Of a DNA stretch of 41,099 nt, positions 1 through 41,099 are shown one piece after another; within the stretch, counting starts at the first letter, position 1, and every line of letters starts with the position of its first letter. The stretch comes from Spizellomyces punctatus DAOM BR117 (taxonomy: Eukaryota). Both the position numbers and the translations under genes were made by a program. Under the pieces are notes generated by a model. That model saw only the letters and a list, made by a program, of their open reading frames with translations, was not told the DNA's origin and ran no database searches. Location: assembly GCA_000182565.2 (NCBI GenBank), contig KQ257460.1, one strand, 5' to 3'.

Positions 1-1231
1 TTCATCGACGTCCGTCAAGTCAGACTATAGCTCCGTGCATCTATACATAAGGAGACCCACCTGAATAATATAAGGACACGACGAGTGTATTTTCCTTCAC
101 CTATTGATGTTCATCCGTTCCACGTATAGATTAAGTTGAGGCGGACATCATATCGTAGCACTTCTACATACCAAATCGATCTATACGGAGCGTTGCTACA
201 TCGATTGAGTCTATTTCTAGAGTTTACGGTGGGGTGTCGATCAGTTTGCTCAAATGGGAACATCAGATGCGGAGACAGCTCACCTACTTGGAAGTGATCA
301 GAAAATATCGCCAGTTCGATGGCCCCGCCCCAACTATTGGGTTGCAAAATCCATTCTCGATATGCTAGTGGATTACGCCCAAGTATGGCTTCGTTGTAGT
401 TTATGGGGTCGTTGACTATTGTATCAGCTACGACTGATAATGAAAATTGAGAGGTTTGCCCCAGCAGACGCATGTGGACATCTCAAAAAATATACTTTTT
501 CGGAGTTTGTTTGCGGCTTCTGGAGATCGCTCTAAAACATATCTGGATCCAGTAAGATCGTCAGTTCTGGTCTTCGAAGATTCGAATAGTGTGAGGAAAT
601 ACTCACCCTATCGATCTGAACAGGCAACTGTTATCGTCCTTCATCTCCTGCAACAAGAATTCGCGAGATTTCGTCACATTTTTCGCAAGAATGATCTGGA
701 CGTGGAAAAATCATAAAGCTCTCCGAACTCACTCGAACGACCAAAAAGCCATCTTCGAGAGGTACTCCCTCTCCGTTGGGCAACGTGCGCAGCCCTGGGG
801 TACCAGTGCCCGCATCGCTGCCAGTTTTCCGGTCACTTGTCACACCAGCAACTGGCTGCTCTGAGACAGCAGCCTGCTCCACCGTTAACTGCTCTCCATC
901 CCGAATTTCACAAGACTCGAGGGTGGCACTATCAGGTGTGGTGAAGGGGAGTGGTCTGGGAGGGAAGCCAAAGCGTACTATCGACAGAAAACACCCTGCT
1001 TTAGCTGGCATTCCCCTTTTCCAGCAGTAGCACCACAACTTACGCTGTTGAACTGCAGCTGGGATGCCACTGACCTTCTCAATCTCACGTTTCAGTTCAA
1101 GGAGGGTTGACTGAGATCCCAAAGCACCTCCGACCACTTGCTGACCCTTGGGAGTCCGGCACCTGAGACGCTGCAATATCAATTGTTGTGAGGATATATA
1201 GCTGTGAATCTGAACCTCAACGATTTACCAT
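1..1231 (-). CDS. OTU1: OTU1/YOD1 deubiquitinase (UBX/UBL-like N-terminus plus OTU domain); multi-exon, 3' end runs off the window
   Basis: Spliced translation gives RLRCRTPKGQQ...FGFPPRPL (ubiquitin-like), catalytic DDNSCLFRSIG, YNEAILG...WGGAIELAIFS. First exon appears to be ATG only (1231-1229), followed by a GT...AG intron. Confidence 0.92.
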
Positions 1232-1367
1232 GATGTGATGAACTATTCACGCAACTCGCGAAAACCAAGTATCCTCACGTAATTTGTCCAAAAACGGACT
1301 GTCACCCTGCAGCAAACATTCCGTCGCACAACGCGACTCGAGAAGCTTTCGAGATACTGTCCGCAGA

Positions 1368-2999
1368 ATGGCAGACTACGAAGATTATTCAGACGACGAT
1401 GACTATGCAGCTACCCAGGAAGCAGCCGCGCAAGCTGCTCTCAAAGCTCCTGTCACATATCAACTCCCATACGGTGTCTTGAGTGGTAAGCCGGCAAGGA
1501 GCTTCTGCTGCCTTTTCGACAAAGACTTCTATGTTTGCGTCTCTGATCTTCACTGGACATGTAGATTATATAAAGAAAGAGATTATCGACTTGAATGCTG
1601 CTTACCAGGTATTATTTTCAGTCTCTTGTGCTACTGCGTCTGAATCATGTTCCTGATCCATGTCAATGCAGAGAGATGTGGTATGGAATGGTAAAGTCTC
1701 CTGTAAGGTTTCCCATTATCCAGAGTGCAAGCTCACCAGAATCGTGCAGCGGCGAAACAGGGTCATCTTATTGATTGTACGTTGTCGCTTTTGAGACTTC
1801 GTTGTCGCCGTTAGTCGTAACATTCCTTTTACTAGCCCTCGTAAAGAACTACTATGTTCCTCCGGTTATCTTTTCCATAAGGTATCACCCGTTTCCTCTC
1901 CTTTCCAATCCTGGTACATGTCATTCAGCGATTGGATAGATATGATACTCGTCCTTCTCACCGCAATCAAGAAATTCGGGTGGCCATTGACGGCAAGCAG
2001 CGATTAACATCAATACACAAGTAAGCGTTCTGACAATTTAATCTTAAGCGGGACAAGATCGCACGATACTTACCCTACTGCTATTATATTGCTCCAAAGA
2101 TTTATTGAAGGAGAAATACCTCAAATTGACTCCGTTACGGCGACAAAGATTTGGTTCAAGAAACCTAAGGGGAAAAAGGGGAGCGTGCTAACTGCAGCAG
2201 AACGCCACTCTTTCGAGACTAAGTTGCTCACTTGTGTCGAGTACCGTGGCTTGAATGAAGAGCAGGAGCAGGAGATTTTCCGGCGAGTTCAGCTTGGTAT
2301 GAATTTTCCATTGGCGTGTATTTTGAGGGTTTTTTATAACCCTTTGCCGTTAATACAATAGGCGTTGCACTAACGACGGCCGAGAAAATGTTTGCGAGAC
2401 CGGGACCAGTCGCGGATTTTGTTCGTAAATTAATGGAAGTGAGTGAAAGTGTATCTGCACCGAGTCGATACCTCTGATCCTGATCCTTATCCTCTCGTTT
2501 CAAATGAGCAGCAATATAAAGACTTGTGTAGCTTGGTAGAGTCCAAACGCAAGCTGGCATTCCAGATCCTGATGACCATCTTCTGCGTTGTCACCGAAAT
2601 GCCCAGCAAAATACCGTCGGCGATGTACCTAGATAAGGTGTTGAAACGGTCGGAACCCGTTCCATCGAAGCATAAGGCGTTAGTAGAAAGCGTGCTGCAA
2701 GTGTTTGCTACGCTCATGGACCAAGCGCCAGATCTGTTTAGAACACCAGCTAGAATGGCGGTGAGTGACAATTTAAAGATCCGGCGATTCTACTGCCACC
2801 TTCGCTGATTACCTGCGCTCGTTAGCCTATCGAGTTCATAATGTCCACATATTTGATCGCAACAAAGGATGAACACACCATTCTTGAACTCAGAGATGAT
2901 ATTGCGTTGATGCGGGAGAAGACGCGGAAAAAATTCTTGGATATTCGGTCGAACCAGCGGGTATATGACTACATGAAAACGCTGATCGACAAGTTGTAA
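1368..2999 (+). CDS. DUF262 (GmrSD N-terminal, ParB/Srx-like fold) domain protein, multi-exon
   Basis: Joining micro-exons at GT-AG sites gives LNAAYQ-RDVVWN-AAKQGHLID-SLVKNYYVPPVIFSI-...VAIDGKQRLTSIHK-FIEGEIP...EIFRRVQLG-VALTTAEK. These match the DUF262 motifs QR, DGxQR and FxRxN/Q-G-xxL. Stop at 2997-2999. Confidence 0.82.
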
Positions 3000-3185
3000 T
3001 CTGCTGAAATAATAACGGGACGACATTTGTTGGTTGGTGCTCGAGAGCATTAAGTCATTCTTTGTATAATTTGTCTGTACAGGGCCCTAGACTCTGGTCA
3101 AAGGATTTTCTGAGCTGCGAAACGCTTATTGTAATTTACATTTGTACTCTACTGCTGGACTGTCACTTTTAGGACATTGTCCAGC

Positions 3186-5055
3186 TCATCTCTTTCCCAA
3201 GGATAGTTCGTCTATCAACCTGTTAGGCATGTAGGTAGCCCACAATCTTTTCCAATCGGCCATATTTGGTATCCACCAGACCAAGCACCCAACGAACACC
3301 ACAGCAATCAATCTGAACACCCAGCTGCCATACAGAGCGTTCTTGAATCGCTTTCTTCTCTCTTTTGTCACCCATTCCATTAGCTTGTCCTCTTCCTCCG
3401 GTTTCAAGGCCCTCGATGCATGTCGCTCAGTCGAGAGACGATCAAGCTTCAAGGAGAACAGTGCCGCAACGGGTTTATGGTCGCTCCACACTACGTCAGA
3501 TGCACAGTGGTAATATAGCCATTGAATGCAATTTGTCGTGTATGCCCGCGCTGCCTTCCAATTGTCCTCGGTGATCATTTGGGATCGTGTGTGGGTGACA
3601 AGTGCATTGAACGGTCGCGGTTGCGACAAATCAGTGGCGCGGAACAGGATTCGATCACAGTAAGCGGGCATGCGCGTTTTTGAGTAGCGATCAGCGGCTG
3701 AGGTGGAACCCAGTTTCGCATTTATGCCGACATTAAACTTGTATGATGGTAGAAAGGTGATAGGTGGTTCCAAGAACCCAGCTAGAGGCTCAAACCGTTG
3801 CCGTTCGCGGATAAGTGATAGTTCGTCCATTTCCAGTAAATCCTTAACGGCACCCTCGTCGATTCGTTTGATAACACCATCCCGAAAAGCTTTACGCACC
3901 TCTTTCGGCTTTACGCCCGCCCCAGCCAAACGGTAGTTCATATCTCCAAAGAAGAACGTCGCACTGAAATCGTGCACGCTACGGACGTTGTACGGTGCGG
4001 CAGTAGATGTAAAAAGCAAGGTTTCGAAGAGATGTCGGACTTCCTCATTCCGCCAGTTGTAATACCAGAACCCTTCGTGCGGTCCTAAATGGCTGTTTGC
4101 AAAGCAAATCGATATGCTGCGACTGTAGAAGTGCGTGTCGAGAATGTCAAGATCCAATCCGATACCTTCGACGCCTTTGTTACCGTAGGTCCCTATTAGC
4201 CCTGTCCCCATAGATGCTTCCCATACTCCCCGTACTTTAACATGTGAGAGCCGATCTACACGGATGAACACTAAAAGACCTAACGCAACCATACGGCTAA
4301 TGCAGTAGGGTTCGTATCGAATTTCCCTTGCGTTTGAAGAATCCCCTTCGCGATAATTTCTACGCAACGATTGAGTAGTGTCGTTGTTCTCTTCCGACGA
4401 GACGCTGTCGCCATTCGACCTCGACGTATTGTTGGTATGCCCTACTCTCGTGACATTTTCATTTTGCCCTTTCGCGTCGCTGTTATCATCAACTGTCCCG
4501 TTTCCGCCATATATTGCTTGTAGCGCATCCTGAATAAGCTGAACCCAATTGTCCAGGCATTTCAGGCGCCCTTGATCGTGTTTAACTGCTAGCTTCGCAA
4601 GCCCGTGCGAACATTCGCGGGTTGGTAGCCAAGCGGCTCGCGACTGAGAGAGTAGCTCCTGAAATCCCACCACAACTAGATCAGGCGTGGGTGTTCCAGA
4701 AGTGGACGGCGGTGGACTGAGCCATGGAAGAAGATTTGGAATGTCATTGATAGTCGGGTTGGGAATTCGAGTTGCAAGGTTAACTAGCAGGGAATATCAT
4801 GAGCACCGGCAAACACAAACCAGACCGCAGTATACTCCTACTAGCACTTAAAGATCATGTCTACTTACAGGTGCCAACTAAGACATGCACATCGGGAACT
4901 GGCACAAGACCGGGTGTAGATGGGAGGGAGTCGTCCGAGGTAACCCCGTTCAAAGGACTGAGTCCAGCGGAATCTGATTCGGCGTCACTAATCTGAGCAG
5001 CTGTGCTCGCTTCTGGTTTTGGTGTCAAATCAAACCCTTGTGCCATCTTAAACAT
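3186..5055 (-). CDS. Inositol polyphosphate 5-phosphatase (EEP fold) with C-terminal hydrophobic anchor (Inp54-like)
   Basis: Motifs PDLVVVGFQE, GNKG, NSHL, FFFGDMNYRL, PAYCDRIL and SDHKPV. C-terminal LIAVVFVGCLVWWI segment. One intron at ~4796-4869. Confidence 0.9.
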
Positions 5056-5371
5056 GCATGTACTGAGTTATCTTTCGACGTTGAGCTGTAAGGGAAGATA
5101 GCAGCAAGTGCAGACGCCAAAGGCGACGGACGCGACCTGACATCACTGACAAGCGACACGTGAATGGCAAGGTCACTGGGAAGGATCTGATGAGGTCAGC
5201 ACCGATCACCATCTAACATTTGCAATACAAAATCCGTAATTGAAATGTGTAAATATGCTTCATTTGCAGAATCAGTTCCAAAAAAAAAAAAAAAAGAAAT
5301 ACATCCATCAACTCAATCCATAAATCAATCACGGCATTCCTCCTCATCCTTGCACTTTCAGATCTAACCAT

Positions 5372-8300
5372 TCATCGTAAGCATTCCAGTCCTCTCGCAA
5401 AACTCGACTTTTGAATTTTCACCGCAAAAGCAATAGCTTCAAGTGCGGTCTGCGTTCGTCCGGTATTCATCAGGCACTTGCTCAAATTTCGCCATGATTC
5501 CCAGTTCCATCGACCGGTTATTCCTCCATACCAGCTGGGTCGGCCCCCTCCGCCGCCTCTCGCCTTGGAACTCTTGCAAGCCCTCTCAAAAATGTTCTCA
5601 GCAAAATCACTTCGACCTTGCTGCATGTATAATTTCCCCAAGTGCACTCGCGCACCGAGATGATCGTCGTCTATATATGTGACTCGCGTGAAAGTCTCAA
5701 TTAGAGACGATAGTGTTAGCGGTTCTTCTTCCGCGTCCAGTAAAGAGTTTGTGCCCGGCGGCTTAGTGGTCTGCTCATCCTCCGGCACCGCGTCTATTGC
5801 AATCCCTCCTACTGCAATTCCGTTCACTTGCATTTGCACAGGTGGCGGCACTGCAACATCGCCGGTTTCCGCCGCTGTAGGTATCGGTACTCCCATAGCT
5901 CTCTTGTTTAAATCCCGCCCCGAAGTCTTCCCTACTGTGGATGCTGGTGTGGGCAAGCTAACCAGAGATACTTGTGATGGACTGGGTTTTAAGCCGCCTG
6001 CCGCAACCTGGGCGTTCCACGAGCGCAGACGTCGTTCTGCCTCTACACGTACCGCCGGAGCTATGTACCGAGCAAACTTGGGTGCCTCTGGCGGTTGGAT
6101 CAATTTGTCATAACGGGCTTGTCGTATCAGCGCGGCCTGGATGTGAATCATTTAAGTACGAGAATCTGGTGATCCGCTGTACTGCATTTGTTTTACTCAC
6201 CTCAAAAGCAACATCTGCTATGACTCTTCGGATACGCGCCCCGACGGGACCCCACTTTGGAAATCCGGGAACAAGTTCGTTGATGGGTTGTTTCTTTTGC
6301 TGCTTGGTTTTCAGGAGTCCCCGCACATTACCCTGCTCCACTAATATCTTTTTCATTGAAATACCACTGTACAGACGTGAGGGTATCCTTTGTATCAACG
6401 CGTCCATTTGGGCCATTTCTTCGGCCAATCGATGTGCTTCCCGCACAGCACCTTCTGCTTGTTGGAAGTGGCCAGTACATCGGTAGAGGGCAGCGGACGT
6501 AAGCCAGATACCGACAAACAAGTCATGGACTCGAAACCGGTAATACCCTCCTAGGCTTGTTTGTGATGGCGACGCAGTATCGGAGGACGCCCCTGATGCG
6601 AAAGAAGAGCTACGCGATCGATTACGCGATCGGTCTAGAACGGGAAGGTGAGATATTCATACTGTGTAAATATTCAGTTTAGTCACTTACAATCGCCGGC
6701 TTCCCCCAGTCCATTACTCCCGTTGACGGCTGATCCACTTCTCTCGGTTTCAGTACTCATACGGAAACCCGCATCGTCTGGGATATCTGTTCCTCTAAAG
6801 AATTTTCGGGATAGTCGGAGAATCTGCTTCATGATCTCCAACGCGGGCTTAGGTCCATTCTTCCAAGCTTCAAGAGCGACTTGTGTTAACTTTAGACTAC
6901 AAAGATCGTGCAGCAGTGTAAGCAAGACCCTGAGACGGAGAGTCACTGGCTACGAATCTTACTTGATCAGACCAATCTTGTCAAGATCGTCCACCGCCTC
7001 CCATGACCATCTACCGTTCACCGCATTTGTTGGCACAGCGAGTCTATCCTTCAAGATCGAGGACTTTTCTATTTTAGCAAAACATTCTTTCACGCCGATG
7101 TTGCAAATTCTTAGAGCCTGGTTGTAATCTTTGCGAGCACTGAAAAGCAGAGCAAGCAGGTTCCAGGATGCAGCATGTGCCTTGTTTTCCTGTAAGGAGT
7201 CTTTGACTTTAATGATCGCTTGCGAGATCTGTACCAAAGTTAGTAATCAGCATCGAAGATTATAACTTGCTTCTTTTAATAGGGTACATACCTCTCCTGC
7301 CTCAGCTAACTGTAAGGCACGTTGATAGGACGCTTCCCATGAACTAGGCTTTATTGTTCTGGCTCTCTTCATTGCTTCTAGCGCTTGCTTCTGATATTTT
7401 CGTCGTTGCTGACTGTCACGAACTGCGTATACAACTTCAGCATACGGGAGAAAAAAGTGCGGTAGCAATGTAATGCATACCCTCCTGCGCAAGCTCGCTA
7501 TTTATTATGCCGAGCCATTTAAATGCTTGATACTCAAGGTCGGGGAGGTCTTGGCCACATGATCGTCCGTGCTCTTTCAGTAGTCCAAGTGCAGTCTCAG
7601 CGTATTCAAGACCCTTGCGGAGCTACATATACATTTACAAATTAGCTTCATTCACAGAAATTTGAGATTGCACGCTTATCATTACCTTTTCTTCGTTGCC
7701 GTCTGCATTCATGATGCACATGCGCACCCCGGCGAAGAAGACGCCGAGTGCATCAACGATGCGTTCACCATCAACTTCCTCCATTACAACGGTATCTTCA
7801 GTGTCCTTTCCCGCTTCACGTTCGGCGAGATCAGGGTGTTTCTGTATGTAATCCTCCAGGTAAATGGGAAGAATGAAGTTTCCATCTGGATCATTCACGG
7901 GATCCCTGGACGGCGCATCCAACCATACACGTTCTCTGTGTCTATCATAACTGACGCGTTTCTTTTTGGGCTCCCCGTTTTCGCCCGGTGGTGCATCCGT
8001 CGACAAACGAGGGTTTGTGCGCCTTTTGCGCTCAAGCTCCACTTTCAGCTTAAGATGCTTGTTCCAAAAAAAAGCATATGACTCAATGGTAGCCTCAGCT
8101 TCAATCTTTTCATCAGCTGTCATATTATCCCCAAAGAAACTCGTAAGAGAGGTGAATGTATGGGCCAAATATCTGAGGAGTCGCATTGAATGAAACGTGT
8201 ACTTCGTTCCTCGGTACAAATGTTCTATAAGTCGATAATGTCGATCTGCGGCCTCGCCAATGGACTCGCCAGGTTCTGCCTGCATCCCTATGTATGTGAA

Positions 8301-9724
8301 CCAATCGAAGGTTTCGAGGACGCGGCTGTGCCTGCCCTTCTCTATCGGTAGAGCGTCCTCGCCCCGCGGGAATGGTAGGAGGTGGGTTGTGAGGGACTCA
8401 TATAAGGGTATGTAAGAGCGTATTTCCGCTAAGACCTCGCTCGATACGGTATCCACGGTATCTTTTGGAATGCCTTCTAACGGACGGGGCGGGGGGGCTA
8501 AGGGCTGCAGTCCAAGGAGTTGACGGATGAAGACGCCCAGAACAGCGACCCGTGGCTGTGGCCGATAGCTGACCGGTTTACCAGCTAGCCGCTGTAAATA
8601 CTCGCGGGCAATTTCTATCGAGCATTCCCGGTTCCTTTGTACGGCATTCTGTAAGAGTGTGCAATGGATGTGCAATTTGGCTCATCTCTACAACTTACCC
8701 AAGTCTTGCATTGTACAAAGTGGCCCAAAAATGAGAGAATTCAAACCATCTCTCCCATTGATTATCATCCACGCGGGTGGATGATCGCTGGCGAGTCGGG
8801 GTCGGGGTCGAAAACGTTCCTTGATCAGCAAAGAAATCGACAGCTTTGTTCATGTACTCGCACGCCAAGACGTCCCAATCATCCACATGATGTCCCAAAG
8901 CTAAAAGATGCGGCTTTAAAATGACGTCCTGCTCACGAAGTTCGAATTCGCCATTTACATACCAGTCACAATCCAATACATTGCATACATGACGCGATCA
9001 TACGGATGAGCAAAGGAGCGCGGCTCTGGTGGGGGAGCTTCATATCCAAACTTTGCCTTTCTGACTTTCCATGCACATTCACCCTCACTTCCTGTCACCA
9101 GATCGTGGAGACATCCAAGGACTTCAGCTTCCTAAATTGACAGTGAGGGACCGTAATCGTAAATAATGGAAGATCTCGGTGGTGACATCGGAAAGAACAA
9201 ATCGTCCGAAAAAGTTCCGAACCCTACCATGCACAGATCCATGAGCGGGCTCCCAGGCTCTGGTTCCTTATCAAGTAATGCAATGACTGCATCATCCAAT
9301 AACAGCAGCGCACGGTGGCAGGCTGTGTATGACTCGTCACTCAAGTTCAAGTTAAATCCACCTGAGTCTCCACCTTCTTCATCGTCATTGTCAGGTATTG
9401 TAAATATGGCATTATGGAATCCTCTTCGCTTCAAACCCTCATCCGCAGTGTTATCTTGCTTGAAATATGGCTCATACGCAAGATTGAGCATCGCATCAGC
9501 TTTTGCTATGCAGGCAAATGCTAAAGGGAGCCTGTCAGTGAGCATACATGGGTCATATAAAAAACCCAACTCCCTATGTTACCGAATCTCCGTCCTTCTC
9601 TGACTTCCAATTTAGACAAAAGCTTGTCCGCAAGCTCTATGACAATTTCCCATTGTCCTCGAAACCTATAGGTGTTGATATCCTCCTCGAGAGTCACTAA
9701 CTTTTCCAACTTATACCCTGCCAT
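5372..9724 (-). CDS. YPP1: Large TPR protein, YPP1/TTC7 family (PI4-kinase Stt4 complex scaffold), multi-exon
   Basis: Collinear minus-strand exons. N-terminal LEEDINTYRFRGQWE; TPR block ASYQRALQLAEAGE-ISQAI...AASWNLLALLFSARKDYNQALRIC; C-terminal TPRs (ARVHLGKLY, WESWRNLSKC). Confidence 0.75.
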
Positions 9725-10165
9725 TACGGTATTATGCAAATATGTACGGTGCGCCTATGGTATCATGGAAACTAATGCCAAAGGCAAACTGCCAGTCAGT
9801 ACCCAATATCAATTTGCATATGATAGTTTCGAGAATACCCTTATCAATAATAACATACGTTTGCAGATGCAGTGAAGATGAAAGTGCGATTTGGCAGGTT
9901 TTATCGCATGGCAGGGCAGTGTCCTGGGTCAAACCCGCAACACGTGACCGGAATCATGCAATTCAGCGAGTCTCGGGATGGGGGACAATAACGGAGTTTC
10001 CGTAAATAGAGAATTATATTAATCTCCCGAAGATAGAATGCTTCCTCCAAGCCGATGCTATGATGAGCTTATATAAATCGTTCGCACATAATACTGGTAA
10101 GAAATACCTCGTATCAAACATCACCACGAACACAGAAGGGGATAAAGTAAAAAGAATTACACAAT

Positions 10166-11939
10166 TTATTCAGATTTATCTCCAGATTCACTGGATTTTG
10201 CTCCAAGCAGTCTGTCCATGAACCTGGTTTGTCCTGGCCTCCTTGCCAATGGGCTTTCCATTCCCACTGATCCTGACCCTACCATAGACCTACGAAGGGA
10301 ATTGGAAGGTGCCAGCGCTGTTTCAGTGCGACCGTAATCAATCTCTCGGGATTTCATTGCATCTGCTTCATTGCTAAGGTAAAGGTTTAATTTTTCATCG
10401 GGTACGTCGAGATGCGGTCGCTGCTCAGAAACTTCCAGTGCTGTCAAGCGGAGAATATATTCAAGGACGCTCAGAAGACCAATTGCAGGAGGAGGGTTGG
10501 ACGCGGGATAGTAGCGATCTTTGACTCTTTTGTCCTGATCGGGCCTCGCATCTTTTACCTCCTCCTCCTCACCTTCAATGTCTTCCTCTTCTTCCTCACT
10601 TTCTGTTGCGTCGTCCTCGCGATACAACTCAAATGCCAGGTATTCCACTCTGGCGCCTGAGTCTTGCAACCGCAAAGGCGTACCATCTTCATTTTCTTGT
10701 GCGGAGAGAAACCGTGTACCTTTGACTATCTTGACAACCAAAACTGGGCTGGGATCCGCCTTCAATGATTTTGTGTCAATATTCAATAGTTCACCTGATC
10801 TGGAATAATAAAGGCGCTGAAGGTCCGTCACAGGTATTCGCGTTTTGCGGCCAGGCACCATCTCGCCAGGCGTAACTGAAACACCTTCTAACTCGTCGTG
10901 ATAGCGTCCATCATTTAGGTCCTCAGTGACAAGCAGTTCGTAAGAAATTCGAGAGCGTAGTGGAGCAGCCTCTGCAGACGCTCGTTCATCCTCCGTCAGG
11001 TTTTGAAGATCAGCGGGGACTCGTTGCACTGTCACAGATGCTTTTGCATAATCCTACGTACATCAAGAAGTGCATATTGATCAGCGACGTATTAATGAGA
11101 AGACGGTGATAGGCAACTTACCTCCTTCCATGTCCAGTCCGCAACCCCTTTGGCTCGAGCCGAAGATTGAAACAGTGAGTAAACGCGAGCTGGAAAGGAC
11201 GGTCCGACTTGCACTGGATCGGGTGGTTGTGTGGGGCCGAACGTCTTATGCGCTTGAAAGCGGCTGGACGCTAGAGCTACCGCAGTGGAAGCTTGAAGCA
11301 GTCGGCTCGGTGATATGCTTGAGGGTAGTGCGCCCGTCAGCTGTGCACCGCATGATTGAAGCGCCAGTTGTAGGAAAGGGACCAGATCATCTATCGTTCT
11401 GAGAACTTGTTCTACATCCTCCAAAACACTCGCAGTCAGCTCATTCGCACTTTCCTCTACTCCATTCACGCGATTTCCTAATTTCCTGAGCTCCTTTTTC
11501 AAGTCCCCTGCCAATTCCAATACTGCTTCAAGATTCGTATTGCCTCGAGCTGCCAATATTTCGCATGTATCAATTGCTATAAAGCACCAAGCATTAGGTT
11601 CATACTCCAGGCTGTGATTCGCCCAGTTTGCGATTGTACCTGGCGTCACGATTGCCAACTTGCGTTCAAGGATGGTTTGCAGTCGTGCAAGTTTTCCCTT
11701 TTTTCGAGATTTATCAGTCGTATTTTGCACAAATGTCGAGATTTGTTTCACTGCATATCCTTGACAATAGGAAAATGCAGCTTTCGAGACCAGGGACGCT
11801 GCCAATGGAAACAGTAACTGTCATGTTAATCACGTAACCCATAAAACATCCAATGTACAATATACGAAGAAACCCCTTGCGATCGAGTACTACAAACAAT
11901 ACCTCCTGATATGGCAAGACTGGCAAAAAGCTGGTCCAT
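10166..11939 (-). CDS. YRB30: RanGTP-binding protein, YRB30 family
   Basis: MDQLFASLAI start; LERKLAIVTP-AIDTCEILAARGNTNLE, IDDLVPFLQLAL, ISPSRLLQAS, WTWKE, EDLNDGRYH, LSVLEYILRLTALE...DEKLNLYL. Confidence 0.85.
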
Positions 11940-12466
11940 AGGTGCGAATGAACAAATGAAAATAACTGATCTATGCAAGAGTATATGGGGCCGACTGCTG
12001 GAGCATTTTAAGGTTTTGACATGATGAGTCATAATTTCGAATGTTCTTTTACTGTCGAACCATGGGGGGAGACATTTACCAGCTTGTGCTCCGCTATTAG
12101 GTGAGCCAAAACACTATGCCAGTTCAGATGGGAATGATGCTACATGTACTTACCAAAAAAGAGAAATATGGTCGAATCTCAATGTTGAGCGTTTAAGGTC
12201 GGACTACATGGGGGAGGTTAAGAATGATGATTAACTTTAAGATGAGCAATTAATCAATTGAGACACTGGACGAAAGCGTCAAACAGTGTGCAAAGCATAT
12301 TCGTTATACTCTCTGCTGTATCCTACCCAACTGGCAAGAGAAAAGGGCTGTCCGAAGGGTGCTCGTTAGAAGAGTGATTCTGCATGCATAAAGAGTTGCT
12401 CTTTAGACCGCCGACAAGTCATTACCAAAAGTACAGCTGAATGAAGATCAAGAAAGGGGACTGATG

Positions 12467-12562
12467 TTGGGTAATTTGACCTTTCCCAATAGCCTGACCA
12501 CTTCTCCCAGGCTCCCTCTCCGGAATTGAGCCCTAATTCGCCGTTACCTGTTAAAACCATGG
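12467..12562 (-). pseudogene. Degenerate dispersed fragment of 18S rRNA (about yeast 18S nt 340-450)
   Basis: Minus strand reads CCATGGTTTTAACAGGTAACGGCGAATTAGGGCTCAATTCCGGAGAGGGAGCCTG...CAAATTACCCAA. Conserved 18S reads CCATGGTTTCAACGGGTAACGGGGAATAAGGGTTCGATTCCGGAGAGGGAGCCTG...CAAATTACCCAA. Confidence 0.88.
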
Positions 12563-12833
12563 CCTATTTCCGCTGTGCAAACACATCCTGGCATTTGCCG
12601 CGCCATGACTCCGAGTCGTATTTTTCTTTATATCACGGGAACGATATGGCAGCATTTGTTACAACTTTTGCAAAGACATGTAATCTGTTAGAGGTGCGGA
12701 TATATTACAGATTGAGTTGATGAAGCAATGGATAAATCTTATGGTACGGTCCTGGCTTATCGAAAATGTATGCTAGAGAACGGGTATACGGTTCAGGCTG
12801 ACGCTAGGGAAAGCAGCAAACTGATTTAGGTTA

Positions 12834-14215
12834 TTACACAGTTTCCGTCTCGGTAGACTCGTCGCCGCGAACAATATCGTTTGACTCTGTCTCGCCCTGT
12901 ACGGCCATTCTTTCATGGCACGTGCTGCGATGGACAGGCCAATCTTTCTTTTGGCATGCTCGGCCACAGTAGTACGCTGACCAGCACCGGCTGCATTTCC
13001 ACTTGCAAGGTTTGCGACATCGACTGCAAATACCGAAACAAATTGTCCAGCCGATTCTTAATCTGTCGTCTCCGGAATCAACGCGAATGCGTGGTATATT
13101 TGAGTCTGAGGACATTGCAGGGGATGATGGAGCAGTGTGTCGTGACCCTTCCTCTCCACCAACATGATCGTTGTGCGAAGATGCTGACTGCAGATGATAC
13201 CGTCCGTCTTCATCCTCAAGCCTTCGTACTCGTTTTTGGCTCATTCGCGAGAGGGTGGCAAACCAGTGATGGGAATATGAACAAACAAATGCTTTGGTAT
13301 CGGGATCATTCCAAACATCAGCCAGGGGACGTAACCCGCCCGTTGATAGTAAAGAAGATCGTGAAGGAGGCTGAGCTTCCTTGAGTTGAGTGAACAACCG
13401 GTCATGGCAAGACGTGCACATGGCTCGGGGAACCAACCGAAAGGCCAAGCCTTGGTACTGCCAAATGTAGGACGAGAGTGTACATTAGACATAGACATAT
13501 TCACAACTATCTTTTGCAAGATTCAAATCTCGAGTCGCAAGGTTATCCTGTAGCACTTGCAGTCTAAGATGTTTCCAAACGCTAAACCGACCCCTAACTC
13601 TCAGCTACGAACATACGGCCGCTCCATTCTAGAGCTTAATTTCCACCATACCTTATCTTCCATGACAGCTAGAAGCCTCTCATACACTAGGTATCCTCGT
13701 TCAACGTCGTGCATACAAGCAGGACATCGTGAAATATCGGTTTCCGGCCAGGTAATTTCATCATGCCCTCTTTTTCTGCGTAATTTTCTTTGCATAATTT
13801 CGCCATCCTGTTTACTTAATTTGACGGGAACAAAGTCCGTAAGACGTACTATCAGAGCAGGGAGGGATGGGTCGTCTTTGGACGTCAATAGAATGGTTTC
13901 ACATGCATCATGGTTCAAGTGGGTTATTAGGGCTGGAGGAGGTGCGAGCGGGGTGGTTGCGCTTGGGGTAGACGAAGGACGACGAGTCTGAGGAGTACTT
14001 ATACCTCGACGACCAGAGGACGGCCGTCTCTGGGACGCAGTATCCAAGTGGTCGTCGTCCGCTCCCATCAGTGGCCCAGGGTTTTGAGTGTTATCGTCCA
14101 CCTCGTCTTCCTGAAATATCCTTGCATCAACTGGGCCATCCCACTCTGGCACCGATTGCCGTATTATTTGCAAGTCCTTGAGCTTCCCGAGGCATATGCT
14201 GTGGATAGTGGCCAT
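12834..14215 (-). CDS. MYND-type zinc-finger protein (two exons visible)
   Basis: C-terminal CSRCRKPCKWKCSRCWSAYYCGRACQKKDWPVHRSTC is a canonical zf-MYND. Upstream exon 13601-14215 joins via an intron; extra CxxC motifs CPAC and CTSC. Confidence 0.8.
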
Positions 14216-14464
14216 GGTATAGGCGCAAAGAGCGTCCCTACACTGTATTTACAATCGACACGCAGTCCTGCAGCATTAGCTTCCTTCAACAAGTGGCAGA
14301 TCACGTGCTATACAGGACTGTGGACTAAGCCCAGCTGTTTACACCCCAAGCAAGAATGCAGGTTTTATCTACAATGTCGGATTTAGGTGAAGTCTAGCAT
14401 CAGATTCCCTGAACTATTTTCCTCGAACTGTTCCCCTTTATGCTGATGAGATGAGCATTGTGCT

Positions 14465-14598
14465 NNNNNNNNNNNNNNNNNNNNNNNNNNNNNNNNNNNN
14501 NNNNNNNNNNNNNNNNNNNNNNNNNNNNNNNNNNNNNNNNNNNNNNNNNNNNNNNNNNNNNNNNNNNNNNNNNNNNNNNNNNNNNNNNNNNNNNNNNN
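14465..14598. other. Assembly gap (N run); hides the 3' end of UPRT
   Basis: Run of n characters. Confidence 1.
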
Positions 14599-15525
<927 letters not shown>

Positions 15526-15777
15526 TAGTGTTGATGTCGATATGGCTCAAATTGTAAAGTGGGAGATATGGCTGAAGATATCCCCCAGAAAGCCTCATCT
15601 AACCTTATTTGGAATTTGGCCAATTTGTTCGTGGAGAATTTACTAAATATTATCTGTCATTCACCCATATGTGGAGTGTATCACGTGCTTGACAGAAGAT
15701 GACAGTGTGAGCAAGATCGGAGCTATCCGATCCTACTGACGATCAATGAGATTGATTTGTATTTCAGGTAGGGGGCA

Positions 15778-18700
15778 ATGGAGTGGGATGAGGAGGATAC
15801 GATAACTCATCAAGAGTCGAACTTGACATTTGGAAGAGAAGAGGGGGAGAGGGCAGGAGACGTCACTAGCCAGTTTCCAACATGGCTCTTTCCAGACACT
15901 GGCAAGTGTCAGACGACCGGTACATTGAACGGGGCGTACTTCGTCGATACAGAAACAACAGGTCTACAGGTCAACTTCCAATTGAACGACGGGTGGTGTC
16001 CAACTTTGAAGGCATCTCGCACAGGAGAGGTGACACCTCCAAGCCGCGCATGGGAGAAGCCGATCCCAAGAGGACGAATAGAGCGGGAAGTAGAGAGAAT
16101 GGTCCGGTATCATGAAGCAAACGCATACGATGCTTTTATTCCTCGTGATTTAATGCGAAGCCTGGTTATGGAAAGTCTAAAAACGGAACGGGAGGAGTAT
16201 GTGTACGATCCGTTTGGTGGAAACATTCTGAATGTGTATACACCGTATTCGGATCATGCCGTATTGGCGTATCCTGGCGGAAACGTGCTGAATGAAGTTC
16301 GTTTCGCACAATTGAATGGAGGAGGATCGGATGATGTAGTGACACCAGTGGACCGGGCCAAGCTAGCATTTGCAAATCCCATCTTGCAACTGACATCTTC
16401 CAAGACCGCTCCTTCTCTTTCTACATCAAGTAAGGTATATGCATATATGGATTATTTATTAAAAGAGCATCAAACGTTGAATGCTGATGATTCATGTGCA
16501 GGACTGCTTGCTGTTCGCGATCATGGTTCAGTCGCGATCGTGGCGACCAGTGCGGCGTCGGAGTTATCTGTCGATGAAACCTCAAATGCGGGGCTAGCGG
16601 ACTGGCCACCGCATGATGACTTTCCGATGCCTCATCTCATTGATGTCGTCACATTCAACCAACGGCCGCTACATATGACATTCAGCCCTGTTCTTGCAAA
16701 TGAGGCAGCCATAGTTTTCGATGGCGGAGAGTTATATTTGTGGGATGGCTATCAGCCAACAAGTAGCAGGTATTGGTTGGCTATAGGCAGTATCGGTTGT
16801 TCAATTATTAAAATCTCATCTAGATCAACGCTCCTTGCAACATATGACGATAATGCCTCGTCGTATCCCCTGCGATGGAAGAGCTGCGAGTTTGGTGCCC
16901 ATCCCCGTACACTCATGGTAGCTCACGCGAATCGTTTAGAGACAATTGACTTTCGGTCGCGCGGAATTATGCCGACACCCATATTTAAGGTGGACAGTAA
17001 CGAACGGATATGGGCATTTAATCGTGAGCATGATGAGCCTTTCCAGTCAGTGCTGTGCACTTCTGAAAGAACTGTGTTGTTGGATATCCGCTTTCCACGT
17101 CGTCCGTTATTGCAATGGAAATTTCAAAATAATCGGGATCCTCCTATCGGGATTGAGTTCCTCCCAGCAGACCGCAGATATCATCAGCATGATTGGACGT
17201 TCGTGACCTGGACTCGTCTTCGTGGGGAAATTATGGCTTTTAACCATAGATCCTTGCACACGAGCCAGACTATCAAGTCGTCCTTTTACGAGCATTTCTC
17301 ACCATCGATTACGCTACCACCTTCCTCATTTGCACGGCCGACGTTACTAAACCGGTTCCGTCCGCATGGATATGAATCGTCCCAGGACAAGTACTCCAAA
17401 GTCGCTTACGGTACATGGGGTCATCAGCAGGCACTTATAGAGAATGAAGAAATCCCCGGATGGCCACCGCTACGTGGCCTCACGTTATTCACACCGGATC
17501 AGCGCGCTCATATTGATGTCTTGAAGATTGAAGACGACGGTAGAGTTTCTTTTGAACGGTACGGGCATGCCTCCACTACCACCGAAGCAGAGAGCAGGTC
17601 TCCCCCTTTTCAGTTGAATTTGGAGGAAAATAGTAATCCTGACACCGACTCTGCGATGTGTCAGTCTGATGGCACCGAATTAACACAGTCGGAAGTGCGT
17701 CGACAGAATTTGCCCGGTCTCTACAAGGATCACGAAAGGGTGGACTGGACGATGTTGACCAAAGGTATGTAAATCGTTCTTTGTGGCTTTTGAGATCCGC
17801 AATTCTGATGATGTTTCGGTATTTGAATGTTTCTGCGGTCTCAGCTATTGAGTTGTGCTTATTGAGTAAGGCGACTACGGATATAGATATCGACCGTTTG
17901 TGCGCAATCAAGGAACCGTGGCAGTGGGCTATGAGATCTCGCAAGGAGACTCGACAAGCCACGTTGTAAGTATCAGGTGATTTAAGCGAGAGAGGTGCCA
18001 AAGTGCTAAACGATGGCGCTTCAGATGGGAGTTGGTTACAACTGAAGGAGAAGCTGTTACGTACGGAGAAGACGACAAACCAAACCTGCCTGATCTTTAC
18101 GCTTTTGATCGATTAAAGCGCGAAGAATCGAATAATCCACCATTGGGGAACGATGAACCCGCGATATCAAGAATTTCCTACGCGGAGCTTTTGCTTGACC
18201 AGGGAGAAGGCGATCATGATGTTTTACGAAAACAAATGGAACAATTATTTCCTATTGATATGCGCGAGGACAACAATACGTCAACTGCGAGTACCACAGT
18301 TGCTGATGGAACCGAGATTGCCCGAGAGTTATTAGTGAGGGACGCGTATCTTGCAAGCCGGTTGATATTGCAACCTCATGGAAAGCCTGGAGCAACAGAC
18401 CATAGTATGGAAGGCGTACATGAGCCAGGCATAGTCAATTCAGAATTGTCTGATACGGAGGATAAGTTTCGGTCTAGCGATCACGTCAAGGCCGGTGTCC
18501 TTTACACCCCGTACTCCGATCACCCTGCTCGTTTATCTGCAGCTGCCATGGAACTGCGAAAGAGATGGACAGATCCCGATAAATATTATGGGCTGGAATC
18601 TACCGTAGACTATTCACAAGAGGCTGGTGTAAAGCGGAGAGACAAAGCCGGCGCTCTCGAAAGGCTAGCTGAGCGGAGACATGGCCGTAGCCTTGGAGCA

Positions 18701-18952
18701 GGGGAAACATCTGTACCGAGCGTCTTCAGCAGCAGTCAAATGAGTAGCTACAGTGGCGGAGCTGATGACGCGGATTGGTGGGCCAGCAGCATACCTAGCC
18801 AAACTTGGTCTCAACCACAGGTACATACTGGGTGGTCGTTGCTCTCACAAGGTACCACTGGATTGGCACCCTCAAGTCAGCCAGTAGGACAAACGTTCGG
18901 ATCAAGCCCTGCTAGCGCAAAGAAGAAGAAACCGCGACGAAAGGGATTTTAA
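15778..18952 (+). CDS. RRN6: RNA polymerase I core factor subunit RRN6/TAF1C-like
   Basis: Beta-propeller-like region (WKSCEFGAHPRTLMVA, TIDFRS, TSERTVLLDIRFPRRPLLQWK), S/Q-rich tail and terminal KKKKPRRKGF typical of Rrn6/TAF1C. A short upstream exon from ATG 15699 is possible. Confidence 0.7.
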
Positions 18953-19144
18953 ATAGTTACTAACCTAGATAATGTATATATTCTTGATGACATGCATACA
19001 AGCTAATAGTCTTATCTAGTGGTTCCCACTTGTATGATATCCCATTAATCTCACGATATTGCGTTCTTTTGATACCCCACTTTCATTCGAAGAAGAGCGA
19101 CATGGACAATCCGCGTCTGGCTTCGAAGAACTTGTTGATGGTGC

Positions 19145-19235
19145 TTACGACCAAAACAAACCTGATAATGGACATTAGATCTTTCAGTTCTGACGTCGGC
19201 TTCAAGATGACCATTTATGTGGCGGGTTATAGCTC
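19145..19235 (-). pseudogene. Decayed partial duplicate of UPRT exon 1 plus start of intron 1
   Basis: 19161-19235 aligns to 15436-15511 at about 65/76 identities by manual count, with a 1-bp deletion. Weaker similarity continues into intronic sequence (ttacgaccaaaacaaa vs ttacaacccaacgga). Confidence 0.85.
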
Positions 19236-20240
19236 AGCAGGAGGTGAAAGATTGCAAGTGTCATGTCAGATGGTTTTCTTTCTATCTCGGACCCGTTAGG
19301 AGTGAAAATGGACGATAGCATTCTGCCATTGCCGAAAAATTGGGTTCGTGGAAAGCACCGCATTATTACACAGCGCTCACTGTCATGATGAGCATTGGAG
19401 ATCGTAGGTGTTGATAGAATCATCTGTGGAATGAGAATAGATAACTCTTTACCTCTCTCTTAATGCATTGCTTGTTACCCGATCGTAAATGTATACCATC
19501 TGTATCATCCTTTGTTGAAGGTTTAGTCAACCACGTTATGTAGTCGCCCGCATATGAACGTTTTTTGCGTATGTATATTGCACATTCAACCATTTGCTTG
19601 CACCAAATCATCTGGTGAATATTGGTAAACTTTATTTGCTGATACATCTGAAGGACAATGGCATGCTGTATGGCTTGAAACCATTCATTAGGGGCTTACA
19701 GCTACTAGGCCCAATTGTAAATTCACACTTGCTAGCTTTAGTTAGTAACTGGTTAGCAATTTATGTACTAATCTTGACCTGTGTAAGTTCCTGACTTGCT
19801 ACCGCTGGGAAATTGGCGAGAACCTCGGATTCAACTTGGAAAGCATAAATCGATATTTCAATATAAACTATGAATTCACAATGTCTATGCAGCATCACCT
19901 CCTTCACATGATCTGGATCATGAGTTCCTTCTGTGATGACAGTCAAAAGCTGTATACCAACATCCAACATGGTATTCACATAGCATTATATCATGATTAA
20001 AATAACAATTCAATATATGAGCTGATTAAGCAATATCTGTTGGGAAAGAGGACATGCTGACGGTTCAGTCTAAACCGTCGTATATGCCACAATAAATAGC
20101 CATCCCAGAAAAAGAGTCAAACAATATCGTTCCGCCGCTGTAAAGGCACTAGAGTATTTACTTGTATCGACTCAGAAGATGCGACGGATGACACGTGTTC
20201 ACTGACCGATGTTGGAGACTGTCTGCTGATCTCCAAAGGC

Positions 20241-21859
20241 ATGTCCCTTCAAAAGGAAATCTTCAAAAAGCCCCCGATAGCACCCGCATCCCGTCCCACG
20301 GGAGGAGCTGCATCGACTCTTGAGGTCGAGAACGATGCTGCCAGGTTGCGTTATTACGCGCAAAATCCCATTACTGACCTGTAACGCTCACCAGCATCTC
20401 TAGATCTCAAGTAGGGACTTTTCATCCTGCGACCTGGACTGATTTTTTTGAAACCTCGCGAGACGTTCACGTACCAGCATCAGATGCAACATTTCGCGTC
20501 TACCAGACCGGATCAGCGACAGGTCCTCTATTCGTCTTCCATCACGGTGGCGGGCATACAGCGCTATCCTGGTCTCTGGTTGCGAGGCTTTTGAAGAAAC
20601 AGACTATCGGCGGATGCTCAATTTTATGTTTCGATTGTCGCGGCCATGGTATTCTACTTGGATTGCAGATCCCCTTTACTGTACGTTTGGGCAATGTCTT
20701 ATGTTTCTTCTCTAAATAAGGCGACACAAGAACATCAGATGACAGTGACCTGTCCCTTGAGCGCTTATCGCAGGATATGGCGAATCTTATGGATGTGCTA
20801 TACGACAAACAGCTGCCATCTGATGTCGTGTTGGTGGGTCACAGGTTTGTGCAGCTTCATTTGTGATCTCGAAGTATTGCAGATGCTCACCATGTTGCAG
20901 CATGGGCGGAGCCGTGGTGGTTGATGCTGCTACACGAAATAGTATAAAGAATTTACTTGGTGTTGCCATCATTGATGTTGTCGAAGGTGGGGACCTTCGG
21001 CTATATTGGAGAAGATGGCTCATCGCTCATGGTCTGACGGTTACATTAGGAACGGCTATGGAGTCCCTAGCGCACATGGAAGTATACTTGCGAAACCGAC
21101 CAAGCAGGTTAAGTTCACTTCAAGCGGCCATTCAGTGGAGGTACAGTGATCAAATTCCTTCTTAATGAATCTAAACTCATCACCCCAGTATCATGGTAGC
21201 CTACAGTCTGGAAGCATAAAGAACTTGGAATCCGCTAGAATATCCGTTCCCCCACAATTGAAACCAGTCATCAGTGACCAAGGTCAGACGACACATTATG
21301 AGTGGAAGACAAATCTCTCTGCCTCTCAGCCGTATTGGAAAGGTAGCTAGGTTTGTCATCAAAAACAGACCAATTGCTTACTGACGTTCTGCTATTTGAA
21401 GGATGGTTTCAGGACTTGTCTTCAAAGTTTTTGGCTGTGCGATGTGCCCGCATGCTGGTATTGGCTGGTAATGTTCCATTTTGGGTTACCGTTTCCATAT
21501 ATGGTACATCCTCACGTCTGTACGTCGACGAAAGGCACTGACCGTCTGGACACACCTCTAACTATTGGACAAATGCAAGGTACTGTACAGTTAAGAATTC
21601 ATCAAAAGATATGCAACTCAATTTTATGCTTCATGGAAGGCAAATATCAGCTGGTCCTACATCCTGAATCAGGGCATGCGATCCAGGTACGTCCTCCCCA
21701 CATGTATCCTAACCTGGCGCAATTTGAATGCTCTGCCGCCTTCAATAGGAAGATGAACCAGATAAGCTTGCTGCGACTTTGACAGAATTCTGGCAAAGGA
21801 ATGGCCCAATGAAGGTTATCAAGCGATTTCCTATCCCACCAAAGAAGCCTGTTGAATAG
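20241..21859 (+). CDS. PPE1: Protein phosphatase methylesterase 1 (PP2A demethylase; alpha/beta hydrolase), multi-exon
   Basis: FHHGGGHTALSWSLVA, FDCRGHG, nucleophile LVGH-SMGGAVVV, IDVVEG-TAMESL, SARISVP, LAG-TDRLDTPLTIGQMQG-KYQL, GHAIQ-ED, FWQRN. Confidence 0.93.
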
Positions 21860-22051
21860 CATATCAAGTAGTTCAATCTTCATACTATTCATGGTGGCTG
21901 GGTTCTGCATTGTGCACAATAGATCGTATTCCTAAGGCAAAGTATGGCAAAACCTAGTTGTTAGTGTGACGTGCAATGTAATGTAACCATTTTTGTTCGT
22001 ACATATGGACGGACATCTTGCACCCATCCAAAAGGCGATCTGGGCGACGCC

Positions 22052-25000
22052 ATGGTAAGCTCGTTGTGGTACTTCTACCTGCGTATATTTGCTTCACCAG
22101 GTCTCTGTATGGCCGTAAAGTACGCCAGATGCTTAACTTTTGAACGGGTTACATTACCAGGATATTCGCAACTTCTTCCAGCGGAAAGATACCAAGCCGA
22201 TTACCGCCTCAGAAGGAAGCAAAAAAACAGCTGCAGTAAAGGTATGTAGGACTGCTCTGCAAACATCTGCGTCACAAGGGTTTCTCATATGGCTGCTGTA
22301 CTGTTATATTTGCCACTTCCAGTCGGGACCAAAGTCAACCAAGGCACCTTCGACAGGTGAGCAACATTTGACATGTGGAGGTTCCAAAGAGGTGATGAGA
22401 TCTCAATGTACTCACTAAATTCGTCCACTTTTAGAAAACCCAGAGGACGCTGATGTTGCTCCGTATGTGACGGCGTTTGAGCCCTCAATCCTAACCCTAA
22501 CGAAACCCACAACTGACCATGCTTCTGTACACAGCTTACCAAGGACTTCTAAATACTTTGGCAGAGACGATGTCAATAACGCCCCAAAACGGAGGAAAGG
22601 ACGGGCCGTTATTGAATCAGATGACGAAGGAACTGAGGAAGCGAAAGAAGAGAGAACACCAGTGAGTGAAGTGCGCAATCAAAGTGATCAGAAATCCACG
22701 GAACGAGTGAGGTATTGTACCAGTAATAACACTCATAGTTGACTGACCCCATCTGTTGCTCATGCCATGTCTGAAGGGCATCTGTTAAGAGGCCAAGACT
22801 AGTGACGGAAGAAGCCCCTGAAGTAGATCCAAACGTCTTCTTTGGCGATTCGAAAAAGATTAAACGAAGCACAAAGCCGAGATCTGCCAGCAAACCTGTT
22901 GTGAAACCCTCTACAGAAAGTACCTCACCAAAGGTTCGACTTTTCAAGTATGAAGAAATGGAAATACTTCTATTAGCTAAAATCCGATATCAGGGTACCG
23001 GGGTGACTTCTGGTGAATTACAGGAACATGAAGAGTTGGTGGAAGTGAAGCAAACTCAAAGCAGCGACCAAGCAAAGAATGATCAAAAGAATAGAAAGCG
23101 GACACCTACAAAGCCACCGGCAAAGAGAAGACCATCGGATAATGATGAAGAGGATACCGAGGTCGACGAAGATCATGCGGGTCCGGCCCGGAAGAAGAGG
23201 GCGGGTGCTGACAACTCCCTGAAGAATGATCCTCAGCCAGGAAAGCGCAGGATGCCTTGGGATAAGGAAGTCCGGCAGAATGGCGAGGGGTCGACTGCCG
23301 AGAAGTCCCCAGCAAAATCAGCGCCGTCAGCTCCCTCGCCCCTGAAAACCGGTATGCAAAGGAGATGGCACACCTACTGAACGACGGTATTAAAAGAATT
23401 CACAGAAACGGCAAAGGAAATTGAAACGAAAATAGAGAATGGAGACGTCGAAGCGCCAGCTAAAAAGAAATTTAAGTAGGTTTATGTGAATAACCGATGC
23501 TTTGAGCGTATTAGCGCATGGCTAACTCAGCTCGATAGCTATGCACAGTATAAGCAAAAGCAAACTGCAGGGCCTAGGGCACCTGGATCAAAAGAAGTAC
23601 CGGAAGGGGCAGAGAACTGCTTATTGGTTGGTGCCCCACCGGATGCATCGCAAGTTACCTCTCTAATCACATGATTGCAGGGAATGGCCTTTGTGTTCAC
23701 CGGAGAACTAACCTCCATATCGCGGGATGATGCAGCCAGTTTGGTCAAACGCCATGGCGGTCGTGTAACCGGAGCACCAAGTTCGAAGACGTCCTATGTC
23801 GTTGTCGGAGAGGAGCCGGGAGAATCCAAGCTAAAGAAAGCAAAGGAGCTTAAACTACAGACTTTGGATGAAGATGGATTGTTTGAGCTGATTAGAACAC
23901 TTCCCGGAAAGACGTCGGCGGCGGTGACCACTCCCAAATCCAAAGGAAAAGGTAAAGGGAAAGCGGCAAACGACATTACAGATAGGCCGCAAGCTGTTGC
24001 CAGGGTCACTCCGCGCAAAAGGTAAGCTATCCAGATTCCCATCCGATTGGCATCGACTGTGGTCTCATCGTGCTTCCATGAAAATAGTGCTTCTGCCGAA
24101 CTTTGGACGGACAAATACAAGCCCGAAAATTATAAGCAAGTGATTGGGAACACAACACTGATTCAGAAATTGGCCTCGTGGCTGAAGAACTGGTAATCTA
24201 GCGGGCATTTGGTCGGAACAAGTAACCTATTGTGTGATATTCAACTGTTGAAATTAACAGGGACAGCTATCGGGCGAATGACTTTAAGAGGAAAGGGGGC
24301 GATGAAGCATCATGCTTTCGAGCAGTACTTCTATCGGGTCCTCCTGGGCTTGGAAAGACAACGTCAGCTCATCTGGTGTCGCGCATAGAGGGGTACGATG
24401 TGTTGGAGTTTAATGCAAGTGACACACGGAGCAAGAAGGCTCTCGATGTAAGTGTTAATTGCCCATTGCATTGCGCACTAGATCTGATACTTTTCTCAGA
24501 CTGTATTCAGAGAATGCACTGGAAGTCATGCAGTCACGGAGTTTTTCTCTTCTTCCGAAAATGGATCGACCAACAGTAATGGCAAGAAGGTTAGATATCC
24601 TACAGCTTCACGTCTTTGCACGATTTATTCATTTATATTCGTAGACTGGAGGGTTGCGGACGGGAAAGCGACAAGTTCTTGTAATGGATGAGGTGGATGG
24701 TATGTCTGGAGGTGACCGTGGCGGCACAGCGGAACTGATCCAACTCATCAAAAAGACAAAGGTAACCGTGTAGTCAGTCTTTTATCATCCGGTATTGGAA
24801 GCAATTTTCTTGGTATTGATGGCCATATATTGCAGGTTCCAATTATTTGTATTTGTAACGATCGACAGTCGCCGAAGATCAAGTCACTAGCAAACTATTG
24901 TTTCGATCTGCGGTTTAGAAGGTATGTGACTTGATATGTATTACCAAGTTTGGACTTGATACACTGATATGGTCCATCAAAGACCCACGGCAGCTCAAGT

Positions 25001-26550
25001 GGAAGCGCGTATACGTGACATCGCCGAGAGGTTCGTAGAATCTCCTGTTATACATTTCGGAGCATCGAACTAATAAGGTATCGCCGATGACAGCGAAGGG
25101 TTGATATTGAAACCAAATGTGATTGCAGAATTGGTTGCAATGACATCTGCCGATATCCGCCAAATCTTGAACATACTGTCAACTTATCGATTGTCGAACA
25201 ATATCATGACCTACGATCAATCGAAGCAAATGTAATACCCCGTGCAAGAATAGGTCGAAGCGCTGTAACTGACTTTGATATTTGGCGATAGGGCTAAGGG
25301 TTGGGAGAAGAACTCGGCAATGACACCATTTGATGTCACTGCTAAGCTATTCAGTGCCTCGGTCACGACGTCGAGTACTATCTCGGACAGAATTGAACTA
25401 TATTTCCAAGATTTTAGTCTGATACCGTTAATGGTGCAGGTAAGAAAGTGCGTGACTATCCTGTCAAATGCCGATCATGTAATCCTGTGGCAGGAAAACT
25501 ATGCCAAAACGAGCCCAGCGATCGCGCGACATTTGCATGGCAACAATAACAAACTTGTCGATTTTGAGACGCTGTCTTGCATAGCACAAGCGTCCGATTC
25601 CATTTCCTTGGGGGATCTAGTGGATAATGTACAGCGCAGGTAGGGTATTGCACTATGTAGCCATCTGCCATGTCTAAATTCGTCATTATCACGCAGCACT
25701 CAAAACTGGAGTCTAATGCCAGTCCATGCCGTGATGTCTACTGTTCGTCCGTGTTTCTTCACGCATGGTTCTTTAGGTGGACAAGTTCAATTTGCCGGGT
25801 ACGAAAACGTTGCACAGCGTCACATTTTCGCTACAGGGCTCTGAAGTATTATATTCTACCAGATGGCTTGGTCAGAACTCAAAGTACTCAAAGAACATTC
25901 GATTGCTGCGGGAGATCCAAACTCACATGCGTCTGCATATATCTGGCAATAAGAGCGAGGTGCGGTTGAACTACATGCCGACACTTGCTCCTAGCTTGGC
26001 CAAGCCCCTTATAAACGATGGAGCGGTAGGTGCAACTGTATCCTATCACTGGTGGTTGCGGACTCTTACGAGCTCCTTGTATGCAGGATGCGATTGACGC
26101 GGTGATCAAAACTATGGATGAATATTATTTGACACGGGAAGACTGGGACACAGTGATGGAGCTAGGCGTAGGTCCCAACGCTGCTTCTAAAATGTCCAAC
26201 AAAATTCCTGCGTCTGTAAAATCCTCATTCACACGAACGTATGTTGATAGGATTTTAACTTGCAAGTTGCGCTGTGCCCGAGCTTACTGACCTTTCGCAT
26301 TAGGTATAACAAGACAACGCATCCCACCCCCCTCTTGATTACCACAGTCTCGAAGGCCAGAAAGCCGGCCCCAGGGCCAGTACCAGACTTGGAGGACGTA
26401 GTGGAGGTTGACGAAGTGGATGCAGCGGACGACGATGAAGTTGATGATGAGGATGACATTGCCGGTGACAAATTGATAAAGCAGAAAGTTGCCCGCACTT
26501 CATCGGCTAAAGGAAAGGGGAAAGCGTCTGGGAGCGGCAGAAAGAGATAG
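22052..26550 (+). CDS. RFC1: Replication factor C subunit 1 (BRCT + AAA+ + RFC1 C-terminal domain), many introns
   Basis: M-DIRNFF start; [22 protein letters not shown]...[26 protein letters not shown]; Walker [53 protein letters not shown]. Confidence 0.97.
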
Positions 26551-26592
26551 ATGGCCTTGCCATAACCATGTGCATGTTCTTTAGCATCCATT

Positions 26593-27609
26593 CTAAAGGG
26601 TTTTATCATTCGGGCATGCCAATGCGTGTATTTGCGCCCAACCGTTATTGGCAATATATATTACGCCTGCTTGGCATTCGTCTAGTTGGCTGGGAAGGGG
26701 CCGGGTTGGAATACCATACTTTTCACACAGCATTGACACGGAATCACTCGGACGAATGAGTATTCCAACAGAAGCGGCATCTGCTCATGAAGCTTAATAA
26801 ACGATTAAGAGATTTGATGGTTTACCAAAAGAGTCTTACGCATGCAGGGAATGTCCGAAACGCTGAAAAAAGATGGTTTACATGTGCGAAGGAGAAATCA
26901 AACGTCTTGAAAAGCAACGATGTGGTTCTACGATACGCTTGGCATGTTCTGCTTACCTGTCTCCAATATATATACAACCATCTAGAGTTTCTAAGCGTTC
27001 TTGCAAACCTCGCAACTTATCAGATCCTGTCATGAAGCGTACAGAAAGTCCACCGGTGGATATGCCATGACTGTCATACTCCAGATCGTTGGCGAGAATA
27101 TTGGAGTCAGGAATACATATATTAGCAGCATTCAAAGTACCACGAATAATATCCATTGACCAATTGACTGAGGATAGGTAGAGAGCGACGTCATTCGATC
27201 GGTTCTCCAACCAACAATTTGCGAACGCGGCCCATCCTTTTTGTGTAGGAACACTTGCCCCCGCCGCAAAAAGACTTGCTCGCGTTGTCCCGCGGAGAGC
27301 GCCTGCTTCTATGACTCTAGATATTGATGCTCTCTCGACGGACTTGTAAGAGTCGAGATAAGCAAGCAAGTCTTCAGTGGTTGGTGGATCGTGGGTCGGC
27401 TCTGGCGGGGTGTGGTTTTTGTAGTTCTCCAGGTAAGCGTCTAGGAAAGAGGACCAGGCCGGGCATGTGGTGGGCCGTTTGGCGGTGGAGGCTATTACAG
27501 GTGTAGTATCACTGGTAGTAATAGTTTCGTCAAAGTCCAGGATGAGGCGGTCCAGTGTCGGCATGTTGGGTTCAGAGATCTCTGCTGCTTGCAACTGATC
27601 TCGTAGCAT
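26593..27609 (-). CDS. HAD-superfamily hydrolase (CTO1/YCR015C- or TH2 phosphatase-domain-like)
   Basis: HAD motif I LILDFDETIT, motif II SVNWS, ANDL, K in GSDK, motif IV YIGD-SVSD across an intron. Alternative start at 27564. Confidence 0.8.
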
Positions 27610-27734
27610 TCGAACGCGTGATCCTCACGTGCCTACATGCTGCGCGTCCTTCGCGTCCTGTCAGTTCCTCGTCGCGTTGAACGCTACGATGGGCAGGGGG
27701 AAGCGTACGTCCCCCTTAAAATACACACGAGTTC

Positions 27735-28028
27735 ATAACTCTTTACCTGGGCAAGGTAGCCCAGGGGTTAAGGCGCCGACGTGCACCTTAACAGAGCGGG
27801 TTCGAATCCCGGAACAGGTCGTCAGAGACTGATTGCTTGCGGCGGTAGGAGCAAGTGACGCCCCTTCGTGTGGGTCCCAGTGAAGCTTGTGCTGAGGGAG
27901 GGCTTTGATGAGCGACGTACCCGACTGACAGAATCTGCGTGTGGACGGAGCAGCTGCGCGCCCGAAAGGGCCCCCAATGATACCCGCCGGGTTGAGGGAG
28001 GGCGGGGAAGAAAGGGAATTATCCTTTT
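27735..28028 (+). ncRNA. Putative Pol III (type-2 promoter) structured ncRNA of about 290 nt, family unassigned
   Basis: A-box TAGCCCAGGGG (27757-27767), perfect B-box GGTTCGAATCC (27799-27809), multiple GC-rich stems with G-U pairs favouring the + strand, pairing 5'/3' termini, and TTTT at 28025-28028. Confidence 0.7.
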
Positions 28029-28167
28029 GTTCAAGACAAATAAAAGTAAAATGTCCCATACTTTCATTATATTCCTGTGCCAGCACACCTCAAAGCTCAT
28101 AGTGTAAAAAGATGTGTGCGAGACGACGCGTACAACATACGTGGTCACCGTCTCACATATCTCTACT

Positions 28168-29745
28168 ATGCCCGATCTGACAACGGATTTCTACGCCATC
28201 CTTAAATCCCGACATGCTGCTCGCTCCTTGGCACACGAAGGTGCACCTAATAATGCCAATATCTCTGCTACCTCCATTCTGCGAAAAAAGAGGCGAAAAT
28301 CTCACAGTGAACGTGGGGATGCCTTCTTGAAAGAGGCATATCGGCTGGTAAGCATTGTAGAAATACAGTCAGTGACAAAGGAAATGCGGGCGTAGAAATT
28401 CAGATCCGGTGGAGATATGGGTTATGAAGGATAGCGTTTTCAACAGTGTTGGAAAGGACTGTGAAGAAAAGCAGTCACTAATGAGAACGTCTTCAGCTGG
28501 AGCATGTCAATCAACTCCGGTACTTTCTCCTGCGAGCCCGAAAGTACTATCTGGACACTGGCCGGCATGTGACGTCCGCGAAACCACTTTCAGAAGGCGA
28601 ACTGGCGACAGATGAGCATTACGCACGCCAAAAAGATACTCTGCCCCTCCTGAAGATGCTCCCGCAACTCAAAAATATGACGGATAAGCAGCGTGTGGAG
28701 CTAGATATGCAGACACAGATCCTCGTAGAGACATTTCTAAAGCGGGTGGCAGTTTTGTCTCAGCTTGGAGGTAGAGTGCTTTCTTTTTCACTTTGAGACG
28801 ATGCAGGGTCTGATGTTGAAGTGTCATCTCAGAAAATCTGTCGAATGCCCCACCAAAGCCGGCCTTTCTACTTTCATTTCTGAGTACTGATGAAGATTTG
28901 CACCAGAGGATGCTTCGTGAACACCGAAACTCAGTCATATGGTTGCTCCGGAAACGATTGATGGACGTTTCTAATATCCAGAAGGATATGCAAGAACGTT
29001 TGATGCAGCGAAGACTTAGTCGGGAGGACACGTAGGTGTTATGGATGAAATGTAAGGAACGGATCTAGTGGCTAATCGACCTTACATGCAAAAGATATTT
29101 CTATAAAGGGGTGAATGCTACAAAAACTCGGCCGACACCTCTATCGCCTGCTACCGCCGAACAGGAAGACGCTCATGATCTTTCTCTTGCCCAGTTGACA
29201 TCGAAACTCACCAGTTCATTAACGGGAGGAAATCCCACCCCACTGCCGCGTTCTAAATCAAGCTCGGCAGAGTCTCTTGATCAAAGGGATTCAAGGGCCC
29301 TTGCATTGCAGGAGCGGGTGGAGGACAATGATGTGGCGTCCCAACTGGAACCCCAGGAACGACAGCTTCTGGAATCCGAGAATGCGGCATTACTGGAGGA
29401 GCTGGAAAGTAGTATTGACCAAGTGCGGTAAGTTACATGCTGTTGGGCTGAACAACGCAAGTTGAGCCGATCCTGACACGCTCGCATTGTTGTCCCGCCA
29501 GAGAAACAACCCAATCCCTCAATGTGATCTCTAGTCTGCATTCACGACTTAGTCACGAACTCCAATCCCAATCAGAGACCATCGGATTTTTGTATGATGA
29601 TGCCTGGCGGAGTACCGAAAGTGTGAAGAATGCGAATCTCCAGCTCATTAGCGCACAAAAGCACTTTGGCGATGCAAGAATTTGGGTCTTGTTATTCTTA
29701 GTGATTGCCAGTGCTATTCTATGGTTCCTCGATTACTACGGATAA
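28168..29745 (+). CDS. UFE1: ER Qa-SNARE syntaxin-18/Ufe1
   Basis: MPDLTTDF...DAFLKEAYRL N-terminus, MTDKQRVELD, HRNSVIWLL, SNARE heptads (LLESENAALLEEL...QSETIGFLYDDA...NLQL) and C-terminal TM helix WVLLFLVIASAILWFLDYY. Confidence 0.88.
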
Positions 29746-29784
29746 TATAGGATGTGCATTTCCGCAAATCGAATGTCAGAAAAT

Positions 29785-29841
29785 CTGCATTGCGATGAAA
29801 TTGCTGCAATGCGATGAAATTGCTGCAATGCGATGAAATTG
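29785..29841. repeat. 19-bp tandem repeat x3 (CTGCAATGCGATGAAATTG)
   Basis: Three adjacent copies, one mismatch in the first, between convergent UFE1 and NAS2. Confidence 0.95.
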
Positions 29842-29994
29842 TCGAAAATCGTATGGCGGCATGAATTTGCCCCGCATCAGAGCAACCAATTACCCTAGAC
29901 TAGAATTTTTCCATTGGGTAGTCGAGCAAATGCAACGTAGTTAGAATTATCATTTCATCACAGGAATTGCGTAGAAATCAACAGATCTAGACAT

Positions 29995-30977
29995 TCAACT
30001 TGGTACCAGATGGCACCTGCAGGAAAGGAAACAATGAACATTATTGGAAAGCTTCATGATATCCCTCTGTCGCTTACCCAAGCAGTCCTCTTCCACTCCA
30101 TTTGTGGGGGGTAACTGTTAGTGCTGTGACAGTTCCGTCCCGCCGAACTAGTATATCAATCGGTTTCTGGAAGCCCAAGGGTGCTGATTAGCCGTCTGAA
30201 CACGGTAGCCAGCCTGACGGTGACATACGTTTTCACTCCCTGCCACGAGATCGGAGAGCCTCTTGAGCCCTTCCCGATGTGTTGCATCGACAGTGCCAAA
30301 TCTTTGTATAGAAAGGTATTATTCACTCAGTGTAATTAGCGCTGATTACATGTCGCTATCATACCGGAGAATCAGATCATTCCGTTTCATCCCAGCTTCA
30401 TCTGCCGGACTATCTGGTGCGACACCATTAACCTAATTCACCAAAACAGTTAGATACAGCCGCAATGTTCAAAAATGTATAAACAAGGTACCAGCGCAAA
30501 GGGTTTCAAATTGTCATCTGGAAGCCATCCAGTTAGCTTTTCGTTAAGATTTACGACCATCTCAAAAACCGGTAGATACCGTTTATCGTCGTTCTCTCGC
30601 GCGTCTCTGCGGCAGTCACAGTGGGTTCCAACTTTGCCTGAGCATGTACATCGTGCAGAGCTTGTTCGATATCTTTCATGATAGCCTTCAGGTCGTTCTT
30701 CTTTCGAATGATCTCTACACGCGCATGTCGTATTTGGTAAACGTCGATATCGGCTCGGGGAAATCCTGCTGCATCTGTGAGTGGGTCATCCATGCCAACA
30801 CCTTGCTGGTTGGTTAAATATATTGTGAGCCTCTATGGTGCTGCAAACAATTCATTCTGGTTTACAGACGGATTGAAGGACTTGCTCGAGTTCACGGATG
30901 TGGGCTTCCAGGGCATCTTTTTCCCGGACAAGGCGTTGGGCTTTTGCGACGAGTTCTGCGTGAGTTGGTGCCGTCAT
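29995..30977 (-). CDS. NAS2: 26S proteasome assembly chaperone Nas2/PSMD9 (p27; PDZ domain)
   Basis: GMDDPLTDAAGFPRADIDVYQIRHARVEIIRKKND; PDZ PFAL-VNGVAPDSPADEAGM; C-terminal WSGRGLLG-CHLVP. Confidence 0.93.
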
Positions 30978-31272
30978 TATTGTGAAGAATGTGCAATGAA
31001 ATTTGACTTTCAGTAATTGTTCCAGAGTTACTCTGACCTTGCAGCAAGAACGAAGCGTGGATGACTCATCCGACCATGACACGTAATCGAGAACCTATCC
31101 TACTAATCCTTCAACTACAACATCAAACATCACCTATATTGGATACCAGCCAACATACTGCAAAGATTTTTCCACAGAACTAATAAAGGCACAAAAATAC
31201 CCCACAAACGTTGATAACCATACGACTAACTATACCTCCACCTAAACAAAGTGAAATCTTACTCTACTCCTC

Positions 31273-32349
31273 TTAACGGACCTTCTTGCTCTTACTCTTC
31301 TTCCATTCAAGAATTGCAGTGTCGATTTTGTTTTGGAGACGCTTGCGCAAGTCAGGACGGTAACCCAAGTGGAACAAAACCTCCACCCATACAAAGAAGG
31401 GGGCAAGGACGATAGCTAAAAACCAGAACATGAGCTTGTGTAATACAGTACATTGCAATGGATGCCGGCAATTAGTCACCTTGAAGGAGATTATCCAATA
31501 GCGCGGGCGCGCGACCTTCGGCGAAACCATGGCCCACTAATAGCCGATAGCAATTGATCAGTCTCCAAAGAAAGAAATCACCACATGAGTCAGTTTTTCA
31601 CTCACTAAACTGCATGATCCAGCTGACAACGTGGATCATCGTTGCCGCCATTTGAGGAGACACCTACACATTATACGTCAGCTTTTAATCGGCAATAAGC
31701 CACAGCATCAAAAAGCCCTCTTACCCCAGCGATCTCATCCTTGCCAGCCCAGACATTGGCATAGGCGCAGAGTCCAAAAAGGATGGGAGCGTATAGGGTC
31801 TGGGACGAGATGACATTAGTCTTATATCATCAACTAATCAACTAATGAAAGCCAAGAGAGTTAGTAATCCCAACCCACCCCGGCAAGAGGGTCCAGGACA
31901 ATGTAGTAAAGACTGTAGATCGCGATGCCAATAAAGGCGCCATTTAGAGGCCAGATGTAAGACAAGGACCAGTCGGCGACTTCACCCGTTTGAGTGAGCT
32001 GTCGTTCCAACGCATGAAGAAATTAAAACTCTAACAACGTGAGGGCAAAATGTATGCGGTTACGAACCCAAACCATCGTGGTCCACAATATAGTGGGAAC
32101 AAAGGCAACATGTATAAGTTGGTTTCTTGAAGAAATAGAGTCGGGAACGTTAAACGTCGTCAGAGCATCCAGCCGGAAGTCGGGGAGACGAAACTCCTTC
32201 GGCTTTGGGAAAGTTATACTTACAACTTGTTGTTGTGGTCTGATAAAAGTGAAGACCGTTTTGAGTACGCTCGACTTTGAGACAAGCATCGGCCCTTACT
32301 TACATTGCCCATACTGAAGTAATTGGTCCTCAAAGCTGAATATTCCCAT
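31273..32349 (-). CDS. MPO1: DUF962/Mpo1 2-hydroxy fatty acid dioxygenase family membrane protein
   Basis: EDQLLQYG..YH, NQLIHVAFVPTILWT, YYIVLD, HVVSWIMQF-GHG.FAEGRAPALLDNL, APFFVWVEVLFHLGYRP. Confidence 0.9.
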
Positions 32350-32623
32350 GGTTGGAGAGTAACTGTCTGCCGATTGCAGGTAAGATGAGGCTGTTATAAA
32401 AAGCGGCTAGAAACAAAGAAGCTCAACAACAAACACTTGTCGTCGGAACACCGAGGAGTTCACACGTGACGAGGCTTAATCATTTACCCATTTTAGGAAG
32501 AATTTGGCTCTGTCTCCAAACGTCAGGATTCGAGCCAACAACGCTCTTCATAATCCTGCACGCTCCCCGATCCTGGTAGGATCGCGCGCTTTACGTTCGG
32601 TCCATCGGCAGATGGAATGAAGG

Positions 32624-33758
32624 ATGGTGTCTGTAGTACCTCGAAAACCATTTCGACGTTCCTTCTTGCGAGAGCGTACGTGTATTTTTCTTTTACAACG
32701 ACCACCACTTTTCCTTTTTTTATTCGTGTTTTGCACGCTGCTCGTGAGATTCACGCACGTTCTCAACTTTCATGCCACCTGGAAGGAAGCTTCCGAGATT
32801 CAAGTCCGCCTCGACCTCCCTTTCGCTCCTTTCACTTCTACCGAAACCGTTCATATACCTGGGACATCGACGCTGGGATTTTCACGTATATATGTTCTCA
32901 ACCTGGTTACACGCACTGACCGACGGGCGTATATGGAGACACTGGTGCGCTCTCTCAACCTCGACGTGCACATTGTTCCAGCGTTAACCCCCGCCTCATC
33001 TGAGCTCCTGCCATACCGACATTTACTTCACGAAAGGGGGTGGTTGAATGTTGGCGGTTATCTAAGAGAACCTGAGCTGGCGTGTTGGGGCAGTCATATG
33101 AAGATTTGGAGCGATGTCGTCGCAAGTAATCTGTCGAGTGCGTTAGTAATGGAGGATGACGTGGATATTGAGTGGGAGATTGAGGAAATATGGGCACAGT
33201 TGCAAAAAGGCTTGGAGTCAACGACGGGGCTGGACGGGTGGGACATTGTCTATTTGGGTAATTGGCACACTGCTTCTCGTTATGCTATTGCTCTGCTGAC
33301 GGCTCTTTATTATGAAGGACACTGCTTCAACAAGGCAGGTCCCGTTCTATACAGATCCATGTACACCACCAGAAACGGTGGTCAGGTGGTTCACAGCATT
33401 CGTGAAGCCAGAGAATCATTCTGCACCCATGCATACGCCGTATCTCATAGAGGAGCAATGAAGCTTTTGAGATTATTGCGAGACACAGATCGCTCAGTGG
33501 ACTGGGCGCTCAACAGACGTCGGGTAGGTGACAATGCCAGTGATAATCTTTTGTTGTCAATGTGATGCTCATCCGTGTAACATTACCCATCAACAGCGAA
33601 AAGCACATCTAAGACTCCTCTCAGTGCATACGCCATTGATAATCCAGCTACGAAAGTCAGCAGACAATCCATCGGACGTACATCCGGGCGACATGCGCAG
33701 TGAGGAGCGACCTGAGGAAGAACTCATCGAATCGACTGCCTCACACTTCAAATTATGA
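32624..33758 (+). CDS. Glycosyltransferase family 25, type II membrane protein
   Basis: N-terminal TM segment; IYVLNLVTRTDRR, ELACWGSHMKIW, LVMEDDVD, WDIVYLG-HC, CTHAYAVSHRGAMKLL. Confidence 0.85.
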
Positions 33759-34058
33759 CCAGTGATTGTGTAGATATGATACGATTAAATTATCAAATTA
33801 TGGGAGGGCTGACACTGGGGGGGCGGGCACTGATGCCAATAGATAATTTGCATTAATATACGTGATGGAATAGCCGCTGCGGGCGGAACTTTTGCAAAAG
33901 AAGAAAACATCTTGGCGCAGGCACTATGGTAATACGCCATCGTGAAATCATTTTGAAACCAAATTCCCTTTACGTCATACCAATGGATAGACATACAGCA
34001 AAGACGGCACAAGTCTATTTATTGTCAATAACTTTTAAATTCTACATTTTTACACCCA

Positions 34059-34190
34059 CTGTGTGCTCAGACGCGCCCAAAGGCGAATGTTCTACCATAA
34101 AAGCAAAAGGTCCCAGGTGGGTTCATCCGCACGAGGCGGGTCCCAGGCTCACTTTTGCGGTACCCTTTTACTCGTCATCCCTGCACACAG
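34059..34190 (-). ncRNA. Box C/D snoRNA-like RNA, target unassigned
   Basis: 8-bp terminal stem CTGTGTGC/GCACACAG flanking GGATGA (C-like box) and CTGA (D box). Internal GTGA...GGATGA and long internal stem GAGTAAAAGG/CCTTTTGCTT. Intronic. Confidence 0.7.
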
Positions 34191-34400
34191 GCCTCAATAG
34201 TTTACTTACCCCAGAGCTCGCAAGCCGAGACCACTACTATAGCATGCAAGGGACGTAAGCTGCACAAAATTTGGTGGCAATCTAGGTCGCCATGCACACT
34301 AGTATTTGGTCAATCGTCATCGTGCCTGCGAGAAACTATAGAACCAGAATGATTAGTACATGTAGACGAATCGACCACCAGTTCTATAATCAGGATATGA

Positions 34401-34502
34401 TTTTGCGGATCAGGAGGAAGGCAGACATATGTTGTGTCAGCAACGACTCGATGAGTCTAAGACACAATCGTGACATCCATATGCGTTTCATCAGTTGCAA
34501 AA
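34401..34502 (-). ncRNA. Box C/D snoRNA, snR52/SNORD83-like guide for 18S Am420 (yeast numbering)
   Basis: Terminal stem TTTTGC/GCAAAA, C box TGATGA (34493-34488), D box CTGA (34413-34410). Guide CTGCCTTCCT is complementary to 18S AGGAAGGCAG, and the D+5 rule selects A420. Confidence 0.82.
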
Positions 34503-34658
34503 GGGCTGCCCGATACGGGAGCAAGCCTTGTAGGTTGCTATCTACAAGTGGACATCTTACCTGGTTCATCTTGCTTGAGTCTCTTGATGAGGATAAAGTG
34601 CAACACGAAGAGAGAGAGTGCATGATCTCCCTCTAGGCCGTTTTAACAGAAAATATAT

Positions 34659-34674
34659 CACGTGCAGACACGTG
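34659..34674. promoter_or_regulatory. Tandem CACGTG (E-box) pair upstream of the snoRNA host transcript
   Basis: CACGTG at 34659-34664 and 34669-34674, 10 bp apart. The same motif recurs upstream of most genes in the window. Confidence 0.55.
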
Positions 34675-34768
34675 GAATGCATTCGATTCCAAACCAGATT
34701 ATGTAAACTATCAGGAGCGTATTCAACATCCGTGCGCACTAGTTTCGCAAGCATGACAACAAGATTTG

Positions 34769-34868
34769 NNNNNNNNNNNNNNNNNNNNNNNNNNNNNNNN
34801 NNNNNNNNNNNNNNNNNNNNNNNNNNNNNNNNNNNNNNNNNNNNNNNNNNNNNNNNNNNNNNNNNNNN
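34769..34868. other. Assembly gap (100 N)
   Basis: Run of n characters. Confidence 1.
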
Positions 34869-36324
34869 TGGCTTTGTTGTCGCTCATATGCCAACGGGTC
34901 CGCATTGATGACCTGTTCTGGATCGTGCAAATGTTATATAACAAGTATGAATAAGCCTCAACCAACCGCATTTGTGTTCGATCATATGATAAAAAAAAAG
35001 CAAAATCCATCCTTTACGTATACATTAGCAAAAGGTCATTCGTTGAGGGTTTCAAGACAGACGCATTTGTAAGCATGTGATGTAATAGGTGGAAACATGA
35101 CGCGTTTTAAAATGTGGTTGCGCCTTTAAAGATCCCTCTTAGGTTTCTTTTTTATCACACTACGTGGAGAAACAAAGCACTGCCCCATATTCCATTCACT
35201 CGTTTTCCAAGAGATATCCCTGGCAGCACAATAGGGGCGAATCCAAACAGTCCATAGCCATTGGACAGAAACAAGTCTTGGAAGCAAAAAAAAGGAATTG
35301 GTTTCGTTCCTGGTCATTGAGGGCTTGCTGCGTCCAGGTCACCGTATCAAAAGGTAGACACTATAAACAAGGATCTCTGCAGGATTTCAAAAAGGGCTGG
35401 GAGTCTAGGGTCACCCGGGTATCGTTCATGGCGTGACTCAGTGCTTGCTTTTTGGGAATGAGATTGCACAGTTTTTGTCAAGTGTGTAAAATGAAATATA
35501 GAGCGGGACTATTAAAACGACCGGAACCAACCAAAACAAACAAAAATCAGGTTAATCTACCAGGGCTTTTGGATACCAGCCAACCAGAAGTACTTCCGAT
35601 TCCACAAGTTTGCAAGTAGATGTGATACTCATCTGCAGGGTTTGCGGGGGAAATACAATTGTACAGTTCTTTGCATCCAAAAAGATTGCGCCCTAAGGAT
35701 GAATACGAAGAAGGGCGATCCACCGTGGGACGGGCAATGGGTCATTTAGCCCCCCACTGAAATACCAGCGGCGATTCACAGTGAATAATATCGTTGCTGA
35801 GCTGATTCCAAATCCACCCAGTTTCAGCAGTTTTCATAGTGCACTTGCCTGCTCACTTTGCAAACAAGGTGACGGGCTGGTGATGGGCTCGGATGGAGAG
35901 GAAGGTAAAAGGGCAGAACTGAGCCGACTGCGGCACTGCGCATGCGAGGTAGTCATCTGACCTAAAAGTGTGAATCTGACGAAAGCTGGGCTGCATGTTG
36001 ATAAAAAAAAAAGTCAACCCACAAAGCCAGCAAGATCAATCATGTATTGCAAATGCGCAACCAGGACATTGAGGGAATAATAGCACCGCAGTGATTGTAT
36101 TTCCAACTCTTACTACAGTATTCTTTTTTCCAATGAGAACATTATGCGCATTCCCATTTCAAAAAAGGAACAAAAATCCCATCATCATCCAAGAAACATA
36201 ATCACAACATAATGCAGGTTCTGAACATGTCAAACAGCAGGCAAAATGATTACCTTCCAAATTTAGCAAAAGCGTTGCATTATTCGCAGAATCGATACTT
36301 GGGCAGGTTGGCACGCAGTTCCTC

Positions 36325-37343
36325 CTAAGTAAAACACAAAACACAACGAATAAAAACGCATGCGGCAAGGGGACAAGGTCGGGATGAAGTAAAAAAAAAA
36401 AATAGACAGACCAAATGTCCAAGAAGGAACATAATTGACAGGGTAGATCCAAAACTCACCGGTGAAATCCAAGCATCTGAAAAAAGGATTCGTTCCTGTC
36501 GTCCATTTTCTACAACTATTTGCGGTTCACGCCATTCAAGATTTAATTCGGCTGGCGGGGAAGAAAAGGGTTGGGTATATTTCGCGGTAGCTGGGATTTT
36601 CCATGGGTGCTTATCGACGGAATGTGTCGAGGAGGACGCGGAAGCGACTGAGGATATCGACGTTGACGACGATGTCTTTCGTATCGTGGGTAACCGCGGG
36701 CTGTTTCTTCTATTTGATGCCGAGTCTCTCTCAGAAACGGCAGGGGCAAGAGGGCGACCAGTTCGGTTCTTTCCTCTCAAGAACTTTGGGTTGATTGCAA
36801 TGCCATTTCCGGTCAGTCCAGACAGGGTACCCTTGCGGGACCGTACAGCTGCCTCAACAACCCTAAGTACTGCATCGTGGGATCCATTCTTTTTTGCTTG
36901 GAAAGAAGATGGGGCCGGGGTATGAGTGTCAGAGGTATCTATTTCCATGGGTGATGTTGGGTTTGGATCTACATCAGCAGACTGTACAGTCTCGGACACT
37001 TGGTTCTTTGGTAAAGATGCTGTTGGAACCGGTGGGTTACTATCTGAAAGCTGTTCTGACGGACTGGATACCGATGGATTTGCCAAAGTCCAAGAGTCTG
37101 GGATGTTCCCATCGCTCAGCGACCGAGCCTATACAAAAAATTAGCCACACACAATCAACCATCCATCGTAAAGTTACAAACACCGTCCATGGGACGTACG
37201 GGAATAGTTGTGACAGGCGTAGGGACTTGCTCGTCCTCCGTTAGATCGATAAAGGAGGGTGCGGTGGATTGGCGCGGTAGAGTATGCCGCTGCTGAATTT
37301 GCCTGACCACTTCATCTGGATCTCTGTTGAAAATAGATGTCAT
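36325..37343 (-). CDS. Hypothetical low-complexity S/P-rich protein; 3' exons unresolved
   Basis: ORFs 37155-37343 and 36325-37086 can be joined by a GT-AG intron. Likely donor after ...DAWISP (~36457). SIM-like FIDLTED. No recognisable domain. Confidence 0.45.
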
Positions 37344-37526
37344 TCGACTTCTAATGTCGAGATGAGCATCAGGGAGTGGACCACGGTTGCTGTCTCGTAA
37401 AGGGGTCTACATGCAGGTTAAAAGGAGGAGTGATCGGTCCATTGGCCCGCTCCCGGCGCAGGAAAGGGTACAATGCCTCTTTCAAATCTGAGCGCCACGT
37501 AACAGATGGGGATCAAAGTAATGGTG

Positions 37527-38342
37527 NNNNNNNNNNNNNNNNNNNNNNNNNNNNNNNNNNNNNNNNNNNNNNNNNNNNNNNNNNNNNNNNNNNNNNNNNN
37601 NNNNNNNNNNNNNNNNNNNNNNNNNNNNNNNNNNNNNNNNNNNNNNNNNNNNNNNNNNNNNNNNNNNNNNNNNNNNNNNNNNNNNNNNNNNNNNNNNNNN
37701 NNNNNNNNNNNNNNNNNNNNNNNNNNNNNNNNNNNNNNNNNNNNNNNNNNNNNNNNNNNNNNNNNNNNNNNNNNNNNNNNNNNNNNNNNNNNNNNNNNNN
37801 NNNNNNNNNNNNNNNNNNNNNNNNNNNNNNNNNNNNNNNNNNNNNNNNNNNNNNNNNNNNNNNNNNNNNNNNNNNNNNNNNNNNNNNNNNNNNNNNNNNN
37901 NNNNNNNNNNNNNNNNNNNNNNNNNNNNNNNNNNNNNNNNNNNNNNNNNNNNNNNNNNNNNNNNNNNNNNNNNNNNNNNNNNNNNNNNNNNNNNNNNNNN
38001 NNNNNNNNNNNNNNNNNNNNNNNNNNNNNNNNNNNNNNNNNNNNNNNNNNNNNNNNNNNNNNNNNNNNNNNNNNNNNNNNNNNNNNNNNNNNNNNNNNNN
38101 NNNNNNNNNNNNNNNNNNNNNNNNNNNNNNNNNNNNNNNNNNNNNNNNNNNNNNNNNNNNNNNNNNNNNNNNNNNNNNNNNNNNNNNNNNNNNNNNNNNN
38201 NNNNNNNNNNNNNNNNNNNNNNNNNNNNNNNNNNNNNNNNNNNNNNNNNNNNNNNNNNNNNNNNNNNNNNNNNNNNNNNNNNNNNNNNNNNNNNNNNNNN
38301 NNNNNNNNNNNNNNNNNNNNNNNNNNNNNNNNNNNNNNNNNN
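37527..38342. other. Assembly gap (N run)
   Basis: Run of n characters. Confidence 1.
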
Positions 38343-38440
38343 CACTTGAAGTCCGAGCGCCCTTTTTTTTGACGTCGTTCTTTATTCTTGTTGTTGTGTG
38401 AGCCGGGTGGCCAGATGGAACGTGCGGAAAAGTTAGCGCC

Positions 38441-40126
38441 ATGAAGAGCACATTGGCAAAGCGATCAGAACCTGAGGGCTCTGGTGAGGCTTTACCCAAG
38501 GATTCTTACAAGCGATTAAAGAGTATAAATGGGGATAAGGCATCAAGCAAGCATCACACCTTGTGCAACGAAGCAACTTGCCCTGGTTGCAGTACCGGAG
38601 AGGTAGAGATCTGCTTTGTAGGGCCCTCCGCGGGCGGGGAGTCAAAGGCGATTTCGCCTACAGCCGCGGATCTCTACCGAATGGCACTGGAAGAACGGGA
38701 CGGCGTGTCAGGCGAAACGGAACCAAGTGGATTAAAACTACAATGGAAGGGAGTGGAAGAAGAAGATAAAGATTCGGAAACGAAGCGAAAGATTATAATC
38801 AAGTTATTTGAGATGGGTGTTGAAAAGTTTTCGAGTGAGACGGGTATACCTATTAAAGCACCTGAGGTGAACGGCTCCAACGTCTCCACGGCAGCCGCTA
38901 CCAAGAATGGGGACACCCAACGCCCGGGATCTGAACGCACGGCTCATGTTTGCGTCGTGTATGCTCGATTTCGGATGCTATCTCCCCCTCTCACTCTACA
39001 TCCAAAGAAGTGTAGACCTGTTTACAGAGTGTATTCAGATATTGGAAGGAGCAGGAACAGCTTATTTATCTACATGGGGCGCGAGTGCTGCACAATTTGG
39101 ATTGGGAAGGGCAAAGATGGAATTGGTGCGGAGCCGGTACACAGACCTTGATGACGAGGATGATGATCAAGAAAATGGAAATGGCGAGTCCCACTATGTG
39201 ATACCGCAGGATGAGCTCGCATTGGTTGAATCGGCAAAGGCGACACTTGCCAAGGTTGGTATAGCAGATGAATCTGTGCCCAAGTACCCATGCTTACACG
39301 TGCATGTAGGGACTTGCATCCGTAAAGAACGATGCAGAAGCGTACGCGCGTCAGTGTATTTATGCAGCCGGGCTGTTCCGCGACTACGCAGCCGTCCAAC
39401 GACAAAGACCCACCAGCAAGCGCTGTAAGTTTTTAGTCGAGTACTTGGTCATACAACCGACATCTGAACCACGTACTTTAGCTAGCACCAATCTATTGTC
39501 TACACTCCGCACCGCACTCGACTATCTCCAACAGGCCGAATCAGCCAGTGGCCCCTCTGTCACCTCCAATGTCCATGCCTTGGGCTTACGTGGTGCTTGT
39601 CTATACTACCTGGCAGACCACTACGCCAACGGTGAAGCCGAAGCAGATAGAAAGGAGACATCCAAATACGTGACAGAGGCCGAAGCTGCGTTGAAATCCG
39701 CTGTGACACTTTGGGATAAGATGCCAGATAAGCAAGATGAGCATGGTACAGAGTATCTACAATTGGTAGGTGACTCGTAAATGTCTTTTCACGGCGATGA
39801 GGTGATTGAGTGGTTTGGCTATTAGTGGGGTCAGACACTGATTCTCCTCAGCACGATCGAGCCCGACGAAGAAGAAGCCGTCCAGTATTTTGAGACGGGC
39901 GTATCGACATTGAAGCGTGCCTATCAATTAGATCCAGGTATATACAAATGACTATGTGACTTTGCCTGTGTTTATACTATTTTTAACTATGGGTACAGGC
40001 AACGACGATTTGGAAGAACAGTTGGAAATGTTGGGAGCGATGGATGGAGGACATGGTGATGAAGATGAAGATGGGTCTTTGCATGGTGATGAAAATGGGC
40101 AAGAACAAGAACAAGATAAAGAGTAA
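38441..40126 (+). CDS. Helical-repeat (TPR-like) protein with N-terminal Cys motif and acidic tail; possibly ETT1/Nro1-like
   Basis: Consecutive + strand exons: HTLCNEATCPGC motif, amphipathic helices, LKRAYQLDP-GNDDLEEQLEMLG, acidic tail, stop at 40124-40126. A frame discontinuity lies near 38870-38930. The family assignment is tentative. Confidence 0.6.
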
Positions 40127-40238
40127 AAAAAAGGGCTGGTTCAAAGCACATGTACAATTCTATTCAAAACAAGTCAACATTGTCCCAATTCACGACGCAA
40201 AGTCACTCTTGTGTGCTGCACATTCAAAGTGTGCATTG

Positions 40239-41069
40239 TCAGACGGCAACGTGAAGAGCAAATTGCTCACAAAATGACTCTAAGCCATCATCATGCCCGC
40301 AGGCAGTTAATCCGCCAACTTCCAATGGTAAAACTAACCATGGTAACTCATCATCCTCGAGCTCTGTGGGGATCACGGGATTATGAAGAGCGTACGACAC
40401 AATCCTTGCCCATTTCTTCCTGTTCTTCTCGTCCTGATCTCCCTCTTCCTCCCCATCCTCATTCCCATCCTCATTCCCATTCCCATTCCCATTCCCATCT
40501 CCATCCCCGTCCCCATTCCTATTATCAACCCTCTTCTCATGCTCATCTCCGTCCTCATTCTCATGTCCATCCCCATTCCTATTCCCAGCATCTCCGACCT
40601 CACCATCCGGCACATATTTATACCGCCGCCCATTCCAGTATCGCCAATGTAGCCTCATTAAACACTTTTTCTCATCACCAGTGAGCGTTACTGTGGCAGG
40701 CGTACTCCCATTTTTTAGTTGCACAAAAAGACCTCTTACCGGGATAGAGCAAGGAGCATTCCGGCGGATACGGTCATCACGAAACAGGACTCGACATCTG
40801 ATCGGGTGGGAGAAGTTTATGTATGAGCCTTCGCCACTGAAGGCACCCGGTGGATCTGGGTGAATTCTTTCGGGAGGTTGATTGCAAAGACGGGGAGAGT
40901 CGGCCATAGGTGCATATCTGGATGGGCACAATGGGTTCCGATTGCATATGAACACTGTTGCAATATTCGCCTCCTCATCATAATCATGTACCAAGACCGG
41001 GTGATACTTTGGATCTCGATAACGTCTGTTTGGAGGATTCGACGGGTCAACCGCGTCAAAAGAGACCAC
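40239..41069 (-). CDS. Hypothetical protein (5' part outside window) with G/N/D/E low-complexity insert
   Basis: 276-codon ORF preceded by a likely acceptor (ttag|tggtc). Globular N-terminal part followed by GNGDGDGDGNGNGNGNEDG repeats. Confidence 0.6.
   Translation of the reverse strand: MVSFDAVDPSNPPNRRYRDPKYHPVLVHDYDEEANIATVFICNRNPLCPSRYAPMADSPRLCNQPPERIHPDPPGAFSGEGSYINFSHPIRCRVLFRDDRIRRNAPCSIPVRGLFVQLKNGSTPATVTLTGDEKKCLMRLHWRYWNGRRYKYVPDGEVGDAGNRNGDGHENEDGDEHEKRVDNRNGDGDGDGNGNGNGNEDGNEDGEEEGDQDEKNRKKWARIVSYALHNPVIPTELEDDELPWLVLPLEVGGLTACGHDDGLESFCEQFALHVAV
40440..40590. repeat. Degenerate hexanucleotide repeat (CCCATT/CTCATC) encoding GN/GD/ED dipeptides on the minus strand
   Basis: Visible periodic cccatt/cccatc/ctcatt units. 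Confidence 0.85.
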
Positions 41070-41099
41070 TAATTGTGGGGATGTCGGGGTGACCAGAAT

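Follow-up and report, generated by a model that had tools for sequence, protein, structure and literature searches.

Does the interval between two divergently oriented protein-coding genes on contig KQ257460.1 of the chytrid fungus Spizellomyces punctatus DAOM BR117 encode an RNA of its own and, if so, to which family and to which polymerase would that RNA belong? The DNA that we analysed (hereafter the window, the whole stretch of 41,099 nt, or 41 kb) had received at this point, in a first-pass annotation, an unassigned plus-strand RNA gene of the Pol III type, about 290 nt in length and endowed with a tRNA-like head and base-paired ends. The upstream neighbour, on the minus strand, matches the Pfam HAD domain PF12710 (E 1.1e-05, 26.4 bits, just below the cut-off of 27), and the downstream neighbour matches Syntaxin-18_N in two plus-strand exons (E 2e-04 and 1.8e-03, both below the cut-off). 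These sub-cut-off matches bear out the earlier naming of the flanks as divergent HAD and UFE1 genes, the latter read here as syntaxin-18/UFE1-like.

Public RNA reads delimit a discrete transcript at this place (Table 1). In run X22, 1549 reads fall on the locus, 1543 of them as first mates on the plus strand, with a depth of 280-634 over 27743-27904 and of 45 at 27986-28012; the depth is 0 in the bins 27500-27688 and 28067-28300, and the flanking genes are without reads in the same run. Reads start at 27755 (208), 27756 (62), 27759 (64) and 27762 (29), 363 altogether. The transcript thus mapped extends from 27754/27755 to about 28028 and measures about 274 nt in place of the 290 nt first proposed. 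Assembled RNA contigs trace the same interval: X7 (27754-27920) crosses the junction between head and body unbroken, X6 (27815-28028, 214 nt) ends on the last T of the run TTTT at 28025-28028, X8, from a soil metatranscriptome, covers 27844-28016 with one difference, and every mapped contig stops inside the RNA element or at its edges. X6 comes from a set in which other contigs, stopping at 27563 or starting at 28148, hold the 5' parts of the two neighbouring genes; the set therefore resembles a cDNA library made from the species itself. Among the 24 runs listed, the stretch is present in nine, seven of which hold at least half of its words, with four studies named; runs X1-X5 contain 79-86% of the sampled words. 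The G+C content of the stable RNA is 60.6%, compared with 46% over the window. We consider that the interval is probably a real gene for a stable non-coding RNA of the Pol III type.

Table 1. Features of the RNA locus, with coordinates counted from the first letter of the window
Feature	Coordinates	Strand	Basis
Putative TATA-like element TTAAAATA, 31-38 nt upstream of the mapped 5' end	27717..27724	+	sequence
Stable RNA, about 274 nt	27754..28028	+	reads of run X22 and contig ends
A box TAGCCCAGGGG, D-arm remnant of the tRNA-like head	27757..27767	+	10/11 match to consensus
7-bp hairpin GTTAAGG/CCTTAAC, competing with a 3-bp D-stem-like pairing	27767-27773 / 27786-27792	+	pair probabilities 0.51-0.64
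B box GGTTCGAATCC in T-arm hairpin CGGG-TTCGAAT-CCCG	box 27799-27809, hairpin 27797..27811	+	11/11 match
A58-equivalent of the T loop	27805	+	A>T in 31/241 reads
Heterogeneous position	27814	+	A>G in 50/106 reads
Predicted domain closed by TCGTCAGAG/CTTTGATGA, with two hairpins inside	27819-27827 / 27903-27911	+	in minimum-free-energy folds
11-nt direct repeat TGAGGGAGGGC	27893..27903 and 27993..28003	+	repeat search
Predicted hairpin GCGTGTGG-(ACGGAGCAG)-CTGCGCGC	27937-27944 / 27954-27961	+	pair probabilities ~0.55-0.59
Tetraloop hairpin GCCC-GAAA-GGGC, overlapping the GCGTGTGG/CTGCGCGC hairpin by 2 nt	27960-27971	+	sequence
Third variant site	27992	+	T>G in 6/46 reads
Predicted 3' hairpin AAAGGGA-AUUA-UCCUUUU, taking in the terminator TTTT	28011..28028	+	fold of the mapped RNA

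The 5' part of this transcript carries the elements of an internal promoter. The A box, the perfect B box within a T-arm hairpin and the terminal TTTT are all present where they had been placed before the transcript was mapped. We scored the A box against the consensus TRGCNNAGTGG; the two boxes lie 31 nt apart, a tRNA-like spacing. The exact B box occurs once in the 41-kb window, and a version with one mismatch (32526-32536, minus strand) has surroundings that are not tRNA-like. The composite, defined as an exact B box with four or more T-stem pairs that is preceded at 25-60 nt by an A box with one mismatch at most, is likewise found once in the window, versus 0 of 300 mononucleotide shuffles. 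The TATA-like element upstream may, from its position relative to the RNA 5' end, be a site for TFIIIB/TBP. Together, these promoter-like elements lead us to infer that transcription depends on Pol III. At the other end, the X22 depth declines past 28028 from 45 to 9.3 and then to 3.2, some reads continuing beyond the TTTT; four T's make a weak terminator by yeast standards.

We were unable to place the RNA in a described family. No Rfam family reached its gathering score anywhere in the window, and neither 27600-28150 nor 27750-28032 gave a tRNA, SRP, RNase P or MRP match at E<=10, in keeping with the unassigned status proposed at the outset. Several candidates far under their Rfam cut-offs were dismissed, viz., snoR32_R81 (minus strand, 28006-28078; 21.5 bits against a cut-off of 45), Dictyoglomi-1, sR28 and a plastid 3'UTR hairpin. 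ARAGORN detected no tRNA gene in the window, and inspection of the sequence gave neither a pairing partner for the 5' GGUAGCC nor an anticodon stem; the head is indeed devoid of an anticodon arm and a standard acceptor stem, as had been asserted. The same holds for several hallmark motifs said to be missing: the RNA has no CR-I pattern of RNase P/MRP (GNAANNUCNGNG), no permutation of the telomerase template CCCTAA and no intact helix 8, and UGUNR is confined to RNA positions 115 and 186, leaving the head, with the stretch between its two hairpins, free of it. An Sm site and an RUGAUGA C box are absent as well. Searches for relatives were equally negative in that a head-specific pattern gave no match in genome contigs and none in viral contigs. 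A pattern combining the B box, CAGGTC and ACGGAGCAG matched three loci in metagenome contigs (L001-L003); these were set aside as chance matches and not homologues, because all three sit in the same tRNA gene array on a non-fungal contig. We also translated the minus-strand frame to catch spurious ORF calls in relatives, and it found no match among 18 candidates and none in 1.84 billion representatives.

The predicted structure is less distinctive than the promoter. The complementary sequences of the stems previously picked out by eye are present, including CCCGCC/GGCGGG, but as a set they carry no thermodynamic signal: relative to shuffles, plus-strand folding of 27735-28030 has a z-score of -0.14 and that of the mapped RNA one of +1.16, and several mutually exclusive folds lie within 2 kcal/mol. 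A long-range pairing of 27786-27801 with 27982-27997 rivals the fold made up of the T arm and GUUAAGG/CCUUAAC. The proposed pairing of the two ends fails on the mapped 5' end at 27754/27755, since both 5' arms, namely that of CCTGGGC/GCCCAGG (27747-27753) and that of the terminal stem (27735-27744), lie upstream of it and are therefore absent from the RNA. In place of that terminal stem a local 3' hairpin is possible at 28011-28028. Accordingly, of the original description the Pol III-type plus-strand gene without an Rfam family survives, and the paired-end, VA/vault/7SK-like architecture does not, the terminal 5' arm being outside the stable RNA and no fold beating the shuffles.

Three positions in the X22 reads bear on both the chemistry and the copy number of this RNA. 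The context of 27805, GUUCGA, fits GUUCRA, the T-loop motif of TRMT6/61A, and m1A causes misincorporation in RNA-seq; the A>T mismatches at this A58-equivalent fit m1A58 in the T loop, with a minor second gene copy as the alternative. The case for the modification is weakened because the minor fractions at 27805 and 27992 are equal and because 27814 shows A>G in addition. The three variant sites could thus reflect at least two gene copies or alleles instead of RNA modification, and a small repeat family is therefore possible.

Such a family raises the alternative that the locus is a copy, perhaps the transcribed master, of a tRNA-derived SINE, i.e., an element with a Pol III head, an unrelated body and a short tail that is spread by a LINE. 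Its layout, with a tRNA-like head bearing A and B boxes at the RNA 5' end followed by an unrelated body of about 210 nt, is that of such elements; the variant sites could stem from several near-identical copies, and repeat boundaries would also make contigs stop inside the element or at its edges. Fungi do contain tRNA-related SINEs with target-site duplications, as described for Aspergillus fumigatus (PMC5063351). Yet the 41-kb window holds one copy, BLASTN giving otherwise chance matches of at most 15 nt, and no direct repeat brackets 27754-28028 among the six direct-repeat families in 27600-28200. The RNA also has its own T run at the end in place of an A-rich or simple-repeat tail, the reads are homogeneous (1153 of 1549 at least 99% alike, with only three positions varying in at least 10% of reads), and the minus-strand frame searches gave no copy annotated as an ORF. 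We therefore consider a SINE unlikely, if still worth keeping in sight.

A different division of the transcript is implied if the gene is of the leader or dicistronic type, with the head acting as promoter and processing signal and a cleaved body of about 214 nt as the product. Contig X6 is what a processed, headless body would look like, for it starts 4 nt past the T stem and covers exactly 27815-28028; moreover, the depth is 106 at 27814 as against about 310 in the adjacent bins. However, the A/G heterogeneity at 27814 accounts for the break in X6, since a contig start at 27815 is expected at the resulting assembly bubble, and X7 passes the supposed cleavage site without interruption. Further, the head lacks an acceptor stem for RNase P or RNase Z, and Rfam, with its snoRNA, RNase P and MRP families, has no match for the body. 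Given that the depth over the head equals or exceeds that over the body, with 363 reads beginning at 27755-27762, and that 27815 is absent from the six best-supported read starts in X22, the head appears to stay on the stable RNA. That it is retained, and not removed as a leader, is the best explanation and one that we think rather likely; cleavage to a headless product is distinctly improbable. The comparison with genes that do shed their 5' part is instructive: in PMC2566860, yeast RPR1 is described as having a tRNA-like promoter in its first 84 nt, snR52, RPR1 and Zod1 as having upstream A and B elements, and dicistronic Pol III genes as comprising tRNA-5S and tRNA-RUF70 in Yarrowia and tRNA-snoRNA in plants. 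RPR1, SNR52, ZOD1 and the dicistronic genes share with the present locus a 5' tRNA-like A/B block ahead of a promoterless downstream part; unlike them, with their leader or tRNA cut off, our RNA has its head at full depth and no acceptor stem.

Could the RNA instead be read from the minus strand, by Pol II or another polymerase, the A box, B box and T run being coincidental? The first mates of X22 are all on the plus strand, which is opposite to the RNA in most stranded libraries, the minus strand folds somewhat better than shuffles (z -1.61) and is open for 118 codons across the region, and an AT-rich stretch lies beyond 28028. Against this, the A box/B box/T-stem composite was never recovered in the shuffles, the end of X6 coincides with the final T of TTTT, the variant sites, just three in number, include the A58-equivalent (A>T on the plus strand), the coverage falls short of the ATG of the minus-strand ORF at about 28059, and this ORF has no homologue among the sequences searched. 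As the T run, the orientation of the boxes and the mismatch at 27805 on the GUUCGA A58-equivalent all fit the plus strand, we read the gene in that direction and hold minus-strand transcription to be very improbable.

The remaining candidate is an SRP RNA in strongly diverged form: its Alu domain would have given way to a tRNA-derived head, and a large insertion would split helix 8. The transcript is like SRP RNA in its size class, its Pol III features and its apparent abundance, and CAGGTCG (27815-27821) and ACGGAGCAG (27945-27953) resemble the opposing strands of the symmetric loop through which helix 8 binds SRP54, with flanking bases (UCGUC/GACGG) able to pair. According to PMC4605306, whose Supplementary Dataset S1 comprises 152 SRP RNAs, helix 8 insertions let basidiomycete SRP RNAs evade computational detection, and UGUNR lies between helix 3 and helix 4 in the Alu domain; metazoan-like Alu domains are reported there for those chytrid SRP RNAs that have been recognised to date. 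The present RNA, unlike SRP RNA, fails the Rfam SRP models even at E<=10, lacks UGUNR between the two hairpins of its head, and has its CAGG and AGCA motifs 123 nt apart instead of across a GNAR tetraloop; a helix 8 hairpin with such a loop is wanting. Since the CAGG-stem...stem-AGCA arrangement, found post hoc, recurs in 136 of 5000 dinucleotide shuffles, and since forcing a helix 8-like stem costs about 11 kcal/mol, SRP RNA is ruled out as the main explanation and is scarcely credible even in this divergent form.

The reading that we favour, as part of the best explanation of the locus and as fairly probable, is that the RNA gene is of the BC1 type, derived from a tRNA, transcribed by Pol III and restricted to its lineage. 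Rodent BC1, which with the ID elements represents the tRNA-derived SINE master genes, measures about 150 nt, is A-rich in its centre and keeps in the mature RNA a 5' domain that descends from a decayed tRNA and bears the A/B promoter. The chytrid RNA resembles it in the decayed tRNA that it retains at its 5' end, in the A/B promoter contained there, and in the unrelated body that comes next and finishes in a run of U; unlike BC1, it is about 274 nt long, G+C-rich and without an A-rich tract, the 41 kb hold a single copy of it, and a role in translation would be a guess. Vault RNA and adenovirus VA RNA are type-2 Pol III products of about 90-160 nt with base-paired 5' and 3' ends. They, too, contain their A and B boxes in the mature RNA and finish in a run of U, and they differ from the RNA described here in length (about 274 nt) and in that the terminal stem proposed for the latter is outside the RNA. 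To tRNA itself the likeness extends to an A box resembling a D arm, to a perfect T arm (7-nt loop, GUUCGA) and to reads compatible with m1A58, the differences being the missing anticodon arm and acceptor stem and the roughly 210 nt added on the 3' side. With SRP RNA and the tRNA-like partner RNA of the trypanosomatid SRP, it has in common a 5' domain folded like tRNA.

For a gene of the BC1 type, we propose that TFIIIC would bind the A and B boxes within a degenerate tRNA remnant comprising the first ~60 nt of the RNA, and that the TATA-like element at -38/-31 would help to position TFIIIB, making the promoter a hybrid one. Pol III would initiate at the purine at 27754/27755 and terminate in the TTTT. 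The T arm of the head probably folds as does that of a tRNA and may be methylated at its A58-equivalent. Such a gene could have originated when a tRNA gene gained a new 3' body, the ~210 nt of which belong to no described family. The product may be the RNA on which a small RNP assembles, and factors that bind tRNA (for modification, for export, perhaps those of the ribosome) would hold it by its tRNA-like elbow. The SRP Alu domain and the trypanosomatid SRP tRNA-like RNA dock at the ribosomal tRNA/factor site. By extension, and as a long shot, one may picture a chytrid-specific hybrid RNP RNA that joins a genuine tRNA elbow, modified by the enzymes that act on tRNA, to a body of ~210 nt with the SRP54-like symmetric-loop motif pair and a C/D-like UGAUGA...CUGA pair. 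With its tRNA-mimic head docked at that ribosomal site, such an RNA could either restrain translation, dormant zoospores being one possible setting, or do the work of a non-canonical SRP-type RNA.

To our knowledge, hardly any fungal Pol III RNAs have been described beyond tRNA, 5S, U6, SRP and RNase P RNAs and a few yeast oddities. Our literature search found no report on chytrid Pol III RNAs of this sort and none that pairs Spizellomyces with SRP RNA, RNase P, 7SL, tRNA-like or polymerase III; S. punctatus is named in a review of spliceosomal introns. The locus offers a clean case, with mapped ends, a readable promoter and a tRNA relic that seemingly keeps a tRNA-type modification, in an organism that is now open to transformation. 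Were the element shown to be a SINE, it would rank among the early records of these elements in the chytrid phylum. If the Spizellomycetales conserve it as a single-copy gene, it would illustrate the conversion of a tRNA gene into a new RNP RNA in an early-diverging fungus, and its Pol III promoter and terminator would be ready for use in expressing guide RNAs in chytrids.

The locus gives rise to a stable, discrete RNA of ~274 nt, compatible with the plus strand, which runs from 27754/27755 to about 28028 with defined ends, internal A and B boxes, an upstream TATA-like element, and an end in a T run. A search of public sequencing runs with 27735-28030 found the stretch in 9 of the 24 runs listed, with half or more of its sampled words present in 7 runs; four named studies are involved, and one run containing the stretch is a soil metatranscriptome. 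Four of these runs, viz., X22 (raw RNA reads) and X7, X6, and X8 (contigs), were compared with 27500-28300. X22 yielded 1549 reads, each with a ~10-nt non-genomic prefix, after which the read starts pile up at 27755 (208), 27756 (62), 27759 (64), and 27762 (29). Its bins across 27743-27904 have mean depths of 281-634; depth then declines through 210, 120, 69, and 45 towards 28012, and is zero in bins 27500-27688 and 28067-28300, the first exons of both neighboring genes included. The X7 contig has its 5' edge at 27754 and a 214-nt X6 contig its 3' edge at 28028, where the T run stops; these edges, together with the read starts, set the limits of the RNA. Further X6 contigs from the two neighbors, stopping at 27563 and starting at 28148, have 0 differences from the window, as expected of a same-species cDNA library, and the contig from X8, the soil metatranscriptome, covers 27844-28016 with one difference. 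Depth past the T run in X22 is 9.3 and then 3.2 over 28029-28066, with five molecules ending at 28056, which suggests leaky termination at the four-T run.

Features of the RNA gene and its surroundings
Feature	Position	Strand	Basis or remark
TATA-like element TTAAAATA	31-38 nt upstream of RNA 5' end	plus	read from sequence
A box TAGCCCAGGGG	27757-27767	plus	read from sequence
B box GGTTCGAATCC, perfect	27799-27809	plus	within hairpin CGGG-TTCGAAT-CCCG
TTTT run	28025-28028	plus	read from sequence
HAD-family gene	start 27564	minus	Pfam PF12710, E 1.1e-05
Syntaxin-18/UFE1-like gene	two exons	plus	Syntaxin-18_N, E 2e-04 and 1.8e-03, both below Pfam cut-off
118-codon frame	27733-28089	minus	antisense across entire RNA gene
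Exact direct repeat TGAGGGAGGGC, 11 nt	27893-27903 and 27993-28003		100 nt apart
Repeat CT(T/G)CGTGTGG, 10 nt	27864-27873 and 27935-27944		71 nt apart
UGAUGA and CUGA	27906-27928		13 nt apart
N runs	14465-14598, 34769-34868, and 37527-38342		134, 100, and 816 nt; may be gaps

The RNA gene lies in an island of 60.6% G+C, versus 46% for the window, between the HAD-family and syntaxin-18/UFE1-like genes. Among named relatives, the HAD protein is nearest to one from Spizellomyces sp. 'palustris' that is annotated as hypothetical (90% identity), and next to one from Phlyctochytrium arcticum (42%), marking the window as Spizellomyces-like chytrid DNA. The translated antisense frame found no homologue in two protein searches; hence, automated gene prediction could wrongly record it as a hypothetical protein.

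The A box, the B box in its T-arm hairpin, and the TTTT run are all present where the first-pass annotation placed them. The exact B box is found once in the window, as is its combination with a paired T stem and an A box lying 25-60 nt farther upstream; this composite occurs in 0 of 300 shuffles. X22 may follow either library convention; we still assigned the RNA to the plus strand because the composite has plus-strand orientation, the 3' edge of one RNA contig coincides with the final T of the run, coverage ends before the ATG of the homologue-less antisense frame, and an A>T change, among only three variable read sites, hits exactly the A58-equivalent position. The counter-point is a minus-strand RNA: first mates map to the plus strand in 1543 of the 1549 X22 reads, in many stranded libraries the sign of transcription from the minus strand, whose folding is also slightly better than that of shuffles (z -1.61).

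On the plus strand, the first ~60 nt can be read as a decayed tRNA, with a D-arm-like A box beginning 3 nt from the RNA 5' end, ~21 nt devoid of a stem where the anticodon arm would lie, and a perfect T arm. The earlier description of a head devoid of an anticodon arm or standard acceptor stem holds: no acceptor pairing is present in its sequence, ARAGORN finds no tRNA gene in the whole window, and the Rfam tRNA model gives no match at E<=10 to 27600-28150 or 27750-28032. The A58-equivalent in the T loop, 27805, reads T in 31/241 reads. TRMT6/61A is reported to methylate the GUUCRA T-loop motif within a hairpin loop of 7 nt even outside tRNA (bioRxiv 10.1101/202747), and m1A is described as causing RNA-seq misincorporation and arrest, lost in a trm6 knockout (PMC4787781). 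As the loop here is GUUCGA, we infer from this one read signature a T arm that folds in vivo and is handled like that of a tRNA, with m1A58. Two further sites weigh against this: T>G at 27992 (6/46 reads), whose 13% frequency equals that at 27805 and hints at a second, minor copy or allele of the gene, and A>G at 27814, just 3' of the T stem (50/106 reads). Such a copy or allele could underlie all three variable sites. The change at 27814 may reflect editing of A to I, some other modification, or expression from two copies or alleles; an assembly bubble at this site is the simplest reason for the body-only X6 contig starting at 27815.

The first-pass annotation also proposed an RNA with paired ends. 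However, the 5' arms of the two stems concerned, CCTGGGC (27747-27753) and ATAACTCTTT (27735-27744), lie upstream of the RNA 5' end; thus, the RNA lacks such ends, and its U tail can instead pair locally (AAAGGGA-AUUA-UCCUUUU, 28011-28028). The remaining stems found by eye do exist, but collectively they are no better than chance (folding z-scores of -0.14 for the originally proposed interval and +1.16 for the mapped RNA). Several mutually exclusive folds, involving the T arm, pairing of 27786-27801 with the distant 27982-27997, or local hairpins, are predicted within 2 kcal/mol of the optimum. Given a single sequence, any secondary structure other than the T arm and the hairpin of 7 bp (GUUAAGG/CCUUAAC) is tentative.

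The RNA belongs to no described family. In agreement with its first-pass status as unassigned, Rfam returned no match to it at the gathering score across the window, and at E<=10 on 27600-28150 and 27750-28032 gave only four weak, unrelated matches, with no tRNA, SRP, RNase P, MRP, U3, vault, Y, or 7SK. No CR-I pattern, CCCTAA permutation, Sm site, or RUGAUGA box is present within the RNA. The UGAUGA and CUGA elements resemble a C/D-type (k-turn) box pair; no stem flanks them convincingly, and they match no family of snoRNAs. Pattern scans of prokaryotic genomes and viral contigs gave 0 matches to the RNA head, and that of metagenome contigs gave three chance matches and no homologue. The latter (L001 1700-2250, L002 1680-2230, and L003 1420-1970, on contigs of 127, 4.7, and 5.2 kb) fall in a dense array of short tRNA-like genes, identical in the three contigs and unrelated to the RNA gene.

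A tRNA-derived promoter head at the RNA 5' end, followed by an unrelated body that ends in a U run, is a layout that recalls BC1-type RNAs and tRNA-derived SINEs. The gene may belong to such a SINE family, but the single copy in the 41-kb window, the homogeneity of the reads (1153/1549 at >=99%, with three variable sites), and the lack of flanking direct repeats or an A-rich tail speak against it. Together, the 11-nt and 10-nt repeats point to a possible origin of the body by internal duplication. A leader-type gene, comparable to the RPR1, SNR52, ZOD1, and dicistronic tRNA-X examples (PMC2566860), is unlikely because the head is covered as deeply as the body, read starts accumulate at 27755, and the putative cleavage site lies within the X7 contig. 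A divergent SRP RNA is highly improbable: CAGGTCG (27815-27821) and ACGGAGCAG (27945-27953) resemble both strands of the helix 8 symmetric loop, with inner flanks able to pair, and helix 8 insertions can hide fungal SRP RNAs from detection (Dumesic et al., PMC4605306), but the two elements lie 123 nt apart rather than across a tetraloop, their stem costs about 11 kcal/mol, the generic arrangement recurs in 136/5000 dinucleotide shuffles, and the metazoan-like Alu domain which that study describes for those SRP RNAs already identified in chytrids is absent.

Following established Pol III biology, TFIIIC would bind the A and B boxes and TFIIIB the TATA-like element, with transcription starting at the purine at 27754/27755 and terminating in TTTT; La would then bind the U tail, unless the 3' hairpin sequesters it. 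At a guess, the RNA might scaffold a small RNP, its tRNA-like elbow recruiting tRNA-binding factors. Of the proposed undescribed Pol III RNA, the paired-end architecture is not supported, but the transcript itself is seen in RNA reads and matches no family; at the level of the transcript, the evidence supports an undescribed, tRNA-derived Pol III non-coding RNA.
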